From NCBI GenBank assembly GCA_951406725.2, contig OX597816.1:86738001-86802000 (forward strand): a DNA stretch of 64,000 bases. Direction: 5' to 3'. This DNA is from Octopus vulgaris. Taxonomy: Eukaryota. The position numbers were made by a program, and so were the translations under genes. Position 1 is the stretch's first letter; each line of letters opens with the position of its first letter. This document shows, piece after piece, positions 1-64,000 of this stretch. A model generated the notes under the pieces. It saw nothing but the letters and a program-made list of their open reading frames with translations, made no database searches and had not been told where the DNA came from.

Positions 1-16
1 GAAGGGAAGAAGGAGG

Positions 17-51
17 GTTTAACGTTTCGGGCGGAGCTCTTCGTCGGAAAC
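17..51 (-). ncRNA. Degenerate minimal type I hammerhead ribozyme motif
   Basis: Minus strand GTTT CCGACGA A GAGC TCC GCCC GAAA CG TT AAAC. Helix I GTTT/AAAC, core with U4C, palindromic AACGTT in place of helix III. Confidence 0.6.
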
Positions 52-127
52 ATAGGAGAAGGAAAGATCCAGAGAAAGGAAGACAGAGGGAAAAAATCGC
101 GAACGGAACACACGCAGTCAACGAGCA

Positions 128-455
128 AAAGCCCCCCATCCCACCCCGTCCAATGGATGGTGCTGAGTTGTCAAACATTTGTACCAAATTTTATCAAAAC
201 AACTTGTCCGACCGTTCCATAGGCCTCCCTTTTCGGCAACACTGATTTAACCTAAATTTGAGACACCAGCAAAAGAAGAAATAAAGATAGGTTTTATCGA
301 TGATGACATTCTCACCTGGAATCGATTTTTGTAATTTTTTCAAGACTTATACACCCCCTAATACTGTTGGTATCTACATATCAAATTTGAGCGTAATAGG
401 ATAGAGGATGCCCAAGATCCTAGAAGACACACACACAGACACACAGAACGGATTT

Positions 456-462
<7 letters not shown>
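128..462. mobile_element. Possible non-autonomous Helitron/Helentron-type interspersed element
   Basis: Ends CAAATTTGAGCGTAAT...ACACACAGACACACAGAACGGATTTTATATTATA into (TA)n, resembling DINE/HINE-type ends. Recognised by resemblance only. Confidence 0.3.
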
Positions 463-519
<57 letters not shown>

Positions 520-1624
520 ATGTAAACATTTTCTTCAAACTAGCCCTTTTCAATAAAAACACATAATCTAATAATTTAATACTATAAAACAGTACCACTC
601 ATTTAATACTTTATATCTAATAATCTAATATTCTATATTTTACTAACATAAGATTTAGCACTGAATAACTATAACTTAAGAAAACAAATAACCGCTATTC
701 GTCCAGTCCGGTCCACTTTTGTCTCTATTCACGAAATCCTTCCACTTCTGCCTTCCGACAACAATTAATCCCCTGTCGAGCTCCTATACTACATTTAACC
801 TTATACGGTAAATTCTCCTGATAGATAGATATATTTTTATATTTTTATATGTTTATAAGTTTATACTCTTTTATTTTTCTTAGTCCTATTGTTTTAGTTA
901 TCGCACTTACTTAATTATTTACTTGGTTTTAATTTTATTTTGCTCATTTACTTGCCCATAATGGCCATGGTTTATTTATTTATTTATTTGATTTGTTTTG
1001 TTTTATCGGTTAACCATCAACGAACCGTAACCACGCCATGGTTTTCAAAATAATAGCTGACCAATGTAGGACTGATCATGACCCCACCCCACTACACACA
1101 GGAATACCGAGACTTGTTGATCGGCAACAAATAACGAATACTAACACCACACTTTGGTCCCACCTGGTTCCTTACTCTCATTAGTACACTCATATTCCAA
1201 ATTTTCCCATGATGGGCTCACCATCATAGGCTGTTTATGCCATAACATCCGCAACGTTGCACCTTCCAGCTGGTACTTTACATATGAACTTTCACCTCCA
1301 TAACACGAACCATACCTTCAAATTCACCCCTGTATTTCTATGTAAACATTATGCGAACTACTGCCTAAATTCACCCTTCCTGAAAAACTACTCCTGGGAA
1401 CAACTATATTCACCTATCCACAATTGGGCGAAATGACATGGATCTTGGAATACATCACGGGAAGTCAGTAGCTTATTACCCTTCCTATTTATTTCTCTCT
1501 CTAGTTCCAGCTCAGAGCTGCGGCCATGCTGATGCACCGCCTATACCCAAATAATTTTAATAACTTGTGCTTCGCTAAAAGCGTACGTTATTCGACTTAG
1601 TAGATTAATACATAGATAGATAAA

Positions 1625-2237
1625 TAAAGAGATCAAGCTGTCTATATTTCTAAATCATCAGCTATATATAGGCATACGTGTGCACACGCACATACTCACA
1701 CATACATATACACACATACACGCACATATGTAATGCGACTTAAAGTTATATCGCATGATATGTAGCCAATATATAGATTAAGAGAATAGTGCAAAGAGAA
1801 ACCTTTCCCATCGCTAGTCTCTGTACTTAGAAACATCCCAGAATACATATAGGAAATTCAGGGGAGTTCCTTCATAGATTTTTATGTTACGTCTTCCTAC
1901 AAGTAATTTATAGCAATAATATCGCTTATGTAATAGGAAAACTCTTATAAGCAGATTATATTATGAAATCTTCAAAGACGGAGCAACACTCATAACTAAC
2001 TTTCATGACCTATAAAGGGTCTATGATTGAGTTATAATATTAACAGCTATAACTAATGATCATTACGCTGTCGGAAGTCCATTATAGTTTCTAGAGGCTG
2101 TTTATGTGTGTTATGCATTCTTTGAAGATTTGTCAATATAACTTGCTCATGATTTTGTGCATACATATCATTGTTAATGAAATACTTCTAATGTGACGCA
2201 ACTAGATAATTAATCATATATATACACACACACACAC

Positions 2238-2273
<36 letters not shown>

Positions 2274-2597
2274 TATATGTACACACTTTTATTCATCTCA
2301 GGCCGCGGTCATGCTGGACTTTTAACTGGTCACTGTGATTTTGCACTCCGTACGATTCTTCTTTGACTGAGTTCTTCAGGGTGATAGGATATCATGTCAC
2401 TACTCCCGTAACTAAAGAGAGATCAAACTGTCTATATTTCTAAATCGTTAGCTGTGTATAGGCATACGCGCGCACACGCACACACTCACACATACACAAA
2501 CATACACACACTTGCACACACAGATATGTAATGCGACTTAAAGCTATATCGCATGATGTATTCAATATAAAGATTAAGAGAATAATGCGAAGTGAAA
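1625..2597 (+). repeat. ~175-bp diverged direct repeat (1625-1800 and 2413-2597)
   Basis: Both copies read AGAGATCAA.CTGTCTATATTTCTAAATC...TATGTAATGCGACTTAAAG.TATATCGCATGAT...AGATTAAGAGAATA. Confidence 0.85.
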
Positions 2598-2616
2598 TCA
2601 TATCTCTCTCTCTCTA

Positions 2617-2770
2617 TTACGTCACCGTAAATAAGCGGTTCGGCAAAAGAGACCGACAGAATTAGTTCTAAACTTCAAAGAGGGTCGATTTGTTCGACTA
2701 TAGACTCTTCAAGGCGGTGCTCCAGCATGGCCGCAGTCAAATGATCGAAACAAGTAAAAGAATAAAAGAA
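2617..2770 (+). mobile_element. SINE 3' half with LINE-like tail
   Basis: GGTTCGGCAAAAGAGACCGACAGAATTAG...GGCGGTGCTCCAGCATGGCCGCAGTCAAATGATCGAAACAAGTAAAAGAATAAAAG. The same tail recurs several times in the window. Confidence 0.75.
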
Positions 2771-2969
2771 CACACACGCACACACACACACACACACAAA
2801 CATATGTATAAAGGATTGTGGGTAAAGCCAAAACAATGCGAAGTAAAGCCAGGTAAATCACAAAAAAGCAAATATGTGAATTAATTTAGACTTACCTTGT
2901 ATTCAATATTCCATATATATATATATAATTTGCGTTGTTAATTTGCACTTATACAGCTTAAAGGCAGAA

Positions 2970-3268
<299 letters not shown>

Positions 3269-3684
3269 TTATAAAATTATTGTAGGTGTCGCAATTTAAA
3301 TTTAAATAATCTCACCATGTGAGAACCGAAACCTATAAACGCTACATTCACGGGTTTATATATATATTACTTCACTGAAAGGTAGTGAAGAGGTATTGGT
3401 ACTGAGGTTTTAACAGAGATATTTGAATTAGAATCGTAGTAGGTGGCTATATTTATTATCATGTCTCTCATTTGATTCAACTCTTTTATCAGTATGTAAA
3501 TATAATAAAAACAATACATTCATCTCTATCTCAATATGTAATTAGCTTATATAAGCACTGGAAAATGTTTTCAAATGATTATATTTGTATCATGAATCAC
3601 AGTAGACCAGATGCGTGTCTCAATATGCATATCCATGCATAAGAATAAGTATATAACTACAATATGCATATCCGTGAATAATAA

Positions 3685-3879
3685 TGGTTTCAAATTTAGC
3701 CACAAGGGCAGCATTTTTGTGGAGAGGGGATGAGTCAACTGGTATTTATTTTATCGAACCTGAAAGGATAAAAGGCTAAATTGACCTCGACGGAATTTGA
3801 ACTCAGAATGTAAAGACGGATGAAATGCTGCTAGGCATTTTACCTGGCGTGCTAACGATTCTACCAGCTCGCTGCCTTG
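3685..3879 (-). mobile_element. tRNA-derived SINE (family with GCCTTTCATCCTTTCGGGGTCGATAAAATAAGTACC-like central domain)
   Basis: Minus strand AAGGCAGCGAGCTGGTAGAATCGTTAGCACGCC...GAGTTCAAATTCC (A and B boxes). Homologous to 8915-9113 and 62240-62447. Confidence 0.85.
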
Positions 3880-3891
3880 ATATGCATGCAT

Positions 3892-3973
3892 TATAATAAT
3901 AATAATAACAACAATAATAACAATAATAATAATAGTAGTAGTGATGACAATAATAATAGTAATAATAGTGATC

Positions 3974-4004
<31 letters not shown>

Positions 4005-4008
4005 GAAT

Positions 4009-4095
<87 letters not shown>

Positions 4096-4120
4096 TATAA
4101 TAATAACAATAATAATAAGT
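3892..4120 (+). repeat. (AAT)n/(GAT)n compound microsatellite
   Basis: Direct reading. It explains the poly-N/I/Y ORFs here. Confidence 0.97.
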
Positions 4121-4189
4121 ATTATAAGTACATCCATGTATAAATAACAAGTATAATAAAGAAAAAGACTCAGCCTCGGTGGGAGGGAC

Positions 4190-5217
4190 ATGTGTCCGAC
4201 AGGTACCATTCGTTCCGTGGTATCTTAACATTTTCTTTTTCGTTTAAGGTGAAGCCATGGCGCTGTGAACGATAGAGCATCGCGTGTTTGCCTACGACAG
4301 TTACGTGAAGAATAACGAGTTTGTCACAGCAGTTCAGCGTGAGTTTCGGCGCCAATTCAACATTTACCGAAATCAGGCTTTTTCCACCGGTAAAATACAG
4401 CCTTATGTAGGATGAATGCACTTTCTAGACGAGGTACACAAATGAATAGGAGATTGGTGGGGTGCAACAAAAGATACGGACCCCTGAAAATGTGGAACGC
4501 GTCAGACAATCTTTGATACGGTGTCCGAATCGCACTGATCGGAGGCATCCCACTGAACTTGGCTTCGGAAAGCGATCGATAAGGCGTATTTTTCATGATG
4601 ATCACTCGTACAAATTGGTCATTGGGCAACAGTTGAAACCATGGGACTATGCACAGCGGCTTAATTTCGCACGTCAGATGGGGGTAATTTTTTAGGCAAA
4701 TGACAACCTCATTTTGTTAATGAGTGGTGAAGTTCATCTTCATCTCAATAGCGTGATGAATCAACAGAACTGTCACTATTGGGCTCTTGAAAATCCTAGA
4801 GAATTGCACGAAAGACCACTGCAAGGCCTCTCTTCGATTACCGCCTCATTTCTAGGTTTCTTGATAATTTCTGGCCCCCTCGGTCCATGTCTGATTATTT
4901 CTTGTGGGCAAACCTCAAGGTACGTGCGTATGCACAAAAGCCCCGTATATCGGACGACTTGAAGAAAGCTATTCGCGTGGAAGTCGCCCAAATCGACGAC
5001 AGAGCTATGCTGGAGGGAATTGAGGCTAACTTCGAAGAAAGCCTTCAGAAATGCATCAATGAAAACGGACAGCACATGATGGGTATGGTTTTCAACACTT
5101 GGTTTTGAAAAATGCTAATTCAATAAATACACATTGATGTCAATGAAATTTGTTTGCAGCTAAAATTAATGATTTTGTCAATTTTTCAAAGACGTCCTTC
5201 CTCACTGCCCCACCCTG
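4190..5217 (+). mobile_element. Decayed Tc1/mariner-superfamily transposon (DUF4817-type N-terminus, DD41D/rosa-like), internally deleted
   Basis: Broken frames from ATG 4257: EHRVFAYDSYVKNNEFVTAVQREFRRQF, RTPENVERVRQSLIR, LMSGEVHLHLNSVMNQQNCHYWALENPRELHERPL, SDYFLWANLKVRAY. Right end CCCCACCCTG+TA. Left TIR not recognised. Confidence 0.85.
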
Positions 5218-5818
5218 TATTAAGCGGTCAAAGATCATATTAACCAATGTGAGTATGTAAAAGTTACGATTCAATAAAGCAAATATGGTATACTATTGTT
5301 AGATGTTTCATTGTATCATTTAATTTGTAATCTTTTGTTTGAATTGTATTTTACAGAACGGCTACTCAATATTTGACAACGAACCTTTCGCAGTATATAA
5401 TGGAGGTGTAACACACTGCGTTATATCTTTGTGTGTGTGTGTGCATACATCAAATATGTATATATTTGCGTTAGTTAATGGTGTACAAAATATTGTCGGC
5501 ATATTTCTAAGTGTAAAACGTGATTCAACATATAATAAATAATGAAATAAATGCTACTTCATGTATTAGAGAATATAGATTTTTATAAATATATGTTGAC
5601 GTATTGGAAGATACACAAGTAATTATAGAATCATACAGGTAATTATAGAAACATCAGTGTGCATGCGTCTTAGAACATATAATTCAAGAAGGTTCATTTT
5701 TATATTTAATATTTATAAATCATATATACTCATACACACACACACATGTGATTATACAGGAATATGGACAGACAAAGACATATTTTATATGTATGCATGA
5801 ATAAATATATCTTATATG

Positions 5819-5858
5819 CCTGTCCGATGAACGGCAACGGGAAACTCAGAGTGACAGG
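5819..5858 (+). ncRNA. Degenerate minimal hammerhead motif upstream of (TA)n
   Basis: CCTGT CCGATGA ACGGCAACGG GAAA CTC A GAG TG ACAGG. Helix I CCTGT/ACAGG. U4C and G at position 17, so probably inactive. Confidence 0.6.
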
Positions 5859-5889
5859 TTTTGTTGAATTTTCTGCTGCTTTAAATAAA

Positions 5890-5953
<64 letters not shown>

Positions 5954-7627
5954 TGTTTTAAGTTTTCTTTTACCAAGCCTCATGATATTGCTCCTAATAA
6001 ATCTTGATTTTTATGACTATACCAACCATGATGTCTGTCTGCTCCCTAATAGATACTGGCCTGTTCTTTTGAGCCTTAGATATACAAGGGATTTGATAAA
6101 CTCGTCTATAAATTAAAACTGACACCATAAAAACAAAAAAAATGTCATTGACAGAGTCTGTAACAATGTATATCTACTTGAAAATTCAGTAACTTCTAAA
6201 CTGGAGTAAGACAGCATGTTCTTTGTCTATCTCCTTAACTTCTTGTAGATTTTAGGTATAATTATACTAATGTGTCCATCTGTTCTAATTTAACTAAATT
6301 CTGTCTTTGTGCAGCTGAAGATCGCTTTGCATTTCAAATTGATGTAATGATTGCATTGTTCAATTAAATGGAGTTGCATGAAACGATCGCATTGCATTAC
6401 TTCTGGATATCCTTGTTGCTTATTTTGATATAGACATATATATATATATATATATAAATATAGATAGATCCATACCTCGGTGTGTGTACGAAGGTCGTTG
6501 GTGGTGCTTGTGTGTGTCTGCTCTGCGTGTGTCGGGGGTACTTGTGTGTGTCTGCTCTGTATGTGTGTGCGCGCGCGTGTGCATGTGTGTGTGTGTGTTT
6601 TTAGTCATGTTTTGGTGTTTGAAAATGTGTCAACTTACAAAATAGCTACACGGACGACGTGAAGAAAACTCGGTACATAGAAAAGAGTAAATATATTGCG
6701 ATCCTTAGCTTATCTCAGATTAATTTACACCCGCCAGAGTAGCGTTCTTGCTGTATATGATTCAATAGTGCAGTAGAATGTAATGATTTGTTTCAGCTTT
6801 CAGTATAGCTGGAACTTAGCTTTCAGCCGGTTAACCTCGGGCGTTGTGACGGTTTATATGCCATGTAAATTATTACCTGGTGCGTCATATCATAGTTATA
6901 GAGATAATATTTACGTTCACAACGACACACACTCTTGCATACAATCATTTAAAAAAATATTTATCGTTTTATTTCATACTTGGAGTACTTGCGAAAAGTG
7001 GTATAAACCGTTTTTCTGTTAATATACTTCTTAATGTAGATCTTAATACAGAACGTTAGCGTTTAAAACTGATTTGATTCTTATTTGATGGACATTAAGC
7101 ATTCAATAGTAGATTCGTTGTTCGTGTAACGACTCTTAAAACGTCCCTCTCAATTACCCATGTATGATTTGATTAGTTCAATTCGTCGATAATGAACAAT
7201 CATATCATCCTGTTAAACTATGAATTGTAATTACAGAAGACTAAACTAATAACGCAGCTGCATCCTTCTCGTTAGTTGTCTCACCTGTCACCATTTGGTT
7301 GGTAACAGGTAACTTAATACTTTAATACTTGAACAGCAGATTATTGTGTACTGTGATATCTTTTAAATTAATTTGCTTATATTCTGTTGAAATTTATCTT
7401 TAAAATAGAATATCATTGAAGACAGCTTAGTCAAGGATCTTGGAATAGTTAATTTTCTAGTTGTAAGTACATCAGATCTATTTCTTCACACTTTATAGTA
7501 TCTTCGCAACAAATTATTTCTTTGAATGTACTGTTCTCTAAGGCCCTATTTTTAAGAGTTAGCTGCTCTCCCGCACGTCGTTTACTATATATTGGAAATC
7601 ATTTCAGTTAAACTGTTAACAATGGAC

Positions 7628-7810
7628 TCCAGTGCTCAACAGGTACTTAATATTATTATCGACATTCAAAAGGATGAAAGATGTCAACGTTGAGATAAAA
7701 TTTGCCTTTCGTCCTTTCGGGATGGATAAAATAAATACCATTTGAGTACTGGGGTTGATATAATTGACTTAGCTCTACCTTCAAAGTGCTGGCCTTGAGC
7801 CAAAGTAAGA
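7628..7810. mobile_element. Two opposed SINE central-domain fragments
   Basis: GGTACTTA...ATCGAC...AAAGGATGAAAG (minus) followed by TTTGCCTTTCGTCCTTTCGGGATGGATAAAATAAATACC (plus). Confidence 0.65.
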
Positions 7811-8914
7811 TAGAAAAAATCTTCACTATAGCTCCGTCTTAGAAGTCTTAGTCAAGCAGTTATAACTCGTTCTAAGAAAAGCCGAAATAGCATTAGCTTT
7901 CAGAGACCTCGTATTTAATAATAGTATGACAGATCCACTACATGGTTGTTCACCACGCTAAATATGGCTGTAATGAGAACTTCAAATTGTTGAATAAATC
8001 CCCACCCCGAAAGAAGGGAAGGACAAGATGGATAATGTAGTCGTAAATCAATTACGTATATGAGAAAAGAAAGGCGATCATGGCAGATGTAACTTTTTGA
8101 TTATTAACCTCATTAAAAATATTGTTCAAGTCTTCTCTTTAGTATTCGCTCCTGACGAATTTCCAAGAAGGTATTAAGACAAATCAGCTTATCTAAAGTG
8201 TGAATACTCTGAGAAAAATTATAACGGTTGATTAAGATTTATTACGTAAATGAAACCTAGTGAAATCACCATAATAGAAAAAGAAAAGCAAAAACAAAAA
8301 ATGAAAAGTCAGTTAAGAAGCGAATAGAAATACAAAAATGTTACTATGAGAAAGAGGAAGTGGCGAGATGGAAAGAAAGAAAGAAAAAAGAAAACCGACA
8401 GGTAATGCTTCTTTTAATTATACCTTAGTGCATCATAAAATTTTTAACGTCAAACGAGAATATATTTATGATGGAAAAGAAATAAAAGTAACTAGGAAAA
8501 AAATTAAACGTATGACACTGAGATTATTAGACTGAATCAGGACAGAATGAGTATGGAGACTTCGGAACAGAAAAAAAGGGTGTTTGTGAGGGCAGGATGT
8601 GAGACGCTAGAGAACTGCTGTATTTCTTAAGTGGAGTGAAAAGAGAGAGAGACAGAATGAGAAGAGTAGAAGTCAGAAAAAATATAAGCAAGTAGGACTA
8701 AAAGGAAAATAAAGTGATGGTAGAAATGTTGAGTAACACTAAATGATTGCTTACAAAAAGCAGGAAGAGGAAGAAATTATCAATAAAACGAAGACAACGT
8801 AGAATATCTAAAAACATCAGAAAATAACAGTAAAGTTAAAATGAAAATTTCTCAATAAATCAAAAGCTGATCCAGGAAAATTAAGTCGATGTTTCTCAAT
8901 ACAAAGCAGTCACA

Positions 8915-9113
8915 AAGGCAGTGAGCTGGAAGAATCGTTAGCTCACCAGACAAAATTCTTAACAGCATTCTGTCCCTTTTCAAGTTCTGAGTTCAAAGTT
9001 TGCCTTTCATCATTTCAGAGCTGATACAATAAGTACCATTTGAGTACTGGGATCGATGTAATCGACTTACTTCCCTTCCTCGAAATTACTGGCCTTGTGC
9101 CAAAATTTGAAAA
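8915..9113 (+). mobile_element. tRNA-derived SINE
   Basis: AAGGCAGTGAGCTGGAAGAATCGTTAGC...GAGTTCAAAG...TGCCTTTCATCATTTC...GGCCTTGTGCCAAAATTTGAAA. Confidence 0.85.
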
Positions 9114-10759
9114 CACTGTAAAATACTCGAAAAATGACATTGTGATACTATTAAATCAAAACACGCATGACAGATTACTAAATATTTATAGTGGTTTGTG
9201 ACTTCCTTTGAACATCATTGATTGATTAGAAAGGCTTTTAAACATAACTCCGTAGAATTACCAAATGAATTTAAGAATGTCTAGAAAATTAGAAAAGACC
9301 GAAGTTGTTCTAAGCAATGGTAGTGAATTCAGCTTCAATTAAATCGGGTAAAATTTCTAATTTTAAATAGATACCTTCAAAAATCTCGAGACCAGCATTT
9401 TCATTTAATATGGCTAACTTACAGGGAACGCCTGCTACAAGTGGTGCCCATCGTTGTAACATATTTGCCGCTTATATTTAAGAGAACAAACAAATAATGC
9501 CATTGCCGGGTCCTTCAGTTATTCGAAACCCTGTAAAAGAACTCGACAGGTTGGGCTTCCTTTCACGATACCCTAAAAGCCATCAGGTTTTCAGCACAGC
9601 CCGTCTTATGTATGTGTGTGTCTGTCTGTCTGTTTGAGTGCGCACGCGTGTGTGTGCCTCTGTGTGTGTGGGTGTGTGTGTGTGCGTGTGTTTGTGTCTG
9701 TGTGTGTGTGTGTGCGTGTGTGCGTGTGGCTATGCTAATATACATTACATGTTATTGGAATTTGTATTAGTGAACATTTGTGTTAGTGAATAATGAATAG
9801 TTTTGGAAAAACATTGGCATGGTTGCAGTACATTTTGTGAGATATGAAAAATATTAGAAATTCCAAAGAGGCCACCAACTGCTGTACCTCCTCACTGTCC
9901 GTCTTTATTGCCAATAAATGAATGTAAGTACGCATGCAGTGTTTTGCTAATGGATTATTTTTCTATCAAAGTTGATATTTCTATCAAAGTTATCATTTAT
10001 AAACCTTCTTTCGATTTATATAATATAAAGCAATAGTGTTTTGTTCGGCTTCTCGTTAATACAGGAATTCCATATATATTTTAAATGATTTATATTTAAA
10101 ACTCTTCAGCTGTCATCAATAATTTTCAAAAATTTCAGCAGACATGTTAATATATACTTTTAGTTATACTGTCAAAATAGTTTCTTTTAATTTCTATCTC
10201 GATAACAAATAATTATTTGAATAAAAATTAATGCCATCAACTCCTGTTTAACACAACTTTAACGACTGTTATTAATCATAAGGTCTCGCAAGAATTTGTC
10301 ACATTCTAAACCAGCTGAAGAAATGAAAGCGTTGGAGGTTACCAGAAGGTATATGTTGACGCATATTCTCAATGCAAATATGTTGGCATTCATTGTTTTT
10401 GTATGTACATTTTATATGAATATTGGTCATATTCTCAACTAAATTCTAATTAGTTTTTCACAAAACACAGTGAATAGATGCTACTACTAAAGAATTACAG
10501 GTGTAACTTTTAAGCTGCAAGTGTAATTTGTTTGCAAAACTCACATAATGTTACATGCACATAAATATATAAAAATTGGAATGTTTGAATATAAATTTAT
10601 TTAGTTACGTCATATTAAACCTTTCGTTGTATAACGGATGTTGTTAATGAAATTCGTGTAACACAAAACAACTAAATACTTTATAAACAAAACCTACAGT
10701 TGGAAGTGAAAACTATAAATAATACGAGTGTCTTATTAACAATTTAACAACCAATTGGT

Positions 10760-11370
10760 AAATTTATAGACATCGCTAAAGTGAGTTGAGCTTAACCCTA
10801 GACGCGTTAAGAGCCACCAATGAGAATTAAGATGCTCTGAATAAAAATTTGAAATCACCGGTGATACGGTTATGCCTGCAACTGTAAAGAGCTTTGTCTC
10901 CTCTGTCAGTTTATTAAGATATTACTCTTGCCACTAAGAGTTGGTTTGCCTCTTATTTCTAGCAATGACAGTAACACTTTGTACCCTCTGTCATTTTAGT
11001 GACGTCTATAAATTTGGTTGTTAAATTGCTAAAAAGCCACCCATATTATTTATAGTTTTCGCTTCTAACGTTTTGGAAATCAGCACGTTTCAATGGATTT
11101 TCTTATAAGATGATGACGATAGTTGAGCTTAACCCTAGACGCGGTAAGAGCCAACGATGAAAATTAAGAGGCTCTGCATCAAACTTCGAAATCATCACCA
11201 GTGGTATGGCTGTGTCTACGACCGTAGGGAGCTTTGTCAGCTTATTAAGATGATGCTTTTGTGGCCAATGAGTTACCGATACGACTTTGTAACCTCTGTG
11301 ACTTTAGTGACATCTATAAATTTGCCTTTAAGTTGATGAATTGGTAATAAGCCACCCATGTTATTTATAT
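10760..11370. repeat. MITE-like family with diverged tandem duplication (~10785-11055 and ~11141-11370)
   Basis: AGTTGAGCTTAACCCTAGACGCG.TAAGAGCCA and CCTCTGT..TTTAGTGAC.TCTATAAATTTG each occur twice. AAATTTATAGACATCGCTAAAGTGA at 10761 is the inverted partner. Confidence 0.7.
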
Positions 11371-13400
11371 TAAGGCGCGCGCACACATACACACACACAC
11401 ACTATGATACTTCTAACGATGATTGAAGTACAATGCATCAGATCGAAGCTTTCTGTTTCATTACATAAGAATGCACGTAGGCTTCTAATTACTGATTATA
11501 TATATATATATATATATATATATGCGTGTGTGTGTGTGTGTGTCGTGCAATTTTAATTTTAAATGAACTATATATCTATAAAAACAAACAAAGAGAGCAA
11601 ATCAAGGATGATTAGCGTGCTTGCAATACAATGGCGACTACCTTTTCTGTTAGCAAAATTTTATATGTTAATAATCTCCGAGTAAAGATATAAAACCTTA
11701 ATGATAACTTTCTTGTTTACCTATGGAAGTCTCTCATCTTATAAATCATACTTATGTGGTACATTACTCTATAATAATTGGTGTACTAATTTGTAATAAG
11801 CGCACAAATACAATGTTATTCTTATCCCCAGGAGAACGATATTTTATGGATGGTTTCAGCGCAAATATTGACAGTGAATGTGATGTTCTGCCTTGAATTG
11901 CTTCTGCATCTTTCTGATCAAGCAACTATTAGCCACGTTTGAATTAAACTAAAAAATGAAACGGTGGCTTTTTTCTTTTCAATCCAAGGTAATGAAATAA
12001 TTTCCTCTAATGATTTTACAACAGTCTGTAAATTCAATTTTTATGTCCAAGTGTTGGAAAATTTCTTCATTTTTTAACCTTTTTCCGACTATTTTATCCC
12101 GTGTTATAGAACCTGAAAATGCAAGTGTTAATAGATCTAAGGATTCTTGCAATTAGAACTAAAAGATTCCCTTTTATACTACATTAAAATTACTTCTCAT
12201 TAACAACCAATTCAAAATATTGTGCAACACGATTTCACTCCTGTAAATCAAATAATGGGAAAATAATTTAATTTCTCATTCTTTGCAAGAGCAGTTCAAT
12301 GGTGCAGCTCCAATATATTAGGGACAATTATGAAGTTTAGTTGAGATTAGATGGTTCAATTGATTGATTTGGATAACTTAAACAATCAGAGGTTTTCAAT
12401 GAGCTAAAAGACGAAAATCAAAGTCGACTTGTTATTTATGTATATATTTATTTATATGTACATATATGTGAGTATTTTTATCAACTATATGTATGTATAT
12501 ATAATTCACTTGTCACTAATTGTAACTGACGGTGCAGAATAGCACCTACATTGCTAGAAATAAAAGTTTAAAATATTTTGGCCACAAGGAAGCACAGTTC
12601 CATACACCGATACGCGCTATAACTGCACCACAGCGAGCGAGATCACTATAATAGTTTCGCTTAAAATTAAAGCCCATCAATAGTGACAACTCCATTGCTG
12701 GATGCTTTGGCTAAATCCCAATCGTTAGTATATAGTATTTACCATATGAATCAATGGGTAATGTTTGCATGTACAATATTTGCATGTATATCTTCAATTG
12801 ATAACAAATATACAGTCAAATTCATATAGAATTTTCATTGGTGGAATTTCAAAAAAATTGTAATGTTAATTTTTGTTGAGGGCTATTTTGTGAAATATAA
12901 TTCCGTAGATAACGAATAGATTGTATATATGGTATATATGCTTAAGATGATCTCAAAGCATTTTAAAGCCTTTTTACCACATTGTTTTTTGGGACCTTGC
13001 AAAACACTCCAGATTCCAAAATTCTGTAAGAACAACTGCTTTCCCGCTTCTGTACTTAGTTCTCTTTCTCCTTTAGAAAATTCTAGGCTGGAGCTTTAAT
13101 ATATATTCGAAACAAAACAGCCAACCAGAAATTGATGAATTTGGAAATATAACTGTGACAGCATTGTGTATTGTTGTTTTTTTTTAATACTATTTTGCTG
13201 GCTGAAGGACAAATACTCGGACAAAAATCATGAATAGTGACTAAAATTACCAAAACTTTCCAAAGATATTTAAACACAGAGATGAATCGTTAATTATATT
13301 AATTATTTTTTAAAAAACTAATAATATGTAATCATGTATGTGTGGTGTGTCTATATGAACATGTACATATATAGATTTCTTTGAGTGTGTGTGCGACCCA

Positions 13401-13826
13401 TATGACATCAGGACAGTATTCAAGAATAATACAACACTTCGTGAATATCTCCTCCGAGTAAAACCATCAATAGAAAAGAATATGACCAACGACTGCGTGT
13501 ACTGCATTCCATGCAGCTGTGGTAGGTTATAGAAAGACGAAACATGCTGCCCCCTCAAAATAAGGGTAGACGAACTTCGCAAAGCTGCGACGCGAGGTGA
13601 TATTGATGTATCGGGTATAGTTGATAAGGCAAAGAAAAATAGAGACCACCACTCCTTGTGGGATGAAGTTAAAATAATAGACAGAGAACACCACTGGAAA
13701 ATAGGAAAACTAAAAGAAGCAGTACATATACTAGGACCTAACAACCTCCTAAGCAGACCGAGTGCAGATTTGAGCAGCATATGGGAACCGGTATTAAGGA
13801 AGGATAGGAAAATATTAGATTTATAA
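13401..13826 (+). mobile_element. Penelope-like retroelement 3' fragment (GIY-YIG endonuclease pseudogene)
   Basis: Plus-frame YDIRTVFKNNTTLREYLLRVKP...CVYCIPCSCGRL*KDETCCPLKIRVDELRK...WDEVKIIDREHHWKIGKLKEAVHI...SIWEPVL. The listed minus ORF 13310-13855 is its antisense shadow. Confidence 0.9.
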
Positions 13827-13859
13827 GCCCTAAAATTCACTCCATAATAGCCCACCGAT

Positions 13860-13935
13860 ATATGGCGTTGTGGTTAAGAGCGCGGGCTAATAACCCCAAG
13901 AATCCGAGTTCGATTCCAGGCAGTGACCTGAAAAA
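13860..13935 (+). mobile_element. tRNA-like Pol III module directly 3' of the Penelope ORF
   Basis: TGGCGTTGTGGTTAAGAGCGCGGGCTAATAACCCCAAGAATCCGAGTTCGATTCCAGGCAGTGACCTGAA with A and B boxes. Closely similar to 43985-44056. Confidence 0.8.
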
Positions 13936-13984
13936 TAGTAGGAACGCATGTGCATCTTCATACGCTGAATCATGATTTTGACAC

Positions 13985-14340
13985 AAATACTGCGGCCATG
14001 CTAGAGCACTGCCTGGAAGTGTTTTAGTCGAATGTTTCGACCCCAGGGCTTATATATTAAGCCAATTATTATTTTAACCGATCGATTCTTTTGTCGATCC
14101 GCTAAGTTACGGATACGTAAATACACCAACAGCGGTTGTCGGGCGTTGATGGAGGACAAATACAAAGACACACATCTGTATATATATATATGACGGACTA
14201 CTTTCAGTTTCCATTTACCAAATCCACTCACAAGATTTTGGTCGGCCCGAGTCTATAGTGGAAGACACTCGTCAAGCAGTGAGATTAAACCTGGAACAAT
14301 GTGAATGGGAAGCACGCTTCTTGCCACACAGCCACACCTG
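13985..14340 (-). mobile_element. tRNA-derived SINE, near full length
   Basis: Plus strand TTTCAGTTTCC...CCAAATCCACTCACAAG...GTCGGCCCGAG.CTATAGT.GAAGACAC...CTTCTTGCCACACAGCCAC. LINE-like tail at 13990-14012. Confidence 0.85.
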
Positions 14341-15205
14341 TACTTGTGCATACAAGGACACAGATGTTAATATACAAATATGTGTGTACGCATGTATGTA
14401 TGCACGTATGCATTTATGTATGTATGTATGTATTATGTATACATGAAATATACCATGCTATCTATTAGATTGAGGAAAAGGTTTGTGTGCCGTGTTAAAA
14501 TAATGCTTTTTTATAAATTTTTGTGGTGTGTGTGTTCATTCAGTTCATGTCATGTTCAGTGGTGACTCACTGAAAAATTTATTATGTAATGCATTCTAAT
14601 TATATATCACTTAAATTAAGTCTTTATTACAGTATAGATTTATTCTAACTGTCACGTTACATTGTTTTCCTCGTGTTTCCAGAAGAAAACTGTAAAGTTT
14701 TAGTAACAAAAGTATTGAACTTATGTTGGACGTTTCAGATACCAATGCACTGAAAATGAAACTCTCGTCAGTTTATAGAGCGTTTATAACATAACATGTA
14801 ATTACCCTGCAGTTTAGATAGTTGTGATAATAATACTTGATTCTCAAGATATACTACTCCTTACAGAATCTTGAATGTTTTCTCTAGTTTTCAAAATGAT
14901 TTTTTAACTCTAGGTTTATCGATACTGCAAATGGTATATATTTTTGCATTGAATACACTAATTCCTTTTTTCTACAAAGGTGCATTGCAGAATGTTTTGG
15001 AATATATTGTCAATCCTGAATAACCTACTGACAAATACTAGCAATCTACAGATTATATATAATCACATCAGTGATTCCACAAGACCTTGATTGCATTACA
15101 AATGATAAGACCCAACTAGGTTAAAATCACAATTATTCGTTAGCGCGGCCTATGCTTTCCATCCAGAAAGATTTAATAACAAAATTGTTTTAGTACCACA
15201 CTTAT

Positions 15206-15262
<57 letters not shown>

Positions 15263-15292
15263 CATACATATATAATATATATAAATACGTAA

Positions 15293-15391
<99 letters not shown>

Positions 15392-18300
15392 TATATAGAT
15401 TTATTTCGATTTTACAGCGAAACCACAATTTTGGTATGTCGCAGTATCACTAGAGAACTAAACTCTTGTAATGAGGCTCAGATCGATATTTGTTTGTTGC
15501 AATTTGCAAGGTGATAACTATTATCCTTTACATTATTACATAGCAGACCCCCTTATTTTTGCAGCAATAATTTTTCGCTTACAACAGATTATTCACACGT
15601 ACAAGAATTCCCACCACTTTCTGAATTCGAAGGGAAATTAATCAAAATACTTGAAATTCAAAAGACATACTATTATTTCTACTTCTATGCTCGTATAATG
15701 TAGTAATGACTATAAAGCGTTTATTTCCTTTAAAATACGAAAACAAAAGTTTTCATCTTTTTTTTTTCTTTTATCGTCGTTTCCAAATGATTTACGTTCG
15801 GTATGTAATTGAACATAGCGTGTCTACTTTGATGTGCTTTTCACTCATTATTACCAGGCCAACTAGTCTTAGAGAGCTACCTGGAAACCTATAATTTGTA
15901 ACTATATTCATGTTGATTATAACAATCATAAATATTATATTAATCCACTACGCCAACAATGAAATAGTAAAAAAAAAAATAATGGTATGAGCAAGAGAAA
16001 TCTATGCGATAAACAGTGCGTGTTACGTTATTTCAATCTCTTCTGTAATCAATATATTTGATGATGCAATACATACATACACACATACATATACACATAC
16101 CCACATACACATATGCGCTTACACGCACACATCCATACATATGCATGCGCATGTATTTTATGGAATGTGTAGGCATGTGTATATATTTATATATACGTGT
16201 ATGTGCGTGTATATATGTATGTATGTGCTTATGTATTATCAAGTGGTATTATAATAACGGTTGTATATAAGGAGTTACTTTATTGATTGAATATTTTCAT
16301 TCCACGCTATCTAATCCGAATCACACAAGAATTATCGTATTTAATTCGTAAACTAAGATTAGAAAACTGGGAAAAGATCTTACAAACATAATTTTCATGC
16401 CGTGATCTTTCTATAGGACCCTGTCAATTTGATCCTTCAATCTGTACATTCCCAACAAAGCAATATCATTTTCGTTACAAATTGATGGGGTTTTTTTTAT
16501 TGTTGGGTGTCGCAAAAATTTTGTCATTTATAAGATGCAATTCGTGAAATGAAAGTTTTATATTCCATTATGCTGATTTAAATTATAAGTCACGGCTTGA
16601 AATGGCGTCTTAATTCTTCAGGAACTTAAAGTTGGGAACATACTTGTTGGTTCATCCTACGCTTTCATATCTGATGGCTTCTGTATTCTCTTTTATTTTT
16701 GTTTATTTAAGATATTTTTTTAAAGTTTTCAACGTGGTTTTAGTGTATGAATTATTATTCGTAGTCATATTATTTAATTTTTTTTTATTATTTTCATTTT
16801 AATTTATTTCCTTAAATTCTGAACATACTAAGTGTTTAATCATTTAGATTTCCTTTATGAAATTCAAATCATATTATCATGACATTTTCAAGTGATAATT
16901 ATAAATTGGTATCAAAAGAGTAATAATAATAATAATAATAATAACAACAACATCAACAACAATAATAAAACCAATAACTATAATAAAAATAATCATAATT
17001 TTAACATCGAAAACAAAATTGAAGATTTTGTAATTTAAAGTTCAAATGTTCAAATTGAATTAAAGAATATAGAAGTATAGAATGAGATCGATTAATTTTT
17101 CTAAAATGAAAAAAATGAATAAACATAAAAGAAGAAATATCAAATTTAATCGCCAACACGAATAGAAAAATCACAGAAATTATATTTCCATAACGGCAAA
17201 ACATCCTGTCTTCTTTTGTTTCTTGTTTTGTTTTGTGTAGGTTTTCATTCTTTTGTCTCCTTATTTTACTTTCATTTTATACGTTGTTGGTGAAGAAGAA
17301 AAGTATTTTGTCACTGTTTTTTTTTCTGGATTTCTTTTTGTTGTTGTTGAGGTTATTGTTATAGTTGTTGTAGTAGTTCTTGTTTATGCTTTTAAATATG
17401 TTCTCTGAGTGATTATATACCTGCTGATTCTCTCAATCTTGGGAAATTTAAGTGAAGAAAGAGAAAATAAAGTTACGAAATACAATAGAAATGTTTCCAA
17501 AATGTTTATTGTGAGATTCATAGTAAATTAGAACGCAAGTTCTCGCGTTAAGCCCAACATCTCTTAATTATATCTAGTTTGCGCAGCTCAGTTCTTATTT
17601 ACACCCAGGGAAGCGAATTCTTATAAATAGTGACATTTGGAAATTCAGTATATTTAATGTAAAGAGGGAGACGGTATACAATTTCCTCAATGTTGTGTAT
17701 GATAATGTTAATGTTATAGGTCTTCTGGTTGTAATTATTCTTGTTTAAAATCTATTGTTTGATAATGAAACATATCACATTATCAATGAATGGTGACGAA
17801 TCAACAATAAATAAATACCACGTTAGGAATAAGCAATAATGAACACTCAAAATCCAACGAATAATGTCCAGTGATGACAAATAAACAATGAATAACCAAT
17901 GACCAATAACCGATAATGATTCACCAATACACACCTGTAACTAATTAAACTTCATAGTAATTTATAATACTAACAAATTCATCTTATCGAATTCGTACAT
18001 CGTTCGTCTACTAACATAATGGAGTTGCTGTCTACATCACTTGTGATTGCATTTATTACTCCATTCGATAATGGTTTGTATTGCCGCTAATATTATGATT
18101 CTTTAGCCAAGACATGAGAGTCTAAAATAGGGCTTACAACAGGTATTATGAAAACAAAAATCACGTTATGATGGTAACAAACGCTAACAACACAGCATTG
18201 GTCAGTTGCTATATATGACCGCAAGTATGGTTGTCCCTTTAAAATACTCGCTTTTCAATCGTGCTGTCGTCTTTAAAAAACCACGTGTTAAACTACAACG

Positions 18301-19798
18301 ATGAAATATGGGAGAAGTCTGTTATATGAACATGTGTGTGTGTAGGTGTGTGAGTGCGTGTGTGTATATATATATACACGAATGAATTCGCCATTTCCAG
18401 TTTGTCTGCTGGTGCCATGAGAAATGCATCTATTTTGTGAGAGGCAAGATTCTCAGCAATATTCTAGCACCTGTTTCTTTTTATGTTGACATGAACTGGA
18501 AAAGTAATAGGGAGAATATAATACATTCGTTAAAAATTTTGTTTGATATTCTGCATATTTAATACAGTGGGCAAACGAAAGAAAGGGGCACTCAACACTT
18601 ATAGCAAGAGTTACGTGTTATTATCTAAAACAGATTGATTTGGCCCTATGCAGCTTAAAGAATCGTAGACTCGTGTCAAGAACCTAATTGGTCGGGCTCA
18701 CGAGGCAGAATGGACAGGTGTATGAACTCCTGCATGACTACTGGAAGCTGAGATGCTATTGGTCAAGGCGATTGACATGGTGTTGTTAGAAATAGTACTG
18801 AAATTACAGCGACATCAAATACATAAAAGTAGCGATCCTAAAATCTGAATTTCTTGGACGGGAAGTGGGTGGCGTCTCGCTGTCTATATGCAAAGAAACT
18901 TCAAATGACATCGAATCGATTGCCGGTAGATTGTGTATGTGTGCGTGTGTGAGTGTGTGTGTGAGTGTGAGTGTGTATATATGTGTGCGTGTGCTTGCTA
19001 CATGAATGGGTGAATTTGCGTGTTTGCTGCGTATGTGTGTGTATCTGCTACGTGTGGGATGGAGGAAGGTACGTGCGCCTGTAAGTTGGCCTGTGAGTGA
19101 GGGCTATTGGCACCAGCTCGATGAAGCGTATGGACATGTTTGTGTACATATGGATGCAGGTGCCTATAAGCTGTGAGTGTGTGTGTTTGCGTGCGCTTAT
19201 ACCATATATGTGACAGATGTGTATTTCAGCTGCCTATGTATCAGGTGTGTGTGTGTGTATGTGTGTGAGTGCGTACGGGCAAATAAGCACGGGTGTGTGC
19301 GTGCGTTTGTGTGCGTGAGAGTGTGTATGGCCAAATAGTATACGTTAGTGCGTGCCGTATGCATGTGTGCATACGTAAGTGTTTTGGTTGCATGTAAGAG
19401 TGTGCGTGCGTATTAGTGTCTGATTTACGTGAGTATGCACATTTCTGCACTTATATGTATGTCTATATATGTATGACATGCACACATTCATGTGTGTGCA
19501 TGTCAATCTGGATGAATGGTTTTTACGTGTGTGCGTTTGAGTGTTTATATCTGGTGTGTATGTATATGGGTCATTCTAATATTTAAGTGTGTGTTTGTGC
19601 GTGTGTGTTTGTATGTATGTGTTTGTGCGTGTACGATTGTATGTGCGTGTGTGTGTATGTGTGTGTGTGTGTGTGTGTGCGTGTGTGTGTGTGTGTCATG
19701 TATATGACATCGATCGTCATAAATCACAGAAAATGCATAGGCCTAGAAAGTCACTCTGTTGTTTTTGCAGGTAGCGGTAGATAGGTACCTACTCTTGG

Positions 19799-19853
<55 letters not shown>

Positions 19854-20064
19854 CTTAATAGGTAAAACACTCTTGCTCCTAATATATGAGAAAGAGGAAA
19901 GATACGTCTACCAATTGTATGTGGTTCGTGTGTATGTGCGAATGTGCGTGTATATATATATATATATATATTATATATAAAACAAAGTCAAGTTGTAAGG
20001 TGCCGCACGAGTGGAAATATATATGAAAGAAGGATTGAAAATGCAATTTTAAAGACGTTTATTC

Positions 20065-20106
20065 ACTTGACCGGTCTCACTTTTATAGAAAAAGATTGTC
20101 AAAAGT
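20065..20106 (-). ncRNA. Degenerate minimal hammerhead, U3-A8 variant
   Basis: ACTT TTGACAA T CTTTT TCTAT AAAAG T GAGA CCGG TC AAGT. Palindromic ACCGGT, GUC site, GAAA mutated to GAGA. Lies next to (TA)n. Confidence 0.55.
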
Positions 20107-20749
20107 AAAATGTAAAGCTTTGTATAAACTTTGTTGTGTTGAGTACTGGTTGTCACAAAAGTATTACCCTAAAGAATAGACCTGCCACCACAGAACAGGA
20201 AAATTTATACCGTAGCTGTATTTCGTATAATATATTAAAGCGAGTTCCAGCTGTTCTTCAATGTCAATGCAGAGTAACAAAACAAGGACATTTTCAACAA
20301 TACAGATGCAATGTACAATATGAAATGAAAAACATATTAGTCACACATATATTATGCATGTACCCTAGTTCTAAAATTGATGTAATTTTAAAATTTTATG
20401 AAAAAATACAATTCCACAAAATAATGGACCACATTGCGGAAACATCACAATTAAAAATATTCTCGTCAATGGGAAATCACACATTTCAAAGCTAAAGAAC
20501 CTACTTTAACATTTTTCTTTCAGTGTACAAACGAAATTTCCAGACATCACACTTCAAACTCGTAGATCCAAAGCACAATAAGAAAACTCTGAATGCATCG
20601 TCAGTTGAAAATAAATGTGTGTGTGTGCGCGCGCGTGTATGTATTTAGGTGTGAGTTCGTATGTGTGTTTGTGTGTGACGCTCCTGTTGATTTTGACGGA
20701 TGGTCCCAGCATCAGGCTTAGACGTTTTCACAGCGATGCAGAATGTTAA

Positions 20750-22090
20750 TCAACCTGATGTTGATAACAGAAGCCCGTTTGCAAAAACCATAGAGGAATG
20801 ATGGACTTCCGCTTTGGATTTTATGCCCCATTCGTCTTTGTAAGCTTTCATCTGACGAGAGGAATCTATTAACTGTTGTATTATATGCTGTCCTGTTATT
20901 AGAAACACTTCTGGGATTCTTGAGATCAATGTGGCACGTTTTTGAGCCACTTTTTCATGTGTCTTTGAAAAGCAGCTTGGGTTTTGCTCTTCCTCCTCCT
21001 CCTCTTTCGGAAACTAAAAGATTTGCCACTGCTTTGGAAATCACATAAGATTGTCGCTCTCATAAGATTAGCATCATGCTCGGTTGTTATGCTAGCTGCA
21101 AATATTTCAATGGTGACAATTTTAATGGGTATGAATTGTTTAAAGGTTTTATGGGCAACACAAAAAGAAAATTATTCAGCATCTGTTTGAGTCTTAAAAA
21201 TTATTTGATACGAAACCATAAGGCGAATTACTAAGGTTGTACACTGTTTTCACTGTGAAGGCGCATGGCTCAGTGGTTAGAGCGTCGGACTTACGATCGT
21301 GAGGTTGTGAGCTCGAATCCCGGACCGGGCTGCGTGTTGTGTTCTCGAGCAAGGCACTTTATTTCACGTTGCTCCAGTTCACTCAGCTGTAGAAATGAGT
21401 TGCGACGTCACTGGTGCCAAGCTGTATCGACCTTTGTCTTTCCTTTGGATAACACTGGTGGCGTGGAGATGGGAGGCTGGTATGCATGGGCGACTGCTGG
21501 CCTTCCATAAACAACCTTGCCCGGACTTGTATCTAGGAAGGTAACTTTCTAGGTGCAATCCCATGGTCATTCATGACCGAAGGGGGTCTTTTACACTGTT
21601 TTCAGTCTTATCGTATTTGTTCCACAGAGCAATTTGTTCTCCCATACCAATTTTGAAAATTTTCCAAATATTGCAGCTGCCAGATATCTTTACGAAGTGA
21701 TGTGAATATAAGCACTGTATTCTCGTAATATGACCACTAGTTTCATAAAGCTAATCTTTAGGGAAAGGGGTTTGCATATGAAGGAAAGCTTGCTAATCGA
21801 TTATTGCAGGCCTGTGCCTGCAGCAAAGGTTTGATTGCAGGGTGAACAACCAATACCACATTATCAGCAAACATATGGTCTTGAAATATAGACCCAGATC
21901 CTTTGCTTTTGTACTCAACTAAATGAAGATGAAGGAAATATATACGTGCTTCAATGGTAGAAGACATCACCAGCTGCTTGTTTCATAAAATGTACATCAC
22001 ATCAAAATATTTTTCTGTGTGATTAACTGGCAAAATATATGACCATCCACCAAAATAACAATATCTGTTTCAACACACGATTTCACGCCA
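20750..22090 (-). mobile_element. Decayed RTE-clade LINE (RT C-terminal half), interrupted by a SINE
   Basis: Minus frames HMFADNVVLVVH (YADD-like), KISFMKT, AAAIFGKFSKLVWENK, GGGRAKPKLLFKDT*K...CHID. Confidence 0.7.
21253..21591 (+). mobile_element. Full-length tRNA-derived SINE with 13-bp target-site duplication
   Basis: GGCGCATGGCTCAGTGGTTAGAGCG...GAGCTCGAATCCCGG (A and B boxes). TACACTGTTTTCA at 21240-21252 and 21592-21604. Confidence 0.92.
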
Positions 22091-22266
22091 GGAATCTTGC
22101 AAAAAAAAAAAAAAAACATAAACGTAACGTACACATGGGACACCCACTATTGAAAAGACTGCAATGCGCAACGAAAATTCAAGAAAAATAAATGAGTGGA
22201 AATTTTACCGGTGAGTGTATTAAATTATAAGGCACTAAAAGAGAATGGCTCTCCCCAGACACAATA

Positions 22267-22318
<52 letters not shown>

Positions 22319-22403
22319 AGAATTCCCGAAAACCAAAACACGAACACAGGTGGTATAGACAACAAAGCGATGTATTAGTTTAACGCTCAGGAAGTGAAAA
22401 AGT

Positions 22404-22439
22404 CTCTAACGTTTGGCACCTAAGCTCTTCCACAGAAAG
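22404..22439 (-). ncRNA. Decayed hammerhead-like motif in a short (TA)n-flanked repeat
   Basis: Minus CTTT CTGTGGA AGAGCTTAGGTGC CAAA CG TT AGAG. Same family as 32425-32460. Confidence 0.4.
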
Positions 22440-23089
22440 GAACGCAGAAAGAAACAAGGATAGAAAATAACGAAAATAAAGAATATAAAGTATATATATA
22501 TATATAAAGTATGGGGCTTTATTTCACAAGTCATCTAAACGACTACGTACGCTAGGTAAGTGCTGTAACGGATCACTACTAGACTTCCTTCCCAACCCCT
22601 ACAGAGTAGTAGAATACCACTGGTACCTATTTTCTTTGAATTCCTTTCGTTTTACTTTATTCTGTTTCACTACGTTATCTTCCTTTACCTCCTCCTCTCT
22701 CCTTATTTATCCTTAAATATTTATTTATCACATGGTTATTTCTGTATGCTTATATTCTTATACATCTTATTTTATTTTATCTTTAATGCCAATCCTTAAT
22801 TTCCTCCTTCACTCTCTCTATATCTCTGTATTTATTATTCTTCCTTTTTACCATCCAATAGCCACGATACGTTCGCATCTATTTCTGGATATTTACACTA
22901 TTAGGATTTGAATCTACTTGGATTTACACAGGATTACACCTAAGGACTTACGAACTTACTTCTACATGATCGGAAAGTTTGAACTGTGAACTTTTATGCT
23001 CTTTTTTCTACTCTTCGTCTCCTTATTCATTTACTCCTGTCTTCTGAGTTGACATGTTATTAATTTATACCCTTCTGATTTTCCTCATT

Positions 23090-23147
23090 AGTCTCCAACG
23101 ACGACATATCCCATACCCTTCGATATCCCAGAAACAGCTGTCAGACT
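23090..23147 (+). ncRNA. Degenerate minimal hammerhead in (TA)n-flanked cassette 22505-23225
   Basis: AGTCT CCAACGA ...ATATC...GATAT... GAAA CAGCTG TC AGACT. Helix I AGTCT/AGACT, palindrome ACAGCTGT, GUC site, core mutated. Confidence 0.6.
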
Positions 23148-23254
23148 TCGAATATTTCTAATAATACTAACGTATATGACTTGAAATGTTTGTCTTGCCT
23201 TAACGTTTACTGCCCTCTAACAATTATATATATATATATATATATATACATATA

Positions 23255-23545
23255 GTCAATGTTGTGTTCCAGCATGGCCGCAGTCAGATGGCTAAAATGA
23301 GTAAAAGACTAACTGAATATGTGTGTGTGTGTATAAATATTCTGTTACTCTTTCACTTGTTTCAGTCATTCGACTGGAGCAATGCTGAAGCGCTGCCTTT
23401 AGTCGAATTAATCGAGCCCAGAACTTGTAAGCCTAGTACTTATTCTTTCAGTATCTTTTGCTGAACCGCTATGTTACGGGGACGTAAACACACTAATATC
23501 GATTGTCAAGCGATGCTGGGGGTACAAACACAGACACACAAATAC
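23255..23545. mobile_element. Two opposed SINE 3' fragments
   Basis: CCAGCATGGCCGCAGTCAGATGGCTAAAATGAGTAAAAG (plus), then TTACTCTTTCACTTGTTTCAGTCATT...TTTTGCTGAACCGCTATGTTACGGGGACGTAAACAC (minus). Confidence 0.75.
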
Positions 23546-23565
23546 ATTCATATGCATATATATAT

Positions 23566-24108
23566 ATAGAAATATTAAAATTACTAAGTCTCTCTAAAAG
23601 AGAACAGCGGCAGCGTTCCCGGAAAATAATAGTTATCGCCATACTAATATGGCATTCTTATAAAAATAAGAATAAAGCTGTCCGCTTATTAGCTCCATGA
23701 GGCCATCGCCTTAAGTTAGCTATTTGATACACAAACTGTATCCATATAACCTTCGAACAAGGGAGGTCAGTCGCTCCACACTACCTGACCGGCAGCTACA
23801 GACACGTTTCGGGGTATTGCCCCTTTTCAATGCAGCGTAGCCAGCCAGTAGGTGTCGCTTCCGACAATCTCTGTTCGATGGTTTTATTTACCTAGTTTCG
23901 GTGGAATACATCCACTTGTTTTCAATAATAGAAATATTAAAATTACTAAGTCTCTCTAAAAGAGAACAGCGGCAGCGTTCCCGGAAAATAATAGTTATCG
24001 CCATACTAATATGGCATTCTTATAAAAATACGAATAAAGCTGTCCGCTTATTAGCTCCATTCTTATTTTTATAAGAATGCATATTAGTATGGCGATAACT
24101 ATTATTTT
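23566..24108 (-). mobile_element. (TA)n-flanked partial-tandem cassette (362-bp period) with short inverted tail; retrozyme/pLTR-like
   Basis: 133-bp direct repeat at 23566-23698 and 23928-24060 (1 mismatch). 24061-24108 is an inverted copy of part of it. Internal hammerhead. Confidence 0.75.
23795..23836 (-). ncRNA. Minimal hammerhead, U3-A8 variant
   Basis: GCTGCA TTGAAAA GGGG CAATA CCCC GAAA CGTG TC TGTAGC. 6-bp helix I, 4-bp helix II, GUC site. Confidence 0.75.
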
Positions 24109-24213
24109 CATATATATATATATATATAAACATAGTCAAAAGGCGATAAAATAAATTATTATCGCCGGTGATCTAGCACAAAAGACATTTTAGCCATAGG
24201 CTATATGTTATTC

Positions 24214-24785
<572 letters not shown>

Positions 24786-25028
24786 AGAAGAAAGGAGAAC
24801 TGCAAGAAGTCGCAGTACTTTTGAATATTATCTAGTGAAACTCCGTTAGCTTTCCCAAGTTAATATAATATAGATCGTCAGCCAATAATATAATATGCCT
24901 CGAGTGTCAGTATTTTAATTATTGTTCATCGTAAAGAGTGATATAATATTAAAAGGAAATAATTCCTTGAAGTAAAATTTATAAAAATTTGTTTAGAATA
25001 AATACTTAGCAAAAATGTAGTATATATG

Positions 25029-25082
<54 letters not shown>

Positions 25083-26298
25083 CATACATACATACATACA
25101 TACATACATACATACATACATACACTAAATGAAAATTAACCCAAATAAATTTTTCCTCTGTAATTTGGGACATTTCCTCGCTAGGATTGTAAAGACAATA
25201 ACTAGATATCAAACCGTATCTGCTGTAAGGCAATCACGCAAATGTAAAAAAAATTTACTATGAGGATAATTAATTTTGAAAAAACTCTATAACATACATG
25301 TCTATAAGAAAATCGTAGCTGAAACACCTGTCGTTTTTGACAGCACTAGTAGACTGGCAACTAGATATTATGTATAGATTATAATTCGAGGATTGGAGCT
25401 TAATTTTGTCGAGCTTCTGTTACAAAATGTATCGATGTACTTTATGCTTTTGCCAAGGGCATTGCGGACGTAAATGAAATAGCTAGAGCTATAACTGGTA
25501 ATTGAAACCGGCTTGCACGCTTAGCTCCACGGGGGATGCTTGCATTCTACTGCACAGTGCTCTTTCACTTTCGCTCTTAATATAATATAAATCGAAAGTC
25601 TTCGGCTCCATTTACGATTTCATCGCTTTCAATGTGTGTGGGAAATTTCACAGCAAGAAGCTGTTCCATTAACAGAGTAGAGACAGTTATAATACCGAAG
25701 GAAGAAAGCTGCAGCCAGCTGGAAGTTAAATGCTATCGTAAAACTCATTTTGCTGTTGTGTTCGTGTTGAGGAGATACTGAAGAATATTCTTCGGTTGAG
25801 AATTTTATCACTTTTTACATTTTACGTCTTTCTCAACAGGATAGATTTATTTAGAGAAACCTCCCGAAGGCTTATATTTATTACTTACATCATATGAACG
25901 CTGGACGTTCATAATTTTCACACATTTCGCGGTGGCGAAAGGAGAAAACGCGATAGCAATATATGCAAAATGCGTTCATAGATTCCATACAACTGTATTT
26001 GGTGCGCGCGTTTGCATGTATTTATAAACATATGGATGGATGGCTGGCTGGATGGATGGATGGATGGCTGGATGGATGGATGGACGGGTGGATGAGGCTC
26101 TTGATTAAATGGTGACCAAATTTTATTGGGGAACTCAATATGCTGTAAAAGTTAAGTATATATTCTATTTTAACTTTTTACTGCGGGCATATTTGTAACA
26201 GTAGACAAATTTCATCCATAATATGTTCTGAGTAGCGTTACTTTTACCACATATTCCACAATGACACACACCGAAATATAAAGCGACACGTGAATGTA

Positions 26299-26386
<88 letters not shown>

Positions 26387-26398
26387 TACACGTGAATG

Positions 26399-26480
<82 letters not shown>

Positions 26481-26889
26481 ATGTTAAGTTCCTCCTTCAC
26501 CAAAAAGCAGTCACAGAGAATTGGCCGTAACAGGGATGATTCTACTGGCGGTATCCTAGCATGCCCACAGTCTTAGGGCTGAAACGTGTAAAAGAATAAA
26601 AGAACGGACAGACAGACAGACAACGATCTATTCTGTCGAAACTACATATGGAGTGTTCAGGGAATAAACAGAAAAATAAATCCAACCAAACAGACAATCA
26701 ACAACACAAATTATTATTATAGTATTCATCAATGTTTACAATTCATTCACTTCACCCGGTGACTCTTCATGTGTGTCCTCAGGCCACCAAAAGCAATATG
26801 GATATGAGCATGACTTAATAAACTAGCATGTGATCTAGCTGAAAAATCATAATCTGAACAATGGTTATTAGCAGGAAGACTGTTGTTCT

Positions 26890-27450
26890 GTTACTCTATT
26901 TTCTTATCTTCCCGTAATTTCTCTTAATGAAGTACTATTTGAATTTTTAAATTTTGAGGCTGAAATAAGTACATTCTCCTCTTTCTGCACGGTTTCTCGC
27001 AAGATTCTGAACGTCTCCTTTCAAGCGCTTCAAATTGTCTTTGAATTTGTTATTATAACATAGAAGTGGCTGTCCTACTTTGCTTTACAACCTGACCATA
27101 AATACGATGGCGTCCACACCATCACATCTGAGACTTGATCAAGAAAGCTTCTATACCGGGTATTCCGCACATTTCCACGACAGTGCTATTCTTCACACTA
27201 GAATCCCAGTCAACCGTGCATATTTGCCGAAGACATCTCATACGGAAGCTATTCCTGTGTACCTGTGTGCCCAGGTCTCTGTTCCATGTAGGATAACTGA
27301 CTCATGCACATCTGCTTTTGTCCTTACTGAAACATCAGGGTCATTCTAAGGTCTATCATAAAGCTTCCTAAAATCTGTACTGGCCTTTTTAATGCGAGTT
27401 TGGGAACAAATATGTGAAAACATCATCAGGTTTCAAAGCTTTACCCTCAG
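26890..27450 (-). mobile_element. Decayed RTE-clade LINE C-terminal fragment
   Basis: Minus frame QTRIKKASTDFRKLYDRP*NDPDVSVRTKADVHESVILHGTETWAHR, then MRCLRQIC and NKFKDNLKRL. Confidence 0.78.
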
Positions 27451-27460
27451 CAAATACGCT

Positions 27461-27700
27461 GTGGTAGCGCGTGGCTTAGTGATTAATGTGTTGGATTCAT
27501 GATCGTAAGATTGTGATTTAGATTCCTGGACCGGGTGACGCATTGTGTTCTTGAGCAAAAACACCTAATTTCACGTGTCTCCGGCGCATTCAGCTGGCAA
27601 AAATGAGTAATCCTGCGACGGACCGACATACCGTTCACGTGCATATTTTATATACGCCATGAAACCGGGAAACCCGTCCTTATGAGTTGGTATAACTCGA
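27461..27700 (+). mobile_element. tRNA-derived SINE
   Basis: GCGCGTGGCTTAGTGATTAA...GATTCCTGGACCGGGTGACGCATTGTGTTCTTGAGCAAAACAC...CAGCTGGCAAAAATGAGTAA. Homologous to 33441-33802. Confidence 0.85.
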
Positions 27701-28407
27701 GAGGTCGACTGAGTGATGGAAGGGGCGCACTGTCTATTGAATGTAATTCGCTTCATCAAATACTATATGCGACGGGTTGTTTCCGAGGCAAATATTTTGT
27801 GGTGATAAACGTTGTTGGTGTAAACCAAACAGCAATTTCATGAAGTCACAAAAGATTATCAGAAGTCTGAATATTCACATTATATCTCTATTAGCAGTAG
27901 TAATTAGCAATAATTTGAAGTGAATAGAAGTGCATTACAGCCTATTAATAAGAAAATGCTGCAGAAAAATTCGAATCGCCTGTCATATAATAAACTGTAA
28001 TGATCGTGAAAAGCAGTATGTTGGAGTTTGGTATGGTAGGATGGCCTAAACTCTCGCCTACTTTATATGCGCTCGCATTGCGCTCTCCAAAGCCGTTCTT
28101 CTTAGCCCTGAAATGTCAGTTATTAGGAAAACAACACGGGATACTTAAATGCATACAATTCCAACAACCTTATTGGAGAACAACCGTCTTTTTTATGCCG
28201 AAAGCTGTGTTCATTCACAGCCGCATTGAAAATTCAATTTGGACGGAAGCAGAAAAGTAGAGATGCTACTAGCTACTTTTGTCGGAAAAACTATCATCAG
28301 GGCTAAGGAATCATCTGGATAGCCTATCGTAATAATTTACCAAACATGTTACAAGGCACATATCTCCAATGACAAATTTAATTTTGCTGAAATCATGTTA
28401 ACGACCG

Positions 28408-30373
<1,966 letters not shown>

Positions 30374-32424
30374 TATTTATATATATATATATGTATATAT
30401 ATATATACATACAGGCAGTCCTGTTAATCGGGTCATCTGGAACCCTCGTCGTCGTAACCGACGGAGTGCCAGTATATATAGCATATATATATATAGCATA
30501 TATATATACATGCGAGTGTCTATGTGGCATATTTTTTCCCTGTTTTTGTACTTTAACACAGAGGCAAGCGTATACCGCCCACTTTTGATCTTTACATCAG
30601 AGAAATATTAAATTATCCTCTGCTTCCAAAAGACTTCCATTCTTTCCCTTTCCTTTTTTTTATCTCATCCCTTTCTGACATTTCGGCGCCTGACCACCCG
30701 ATAAGTAGTTTTTTGTTATCTGTTATTCATCTTTAAGTCCCTTCAAAATTTATCTCCATGCTTGGTTGACTACGTCACTGTTGATCATTGTTTACAAGTT
30801 GTAATCCCTGACAAATTCTCTTTTACCAAATTACTGTGTCCTGATTTTTATCTCCGCTCTTGTTTTCTTTTACGCTTCTTTCGCCAGTTTCTTCTCACAT
30901 TTTGTCTTCTTCCCGATCCCCTTCTTCCTACAGAAAACGTTTTTGCCCTGCTTCCTTCTCTTCGTCTTTACCAAATTCTTACTATCATATTACTTTCCTG
31001 ACTCTCTTTCTTCTAGCCTTGCCTATTGAACTCCACCCTCTTCTTTGTCGCTCTCTTTCGTCATTCAACTGCCCTTAAGATATAAGTAAAAGCTAAAACC
31101 TGAATTACTTCAAATCAACAGGCATATAGTTTCTACTACTAAGAAACAACGCCTTCCAGATTATACTTAACATACTTATCCAAAATGGAGGGTCTATGAA
31201 CAGAAATGGCATCTTCAGCTAGAAAGTTCCAAGTCAGATGGGGCTGATGAATCTTAACATATATAAGTTTATGTTACCATTCTGCAAAAAATAAACCATA
31301 AATTATTTTTACGTATCAGACACGTCTTTAATTCAAATTTGATTGCCTTTATGCTTACTTATACATATCAATATGTGTGGCGGGTAGGTTTCTGTGTAAG
31401 TATGTGTGAGCGGACTGTGAAGTCCGTTGTTAGGGCCCTATGATGTCACTGTTAGAGCCCTATTTTGTCACTACTATTTACTTATGGGTACCATAACTAT
31501 GGGAAACAATTGAAGCGATCAAAGGTTATAATATTCCGTTTGATAGTGGTTATCCCAGCCACAGAGTTTTCAACAGACAAGACGTTCAGCTTCTGTAGGG
31601 TGACATTACTACATTTCCGTCTTCATTTTCTATATTATACATATGTGTTTCTTTCCGTATATATGTTTGTGCGTGCATGTCAATGTGCATGTATGTCAGT
31701 GAGCGTCTATGTCAGAGTGAGTATGTGTCTGATGCTGTTTGTAAAGAATGCGATATTCTGGCTAATCATATATCAAACAGATCGATAACGTCATTTATAA
31801 GATTCTTGACAATAGTATGCTAGAAATATAACATAATAATAAGGCTGATTGGAAGATAATCAAGTGTGATTGGTAAGCTCCTATCTTAATTTCTATGTTA
31901 GATTTATGCACCACGTATCGGTGCCTATTTCAACAGCAGTATCTCTCCCCACCCGTCGTCTCTCCCTCTCTCTTTCTCTCTTTCTCTCCCTCTAGCTTAT
32001 TTTGAAATATCGGTGACGCATTACAGAAATAATGATGTTTCTTTCTGTCAATTTATCAATATATTTCTATTCGTAATTTCTATTAGTCTCTCACCAACTC
32101 CTTTTTATTGTGATAGCTTCATACTTCCTTGTTGATTTATTGCTATATATATATATATATATATATGGTGGGGTATGTGTGCTCGTGTATGTGTGTACGT
32201 TTGTGTGTGAGAGAGCGTGTGTGTGTGTGTATTTGTAAATATATATACATATATACGTACATATAAATATATATATATATATGTATATACACAGACATAC
32301 ACATATATACATGCATGCATACATACGCCGTACGTTAATACTTTGCCATTCCCTCTTCTTAACTTTTTTTCCAATGAACACGTTTTTTTTTTTTCATTTC
32401 CTCTCTATTTATTTCCTCACATTC

Positions 32425-32460
32425 CTTTCTATCGAAGAGCATAGGCTCGAAATGTAAAAG
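32425..32460 (+). ncRNA. Degenerate hammerhead-like motif
   Basis: CTTT CTATCGA A GAGC ATAG GCTC GAAA TG TA AAAG. Helices I and II intact, core mutated. Confidence 0.5.
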
Positions 32461-32593
32461 ACTCTTCCATTTTTCCCGAGAGTCAAACTAATAGTCTTGT
32501 TTGTTGATCCTACACCTGTCTTCGTCTTTGTTTTTCTATAAATTTGAACTACATACATACATTCATAAATACATATATGAATGCATGCATGCA

Positions 32594-32650
<57 letters not shown>

Positions 32651-32709
32651 ACACACACGTACACACACAAACACACACACAAAAACATACACATAACACA
32701 TATTTAAAG

Positions 32710-32774
32710 GCAAACTGGCGTAGCACACTGGCGTGGCACACTGATGTGGCACACTGATGTGGCACACTGGCATG
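32710..32774 (+). repeat. 13-bp minisatellite, 5 units
   Basis: GCACACTG(GC/AT)GTG units with no spacers. Confidence 0.9.
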
Positions 32775-32904
32775 TAGTAAGAAATATGCACTTCAATCAT
32801 ATGATTCCTTGATCAGTTCCACTACGTGGTACTTGGGCTGGCCAAAGCTATGTGGGTGAATTTGAAAGACTAAATTAAAAGACATACATACATACATACA
32901 TACA

Positions 32905-32939
<35 letters not shown>

Positions 32940-33049
32940 GAATATATATGTGTGTGTACGTATATACACATATTCTGAGAGTCAGGCAGAAATAGATATA
33001 TAGACAGACAGACAGACAAACAGACAGACATACAGATAGATAGACAGAC

Positions 33050-33102
<53 letters not shown>

Positions 33103-33109
33103 GATAGAC

Positions 33110-33144
<35 letters not shown>

Positions 33145-33147
33145 TAG

Positions 33148-33325
33148 ATAGCGGTATTTCGCCCGTCTTCACGTTTTGAGTTCAAATTCCACCGAGGTTG
33201 ACTTTGCCCTTCATCCGTTCGGTCTCAATAGAATAAGCAGTAGATCGGTACTCGGGTCGATGCAACCGACTAGAGTCCCAACACGGAAATTCTGATTTTG
33301 GTCTCGAGCCAAAATCCGAAACCAA
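33148..33325 (+). mobile_element. 5'-truncated SINE
   Basis: GCGGTATTTCGCCCGTCTTCACGTTTTGAGTTCAAATTCCACCGAGGTTGACTTTGCCCTTCATCC. Confidence 0.8.
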
Positions 33326-33440
33326 TGTTTATAAATTCGCTGCAAAAATGTAAAGAAAAAAGTATACAATATTTTTATATACCTCCGTGGTCAGAATCAT
33401 ATTGTATTTTGCGATCTGTTTAGTTTCTATTGAGTTATTA

Positions 33441-33802
33441 AAAAAATAATAAATGCGCCCTTTTAAATCCTACCTAGGCTCATGAGCCAGGTTTTCCGGT
33501 TTCAATGGCGTATGCCTTCCCCAGCCTGGACGGGACGCCAGTCCATCGCAGCGTTACTCATTTTTGCCAGTTGAGTGCCATCATTGTTGTCGTTGTTGTT
33601 GTTTTTCTGTTATCTAATACAAAATAAATCTCAGATGGAATAACCAGTGAAACTTGGTGACAGCGTGGTTGATATAGTATTCGTAATAATCTGAAATGAA
33701 GTGTTTTGCTCAAGAACATAACGCGTCGCCCGGTCCAGGAATCGAAACCTCAATTTTACGATCATGATGCTGTCACCCTAACTACTAAACCACGCGCCTC
33801 CA
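33441..33802 (-). mobile_element. tRNA-derived SINE with TSD and internal templated insertion
   Basis: Minus GGCGCGTGGTTTAGTAGTTAG...GGTTTCGATTCCTGG. TSD CTATTGAGTT(A/G)TTA at 33427-33440 and 33803-33816. Confidence 0.9.
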
Positions 33803-34220
33803 CTATTGAGTTGTTACTCCATAAGGAATATATTTGTTTATTGTGCCATCATAGTTGTCGTTGTTGTTTTTCTGTTATCTAATACAAAATAAATCTCAGA
33901 TGGAATAACCAGTGAAACTTGTTGACAGCGTGGTTGATATATTATTCATAATAATCTGAATTTTTTGTTAAAGATATGTGTTTTTATATTTGCTTACACC
34001 TCACAGCGTGGATTGAAAATATCAATTTGTATTGGTGACATAAACTCCTTTTCAGTCACAATATCCTCGATTGGATATTTACTCAATTTTTATTCCGTCA
34101 AGTTCATTATCGTACAATGATATGCATCATAAATTCAATATATATCACTATGCACAAAAAGCAAATTCTTTCAATATAGATGAGATCCTCCCAATCTTAT
34201 CTCATTACATATTTTATATG

Positions 34221-34274
<54 letters not shown>

Positions 34275-34859
34275 CATACATACATATATATATATATTTA
34301 TATATATATATATGTATGTATGTATGTATATATATATACTCACAGAGAGAGGCAAATATGCAGAGGAACAAATTAGGTACATCAAATTATGCTTATGGTA
34401 ATCGCTAACCATACTTCGCCACCACAACCCCTCATTACTCACCCCACGCAGCCTTCCCAACCTCACAAATAAAATCCATCGTGACTTAGAATTTTTTAGC
34501 AGGTAAGATTTTAAACATCGACCCGGACATATGCAACATTCATGGGACTACTACTGGATGTTACCCGTTTAAATCTTGTTTTAAATTTTATCTGATTATG
34601 GGGGACACTATGTTAAGGTGTAATATTTATGGCTGCATTAAATAAATGAAATTATGCCCAAACCTCTGTATTTATGTTTTGTACTTACGCCACACCTAGG
34701 ACTTACCGCTGTTTCATGGCTTAAATTGGATTTGGTAGCCTTCCAACACTTGATGTAATCAGTATTGTTTATTTCAATGTGATTGTATGTTATAGCACAG
34801 ATCCACTTCTGGCGCCCTAGAAGTAGATGTGCATTGATAAAACCATAATAAAATTATAT

Positions 34860-35590
34860 ATAAATCATCCATGCACCTGCAGTCATGCTGGAGCACCAGC
34901 ATAGCTTTGCTTTTTTCCTCAGGATGGGGTATTTCACATAATCACTCCTGCATGTGCTTTTGTCCCAGCTTTTGGCTCGTTTAGTGTATGAGGGAATTTG
35001 ATTCCACCGCCCTCGTCTGTATCTTATGTCAGGCCGTTGTGGTTCGTCCGGTATCGTAGACAGGAAGGAGTCTTTTTCCTTTTTGAAGACATCTATGTCC
35101 ACATTATGGAGATTTCTTAATTTTTCTGGCTGAGCATTAAAGCGCTGTGGGCCTTTCAACCCGAGTCTATTGCAGTACCTGGCCCTAAATTTACATGGAG
35201 TGGATGTTAATTTGGCATAATACAATGGCGCCCAGTTCTGGCATTTGTATAACATTTAATGCCGAAATTGGGTAGTAGCTCTTCTATAGTTTTCCATATG
35301 TAGATTATTAGATATATGTCGTATATTTTCTGAGCCTCTTCCCGTAGCTCATCCGCTGAAATGTTTCAATCTTTTTAATGTAGTGGCGTTGGAATTTTTC
35401 AGACACCGCTGTTTGTCTGGTATTTTGTGGTGACCTTAGCTTACAGCGGTAGTCGAGGTGGCTGAGAATAAAGATCTTCCAAAAGGTCAACGTAACACCG
35501 TGGTCTCTTGTCTTGAAGGTTCTTTGTATCCACTGTGCTAGTTGTTTGCTTTTCGCTACCATCTTGCTAATGTTCAAATGAAATGATGCA
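34860..35590 (-). mobile_element. CR1/L2-group LINE 3' fragment
   Basis: WIQRTFKTRD...FWKIFILSHLDYRCKLRSP...EKFQRHYIKKI...MSYGKRL and GPQRFNAQPEKLRNLHNVDIDVFKKEKDSFLSTIPDEP. Confidence 0.85.
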
Positions 35591-35677
35591 TCATTTCACA
35601 TACTGATCACCAAGTCTTTTATGTATATATTCATGCACGCACACAATCACATACACACACACACACATACACACACA

Positions 35678-35731
<54 letters not shown>

Positions 35732-36343
35732 AACGCACAAGCACTCACATAGGCTGAAGTAGGATCGTACTCGACTTTGAAAACGCGCCTGAAGATATGA
35801 CGAGAAAGAGAGATAGAGACCTACAGATAGAAAATATTTCTTGTTATTCAAACTTAAATAACGAACATTAATATAGAAATCTTGACCTACATACACTCCG
35901 GCTCACAAACACTCACTTATGCACACTCTCACATACTCATGCGCATACTCATTCAAGATTACGCCTGCTGTAGAAGTACTTTTACAAGAGCCTTATAAAT
36001 GGTACGTAGAGTATTTTTGATTAATTGTATATACCCGACCACACACATTCACTGAGAAGCACAAACGCCATCCAGTAATTGATTTTTCGTTCCTGATTAA
36101 AGAATTGATTAATTCGTGTCCTATTTTGACATTAAAGAGGGAATTTATAAAAAATGAATAAAAAGGAAAAGCAACAATAGTAGACTATGCTTCGCAAATA
36201 AATAGCGCATTCAAAAGCATTACGAATATATCCTCTAACCTCGTTTATACTTTTTTTTAATTCACACTTATTCACCTACCACCCGCTGACAAAAAAAACG
36301 ATATAATCGTAAGTTTGCGTGTGCTGTGTGTATAAGTACATAT

Positions 36344-36768
<425 letters not shown>

Positions 36769-36769
36769 A

Positions 36770-36786
36770 TTATCGTTATTATTATC

Positions 36787-36855
<69 letters not shown>
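36770..36855 (-). repeat. (TAA)n microsatellite between two Dong-like elements
   Basis: Direct reading. Confidence 0.97.
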
Positions 36856-36856
<1 letters not shown>

Positions 36857-36857
36857 C

Positions 36858-39800
36858 TTCGTAACACAGAGTAGGTAAAAATGCCTCGGGGTCTTTAGTC
36901 ATCAGTCAAGTCACAAGAAGGAAATCAGACAGATAATACTTTCCTTAAGACGAACGCTATGCCCAATAACGCAGCTTTTTGCAAGACATCAATCTTGCAT
37001 GTGATTTCCAGTTGCCTTAAAAAGTTTTCAAGTTTCAATGCGATTGAGACCAACGCTCCGATCGCCACTGGTATCACTTTTACATTACCCTCTTGCATTC
37101 CATACAGTCTTGTCATTTCCAGTTTTAATTTGGAGTACTTGGTGATTTTTTAAACCTCTTTACTCACAACATTCATGTCATTTGGTATGGCTCCATCAAT
37201 GATTTGACAGTATTCGTCTCTCTTATTCAATATGACATAATCGGCTGACGGTGTTCGATTACACGATCCGTCTGAAAATCATTGTCGCAGAGCATCATTA
37301 CTTTTCCATCCTCCTGCATAACTTTACGTGGTACATGCTCATACCATTTCTGTGTTACTTTATATTAATATTTACGGCATAAGAGCCAATGAAGATATAC
37401 ACACACACTTTATGGTGGTAGCGCTTGCTTGTACTCTTTTTGTGCAAGGCTCTCACATCCACTTACCATGTGAGTCGCACTTTCCACACTCTTTCCACAG
37501 TCTGCATTTTTGGGTGTCAGAAGATTTAAACATGTTATACTTCACTGAATTGGTAGCGAGAGCCTGGTCTTCAGCAGCAATGATCAAGCTTTCGGTGGTA
37601 CGCTTCAAATCACATCGCTCAAGCTATGCTCACGGTACTGTATTATCCTTAACGTTTTGTGTATTCCTTTGAAACTATCCATGCATTCTCATTTCAAGAA
37701 GGTCTTCTTTTCTCTTCGCCTCAGCTCTTTGGTTAAACTTTTCGTTGCACATCATTTCATCTGCATTTATACCCCTATCTATCGCGGCAGGTCTTCATCA
37801 GTATTTATCAAATACTCGGTAAGCGTTCTTCTTTCACTCCTTATACAATGTTCTATACTAATTAGTCCCCTGCCACCATTCTGTCTTTTCATATATAGTC
37901 TGTTTATGTTTGCTTTGGGGTGTAGCGCCCCATGCAGCGTTCTCAACTTTCTCGTTCTTCTATCGAATGTTGATATTTCCTCTTTTGTCCATTTGAGTAT
38001 GTACCTACTATATCTGACTACTGCAAATACCTAGCTATTCTTTGTGGTAATCAAATTTTCTGCATTCAGGTTGGATTTCAACACTATCTTCACCCTTTCT
38101 TGATAAGCCTCGCTGACATTGACTTTCATTTCTCTGTATAGAATGCCCTCCAGCTCCAAAATCCCTAAATATCTAGGCCCACTACCGTCGGATTCACCCA
38201 TGGTCTCTCCTAATGTTAACCGTAATCCTCTGTAGGATACTTTATTCCCTCTTTTCATATTAAGTACTGAGCATTTGGTAATCCCAAATTCCATGCCGAT
38301 GTCCCTCCCACACTTCTGGGCTGTTTTGGTTAAGGAATCTATCTGTTTTTCAGATTTCCCAAACAATTTCAGGTCATCCATAAACAGAAGACGGTTCAAT
38401 GATGGGCTTTTCTTTCCACATCGGCAACCCATCTTAACTTTCCTAAATGTCATTTTTATGGGTATTACTGCAAATACAAAAAGTAACTGAGAAAACGAGT
38501 CACCTTAGAAGATTTCCCTTTTAATATTAACTTCTCCAAGGAATACATTACTTGAGTACAATTTGGTTTTCCACTCTTTCATGCTATGCATCAGAAAATT
38601 GGTGGTGTTGTCAGCAACACCAATCATCTGCGGGCATTCAACGATGCAAGAATGAGGCACCATATCACATGCCTTCTTAAAGTCATGTTGGTATGATGCT
38701 TTTTACAATGCCTCAAATCTGTTTTTTCGATGATCAAGAACTCTTACTACATCCTTTTTGTTCCCTTGGTAGTATTTTTTACTGTGCCATGAAAGAATAT
38801 GACTTTGCCGCACTTCTTCCATTGTCTTCCAGATTATGTTTAGGCATGTTATGGGGCGGTAGTTTCCTACAATATTCCCCTTTTTTCTATCTTTCATTAC
38901 AAGTATAGTCCTCCTAGTCACCCTCAACGCGGGGACACACTCATTCAATTAGGCTGCTAGTCCTTCATACACCACGTGGCATCTCTTGAGCCAGAAGCCA
39001 TGAATATCATCTGGTCTGGGTGCTTTCCAGTTAAGCACTTTACCCACTTGTTCTTTCACATCACCCGTGTTTATGACAATATTCTTTTGTTTCTTTTCTC
39101 CTCGTAATTCTCTGTTGATAGTTCCTATCCACATTGCATCCCCTTTATGCACCTCATTGTTTCCCCATAATCCGCTCCAGAACTCCTTGGATTTAACTGC
39201 ATCAGGGTCAACATTTTCCCTATTGTCTCCTCCTAACGTTTGGAAGAATTGCTTCTTGTTATTTTTGAACAATCTGCTCTCCTCGAACTCCTTTTTCTTT
39301 TCACAAATTTGATCTTCTGGCTTTTTGCCATGGTCCTCTGTTTTAACTGCTCTATTACTGCATCACACCCGTTCTTTCATATTTTATATTTCTTTTCTTC
39401 TCTAATATTTCTCGGTCGGTCTTTTTCCCATTTTCCCAGTATCCTCTTACCATTGCTCAATTTTTCCTAGATCTTGCCTTGCCCCCATTATGTCCCTTTC
39501 AATGCGTCGTGTCCACCATGGTTCGTTTGCTCCACCATATTTTGTTCTCTTAAGTTGTAACTTCTCTTCAACAAGTAGCGCAATACTCGGAGAAGATTTC
39601 TTGTTTGTCTTATGTCTTGGATGTATGGTATGACAGTATTATTCTTTTGCGCTACTTTATTTATCATATTCCTATCTACCCTTTTCGTATTCATGGGGAT
39701 TTTTCCTTCTGGATCATTCATCAAGTCGGTGAGTCATCTTTGAATTTCAAGCAACTCATTATCTAGTTGATTCATTCCCCTGCATTTCCGCCCACTACAG

Positions 39801-40230
39801 TATCAGGGCTCAGTGTTTAACGTTCCTGTTCATCATCCTTAACAGTTCCATCACCATTCCCCAGTATCTCTTTTCTACTCTTCTCCCTGCTTTCAACTTC
39901 TACCTCTCTGCTTTCAACTCCGACCATCCTTTGTAGCCCATCCGCAGGGTCTCTCAGACTCTCACTAATCAAAGATATTTCTACTCCTGTTAAATAAAAA
40001 TTCCTCCTAAACACTCTCACTTGGTTCATTAGTTTATTTTCTGACATAGGATACTCCCCCCACTACTTCTGCTCGTGATCAGAGAAGCACATATTGTTAG
40101 CCACTGAGAGACATCCCCAACTGAAACATAACAATAGTATTTCTCTCTTTCATATCGTGATGGGTCCGTTTGGCCAATAAAAGAAATCCTCAACCATAGT
40201 AGTGCGTTGCAAGTGACACATAAGAAAGGA
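36858..40230 (-). mobile_element. Near full-length decayed R4/Dong-clade non-LTR retrotransposon (RT + restriction-like endonuclease)
   Basis: Collinear broken ORFs: SENKLMNQVRVF, KKQFFQTLGG, EFWSGLWG, NWKAPRPDDIHGFWLK, NYRPITCLNIIWK, LNRLLFMDDLKLFG, IGMEFGITKC, YLGILE, VIPVAIGAL...QKAALLG...LRKVLSV*. The 3' end runs into (TAA)n. Confidence 0.93.
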
Positions 40231-41059
40231 TGCTTAATATACCAGGGTGTGTATGTGTTTGTGTGTGTGTTTGTGTGCAAGTATATGTATGTGTGTGTGT
40301 GTGTACGAGTGTGAGTGTGTATGTGTGTGTAGTATAGTTACCAATTCGACTAGAGACGTAAAGTCTTTTGGCCATATCAAGAACATATAGGCACTACTTC
40401 CTATCAAGTGGAGCATCGTGGAGAGACTCAGGCCATAAATTAGAAAGTCACAATCATAACGGCTTCAGGGAGCAGAAAAGTGCATTTCCTTATTAGATCG
40501 AAGAGCAGTACCAAATTCCTTAAAAAGAACTCAGGTTATCTTCACAGGGTGTATGCAGCTCCAAAGATGCATGGTAGGTACCACCCTATTCGCATAAGAA
40601 ACAGCTTAACTTAATTTTTGACGTTATCCCAATCAATTACTTCAACTTCACACAGTTTTTCTGAGCATCAACTAGGTTAAAGCTAAAACATTCAACGTAA
40701 TCAATGATCTTTTAATGGAATATTCCAGATTCCATGGAATAAATTATCTAGCTTAAGGCATTTCTTATATTTTCTCGTTTTCTTTATGTATATTTATGGG
40801 GGTTTTTTTCTCGCACAACCACACGAATAGACATACTATAAGCGGGAAACATATCCGGATCATGTGCTACGCACATACATGTTCAACTAGTTACTGAACT
40901 ATCGAGCATGAAAGTTTAAGTAGCACGTTTATAATTCCTGAATTTCCTATTCCCACCGCTCCCTCTCTCTCTATCCTCCTCTCTCTCCCTCTCTCTCCTC
41001 CTCTCTCTCCCTCTCTCTCCTCCTCTCTCTCCCTCTCTCTCCTTCTCTCTCTTTCTCTG

Positions 41060-41093
<34 letters not shown>

Positions 41094-42127
41094 CATGTAT
41101 GTATATATATATATGTACATACACTGATATATGCATACATTCATACACACTTCAATACAGGCACATATACACACGAAAATCATATGCATTCTATAATATA
41201 TTCTGTATTGTTATGTAAATTACTAATAATAGCATTATGTGAGATTAAGAGAGTTCTGTTCCAGCGCGTTCTCACCATTTATCATAAAAGGTGGATAACA
41301 CAACTTTGTTATCGAATAACATCTGAAGTGTGAAATGCATTTACGGATGGATATTGACTTTCGAATTTACGGATTATAACAGTCTTCACACTTCAAAAGT
41401 TACTATAATTAAAAAGCATTAACCCTCTTGAATTAAAGGACAATACAGATGATGCCTTTGATAAATTTGTAATCCAGCCTGAAATAAAGCTTAGAGTTTT
41501 GGAGAAAGACGAAAATCATAAAATGGATTTATTTGTATTAAATTCTCAGCAGACAGCAGTCAATGACTGCACTGAAATAGAACAGCCTGAAATTACAAAA
41601 GAAGAGACAGTAGATAGCTTTACGAACCACTTGTACCAATTGCTTAGATAGATTCTCAGGTGTAAATGGCGAGATAGACTTCGAAATAGAGGCATAAAAA
41701 TATTATTCGTATTTTATAGTTATTCTTTGAATAAACAGTATGGGTTTACCCAGTTCTTGTACGAGAGCGAATGGTTTTATTTCGTCTACTATATTAGTAG
41801 CATTGTACTCTGTTAATGAATAAAGTAAAATTGTTGGAAACAATGATATGGACAAACTATTCAAGGCTTCTCAGTTTTCTCAGACAAATAATAACATATT
41901 GTAGATATTTTGTCTTTTCTGGATTATTCCATTACATTATTACAAATGCTTTTTGACTAGAATTTAGCAGCTTAGCCGATCGAAAGAAAAAACTGTTTTG
42001 CTGTTGGACAAAAGTACTTGCATACAGTAGAGATTATCCAGATGTTGATATATAATGTTCAAAGTGTAAAACAGTTGGACAATTTACAAAAGTATTTCAA
42101 AACTTTTCTAACGTTATTTTTTTTTTT

Positions 42128-42330
42128 CTAGTTTCAGCTCAGAGTTGCGGCCATGCTGATGCACCACCGTTTTGCTACACTGTTATTACTAAGAGCCTCC
42201 TCTAATATGTGACACTTGGTGAAGCATGGAGTTTGATATAGCTACCCTCATTTGCACCTCATGCCGTGGGGTAGGTTTATCTGCGACTCTCGACAGGAAG
42301 AGGTCCAGCTTTGATTTAAAAACCCCTACA
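42128..42330 (-). mobile_element. SINE 3' part with LINE-like tail
   Basis: CTAGTTTCAGCTCAGAGTTGCGGCCATGCTGATGCACC is also present at ~1501-1540. Confidence 0.6.
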
Positions 42331-43984
42331 TCTACTCAAACTCTTTGGAGGAATATTAAAAAGCCGTGGACCCTTGAAACCCAGGCTGTAGATATTATTA
42401 TTCATGTAATGCCATTAAATACCTAATGGCAAATGTCATTTGGGCGCTGTAAATTGGTTAAGTAAATGATGCCTGTGGTAAAGAATAGTTTTTGATACGA
42501 GAAAGGTACTGAAGGTAAGTGTCTTCTCCCAGGTTTCTTCCTCCTGTTTACAAGTGCATACTCTAACAAGAATCGCCAGTTTTCACCTACCTTCTCTTTG
42601 CCACCACCTCTTTTCCCAACAAATTGAACATAGAAAATTGAAATGACAATAAACAAAAATATATTCTGGCCAAAGCCCAAAGTACTTCACTACAAGTTCT
42701 CTCAGTAATATGTGTGAATATATAGTGAAAACGGATACTATTAAGTCGTATTACAAAATACCCCTTGATGGAAACGAGGTAAATATTCGAGGTACATCAA
42801 TTATAAAGGTACCAGTAAACAATTTGTACATCGTAAATGAATTTAGCTGCTTGAAATATCATATTCCACAAAATCATCCCACTATCATTTACATCTGATT
42901 GAAATTCACAGTAAAGAGAAATCCATTTCGACTGTAACACCTGCAAGTTGGGAACTGAAATTTATTATCTTTGGCAAAACTTCAAAACATCAAATATTCA
43001 TAAACTTTAGGCGCATCGACTAATGTAAATCTATAAAACTACAGAACGAAGAATGCTGACTTGCATTCATGAAAACCAAAATCTTTGCTTTCCAAACTTA
43101 TAGAGATCTACATATCTTCAGCATTATTCTTACATTTACACGAATGCTGCTAAGACCACTGAAGTAAACCAATCATTATAATGGCTGAAGCATGCATCAG
43201 GGGAAATCCCTCAAAAGGCATTCATATGAAGCATTAATGATGTTAAGCATGGGTGAGTGATGCTACATATCGTGAGGTTCTCTTTAGCCAACCGAATATG
43301 CTTTTTAGGTATGTAACAGTAAAAGGTATGTAATAGTAAAAGAAAGAAATTATTAAAGGCTTGATCGTCTGGAAATATTTTTTATATATTCATTTTCCAA
43401 GAAATTTCCTGTAATTTCGATTTCTGAATTTTATTGAATATTTGAACTACATGTTTTTCCCAAATTTAAATATTCGTTGCATTCACTGCGGAGAAGATTT
43501 TAATGTAACAAAATTAATTTGTTCCAGGCGAAATTTTCCGTTTTCATTTGCAACTGTCTCTTACTCACTCTTGCTTCTATTTTCATTAATGATAATTTAG
43601 TAAATATTCATTTCAATGCTTTCATATCAAGTTTTAATTCGCTATTTGCAAAACCCACAATTTATTTTATATACGAAATGTAAAAGAAAATTATTGAATG
43701 AATGCTATTAGACAAAATAGGTCTATAACTTGGACGCTTATGATACGAGGCACAATTTAAGTTTCCGGAGTTTGTTAAATGAATATTTTTCATAAAATGA
43801 AAATTTTAAACCATATTGCTATAGTTAAAATAAAAAAATCAAGAAATAATTTTCTTGGTATGTCTGTTTGGAACACTATAAACCTTACAATAATAACTGT
43901 GATCGCTGCTCTCCCTAACACGCTAAATACAGTTGGGTTACCTTGCAGTTCGTTTACATTAAAAATTTATTACAGCTTTGGGTA

Positions 43985-44079
43985 TATAGTGTAGTGCTTA
44001 AGAGTGCGGGCTACTAACCCCAAGATTCCGAGTTCGATTCCAGGCAGTGACCTGAATAATAATAATAATAATAATAATG

Positions 44080-44167
<88 letters not shown>

Positions 44168-44365
44168 TAATAATTATAATAATTATAATGATGATGATGA
44201 TGATAACATCGAAAAACACCTTAAGGATAAGTATGCAGGTTCGAAATTTCTCCATAACACCTGATGAAGGCTGGAGGGTATATCAGCCGATACGTTGTGT
44301 TAACAACAAACAAGATGAAAACAAATATCCGTCAAATGTAAATAATGTAAATATTATAAATAATG
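43985..44365 (+). mobile_element. Composite element: tRNA-like head + (AAT)n + hammerhead-bearing tail
   Basis: Head GGGCTACTAACCCCAAGATTCCGAGTTCGATTCCAGGCAGTGACCTGAA, (AAT)n ~44055-44205, then a tail homologous to 46800-46895 (minus). Confidence 0.8.
44255..44302 (+). ncRNA. Minimal hammerhead with one core mutation
   Basis: TAACAC CTGATGA A GGCTG GAGGGTATAT CAGCC GATA CG TT GTGTTA. GAAA mutated to GATA. Confidence 0.75.
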
Positions 44366-44745
44366 TATTTTGATGTTTGTTTAAAAAAAGCGAGATTATA
44401 ACGGGGATAAAATAATGAAAGCAATATATACTAAGGGAGCACTATTATACAAAGAAATAATCAGATGCAAAATATAAACATGATTAGAATTGGTACTCAA
44501 ATGTGAAAATATCATCAAGTGAGTTGCAGAAAACCGCCCGTAGGGCAGTCTTTCTGCTTGTATATGTAAACATAAGATCCAAGGATCAAGTGGTAGGAAG
44601 AATTTTAGCTTCAAGCAATCGTAGTAAATATCAAAAACAACTTTCAAGGACAACATATACAAACACGCATGCACACATGTGTGAGTAGTGTGTATTGTGT
44701 TGGTGTGTGCTCTGTATGCATATTGCCTTTATATATGTATACATA

Positions 44746-45510
44746 CAGGGTATGTAAGGTATTTGGGGACATACCTTTTTTAGGTCATTATTGCATTTTT
44801 GCAAACTCTGTATAATCATTGTTTCAGAAAATAATAATGGCAGACACTCAGCTTGCTCTAGAAATGAAGAGGCATGCAGTTATTGTAGTTTTAAAGGCTG
44901 AGCATAGCGATTTAGAATTATCTCGATTTCTAAAAGTTGCCAGATCTTTCGTCTACAAAATTTGTAAGGAGCTAGAGACTGAAGATGGAAACGTATCACC
45001 AGTATTAAAGCATAAAAAGCATTCTAAACGCTCTGAAATTATCAGAAACTTTGAATTTATCCAGCAAGTTAAACAGACCATTCATTACAACCCCAAAAAG
45101 TATAAGAAGGAACACTAAGAAATGTTGTCCACGAAGACATCAGATATAAATCTTATATGATGGGGAAAGGCCAGTTTGTCAGGAAAGGCAAAAGAATATC
45201 ATTACATCAGATCTAAAAGGCTCTTAAAGAACTGAAGAAACTGAAAACTCCAGCAGATTTGATTTGGTTTTACTCAAATGAGAAAAACTTCGACCAAGAT
45301 CAAAATTTAACAGAAGAAATGACAGATGGTGATGTGCAGATCCTTCTGAAGTTCCAAATGTTATGCATACAAAATTTCCTGAAACTGTTATGGTTGTCAG
45401 CAATGAAGGACATGTGATGCCTCCTTACTTCTTTCCACAATGCCTTAGAGTTAACTCTGTCGCCTACGTTGTGGTCCTGGAAATAACTGTTAAGCCCTGG
45501 ATAGATATAT
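44746..45510 (+). mobile_element. 3'-truncated IS630-Tc1-mariner transposon, DD37D/maT-like
   Basis: TA+CAGGG start. ATG 44837 MADTQLALEMKRHAVIV...ELSRFLKVARSFVYK; WFYSNEKNFDQDQ; HTKFPETVMVVSNEGHVMPPYFFPQCLRVNSVAYVVVLEITVKPWI. Confidence 0.8.
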
Positions 45511-45822
45511 GTAACTATTCCTTGAGATCAAGAAACTCTGAGTGAAGACGTAAGCCAAAGTGTTTTAAAAATATATGACACTAATACACACACACTCACA
45601 CATGCACACACGCACACGCAAACACACACACATACACACAGCTGTGCACATGCATACACGCGTGCACATGTTGACATACATAAATTATACACATATCGTT
45701 ATGTGTATTATACACATGCGTGTGCGTGTGTGTGTGAGTGTGTGTGTATTAGTTTCATATATTTTTAAAACACTTTGGCTTACGTCTTCACTCAGAGTTT
45801 CTCGATCTCAATCAATAGTTAC
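45511..45822. repeat. ~105-bp inverted repeat with (CA)n/(TG)n inner ends
   Basis: GTAACTATT..TTGAGATCAAGAAACTCTGAGTGAAGACGTAAGCCAAAGTGTTTTAAAAATATATGA.ACTAATACAC and its reverse complement ending at 45822. Confidence 0.92.
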
Positions 45823-45989
45823 ACGAAGAAAGGGAACGAGAAACACGAATTAGCGGAGCTCACAGTGACTTAGCTTTAAATGACTATTATTATTCCACGC
45901 AACTTAACAGTATTGACTACATATTTTGCTTAATTACATTTCACACTTGTGTGAAACTACCCTACCAATATATAATACACATACACACA

Positions 45990-46021
<32 letters not shown>

Positions 46022-46802
46022 TACACACACACACATACACACATATATATATATATATACACACACACATATATATATATATACACACATATATATATAC
46101 AGACATATATATATATGTATATATATATGTATATATATATATATACACATATATATATATATATGCACACATATATACATGTATGTTTCTGTGTGTGTGT
46201 ATTAATGCATGTTAGCGTATATATATATATTCAGGGAGAGAGAGAGAAAGAGAGAGAAGTGTACTTATGTACTATCTCTTGCAAAATAGTTTTGGCAATC
46301 AATACTTCAGTTTATAATTGATGATATGCAAGTGAAAATAAAATTTGACAGGTAATTAAATTGAAAAAGTGCAGATATGAGTAAAGCTGGCGAGTAAAAT
46401 CAGTTTGGTAGATATAAAAATCCTAAAGTAAGGCATGTCAAAGAGAGAGCAAGAGAGGGAGAGGGAAAGATTACAGAATGTGAAATTAGATGAACGAGAT
46501 ACAAGACTTAATATCTGTTCATACACACACACACACATACAAACACTACGAATATACATACATACGTGTGTGTGATTGTGTATGTTGCGTGTGTGTCTGT
46601 GTGCGTGTGTGTGAAAACGATATAGAAGGCGCATGATCTTGTTCTAGGAATTTGTGATCACGACCATAAAGCAGTCTCTTCTATTTCTGTCACGGACGGT
46701 GCGATGTATGCATAAGTAAGGTTTTATTTCAGGATGATAATCAGTACCAACCACCTGATACTGCAGCCTTTTCTCTTGATATATGTCAATGCTTCCTTGA
46801 TT

Positions 46803-46844
46803 CGCAGCTTTTCGGCTGATTTACTCTCCAGCCTTCATCAGGTG
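46803..46844 (-). ncRNA. Degenerate hammerhead, same family as 44255-44302
   Basis: CAC CTGATGA A GGCTG GAGAGTAAAT CAGCC GAAA AGCT GCG. Confidence 0.6.
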
Positions 46845-47045
46845 TCTTGGTAGAATTTCGAACCCAACCCTGGGTTCTCATTCCTAAGGTATTTTGTGAC
46901 TCACGTGGTAAAAATTCTGGAGAGAAATACGAATTCACTTGTCTATATAAATGTGGATATGCTGATTAGCTTTTATATGTTCCGATGACGCTTGGTAGGA
47001 AATATAGGAGGTAAGTTTTCCTAGCATTTCTAGATTTATCGGAAT

Positions 47046-47104
47046 ATTATGTTGATAAAGGAAATGAGTCTTATGATTCTAATCCAGAAACGTACGTCCA
47101 TAAT
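47046..47104 (+). ncRNA. Minimal hammerhead, U3-A8 variant
   Basis: ATTATG TTGATAA A GGA AAT GAGTC TTAT GATTC TAA TCC A GAAA CGTACG TC CATAAT. Perfect 6-bp helix I, palindrome ACGTACGT, GUC site. Confidence 0.78.
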
Positions 47105-47745
47105 TAACCGAAGACTGTTTCATTTCATTATTTTTCTTCTTTTCTTGCCATATGTGAGTTACAAATAGTATTGTCTGTGAAGACATATTTTTGTAGAAAA
47201 AGGAAACAGTAGTCCTTTGGCTGCTATTTCTAAAATTTTCAATATGTGGTCAAGCAACTTGTTGCAAAAACCCTTATTGTTATAATTATATAAGCTTTTA
47301 CTGTATGTGGTCCTTTTCCATACCGAAATACTACTAGGTGAAATTTGTTGATTTTATTAAATTAATTATATATATATATACACCCCAAAACTTTCTCTTG
47401 AATAAATATATTTATATGTGCATAAAGAGATTTACATATACAAATACATATAGATATGTGTGTGTGTCTGTGTGTGTGTGTGTCTGTGTTTAAGCGTACA
47501 CGCCAAATATTTAATACAAGTAAATAATATGTTCCAGCGAGCTTAATTGCAACGATCACATTTCAATAATCATATATCTTTGCTTGGTGGAAATTCATTA
47601 GGGAACGCATCACTAATATACCCATATGCATAAAAATGCATATATGAACCATATATATATATATGTGTGTGTGTATGTGTGTGTGTGTATGTGTGTGTGT
47701 GTATGTGTATGTGTGTGTGCGTGTGTGTGTGTGTATGTATGTATG

Positions 47746-47791
<46 letters not shown>

Positions 47792-48074
47792 CAACAATTG
47801 AGGGTAAAATTAATTAATTATTAATCAATTTCACCAAGTATTCAGTATGTAAAGGGACCATTTAAGGCGAATTCAAATTATTACATTATATAAAAGGGCT
47901 TAGTAAAATAAATTACTTTGCCACATACTGAACTCATTAGAAATAGCAGCTAAAAAAACTTTTTTAAAACTATTTCTAATACTTAAAGAAAATCTCTCTC
48001 ATATAGTGTTTGCTCAATTCAACTCACGAAAGTATGGGGGTAAAGACATTAAAAAATCAAATGCTAAGGTTATT

Positions 48075-48126
48075 TGAGAACGTACGTTTCAAGATTAGTC
48101 AACTCGACATTTCTATCATCAGCTCA
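48075..48126 (-). ncRNA. Minimal hammerhead with intact core (left arm)
   Basis: Reverse complement of 48913-48964. Confidence 0.8.
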
Positions 48127-48912
48127 GAACTCCTTGGTTTGGATTTGAAAACACTGAAAGTGGGAGCATACCCTTTCGGCTTCTTATCGCTTCTGAAGAT
48201 CTGCTCGAAACTAACAGTGCCAGCAAACCCAAAATATGCAAGCGAAGAATTTCTGCTCTCCTTTCGACCAGCGTGGGCTAAAATCAGTAAACACTATGCT
48301 TTTTCGGTAAAATCCGAAGCATTAAATAGAGAGAGATGAATTATAATTTCAACAATTGAGGGTAAAATTAATTAATTATTAATCAATTTCACCAAGTATT
48401 CAGTATGTAAAGGGACCATTTAAGGCGAATTCAAATTATTACATTATATAAAAGGGCTTAGTAAAATAAATTACTTTGCCACATACTGAACTCATTAGAA
48501 ATAGCAGCTAAAAAAAAAAGTTTTTTTAGCTGCTATTTCTAATGAGTTCAGTATGTGGCAAAGTAATTTATTTTACTAAGCCCTTTTATATAATGTAATA
48601 ATTTGAATTCGCCTTAAATGGTCCCTTTACATACTGAATACTTGGTGAAATTGATTAATAATTAATTAATTTTACCCTCAATTGTTGAAATTATAATTCA
48701 TCTCTCTCTATTTAATGCTTCGGATTTTACCGAAAAAGCATAGTGTTTACTGATTTTAGCCCACGCTGGTGGAAAGGGGAGAGCAGAAATTCTTCGCTTG
48801 CATATTTTGGGTTTGCTGGCACTGTTAGTTTCGAGCAGATCTTCAGAAGCGATAAGAAGCCGAAAGGGTATGCTCCCACTTTCAGTGTTTTCAAATCCAA
48901 ACCAAGGAGTTC

Positions 48913-48964
48913 TGAGCTGATGATAGAAATGTCGAGTTGACTAATCTTGAAACGTACGTTCTCA
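48913..48964 (+). ncRNA. Minimal hammerhead with intact core (right arm)
   Basis: TGAG CTGATGA T AGA AAT GTCG AGT TGAC TAA TCT T GAAA CGTACG TT CTCA. 10-bp palindrome AACGTACGTT, GUU site. Confidence 0.8.
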
Positions 48965-49155
48965 AATAACCTTTGCATTTGATTTTTTAATGTCTTTACC
49001 CCCATACTTTCGTGAGTTGAATTGAGCAAACACTATATGAGAGAGATTTTCTTTAAGTATTAGAAATAGTTTTTAAAAAGTTTTTTTAGCTGCTATTTCT
49101 AATGAGTTCAGTATGTGGCAAAGTAATTTATTTTACTAAGCCCTTTTATATAATG

Positions 49156-49196
<41 letters not shown>

Positions 49197-49246
49197 ATGT
49201 ATATATGTATGCATGTATGTATATATGTATGCGTATATGTATGTAT

Positions 49247-49247
49247 T

Positions 49248-49330
<83 letters not shown>
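49247..49330 (+). repeat. (GATA)n microsatellite
   Basis: Direct reading. Confidence 0.97.
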
Positions 49331-50807
49331 TGTCGTATTGTTACTGTTTTTTTTTTTCGCGTTAGTGTACCTACGGTATCAATTCAATGGAAGCCCTTTC
49401 AACGTAAGGCAAACATTTGAGCTTAGATTGCGAAGTATGAGTATACCGTTGCACTCAAAATTACTCCTTGATATTCCTTAATATTTTCCTTAATCCTTAT
49501 GTCTTTCCATCACGACAACTTCGGCCTAGCATCGTTTTTCCTTTGTAACAATCCTCATTTACTCTGAGAGAGCAGATAGCAGGTTCTTCTGAGAGGCAGA
49601 CAAGTTTCTTTGCAGTATTTAGTTCCATTCTTTTGCGATCTAATTTCTGATATTATCCAGGTCACCTTTGCGATTTACCTTTTACTATGATGTTCGTCAA
49701 AAATACAAAGTCTACACTTTCGAACTCCCCACTCCATTTCTGTATCTCCTTGTCCTTCTTTCATCTGGTATATCCGTATTTTTGTTTACTAGCTCTTGCG
49801 AACAGCATTTAGTCTTAACCCCACTTCTCTCAATCTCTATGTTGTTCACACGCGCGCGGGCTGTTTTCTATCTTTTTTCCGGGTCCTTAAATTGATGCTA
49901 CCTACGTGCGTCTTCATACCTTGTAAATCTCACAATTTAAACTTTCTTGTAGTTCATGATTTGGGGTTTATTTTTCACAGTAGTTTCCTGAATTACAAAA
50001 AGTAAAAATTTCCTGTTTTTTTTTACATATTTATTATTTCGTAACAGCTCTTTTTTTATGCGTGTGTGGGCGCGTGAGATTGAGGGACAAGCGTGGGCTA
50101 CTTTCTATTTTTTTATTCCGTCACATGCATATCAATTTATGACATATAGAGAGAGTCTGTCACACTGACTAAAGTAATTTCATTATAAATTTATAAAAAA
50201 ATATAAGCAACGCAGGGAAGAGAAATGAAACAGGATTAAAAGAAAATTGGATTAACCAGATGAGTGGATCTGAATGATAAAACGGAAAGCAAGAAAACAC
50301 AGGAAGGCTGAAAACAAATAAGTGAGGATATAATAAGAAACTGACGAATGAACAAAGAAATAAATGGCAGGAAGAAAGGAAATTATAAATTAAAAACAAA
50401 AATACATAAAGGAGGCAGTATAAAAGTTTCAACAATACCACATTGAAATATAGTGGAAGGTTTTCAAGCAGACGCCATTAAAAGTTTCGAAAACGTTAAA
50501 AATATTTCATATGTCCGGGATGCAGAGGTTTTGTTGGACCATTCGGATTTCCGACGTGCTGAGCGTTAGTGAGAGAGACATAGCCTTTTAATAAATATTG
50601 CAGGTATAATTTTCAGAGGCAACCGGTTTCTATTTCTCAATACCAAAGGGAATTTGGAAAATTTAGAATTAAGAGTCCCATAACAATACTGACAAATATG
50701 ACTAAATTAAGTGCCTCCTCTTCAAAGCTGAAATCTCTACTTCTGTATTTCCAAACCATCTTCAACCAGTTCTTTTATTCAGGCACTCTTCCCCATATAC
50801 TGGGTGA

Positions 50808-50879
<72 letters not shown>

Positions 50880-50882
<3 letters not shown>

Positions 50883-51252
50883 TGGGGTTATGGGCGTTGC
50901 CTAGTCATAGGTGTTTTGCTTCCCAGTTACATGATCCGACTTCAGTCCTGCTGCTTGGGCCATTGGGCAAGTATCCTCCACTGTGGCTCCAGCTGACCGT
51001 GGTGCTGTGGGTAGATTTGATTAACGGAGGCTGAAGGAATACTGTTGTGTATGTGTGTCAACAACCACCACTTGACAACCGGTGACGGTGTGTCTACATC
51101 CCAGTAAGTTACTAGTTATGGCAGGAGATACTGCCGAACTAAGTACCAGGTTTGAAAAGAAATAAGTACTAAGTCGATTTGTTCGACAACAAATTCTTAA
51201 AGGCGTTGCCCCAACATGGCCTCAGTCTAATAACTGAAACAAATTAAAGATA
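50880..51252 (+). mobile_element. Diverged tRNA-derived SINE
   Basis: TTTGCTTCCCAGTTACATG...TTGGGCAAGTATCCTCCACT...GTAGATTTG...AAGGCGTTGCCCCAACATGGCCTCAGTC. Same family as 13985-14340, opposite strand. Confidence 0.75.
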
Positions 51253-51779
51253 ATACACACACACACACGTGCACGCACGCACACACACACACGTGTGAGT
51301 GTGTGTATTCATATGTAATTGAATCTCACAAGACATGCATTCGATCAATAGTAGATAAAGCTGGTTTTCTCCAAGATATGGTGCTTATTTTTGAAATATA
51401 TATTCCACCACTCATAATATTGAGTTCTTTAATTCTTAGTGTTTGTTGTACATATCGCTGAAAGACATGTACGCAAATACAAAAGCATATAAATATATAT
51501 ATATATGCACATGTGTATGCCTGTATGAATGTATGCATGCATGTATGTATGTATGTATGTATGTATGTGTGGATGAATGTATACGTGCGTATGTGTGATA
51601 AACTGTTGTTATTGAAATATATAACTATTATTTTTTCCTTCTTAGCCTAGTACTGTCAATTATACTTATTTAACAAGAGAGCAAAATGGATGCATTAACG
51701 CTATTGAATTTTCTAATATATGTGTTCAACTAAACCTGTATGTATGTATATACCTGTGTATATATATATATATATATAT

Positions 51780-52680
51780 TAAGGTATGTAGAAAAATACA
51801 ACATGGACAAGAACGTATAACTCTTAGAAGACGACACAATAAACACGGACAGGACATTCGAAACCCTCAGTCTTCAGTCAAGAACCGGATCATCGTAGTA
51901 ATTTCGGCTGATTAATCTTGAGATTACTAGATCACGGCCAGCCCTCCAAGAAAAACCAAGCAACGAGCATTAGAAAAACTAAGCTGGAAGCGTAGATTTC
52001 CTGGAAGAAGGATCGAATGCATACGAACACCAGGACAGCAAAAGGGACAGATATAAAAAAACAAAAAACAATAATGGAATACAGAAACATGAAATACAGA
52101 AGCATTAACGGTGAAAACAACAGTGTCTTACGACTGATAACAAGCAAACAAATTTTTTCTCTGGCGCAATGGAGAAAGCCTTTATAGTGGCGGACGAAAA
52201 CAGCGATGTTAACAAGACGAGGGTCAGAAGCTGAAAGGCAGATTTCGGCCAACAGTCACGTGACAGAGAAGAGGGAAAAGAAAAGAAAGAGAAGCAAAGG
52301 AAGAGAGAGAGAGAGGAGAGAGAGAGAGGAGGGACAAACGCAACAAAGAGAGAGAAGAGAGAGAAAGAAGGAATCAGAGAGGAGAAGGGATGGGTGTCGA
52401 AGAATGACCTGTGAGTGCAGAGCGAGACAAAGAAATAGGAGGGTAGTGGAAGACTAGACCAAAGAATCAGAGGAAAGAGAAGAGAAAAAGAGGATGAGTA
52501 GAGAGAAAAGAGAGAGAGGGGGACAGATCAAGTAAAAATGAGAGAGAGAGAGAGACAAACAGAGAGTCGTACCAATTATTAAGAATATGTGCTCACATAA
52601 ATGTTAAGGGGGGTCGCAATGGAAAAAGCCTTTATAGTGGCGGACGAAAACAGCGATGTTAACAAGACGAGGGTCAGAAA
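51780..52680. repeat. (TA)n-flanked cassette with 65-bp direct repeat (450-bp period)
   Basis: CGCAATGGA.AAAGCCTTTATAGTGGCGGACGAAAACAGCGATGTTAACAAGACGAGGGTCAGAA at 52165-52229 and 52615-52679. Confidence 0.8.
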
Positions 52681-52809
52681 TATATATATATATATATAAA
52701 TATATGTATGAATGTATGTATTTGTATATATCAATGTGTTCATATGTATATGTATTAAGAGAGGTAGGAATAGTCTTGAATATGATGGAGTAATACACAC
52801 ACACACATT

Positions 52810-52840
<31 letters not shown>

Positions 52841-55639
52841 ACACACTAACAAACACACACACACATATATGTTTATATATGTGCCATATATCATATTTTC
52901 CTCCATTCTATTAATCTGTTCTCTCCCTCTCTTTCTATTTCTTACCATTGAGTTCAGTAAAATATCATTAGCGAAATAAAATTAAACTTTCACACTTCAT
53001 ACAGCTTTCTCCATACTTCACTGTTTTGTCATTTAAGCTCTGCTTAACAATAGCTAATGAAGAGGCACTAGACGCTAACAAACATTGTAAAGATTCTGCA
53101 AATTTTTGCAAGATTCTCCGATAATGTAATTAAAGTTAACATAGAACGTGTCTAATTATGTATTGAATTCAATGTCACTCCTTGTGTTCTCATTATAAGA
53201 GATATTCTCATTATCTTCATACATAGATGTGACTATATATATATATATATATATATATCTATGTATGTATTTATGCATGTATGTATGTACGTACGTAAAT
53301 GCATATTCCAAGTCGGAGACCATAACTTTTACACCTGCATTGCTGACATTTTGCGTAGGGAGCACAGCTTTTGATGAAGAAGGTCATATTCTATTTAGGC
53401 TTTATTTTGGTCTGTATTTATTTTGGGGTTTTGTTTGGGTTTTTCTCCGTGTTTTAGAAATCTCTACTTGAACTATCTTCTAAAAGCTTTCGATGCAAAA
53501 AACTTTAATGAATCATTATTCCTCGACCAAATGAAGATTGTCAGCATCTCTTAGAAACAATATACCTTAAATATAGTGAATTCATATTATTGCATTTATT
53601 TTGAATATTAATGATTTCAGACAATGTTGGGTAGTGCTGTTAGTCTGAAATAAGTTAATTTAGTAAAATAGTAAGGTGACTAGTGTTATGGATCTACTCT
53701 AACCAGGCACCTATACATTGGAATATAACAGTTGGGTGAGGAGGTGCATCCTTAGTAGTCAAGGTAATCTTGTGGTATTCCTTGATTAGCCTAACTTGGA
53801 TGATCTCCTGTATCAAGAGAACTGCTTCATTCATCTCTTCACATATTTTTATACTATGTAACCTTTTTAAATCTGATTTCTCCATTTGCCCCATTCTTTC
53901 CCTCATCTTTTTTTACCTAAATCCCTCAAAACTGTAAACTGTCCTTCTAATGGCTCAATCATTTGATGCCTCTGTGGAGAATAAAAGAAATAATAACGTT
54001 TTGTTGCTTTTTGTTTTTGTTACAGAAGGTATGGGAGATTACCTTTTGCGTAAATGTTCTCATGGAAATTAGAAAATGAATGTCGATACAACAACATTTA
54101 TAAACATAGCACCTTAGAGACATATACATCCACAAATTTGTTGCCATTTCTGTGTTTACTTCATACTATTTAAACACCAACACAATTATTTATTTCCTTT
54201 TCATTAGGGAACAAAGGCAATACATTTTAGTGGTATAATACATTTATTTGAATGATGAGATTCAATATATTTCGAGCCTTCTAAAATAACTTAACAAAGA
54301 AAAAATGCCTACCAAATCGCACCTTACTGTCTAATATAACCGTGCTGACGTTGACTTTTGCAGCTATGACATCAATTACAACATCTGTGATGTTGTTAAC
54401 TATATATCATTTTCACTATAAACCATTACCTGATGCTTCCCACTAACTGTTCCAACGCCCTCGTTTTCTTCGATGAATTTCTCTGAAAGCTCAGCCGAAC
54501 GTTTTGCATAATTGTTCGTTGACCTTTAAACGTTAAAACACGACAGTAACACTATTAGACTTGACAAAATATCCGCTTCTTTCGTGGGTTAGTAAGTTAT
54601 GGAAATGTTATGTAACCCGTTATCCTCTAGCAAACTAAACCAGGATAAGGAAAATTAAAATACAAATTAAATAGAAAGTCTTACGGTATATCATCAAAAT
54701 AAACACGTTGCATAAAGAATAAAAAAAAAATAACATCCACTAAACAGAACCATGCGAAAAGAAAGTTATCTGCCGTAAATTTCTTGTGTGTGAGACAGAG
54801 AGAGAGAGAGAGACAGACAGATAGACAGACAGACTGAGAGAGTGAGAGAGAAAGAGAATACATATGTGTGCGAGCGCGTGTACATGCGTATATCTATGTG
54901 TATATATATGTGTATATATAAATTTACATAGGACTGTATATGTATGCATATGCATTTATGCTTATATATCTGTGTGAGTCTATACATACTGTATATATAT
55001 ATATATACATGGACATACATATACACACATAGAGTTATATGTGTGTATGTTTGTGTGTGTGTGTGTGTGTATCTGTGTGTGTGTGAATCTGTGTTTATAA
55101 AACATGTTTCACATGTTGAATATAAGTAAAATACGTCGCTATTATACAGGTACATTGTGAACCGCAAACAAGTAAAAGGTCATGCTATTGATTAGCAAAT
55201 ATTCTCTCTCCACCAAGTAACAAGCATTTGTTTACCAGCATGATGAGTGCTGTGTTTGCGTCTTGTCCTATCATAACAAGTTTTATCCATTGAGACTATC
55301 AGGTTGTTTACATCAGAAAACCTATCTCATTATTTTCTCCAATTCCCCCTGAATCCAACTAAATTATTTTTCATAATGGTTTCTTCCACAGACCTGTGTA
55401 AATCTCAGGAAATGAGTATTATCAAGTTCATTTTATTTTTCAGGAGACCGACTCAAATTCTAGCTGAATATGAAAAGGATAGGTAGATTGGTCGTATTAG
55501 CATTACCGTAGAAGAAAAAATGATATTGCGCTTTTGACACCCACGAGCCAACGATAATGCATCTAATTGGTCGCACGAACTGCTAGAATAGCAGCCAAAC
55601 TTCCTTCAGATCACAATGCAGTGTCTAAGAAAAAGAAAT

Positions 55640-55890
55640 TGATTTCAAATTTTGGCACAAAGCTAGCAATTTCGGGGTAAGGGCTGTGAATTAAATCGAT
55701 CCCAATGTTCGACCTTGGCGGCATTTGACTCAGAACATAAAGACGGACGTAATGCCGCTCACGATGTGCTAACAAATCTTATTTCTTTACTACCCACAAA
55801 GGGCTACACACAGAGGGGACAAACAAGGACAGATAATTATATCGACCCCAGTGCGTAACTGGTACATATTTAATCGACCCCGATTAAATG
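55640..55890 (-). mobile_element. SINE fragments
   Basis: TTTCAAATTTTGGCACAAAGCTAGCAATTTCGGGG...GGCGGCATTTGACTCAGAAC and ATCGACCCCAGTGCGTAACTGGTAC. Confidence 0.7.
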
Positions 55891-57864
55891 CGTTGGATTG
55901 AGAGAGCCAAGATAATTTATAAATGATAGGAAAACTTGGAGAGATTTTGTGGACGGATGAGTGAATTTGACGTTGCTCAAAGGAGTATAGAACCAGCATG
56001 ATGCAGCGGGGGTAAACCAGCATATGCTCTCGAGCACCGTTGCTGATATGGCGGGTTGCATTCGACGCCTTGACCCGAATATAGAACGGGGTTCACTTGT
56101 TTGAGCTGGGAAAGGAATGGAATGCTTTGTGTGTGTCTTCTTGTGGCTACCCGCTACCTTAAAAAAAATGGGGAATAGGCCTGGGTATATAAAATAAATG
56201 AAACTGCGTGTTAAGCTGCGTGGCCTAATTATCAGACCGTTGGCCTCATAGCCATGAGTTCGTGGATTCAGTTACTGGACCGAGAAAGCGTTAGGTTCTT
56301 GATGAAACGGTTCAATTTCACGTTTTTCACGTTGCTTCAGTTGAATAGGAGTACCACTCACGGTGCTCTATGTCTTCTCGCGATTATATCGAATCCTAAA
56401 ACAATTAACGAAAACATGGTACATGCTAATGAGTCATATATGTTTGCGCCTGATTGCTATGATGCGAAACAAGCGACTAATAAATCATTATTTACAGTTA
56501 CCTGTAATAGAAGGGTCCCAAAGTGCACAAGTCACTAACAATTCGATTGTTCGATGTCGTTTCATCTGCCGTTACAACAAAATCGCATTTGAAAAATTTT
56601 AGAATACAACATCCCAGTAACCCACATATATGAAAATTATAATACTACTTAAGAAAGGAAAAGTATCATCGAGAAGAGTTTGTGATGACCTTCAATTTCT
56701 CCTTCCTGCCTTTTTCTGTTACTGTTTCACTTAGACTTAAAATACTTGTTGGAAAACATAAACGTCACAATTCAAGATTTTCTGAAAGCATGGATTGAAT
56801 TTTGTTTGTACCTGAGCTAATGTACAACGATTAGCAATTATTATGAAGGTGGCTTAACGTGATGGAAAAGCTTCCTAAAAATAGTAACCGAAAATTCTCA
56901 TGCCACATAGTACCGTTTAAAAATTGCAATAATGTATTGTACAATATAGTCCTACGTGAAGTATGCCTGAAAAAAAAATATAAAAGAAATGATTGCCATA
57001 TTTGGAATATTTGTGATCAAATATTCATCTCCATTCGTGCAAGCTTTAGTATAAACAATTACAACAACTAAATCTAATATAGTTGTTGTTACTCCTTGGT
57101 TACATAAAGGAAAACAATATGATTACAATAATTTCGTAATAGAAACATATAATCAACCCGAGCCGACTGAAGCAGCCCATCATGATTTGAACTCAGAATG
57201 TTGAACTGATCAAAGTATAGAAAGATAATGATTCCGGCGCTCTCCTGTAGTTACTACAGCTATCGCCTGCGATAGTTGTGAGTAATGCTGATTCTGGAAA
57301 ATTGTTTCATCAGACGTATACTTTCTTTCTTATTAATTTAAATCTATATTTGACTTAATTTTGTTTTTTTATTCAACTAAGATTTCTTTTCTTTTTCAAT
57401 CAAATTTATCAATAAGACCAATTTCAATTAAAGCTACATCATAGACCTTATGTATGTTTTAATGAGATTTATCAATCAACTATTCTAATAAATATTTCAA
57501 TTAAATACACAAAATCCACAATGTCTTCTCTTTTTTATTAAAAATTTTCAATTAAATATTTTGATAAACAAGAATTTATTTTGTACATTCAAATATATTA
57601 ATGTACGAAGTAAATTAATATAAAATAACAATGTGTAAACATGAGTTGTCTGTCATCAAATACATTTCATAAGAATTAACTGAAGTATGTAATATATGTA
57701 TGATACGTGTTAACGATAAATGTCCGATTGATTCTAACGTTGACGAGTGAATAGCCCGGCAAGTGTAGAAGCAGTAATATCGATAATTGTGGCGAATCCA
57801 ACCCCAAAACAGGTCCTGAGAAAACAGCCTTTCAAAGAATAAGAGAACAAACAGGTAGAGAGCG

Positions 57865-57916
<52 letters not shown>

Positions 57917-59509
57917 GAGCGAGACAAGTAATGCCTACGTAACTCATAGATTGTTCCCAGGAATATTTTACCAAAACGGACAACTTACTCTTTTCAAATA
58001 GTCTGCGATGTTCCCACTTGCTGTTTGGAGATAGCAGGATATGCTGTTTGTAGACGATCCATCGTGCACCAAACCTATTACGAAGATTGTCTCACTTTGG
58101 AAAACTTTGCCAGGAAGTGTGTCATTTTCTTCTGTCTAAAATAGAAGATTAAATGTTGCCTCGACTAGGTCTTGTCAGCTTTAACAAAGCCGTTGATATT
58201 CATATTAACTAGACAATACCTAAGTGACATTAATGTGACATTGTAACATATCATACAGCAAAAATTATATTTATTATTATACATGGGAACGCATTTAATA
58301 GAGAGAATTAAATACTATTAACTTATTTTAAATTGTTAATAATACAAATCTCTCAAATTTATCTGACACTAATTGTTTTGAGAGATATGAATGAGTAACA
58401 TTTAGGAAATTTTCTGAAAGAATTTCAGTATTAAATCGTCTAGTTAACAAAAGCCACTTGTTTCTAAACTAGATAATCGACATTTCAAAATCAAATTATA
58501 TTCACTTCATCTGGTGCAACCAATAACATGTGCTTTTACTAGAAGACTTGTACAACTTTCAGTTAAGCAGTGATACTTTCCAGTAGAATTAAGTCTCTAG
58601 ATAATATATTATATCTATTACTATATAATAAAGACGAAATATAACTTTATTTGTAAACTCCATTCCTCCAATTGCTATGTGGTCAACGTCTCTTACACAA
58701 GACAACGAGCAATTGCCAGTTTTTAATGGGTCCCACCAACTTATTTCTTTGTAATTGAGTTTTTCATTACAAAAGGGACAATGTTCACTTGGGTATTTTT
58801 CAGGTGGATGATCATCTTGAATACCTAAAGATCAATGTTTTCAAAGAAAATATATGTGGGAAGGAAATTTCGAAGGATTGCGGTCTTGTGTATGGATATG
58901 GTGAATAGTGCAGTTAGCGGGTATTTTTTATATTACGAAAGAGATTATAGACATGTACAATGTGAGAAGAAAAAAAAAGAAAAGAAGTGCGTATGCTTTC
59001 TTAGAATAATAGTGCATTGGTGACTGGATATGGCCTAAGATATATATCTTTCTAGCAGCTGTTTGAACTAATAAACGTAAACAATGCTCTAATGTTGATC
59101 TTATTTCACCTTTGCAGAGCTGAAGTATGACTCAGTTAAGCTGAATGCATTGAGTCAAGAGATATTTATAAAAAGGAATGTTCTGCAATATATACTGGCC
59201 ATTTGCAAAATACCAGCCGTTTTAGAAGCCTGGAACATTTAAGGGCCTAAATTGAACGGAAATAAAGTTTTCTGGAATGTTCTACTTCCTAGTCGGTTGT
59301 GAGATTTATCAATATTATAGAACATTTAATGTTTAACAGAACTAAGAGCTTTTTTCTTCCTATATTTGTTTTAGTGTCTTCCTCTTACGGTAGAACAATG
59401 TGTCACATATCAAACAATGTGAAGTCAAACGGCAGTTAATGGAAGACACAGATTATATGATGCTGTTAAAAGGGAGTGTCATATGCAAAACAAACATTTG
59501 ACGCTTGGT

Positions 59510-59571
<62 letters not shown>

Positions 59572-59584
59572 TGCAGTTCTTTCT

Positions 59585-59790
59585 AATTTTTGGCTCACAG
59601 ACAGGAACTTTACGAGAAAGTTAAGTTCATTAGGGTGAGCGCAGTACTTGATTGGTATTTATTATATTAACCCCGAAAGAATGAAAGACGAAGTCGACTT
59701 CGAGGGATCTCAGAGCGACGCGATGGACGAAATGCTAGGCGGCATTTCATCCGGCGCTCTAATGATTCTGCTAGATTCAACACTAACAAA

Positions 59791-59827
<37 letters not shown>

Positions 59828-59950
59828 TCCATTCTACCATAGTCACAAGGCCTGAAATTTGAGGGGAGGGGGACAGTTGATATCACTGACCCCAGTGTTT
59901 CACGGTTACTTAATTTATCTTCCTCGAAAGGATGAAAGGCAAAGTGGATC
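59585..59950 (-). mobile_element. Two SINE copies/fragments separated by (AAT)n
   Basis: CCCGAAAGAATGAAAGACGAAGTCGAC...GACGAAATGCTAGGCGGCATTT and CTCGAAAGGATGAAAGGCAAAGTGGATCTC. Confidence 0.75.
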
Positions 59951-60228
59951 TCAATGGAAATCTTCTAATATAATAATGAGCATAGTGTTTATATATATAT
60001 ATATATATATATATTTGTCCAAAATGACACAGTAGTAGGGAGTGAGAGAAAGAGTAGTATAAGTAAAGGGAGAGGAGAGAAAATAGTAATTCAGTGAAGG
60101 AGAAGTAGTGAGAGTAATAGCCGTGACTGAGAGAGAGTGAGAGAAAGTAATAGCAATGAGAGTGAAAGTAATTGCTGTGATACGAACACAGTTTAGGAGT
60201 GTATTTATATATATTTTTGTCATCATGT

Positions 60229-60265
<37 letters not shown>

Positions 60266-60468
60266 TACATATATAGGTATTTATATATGTGTATGTATAT
60301 GTATATATATGTACATATATATGTATGTATGGATATATATATATATATATGAATAATTTACAAAATAAGAGCAAAAACAATATTCTAATGCTAAATATGC
60401 CGATAAAAAGACAAAATTGTCAATAACGTCTCGAAACAAACCGATAGAAATTTCTTAAAAATCTGTTA

Positions 60469-60529
60469 TTACCGTATTGGTCCCAATTTCGGGGTTAATT
60501 CATAAAAATGTTCCCCTCTTCAGCGATAA
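60469..60529 (-). ncRNA. Type I hammerhead with intact core (left arm)
   Basis: TTATCG CTGAAGA GGGG AACATTTTTATGAATTAA CCCC GAAA TTGG GA CCAA TA CGGTAA. Confidence 0.87.
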
Positions 60530-60561
60530 ATACGTGAGATATAAGTGAAATACTTACGTAT

Positions 60562-60622
60562 TTATCGCTGAAGAGGGGAAAATTCTTATGAATTAACCCC
60601 GAAATTGGGACCAATACGGTAA
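60562..60622 (+). ncRNA. Type I hammerhead with intact core (right arm)
   Basis: TTATCG CTGAAGA GGGG AAA ATTC TTAT GAAT TAA CCCC GAAA TTGG GA CCAA TA CGGTAA. AUA site. Confidence 0.9.
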
Positions 60623-60839
60623 TAACAGATTTTAAAGAAATTTCTATCGGATTGTTTCGAGACGCATAAATTATAATGGTTATTGACAATTTTGTCGTTT
60701 TATCGGCATATTTGGCATTAGAATGTTGCTTTTGCCCTTATTTTGTAAATTATTTATAAATTTAACCTTTAAAGGTATTTTTTGATATGCTGGCCATTGA
60801 TAAAAATTTTTTCACGAAAAAAATTTTATCCTACATTAG

Positions 60840-60893
<54 letters not shown>

Positions 60894-61245
60894 GATGAGG
60901 TAAATATAACAATGTTAGCAATCAAATATGTATTCTTTATTCCAACATAAGACCTTGGGAACGGTTCTGAAATAAATGTTAACAGGTTTATCATTTAAAA
61001 GAAAAGTTAGTAAGAAACTTGATACCATCATATGCAACACATGCTACTACATTATGTATGCCTACAGAAGCTTCCTTATACACCCCAAGGAATCATTTCA
61101 CAGGTGAAATGCTTTTTTTACACTTTAGGAAGATCATTTGGTGGTAGGGTTCACTAGAAAGCAATTACTAAGATAAAGTTTGTAATCTTTTAATTTTATT
61201 TTCCGTATTATTTTCATGCTGTTATTTCTGACGGCACAAGTACAC

Positions 61246-61326
<81 letters not shown>

Positions 61327-61364
61327 TAATAAGAATAACAATAATAATAAGAAGAAGAAGGAGT

Positions 61365-61395
<31 letters not shown>

Positions 61396-61743
61396 GAAGG
61401 AGGAGGAGAAGAAGAAGAAGAAGAAGAAGAAGAAGAAGAAGAAGGAGGAGCAGGGGGAGGAGGAGGAGGAGGAGAAGAAGGAGAAGAAGGAGAAGAAGGA
61501 GAAGAAGGAGAAGAAGGAGAAGAAGGAGAAGAAGAAGAAGAAGAAGAGGAGGAGTAGGAAGAAGAAGAAGAAGAAGAAGAAGAAGAAGGAGAAGAAGAAG
61601 AAGAAGAAGAAGAAGAAGAAGAAGAAGGAGAAGAAGAAGAAGAAGAAGAAGAAGAAGAAGAAGAAGAAGAAGAAGAAGAAGAAGAAGAAGAAGAAGAAGA
61701 AGAAGAAGAAGAAGAAGAAGAAGAAGAAGAAGAAGAAGAAGAA
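61246..61743 (+). repeat. ~500-bp (AAT)n-(GAA/GGA)n compound microsatellite
   Basis: Direct reading. It explains the poly-F/S/R ORFs here. Confidence 0.98.
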
Positions 61744-62115
61744 AACTGGAACAACAAAATATGAATGATAAAACGATGGCAAGAAAATCGCTTATAAGGC
61801 AAATATTGGGCTAAACTAATCAAAAAAGAAGTAGACAAAGTAAAATTGCAAGAATGGCTGAGAAATTCAGGATTAGAAGCAGAGACTGAAGGATATTTAA
61901 TTGCAGCAGAAGATCAAAACCTCCCTACCACAAATCACAAATCACTCATAATGTCTCTGGCCGCCAAGTTCTGGCTAAGAAAGAATATATTCACTGACAC
62001 GACAGAGTTGGGGCTTATATACACGAGAGTTGGGACTTATATGCTAACACTACGAAACAGAAAAAAAGATAGTATATGAACACCCCAGAAAAGGTCACAG
62101 AAAATGAGAAGGCCT
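61744..62115 (+). mobile_element. R4/Dong-clade internal fragment
   Basis: KRWQENRL*GKYWAKL...QEWLRNSGLEAETEGYLIAAEDQNLPTTNH matches the clade's post-RT 'LHG...WL...ETEG...AAQDQ' segment. Confidence 0.8.
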
Positions 62116-62239
62116 TCCTTTAATCTTGTTTTTTTCAATCACAAGTTCATTAGTAAACTTTTTCGTTCTTTTCAGAGCAAATTACTATTTTCTTGATCAG
62201 ATCGGTTCTGATGCTATACAACATCAATCAATAAAGACT

Positions 62240-62447
62240 AAGGCGGCGATCTGGCAGAACTGTTACCACGCCAAGTATAATGCTTAACGGCATTTCGTCT
62301 GTGTTTATGTTTAAATTCTGCTAATGTCGACTTAGCTTTTCATCCTTTTGAGGTCGATAAAATAAGTCCCAGTAGAGCAGTGGAATCGATGTTTTCGATT
62401 TATCCACTCAATTACATTGCTGGCTTTGTGCCAAAATTTGAAGCCAA
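62240..62447 (+). mobile_element. tRNA-derived SINE
   Basis: AAGGCGGCGATCTGGCAGAAC...GCTTTTCATCCTTTTGAGGTCGATAAAATAAGT...GTGCCAAAATTTGAA. Confidence 0.85.
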
Positions 62448-64000
62448 TAATGTGTGAAGAGTAAAATGAGATCTCATGGTGTTCATGCTATTATATGAAC
62501 AAGAATATTTTCATAGTAAATTTTGAAGACCTGTTTTAACAACGAATCAAGGCGGAACTGAACACAGCAGAAAGAGTACTTACCTTATTCTCAACACCAC
62601 TCGTTTCAATTTTGCAAGCAATAGATACTGCGATTTCTTTATTTTTAGTTCTTCTTTGTATTACATCTGGTTTTGCTTAAGCGGAAGTACAGATGTGGCA
62701 TTTAGGCTTCTCATTCACTAAAAGCTTGTATAATTATAGGTTTGGCAATTTCAATAAAAGCTTTTACCTTTTCCATCTATGTTCAGTTTTACTTTTCATT
62801 AGTTTAAATGCATACATGTATGATATAAACGATGTAAGATTTAATTAAAATAGCTCGAATGGCAGAATCAAAATTGATACTAAAGTCTTTGTGGATAGTG
62901 TTCTCCTTAGAATAGATATGCCAGTGAAGATTTTCTATCTAGAAAGGCCACATCTTAATTTACTTTATTCATATGTTTATTGTTATTTCATTTATTCTTT
63001 TTATTTCAGAAAACACACATTTTCAGTCTTACAGGAACTATATGAGGCAGTTTCGTTTCCTCTCCGAGTTCGTTTTCAGTCTATTGGAGCTAATAAATTA
63101 CCGACAGCAGAGAAATTTGTACACCATGCATTTAATACATAGTCAATTGCATGACATTGACTGAAGAAAACAGTAATTTCGAAAATGTTTCATTTCTCAT
63201 TTCATAAGCAGTTCACTGTGGTAAAGGTTACGCTGGCATTAAACGCAGAAAAATGTATGCCTCAAAATTTCTGCAAGTGTTATTTTCTCTATTTTCTTTT
63301 TAATTCAACAATTTTTTGAAGTAGTGAATCTTCAAAAATTCTGAGATTATTCACTTGCAACAAATAAGAAGAAACACGCTTAGATTTGTTTTATTAGTTA
63401 ATCAGATTACTAACTTGAGGTGGCAAATTTGGGCATAGAAGAAAATTACAGAATATATGCACACGTACATACGCCTATACGTACATACATATATATATAT
63501 ATGCATACACACACACACCGATATATACATGCACATATATACACATACAAACATTCATATATATGTGTATACATATGCACACTGACTCACACGCATGTGC
63601 ACAAACAAACAAACAAAAACAGAGCTCCAACAACGGACAAAGTTAACGACTATTGAAGCCGTTGCATTTATCTTAAATCATGCATGATTGGTTGCAAAAT
63701 TAATAGAATGCTATGTAAAAATGCTAAGTACTCTCTAAGTCATTTCACGTACAGAGTCTGAATTTGCGCAGTGTCAAATTTTATATTCATCCATTGCATT
63801 CGATTAAATTGGTAGCAGTTATTTACAGAGAACAACTGTAATAACTCTCTTTTCTAAAACTTGCGTGGTTGATCCTTATGGAGGAAATCCCTATTTTATT
63901 TTATAGAGAAGCATGAATTTAAACAGAAATATATAGTTTGTTTTTATTAAATTTAATGGTGCTAGATCTTGCTCAAAATTGTGGACACTAAAATAATCGT

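Follow-up and report, generated by a model that had tools for sequence, protein, structure and literature searches.

The window (the whole 64-kb stretch of DNA that was analysed) carries at 47784-49157 a palindromic cassette built from a 558-nt unit, which is repeated in part within the left arm and present again, inverted, in the right arm, with one hammerhead motif on each strand. The features of the cassette and its surroundings are:

46902-47370, plus strand: older diverged relative of the unit, a separate insertion 0.4 kb upstream of the cassette, with its hammerhead at 47046-47104
47654-47787, no strand: left compound microsatellite TG/TATG/TA, whose last 4 nt (TATA) are common to the element end
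47784-48516, sense (hammerhead) strand minus: left arm, 733 nt or 1.31 units, A-B-A, 3' end at 47784
47784-47958, minus strand: distal copy of segment A, 175 nt, 100% identical to 48342-48516 at a period of 558
47784-47881, minus strand: one-sided tail-like extension, 98 nt, without a mirror in the right arm
47936-47980, no strand: imperfect hairpin of the unit itself, with 11-bp and 6-bp stems; the inversion junction is the equivalent site
47959-48341, minus strand: segment B of the left arm, 383 nt, non-coding, containing the hammerhead
48075-48126, minus strand: type I hammerhead of the left arm, C3 at 48122, GAAA at 48090, predicted cut after 48079 (GUU), palindromic stem/loop III
48342-48516, minus strand: proximal copy of segment A, the 5'-truncated end of the left arm
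48517-48520, plus strand: spacer AAAG, 4 nt, templated by the right arm's own sense sequence
48521-49157, sense strand plus: right inverted arm, 637 nt or 1.14 units, A'-B'-77 nt of A', 3' end at 49157
48913-48964, plus strand: type I hammerhead of the right arm, C3 at 48917, GAAA at 48949, predicted cut after 48960 (GUU)
49059-49103, no strand: intact copy of the unit hairpin in the right arm
49156-49330, no strand: right compound microsatellite TA/TG/TATG then GATA, with 2 nt (TA) common to the element end

The hammerhead strand defines the polarity of the cassette, which is head-to-head with the 3' ends pointing outward. The original prediction had described an A-B-A layout with a 558-bp period, followed by a near-perfect inversion with arms of about 635 bp and hardly any spacer, the whole set inside (TA)n, and our analysis bore this out. 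The inverted arms are 47882-48516 (635 nt), which mirrors 48521-49157 (637 nt), and they are about 99% alike. Both ends of the cassette lie within (TA)n inside compound TA/TG microsatellites, with microhomology of 4 nt on the left and 2 nt on the right; no target-site duplication was readable within these flanks. The few arm differences that had been noticed, a 2-bp indel among them, were three substitutions (47965/49074, 48065/48974 and 48266/48771) and one 2-nt indel next to 48266/48771, the substitution at 48065/48974 being the pair first reported as ATGCTAAGG/ATGCAAAGG. All four fall within B, and the 250 nt adjoining the cassette centre are identical between the arms. Two features had gone unremarked in the original prediction, namely the unmirrored 98-nt extension on the left and the position of the junction inside a hairpin that the unit already possesses.

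Both cassette hammerheads hold every invariant core letter, with a U-U pair at the base of stem II in place of G-C and GUU as the cleavage triplet. A GUU triplet may slow a hammerhead ribozyme. The proximal stem I has 4 bp, and stem III has 2 bp with 8 self-complementary nt, a palindromic arrangement that would be suited to dimer cleavage. The intact-core hammerheads had been placed at 48075 (minus) and 48913 (plus); the invariant letters were confirmed on each strand, whereas these two positions turned out to be the low ends of stem I, the cores starting at 48122 and 48917. Across the 64-kb window a strict type I descriptor gave 4 matches, whereas 100 dinucleotide shuffles averaged 0.06; of 3000 shuffled versions of the 558-nt unit, the type I descriptor matched 2. 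In Rfam, no hammerhead match reached the gathering score, nor was there one among the 34 weak matches at E<=10. These weak matches, mostly miRNA models on the palindrome or on microsatellites, were set aside as uninformative, and a miRNA-precursor reading was discarded. Folded without constraints, the 91-nt hammerhead regions did no better than shuffles (z 0.31 and 1.07), so that the hammerhead call rests on the core letters, the stems and covariation. For covariation, 4 of 10 modelled pairs had changed on both sides between the unit and its older relative (two independent sequences only), and the compensatory changes included that of C3-G8 to U3-A8 in the core of the relative. This relative, whose hammerhead has the U3-A8 core variant and a GUC triplet, aligned locally to the unit with a score of 220, the best of 100 shuffles reaching 97. 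Furthermore, of the 40 variants listed of 62 in the family, a single one touched the 15 positions of the core and stem III, and it lay at N7, a free position. The junction, the right end and the left end of the cassette lie 121, 197 and 295 nt downstream of the predicted cut, and none of them coincides with it.

The unit is non-coding and strongly self-paired: the 558-nt monomer has a G+C content of 33% and folds with z -5.2 as a linear and -4.9 as a circular molecule. Pfam gave no match for the 8 frames overlapping the unit (116 frames scanned). A 110-codon frame runs antisense to the hammerhead in the left arm (48007-48339, plus) and is disrupted by the indel in the right arm; its length exceeds that in 995 of 1000 shuffles and was reached by 5 of 1000. 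The 110-aa frame had no true relative among 1.84 billion proteins, the sole match being an artefact in which a 64-aa repeat was scored 70 times, with a best single alignment of E 0.32. For a 74-aa sense frame, a weak test found relatives among longer proteins in 0 of 12 candidates. No reverse transcriptase (RT) or GIY-YIG ORF of a Penelope-like element (PLE) was linked to the unit or found in the cassette or the 64-kb window, and exact 23- and 21-base unit patterns occurred at 0 loci in metagenome and viral contigs.

To describe the family of the unit, four sequencing runs from four studies, one of which may be the source of the present sequence, were compared on a single unit (47850-48407). 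The runs held 11,166, 4,698, 3,192 and 229 family contigs, which is not a copy number; most were 90-99% alike to the cassette unit, and 30 of 30 bins were covered in each run. The expectation that the unit would have other genomic copies was thereby borne out, and the unit family is large and diverse. The share of family contigs that continued into unlike sequence was 0 to 0.01. In a wider run search the unit was present in 20 of the 24 matches listed, 18 of them with half the words or more, from 7 studies and under 3 organism labels; no RNA run held the unit among these 24 matches listed. The four runs compared above belong to these 20; one of them may be an RNA run, and it was left out of account for expression. 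Loose ends in (TA)n were seen before 47879 (4 contigs, one run) and before 48349 (2 contigs, another run) among the 24 listed of 353, at 3 and about 7 nt from the equivalents of the two 3' ends of the cassette. An opposite-strand joint of the unit family was present at 48100/48196 in runs of two studies. The cassette's own junction (unit equivalent 47958/47962) was not among the 4 joints listed, and contigs of this kind show presence, not absence. Among the 32 pieces listed of 19,491, 4 bridged A to B with at least 31 letters on each side, and none did so from B to A; the 557/558 joint falls within A and by itself is no proof of tandem arrays elsewhere. Long tandem arrays of the unit elsewhere in the genome are likely; run contigs of about 80-120 nt are too short to reveal them. 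The cassette, with its 1.31 and 1.14 units and one hammerhead per strand, contains no two-hammerhead head-to-tail array, and the equal period in both arms (558/560) would imply a periodic template. The alleles of the arm differences at 47965, 48065 and 48266 were absent among the 40 variants listed of 62, with 1-2 T>A places per run that could not be assigned. Contig depth fell sharply at 48262, within the left-arm indel site (48256-48266), in 4 of 4 runs, and the listed pieces were clipped there.

The layout of the cassette is commonplace in this 64-kb window, where we found five other palindromic cassettes, some of them with clearly diverged arms, and where three of the three hammerhead-bearing palindromes are head-to-head with TA ends. 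For example, an unrelated cassette at 23566-24109 consists of an A-B-A tandem (period 362, 1 difference in 133 nt) and a 57-nt inverted arm. Both of its ends are (TA)n, it has a U3-A8 type I hammerhead on the minus strand at 23830, and its circular monomer folds with z -7.3; the inverted arm, which begins at a hairpin of its unit, agrees in its allele with the distal A copy and not with the adjacent one. At 24221-24510, perfect 122-bp head-to-head arms surround a central hammerhead 3' half, with TA repeats outside, and this is likely a heavily truncated PLE-type insertion. The palindromic cassettes at 2972-3134, 45510-45823 and 60352-60754 have diverged arms, and two of them adjoin TA or ATAG repeats; the hammerhead descriptor gave no match in the three, which could represent PLE remnants or else MITEs. 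At 10699-11369 lie direct and inverted repeats that have diverged (70-80% alike), possibly an old tandem-plus-inverted insertion. The window also contains a Mariner-type HTH_48 remnant at 29905-30177 (minus; E 1.8e-9) and a broken RVT_1 retroelement remnant at 38034-39362 (minus; E 6.5e-5), LINE-like by eye.

The inversion junction of the cassette reads A10-G-T7 on the plus strand and sits at the hairpin that the unit already has. When the possible ways of producing it were enumerated, fold-back of the left cDNA gave 0 solutions and fold-back of the right (minus-strand) cDNA gave 2-3 solutions, with a CTTT loop and 1-3 bp; two separate cDNAs were joinable with a 2-3-nt overlap. Since only the right cDNA can fold back, yet the left arm is the longer by 98 nt, priming on both target strands is likely. 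The original prediction had proposed more than one round of reverse transcription followed by fold-back strand switching. The 1.31 and 1.14 units found in the arms, each more than a full unit, agree with an origin by reverse transcription. The strand switching stands in part: the junction can be templated by the right cDNA but not by the left one, and the 98 nt by which the left arm is longer and the three differing places do not fit it. Judging from the sequence, fold-back would need an added second priming event or a later deletion.

Our results indicate that the insertion is real, that it is probably recent, and that it is a retrozyme-type repeat with a PLE insertion signature. We consider it probable that the cassette represents one insertion event of an abundant hammerhead-bearing non-LTR retrozyme of 558 nt, likely written into (TA)n by the RT and endonuclease of a PLE acting in trans; no PLE ORF is linked to the unit or lies in the window, and the mobilising enzyme is therefore one that we infer. 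In this process both target strands would be nicked and each would prime one cDNA. Relative to the hammerhead cut, the two start sites of the family at which the cDNAs would begin lie 295 and 197 nt downstream, and this would leave the 98-nt one-sided tail. Because each cDNA runs through the cut site and is longer than one unit, the template would be tandem RNA that had stayed uncleaved or a circle closed by ligation. The halves would be joined at the hairpin by 2-3-nt A:T annealing of both cDNA ends; alternatively, the right cDNA may fold back with its CTTT loop and its product pair with the left cDNA. In the last step, host repair would fill in the remainder. As the arms are 99% alike, compared with 90-99% for most family contigs, both arms would come from one source locus or RNA, and this likeness, well above that of random family members, speaks in favour of a pure fold-back. 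A more specific version, that retrozyme RNAs are integrated by a dimeric PLE enzyme which primes both strands, copies more than one turn of a circular template and leaves the cDNAs to be joined at the built-in hairpin, is offered only tentatively, as a possibility that we lean against. With one hammerhead per strand, the cassette copy could not release a monomer circle and is likely a dead end. Read-through RNA is predicted to form a long duplex (635 bp), in line with the dsRNA hairpin of the original prediction, and the duplex would bury the hammerheads.

It counts against two independent cDNAs that both arms pass the hairpin once and end at its second pass, for which a pure fold-back would be simpler. 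With the same element and enzyme, the right-arm cDNA would then have turned back at the hairpin and served as its own template; the arms would at first have been identical, the 98-nt asymmetry would stem from staggered resolution or from a later deletion into TA, and the differences would be later mutations or RT errors. A fold-back of the right cDNA with a 4-nt loop would yield exactly this junction, the two arms stop at one and the same pass of the hairpin, the central 250 nt are identical in both arms, and self-priming at palindromes is a published proposal (PMC3846280, Discussion). We nevertheless regard this origin as unlikely, as the additional 98 nt have no template in the right cDNA in its present form, and joins to (TA)n corresponding to both 3' ends are seen in other contigs. 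The clustering of the arm differences points the same way, with 3 events in B versus none in about 600 nt of A copies, but is not significant (P 0.10-0.17).

It was also considered whether the unit is the pseudo-LTR of an autonomous PLE, so that the cassette would be a pair of heavily 5'-truncated copies and no stand-alone retrozyme. Opposite-strand hammerhead pairs 100-700 bp apart have been ascribed to truncated PLEs (PMC4209133), the B-to-A boundary was bridged by none of the pieces listed, and the 110-aa antisense frame is longer than in nearly all shuffles (see above). However, the period is 558/560 in both arms with no ORF between the A copies, hardly any family contigs (0 to 0.01) continue into unlike sequence, and the cassette hammerhead has the canonical form of retrozymes instead of the minimal form of PLEs. 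The failure to find a protein relative for the 110-aa frame, or among longer proteins for the 74-aa sense frame (the latter weak), also speaks against a truncated PLE, and we judge this reading quite improbable.

A fold-back chimera formed at the natural hairpin in the library or the assembly would account for a junction that lies at a hairpin with a minimal loop and that was not seen in its exact form among the joints listed from four runs. Yet the right flank keeps the TG polarity of the left and does not mirror it (mirror score 40 versus direct score 109), which argues against a read fold-back, since that would be expected to mirror the flank. Furthermore, the end points of the arms are not the same, 3 substitutions and an indel separate the two arms, the window holds five other palindromic cassettes, some with clearly diverged arms, and an inverted joint of the unit family is present in two studies. 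That the locus is no simple read artefact, as the original prediction had argued, is in agreement with the unmirrored flanks, and a chimera seems to us very improbable. Least probable of all, with hardly any chance of being correct, is a DNA-level origin in which template switching at a replication fork, or the repair of a break, inverted a copy of a tandem satellite at the hairpin without RNA taking part in the inversion, because, even though the 2-3-nt microhomology at the hairpin fits template switching and satellite-type expansion is discussed for retrozymes (bioRxiv 10.64898/2026.07.22.740005), such an inversion should copy the flank too, while both ends stop at (TA)n on the 3' side of the element, and all 3 palindromes of the window that bear a hammerhead share the head-to-head polarity and the TA ends.

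The shape of PLE insertions is already known, and a cassette copy such as this one is unsurprising by itself; its value lies in being a clean test case. The link between retrozymes and PLEs has so far consisted of homology and co-occurrence (bioRxiv 10.64898/2026.07.22.740005), and the way in which PLE inverted structures form is still treated as unsettled (PMC8557442; PMC3846280). With a non-coding unit that bears the PLE signature, has a junction that can be read and two start sites, and differs between its arms, a genome census could put both questions to the test. If two-ended priming of retrozymes by PLEs is true, the family would give thousands of natural junctions at which self-priming and two-ended priming can be compared, and direct insertion-signature evidence that PLEs mobilise animal retrozymes. 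The 635-bp read-through duplex might also be a trigger of silencing of the family.

No description of inverted retrozyme insertions or of two-ended PLE priming was found in the mostly open-access literature, main texts without supplements, and supplements may contain the family or copies of this kind. In the two main texts on retrozymes, inverted copies are absent: the word 'inverted' occurs 0 times in PMC7229834 and once, in a reference title only, in bioRxiv 10.64898/2026.07.22.740005. In its richness in microsatellites and in A+T, the window resembles octopus genomes. For Octopus vulgaris, the available text of a repeat survey gives 31 PLE families as recently active and is silent on hammerheads (PMC13282606). 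The features of animal non-LTR retrozymes were described by Cervera and de la Pena (2020; PMC7229834), and retrozymes were later argued to be non-autonomous PLE derivatives that arose from PLE pLTRs (Li, Clavereau and Pollet, 2026; bioRxiv 10.64898/2026.07.22.740005). By sequence, the cassette unit has the tested features of a non-LTR retrozyme: like retrozymes, it is non-coding, low in G+C (33%, the retrozyme limit being below 45-50%) and strongly self-paired, with one canonical type I hammerhead, a tandem period and a large heterogeneous family. Its length of 558 nt is above the 150-450 bp of PMC7229834 and inside the 51-972 bp of bioRxiv 10.64898/2026.07.22.740005. The axolotl HHR_Amex2 resembles the cassette hammerhead in its 2-bp helix III with a tetraloop and its U-U at the base of helix II (PMC7229834). 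Unlike retrozymes, the cassette has a GUU triplet, and a circular RNA of its unit is putative. With one hammerhead per strand, the cassette copy also falls outside the retrozymes classed as 'active' in the preprint, in which 8 of 9 Xenopus retrozyme dimers were without cleavage (bioRxiv 10.64898/2026.07.22.740005).

Other systems were also compared with the cassette. A MITE or foldback DNA transposon was rejected, the ends being asymmetric by 98 nt and an internal tandem period and a hammerhead being present. In L1 twin priming, two target nicks each prime a cDNA and microhomology joins them into an inversion whose two parts come from different stretches of one RNA; in the cassette, by contrast, the same sequence is present in the two arms, which together make up a palindrome. 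In Schistosoma, dual minimal hammerheads on opposite strands and a U3-A8 variant were described (Cervera and de la Pena, 2014; PMC4209133). The cassette is similar in that its hammerheads lie on opposite strands a few hundred bases apart and in that its older relative has the U3-A8 variant; it differs in the spacing of 795 nt, in a canonical motif with a palindromic loop III instead of a minimal one, and in the tandem unit.

The closest resemblance in insertion shape, which the original prediction had not recognised, is described for PLEs: their insertions include a partial tandem, a 5'-truncated copy in inverted orientation and, at one end, a tail of 30-40 bp, and some clades prefer (TA)n (Craig et al., 2021; PMC8557442). 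In Adineta vaga, Penelope elements show head-to-head inversions with palindromes at the junction, which were read as self-priming (PMC3846280). The anole PLE protein cleaves and extends both strands, is a predicted dimer and uses two start sites that give the tail, and reverse transcription by PAc begins without target homology (Frangieh et al., 2024; PMC11167929). The cassette has microhomology of 2-4 nt to the target at its ends, compared with none needed for PAc, and a tail of 98 nt compared with 30-40 nt in published PLEs. It has no RT or GIY-YIG ORF, and both arms exceed one 558-nt unit, in which it is unlike EN+ PLEs; lacking a single ORF with a telomerase-like RT and GIY-YIG, it is not classed as an autonomous EN+ PLE. 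The 98-nt one-sided extension, both of whose candidate start sites have TA-joined counterparts (4 and 2 contigs), may correspond to the PLE tail. The partial tandem, the adjacent head-to-head inverted 5'-truncated copy, the junction palindrome, the AT-rich or (TA)n target and the hammerhead are all features that the cassette shares with EN+ PLEs.

Follow-up and report, generated by a model that had tools for sequence, protein, structure and literature searches.

A foldback lies within the 64,000-nucleotide stretch of the Octopus vulgaris genome analysed here (contig OX597816.1; this whole stretch is the window, and its own numbering is used below). The window is AT-rich (GC 0.28-0.40) with 107 microsatellite rows, a makeup like that of an animal genome, and may resemble cephalopod repeats. 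In a self-comparison of the window, the inverted arms appeared as two pairs, 60427-60538 with 60553-60664 (96% identity) and 60342-60427 with 60679-60764 (91%), around a short spacer. When 60352-60538 was aligned with 60553-60754, the arms were identical at 177 of 187 aligned bases (95%) and differed by one 15-bp gap, the extra bases being in the right arm. A sequence-only reading of the window had described a foldback with two back-to-back hammerheads, whose arms had accumulated substitutions and an indel of about 15 bp, and this description is borne out. It had also drawn the foldback from 60352 to 60840; the arms reach only to 60754, and the remaining 86 bp are a one-sided extension (the 'tail'). 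The features are collected in Table 1.

Table 1. Features at and around the foldback, in window coordinates
Feature	Positions	Strand	Description
Left flank	60265-60351		Microsatellite of degenerate (TA)n/(TATG)n; probable target of the insertion
Minus copy of the element	60352-60557	-	Starts at 60557, 34 nt upstream of its own C3; without the last 86 bp; private 15-bp deletion
Left type I hammerhead core	60475-60523	-	Helix I strands 60524-60529/60469-60474; predicted cut after 60475
Spacer, 14 nt	60539-60552	-	Not foreign; belongs to the minus copy as its upstream sequence
Junction	60553-60557		The two copies overlap by 5 bases, of which 4 match and one is a G-T
Plus copy of the element	60553-60840	+	5'-truncated 12-15 nt upstream of C3; 3' end complete
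Right type I hammerhead core	60568-60616	+	Helix I 60562-60567/60617-60622; helix II 60575-60578/60597-60600 plus distal stem; helix III 60604-60615; predicted cut after 60616
15-bp segment	60664-60678	+	In the right arm and in the family (continuous depth); deleted from the left arm
One-sided 3' extension (tail), 86 bp	60755-60840	+	Beyond the symmetric part
Right flank	60841-60891		Perfect (TA)25

The minus copy really starts at 60557, because the spacer is the element's own upstream sequence: in contigs of the repeat family from the sequencing runs X1, X4, and X16 (see below), loose ends before 60553/60556 match the spacer in reverse complement. For the junction, a match of four of five bases or better is found in 3.4% of random position pairs, with a 5-base stretch that was picked after the junction had been seen.

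The TA microsatellite begins immediately at the left end of the foldback and, on the right, directly after the tail. As the insertion sits in (TA)n and both flanks are TA microsatellite, a target-site duplication is unreadable there. No frame of at least 90 aa was found over 60352-60840, and no RT/GIY-YIG frame at the locus; the lack of such a long frame means that the locus is not autonomous. A direct repeat of the arm was not found within the window, that is, there is no head-to-tail tandem of the retrozyme type at the locus.

An assembly artefact was ruled out because the differences between the arms (9 of 184 positions and the deletion) fall on both arms relative to the family. Nine arm substitutions could be placed against the family: five mark the left arm, three the right arm, and one both, and the deletion is on the left. 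Decay appears to have come later, on both arms.

The minus copy opens exactly on a splice-donor-like word, GTAAGT (60552-60557, minus strand), which is also the start of a 6-bp hairpin. No AG was found between this word and helix I; thus, if GTAAGT is a donor, the ribozyme is intronic. A promoter and an intron of Penelope are the subject of PMC2377424.

Hammerhead motifs in the two arms

In both arms, CUGAAGA, GAAA, and UA occur in this order, and 6 bp in helix I, 4 bp in helix II, and 4 bp in helix III were counted (+60568-60616 and -60523-60475), in agreement with the sequence-only reading. A descriptor scan of the window gave three matches, all with a score of 14 (both arms and one at 28632); in 100 shuffles, the mean was 0.03 matches at 9 bp or more, and no match was found at 13 bp or more. 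Both arms carry the full type I hammerhead motif, beyond chance. The two differences between the arms inside the motif (60581 and 60585) lie in the distal extension of helix II, where they had been noticed before; the left hammerhead is weakened there, with one pair broken and one weakened.

The two hammerheads had been called intact, which is right for the sequence and doubtful for the fold. With the upstream bases included, the hammerhead fold is predicted to lie 5.5-6.3 kcal/mol above the best fold, and 0.8-1.0 kcal/mol above it when these bases are trimmed, in a model that does not cover tertiary contacts and help from proteins. The upstream bases 60556-60562 are predicted to pair with 60613-60618 across the cleavage site, beating the ribozyme fold by about 6 kcal/mol. 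In a read-through RNA of either strand, both ribozymes are predicted to be buried in duplex (helix probabilities 0.000). The Rfam hammerhead models gave no match at the gathering threshold in the window and none at E<=10 on a single arm. Matches of miRNA-precursor and generic hairpin models of Rfam on the foldback were all below gathering and are expected of any long hairpin; we rejected them.

None of the 13 core bases differs between the arms, compared with 9 of 171 other bases (Fisher p=0.51), and none of the 41 bases of core plus helices differs, compared with 9 of 143 others (p=0.10). Left out of this comparison were base 60555, at the junction, and the end of the TA run. Across the family, none of the 13 core positions varies, compared with 25 of 236 others (p=0.24), after 7 positions at which the window has the rare letter had been dropped. 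All four family substitutions in the helices keep the pair, on one side only (three to G-U and one from G-U to A-U). This pattern would fit a real ribozyme family, without proving selection. Selection on the core was rejected: it is not significant between the arms or in the family, and there is no sign of it at the locus. The caution in the sequence-only reading, that retention of the core could be chance, was thus well placed, and the locus seems to have decayed since its insertion without detectable selection.

A high-copy family and the position of the turn

Part of the window is contained in 20 of the 24 sequencing runs listed (9 studies, 4 organism labels), and none of them contains half of it or is recorded as RNA. 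Contigs matching 60539-60840 numbered 4272, 3012, 3988, and 127 in four runs. In the three large runs, the summed contig depth, which is not a copy number, reaches 1e5-1e6 across most of the arm, compared with depths of 17-87 for the single long contigs that are listed. All four runs show the arm to be a repeat family of high copy number. No contig spans the locus itself. The depth rises towards the 3' end of the family; we did not use this rise as a truncation gradient because divergent subfamilies join at 60742-60748, as the loose ends there show. In fifteen contigs of X4, the sequence runs on into (AT)n beyond 60839, and a single contig of X16 stops at 60758 in DNA rich in TA, which hints at two natural ends of the family.

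At four positions (60627, 60635, 60702, and 60728), both arms share a letter that is absent from 85-100% of the family depth. These shared letters point to one source for both arms. They may instead be a species or subfamily difference, as no contig spans the locus and the best run contains 39% of its words.

Scans of metagenomes for two family motifs gave no match for either. A parent ORF was not found when 18 of the 78 long frames of the window were run against Pfam: the one match, to RVT_1, is weak, 22 kb away, and unlinked. Similarity of the arm to five other elements in the window did not rise above that of shuffles.

The 5' half of the core, upstream of the predicted cut, is present in both arms. 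A cleaved template would begin at the cut; therefore, the RNA copied here was uncleaved. Across the cut, the family depth goes from 203,851 to 180,134 in X1, from 299,272 to 203,461 in X2, from 62,460 to 19,127 in X4, and from 624 to 442 in X16, and no step up was seen in any of the four runs. A turn at the cleavage site is ruled out by the uncut 5' half in both arms and by the lack of a rise in depth at the cut. The turn had been placed about 10 bp upstream of the hammerheads. This is close for the right arm, on which the symmetry ends 12-15 nt upstream of C3, and not for the minus copy, which starts further upstream of its own C3 (Table 1).

Other copies of the family offered a comparison of breakpoints with the cleavage site. 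Three of the 9 joint rows listed are head-to-head junctions of other family copies; the other six (three skips and three backward joints of unstated kind) are unreadable as junctions. The partner arm starts at 60665 (X2) and 60744 (X2 and X4), that is, 49 and 128 nt past the cut. In these two junction types, 7-9 listed letters of the long copy lie beyond 60557; provided that the loose ends give the upstream letters correctly, the overlaps are 3 and 2 bases. The longer copy thus starts 34, 44, and 45 nt upstream of C3 in all three readable junction types, while the start of the partner is scattered. Detection of a junction needs a long copy that ends within 40 nt of the reference and is biased accordingly, and two X16 contigs run a median of 55 nt upstream; for both reasons, the 5' boundary is not fixed and the agreement is a hint only. 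The start of the longer copy may be fixed 34-45 nt upstream of the core and is likely the 5' end of the RNA. [quoted passage not shown]

Back-to-back hammerheads are common in the window, and turns are not generally at the ribozyme, since, of three other foldbacks, one turns about 121 nt beyond its cut, one 103-122 nt beyond it, and one within the motif. At 47788-49156, a non-coding 554-bp unit forms arms that are 99.5% identical, each with a type I hammerhead (+48917 and -48122) that has U-U at the base of helix II. Both arms include a 168-bp partial tandem with an identical tandem junction. An A/T tract marks the turn, with the cut 121 nt before it and the next core 396 nt after it; the one-sided tail is 95 bp, and the flanks are (TA)n. 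This foldback is young and is a cleaner test case than the one at 60352-60840. At 23566-24109, a 362-bp unit with TA flanks carries a hammerhead with the U3-A8 core variant (-23830 to 23801), a 133-bp partial tandem, and a 57-bp inverted piece that turns 103-122 nt past the cut. The foldback at 24128-24516 shares a (TA)n with the element on its left; 129 of 129 arm bases are identical, the turn is just 5' of a half-motif (GAAA/helix III/UA), and the tail is 86 bp, with a clear 5' core in neither arm. An older inverted pair (84%) at 2927-3136 lies between (TA)n and (ATAG)n and has a 42-bp one-sided extension; no hammerhead was seen in it. In the foldback at 60352-60840 and in these four, which are unrelated to it in sequence, a microsatellite is at the short end, and the one-sided extensions are 86, 95, 86, 56, and 42 bp, the 56-bp value being measured to the end of the unit. 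A sixth inverted pair (45510-45823), without these marks, mirrors a CA/TG microsatellite and was left out.

Some further elements of the window were observed. The third hammerhead (-28632) belongs to a direct partial tandem at 28456-29005 (91 bp repeated, unit of about 459 bp) in (TA)n; it has the CUGAAGA/UA type and the 4-bp helix III found at 60352-60840, with unrelated flanks. Two copies (87% alike) of a CUGAUGA hammerhead-like repeat, one of them beside (AAT)n, lie at 44238-44290 and 46812-46864 and were missed by the structured scans. The RVT_1 match is at 38031-38504 on the minus strand (E 6.5e-05, below the cut-off); with its FMDD motif, it looks like the remnant of a non-LTR retrotransposon. 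At 61246-62079, a 500-bp (TAA)n/(AAG)n run is followed by a coding-like stretch that resembles, by eye, the C-terminal part of a non-LTR retrotransposon and gave no Pfam match.

Origin of the inverted junction

We consider it probable that the locus consists of two head-to-head, 5'-truncated copies of the hammerhead-bearing end of a repeat, likely a Penelope-like element (PLE), in a TA microsatellite, and that they arose from two cDNAs on opposite target strands that annealed. The enzyme of the element would have nicked both strands of (TA)n, and, with uncleaved RNA of a single source as the template, reverse transcription would have begun at two internal sites separated by about 86 nt. One cDNA would have run near the 5' end of the RNA, 34 nt past the core, and the other would have stopped 12-15 nt past the core. 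The two cDNAs could then have paired over 5 bases, each being filled in on the other. Under this mechanism, the turn is near the ribozyme because the family RNA likely has its start about 45 nt before it, and not because of cleavage. More tentatively, PLE head-to-head insertions may arise by such double priming at two internal starts with annealing over 2-5 bases at the 3' ends of the cDNAs, here from a family RNA that would start about 45 nt upstream of a hammerhead predicted to be held off by the upstream strand; we would put this wider proposal at somewhat less than an even chance.

The ownership of the spacer bears on this mechanism. The spacer belongs to the short-ended arm at 60352-60840 and at 48.5 kb, whereas at 24.0 kb, and probably at 24.3 kb too, the long-ended arm owns it; it is thus owned by the tail-less arm in 2 of the 4 hammerhead-linked foldbacks of the window, whose tails are 56-95 bp. 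Ownership by either arm would be expected if either cDNA can run further. In a snap-back, the spacer-owning arm is the template, so that the other arm cannot be longer. For a spacer on the short-ended arm, two cDNAs from both target strands would therefore fit better than a simple snap-back.

A fuller version of the snap-back is that one cDNA or antisense RNA primed itself at the 5-base hairpin and that the left 86 bp were lost later by a microsatellite-linked deletion. Self-priming was proposed for PLEs in PMC3846280, the geometry at 24.0 kb fits it, and so do the four non-family letters shared by both arms and the tandem junction at 48 kb, which is identical in the two arms. However, the copied arm is longer than its template by 86 bp here and by 95 bp at 48 kb, where the arms are nearly identical. 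A later deletion of the short ends would rescue the idea, but the contig ends at 60839 in X4 (15 contigs) and at 60758 in X16 hint at two natural ends instead, and a nearer perfect 5-bp hairpin at the end of the cDNA (-1.9 kcal/mol) went unused. We regard this course of events as unlikely. It is more unlikely still that the ribozyme set the turn without cleavage, by a stall of the RT or by an RNA beginning just upstream of helix I, so that inversions accumulate there. The 6-bp helix I of the right copy begins 6-9 nt after the start of that copy, and the family depth falls over 60550-60571, a fall that is confounded with the edge of the reference. Against this stand the scattered partner starts in the two family junctions (49 and 128 nt past the cut), the turns of three other foldbacks, which lie 103-122 nt beyond the cut or within the motif, and the insertion in vitro that hammerhead mutants left unchanged (PMC11167929); a pile-up of ends was not reported in the data, which are contigs only. 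A version with cleavage is excluded, both arms having the 5' half. That the inversion point is tied to the ribozyme itself, as had been suggested, is not supported in view of the uncut template, the depth in four of four runs, the partner starts, and the turns of the other foldbacks.

Two long inverted arms around a short spacer, with TA on both sides, could also be read as a foldback DNA transposon (MITE) whose terminal inverted repeats are long and which is bordered by a TA duplication, the hammerheads being there by coincidence. This reading is already largely refuted, and we give it very little weight: the outer ends of the arms are unequal, the junction is rare (depth of 31-1935 at 60539-60549, compared with at least 1e5 across most of the arm in the large runs, three in number), other family copies have different junctions, and four unrelated hammerhead families in the window have PLE-type tandem or inverted layouts. 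Adoption by the host, with both ribozymes or the hairpin RNA kept by selection, could draw on the unchanged 41 bases of core and helices, but their p value is 0.10 at best, the helix II changes of the left arm break one pair and weaken one, and the read-through RNA is predicted to have no hammerhead helices (probabilities 0.000). Moreover, the motifs are on opposite strands and unable to pair in cis as a dimer. It seems to us the least probable of all.

Comparison with known elements

The arrangement at the locus is of a kind already on record for PLEs. In endonuclease-positive (EN+) PLEs (Penelope/Poseidon, Neptune, and Naiad), an inverted 5'-truncated copy, a one-sided tail of 30-40 bp, and a bias for (TA)n have been reported (PMC8557442), PLE pLTRs may be head-to-head inverted with a tail (PMC8557442, PMC3846280), and head-to-head junctions were found with a 15-bp overlap in one copy (PMC3846280). 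The present locus is like these insertions in its head-to-head inverted 5'-truncated copy with a short overlap, and in its tail on one arm, its (TA)n/AT-rich target without a readable target-site duplication, and a hammerhead in a terminal repeat. Unlike them, it has no ORF between or beside the arms, and its tail of 86 bp, compared with the published 30-40 bp, counts against the PLE reading. Membership in the PLEs is likely on the basis of architecture and motif, on which it rests because no RT/GIY-YIG frame at the locus and no parent element were found.

Hammerheads occur in PLE pLTRs, with opposite-strand pairs 100-700 bp apart in Schistosoma; a U3-A8 variant and, for these hammerheads, low activity in vitro were also reported, and most motifs are remnants of truncated PLEs (PMC4209133). 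Like the metazoan PLE hammerheads of that study, those at the locus are type I motifs with G10.1-C11.1 and a near-palindromic helix III; unlike them, they have 4 counted bp in helix III, more than in the minimal or 1-2 bp forms, there is no extra base after A9, and the cores are only 45 bp apart. Animal non-LTR retrozymes are tandem units that are short, AT-rich, non-coding, and high in copy number, with a type I hammerhead, and have been proposed to be non-autonomous PLE derivatives (PMC7229834, bioRxiv 10.64898/2026.07.22.740005). The 362-, 459-, and 554-bp tandem units elsewhere in the window are like these, whereas 60352-60840 has no head-to-tail repeat.

The PAc protein (Poseidon of Anolis carolinensis), a predicted dimer, nicks each strand of AT-rich DNA and extends both, has two internal start sites by which the tail is defined, and works on unprocessed RNA, and ribozyme mutants were without effect (PMC11167929). 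Nicking and extension of both strands, two RT starts, and uncleaved RNA are the ingredients of the mechanism proposed here; unlike our case, the tail of PAc is 30-40 bp, and the main text of that study models no inverted junction. Among the papers listed for the literature outside subscription, no two-cDNA model of the PLE inverted junction was found. In L1 twin priming, two target-strand primers are used and the cDNAs are joined by microhomology, with the 5' part inverted without duplication. At our locus, in contrast, the same stretch was copied twice.

The locus is a decaying end-piece of a very common repeat, likely a PLE, in a known kind of arrangement, and it offers a modest clue to mechanism. 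As debris of a retroelement it is ordinary, and its value is as a record of how PLEs insert, which is called unresolved in published work on PLEs. The copied RNA was uncut by its ribozyme here, in agreement with the one in vitro study (PMC11167929). The ownership of the spacer and the side of the tail separate a snap-back from double priming and are countable in any long-read assembly of the genome, which is rich in repeats. If double priming is true, its junction signature would be readable in genomes, and a census would decide between it and the published idea of self-priming.
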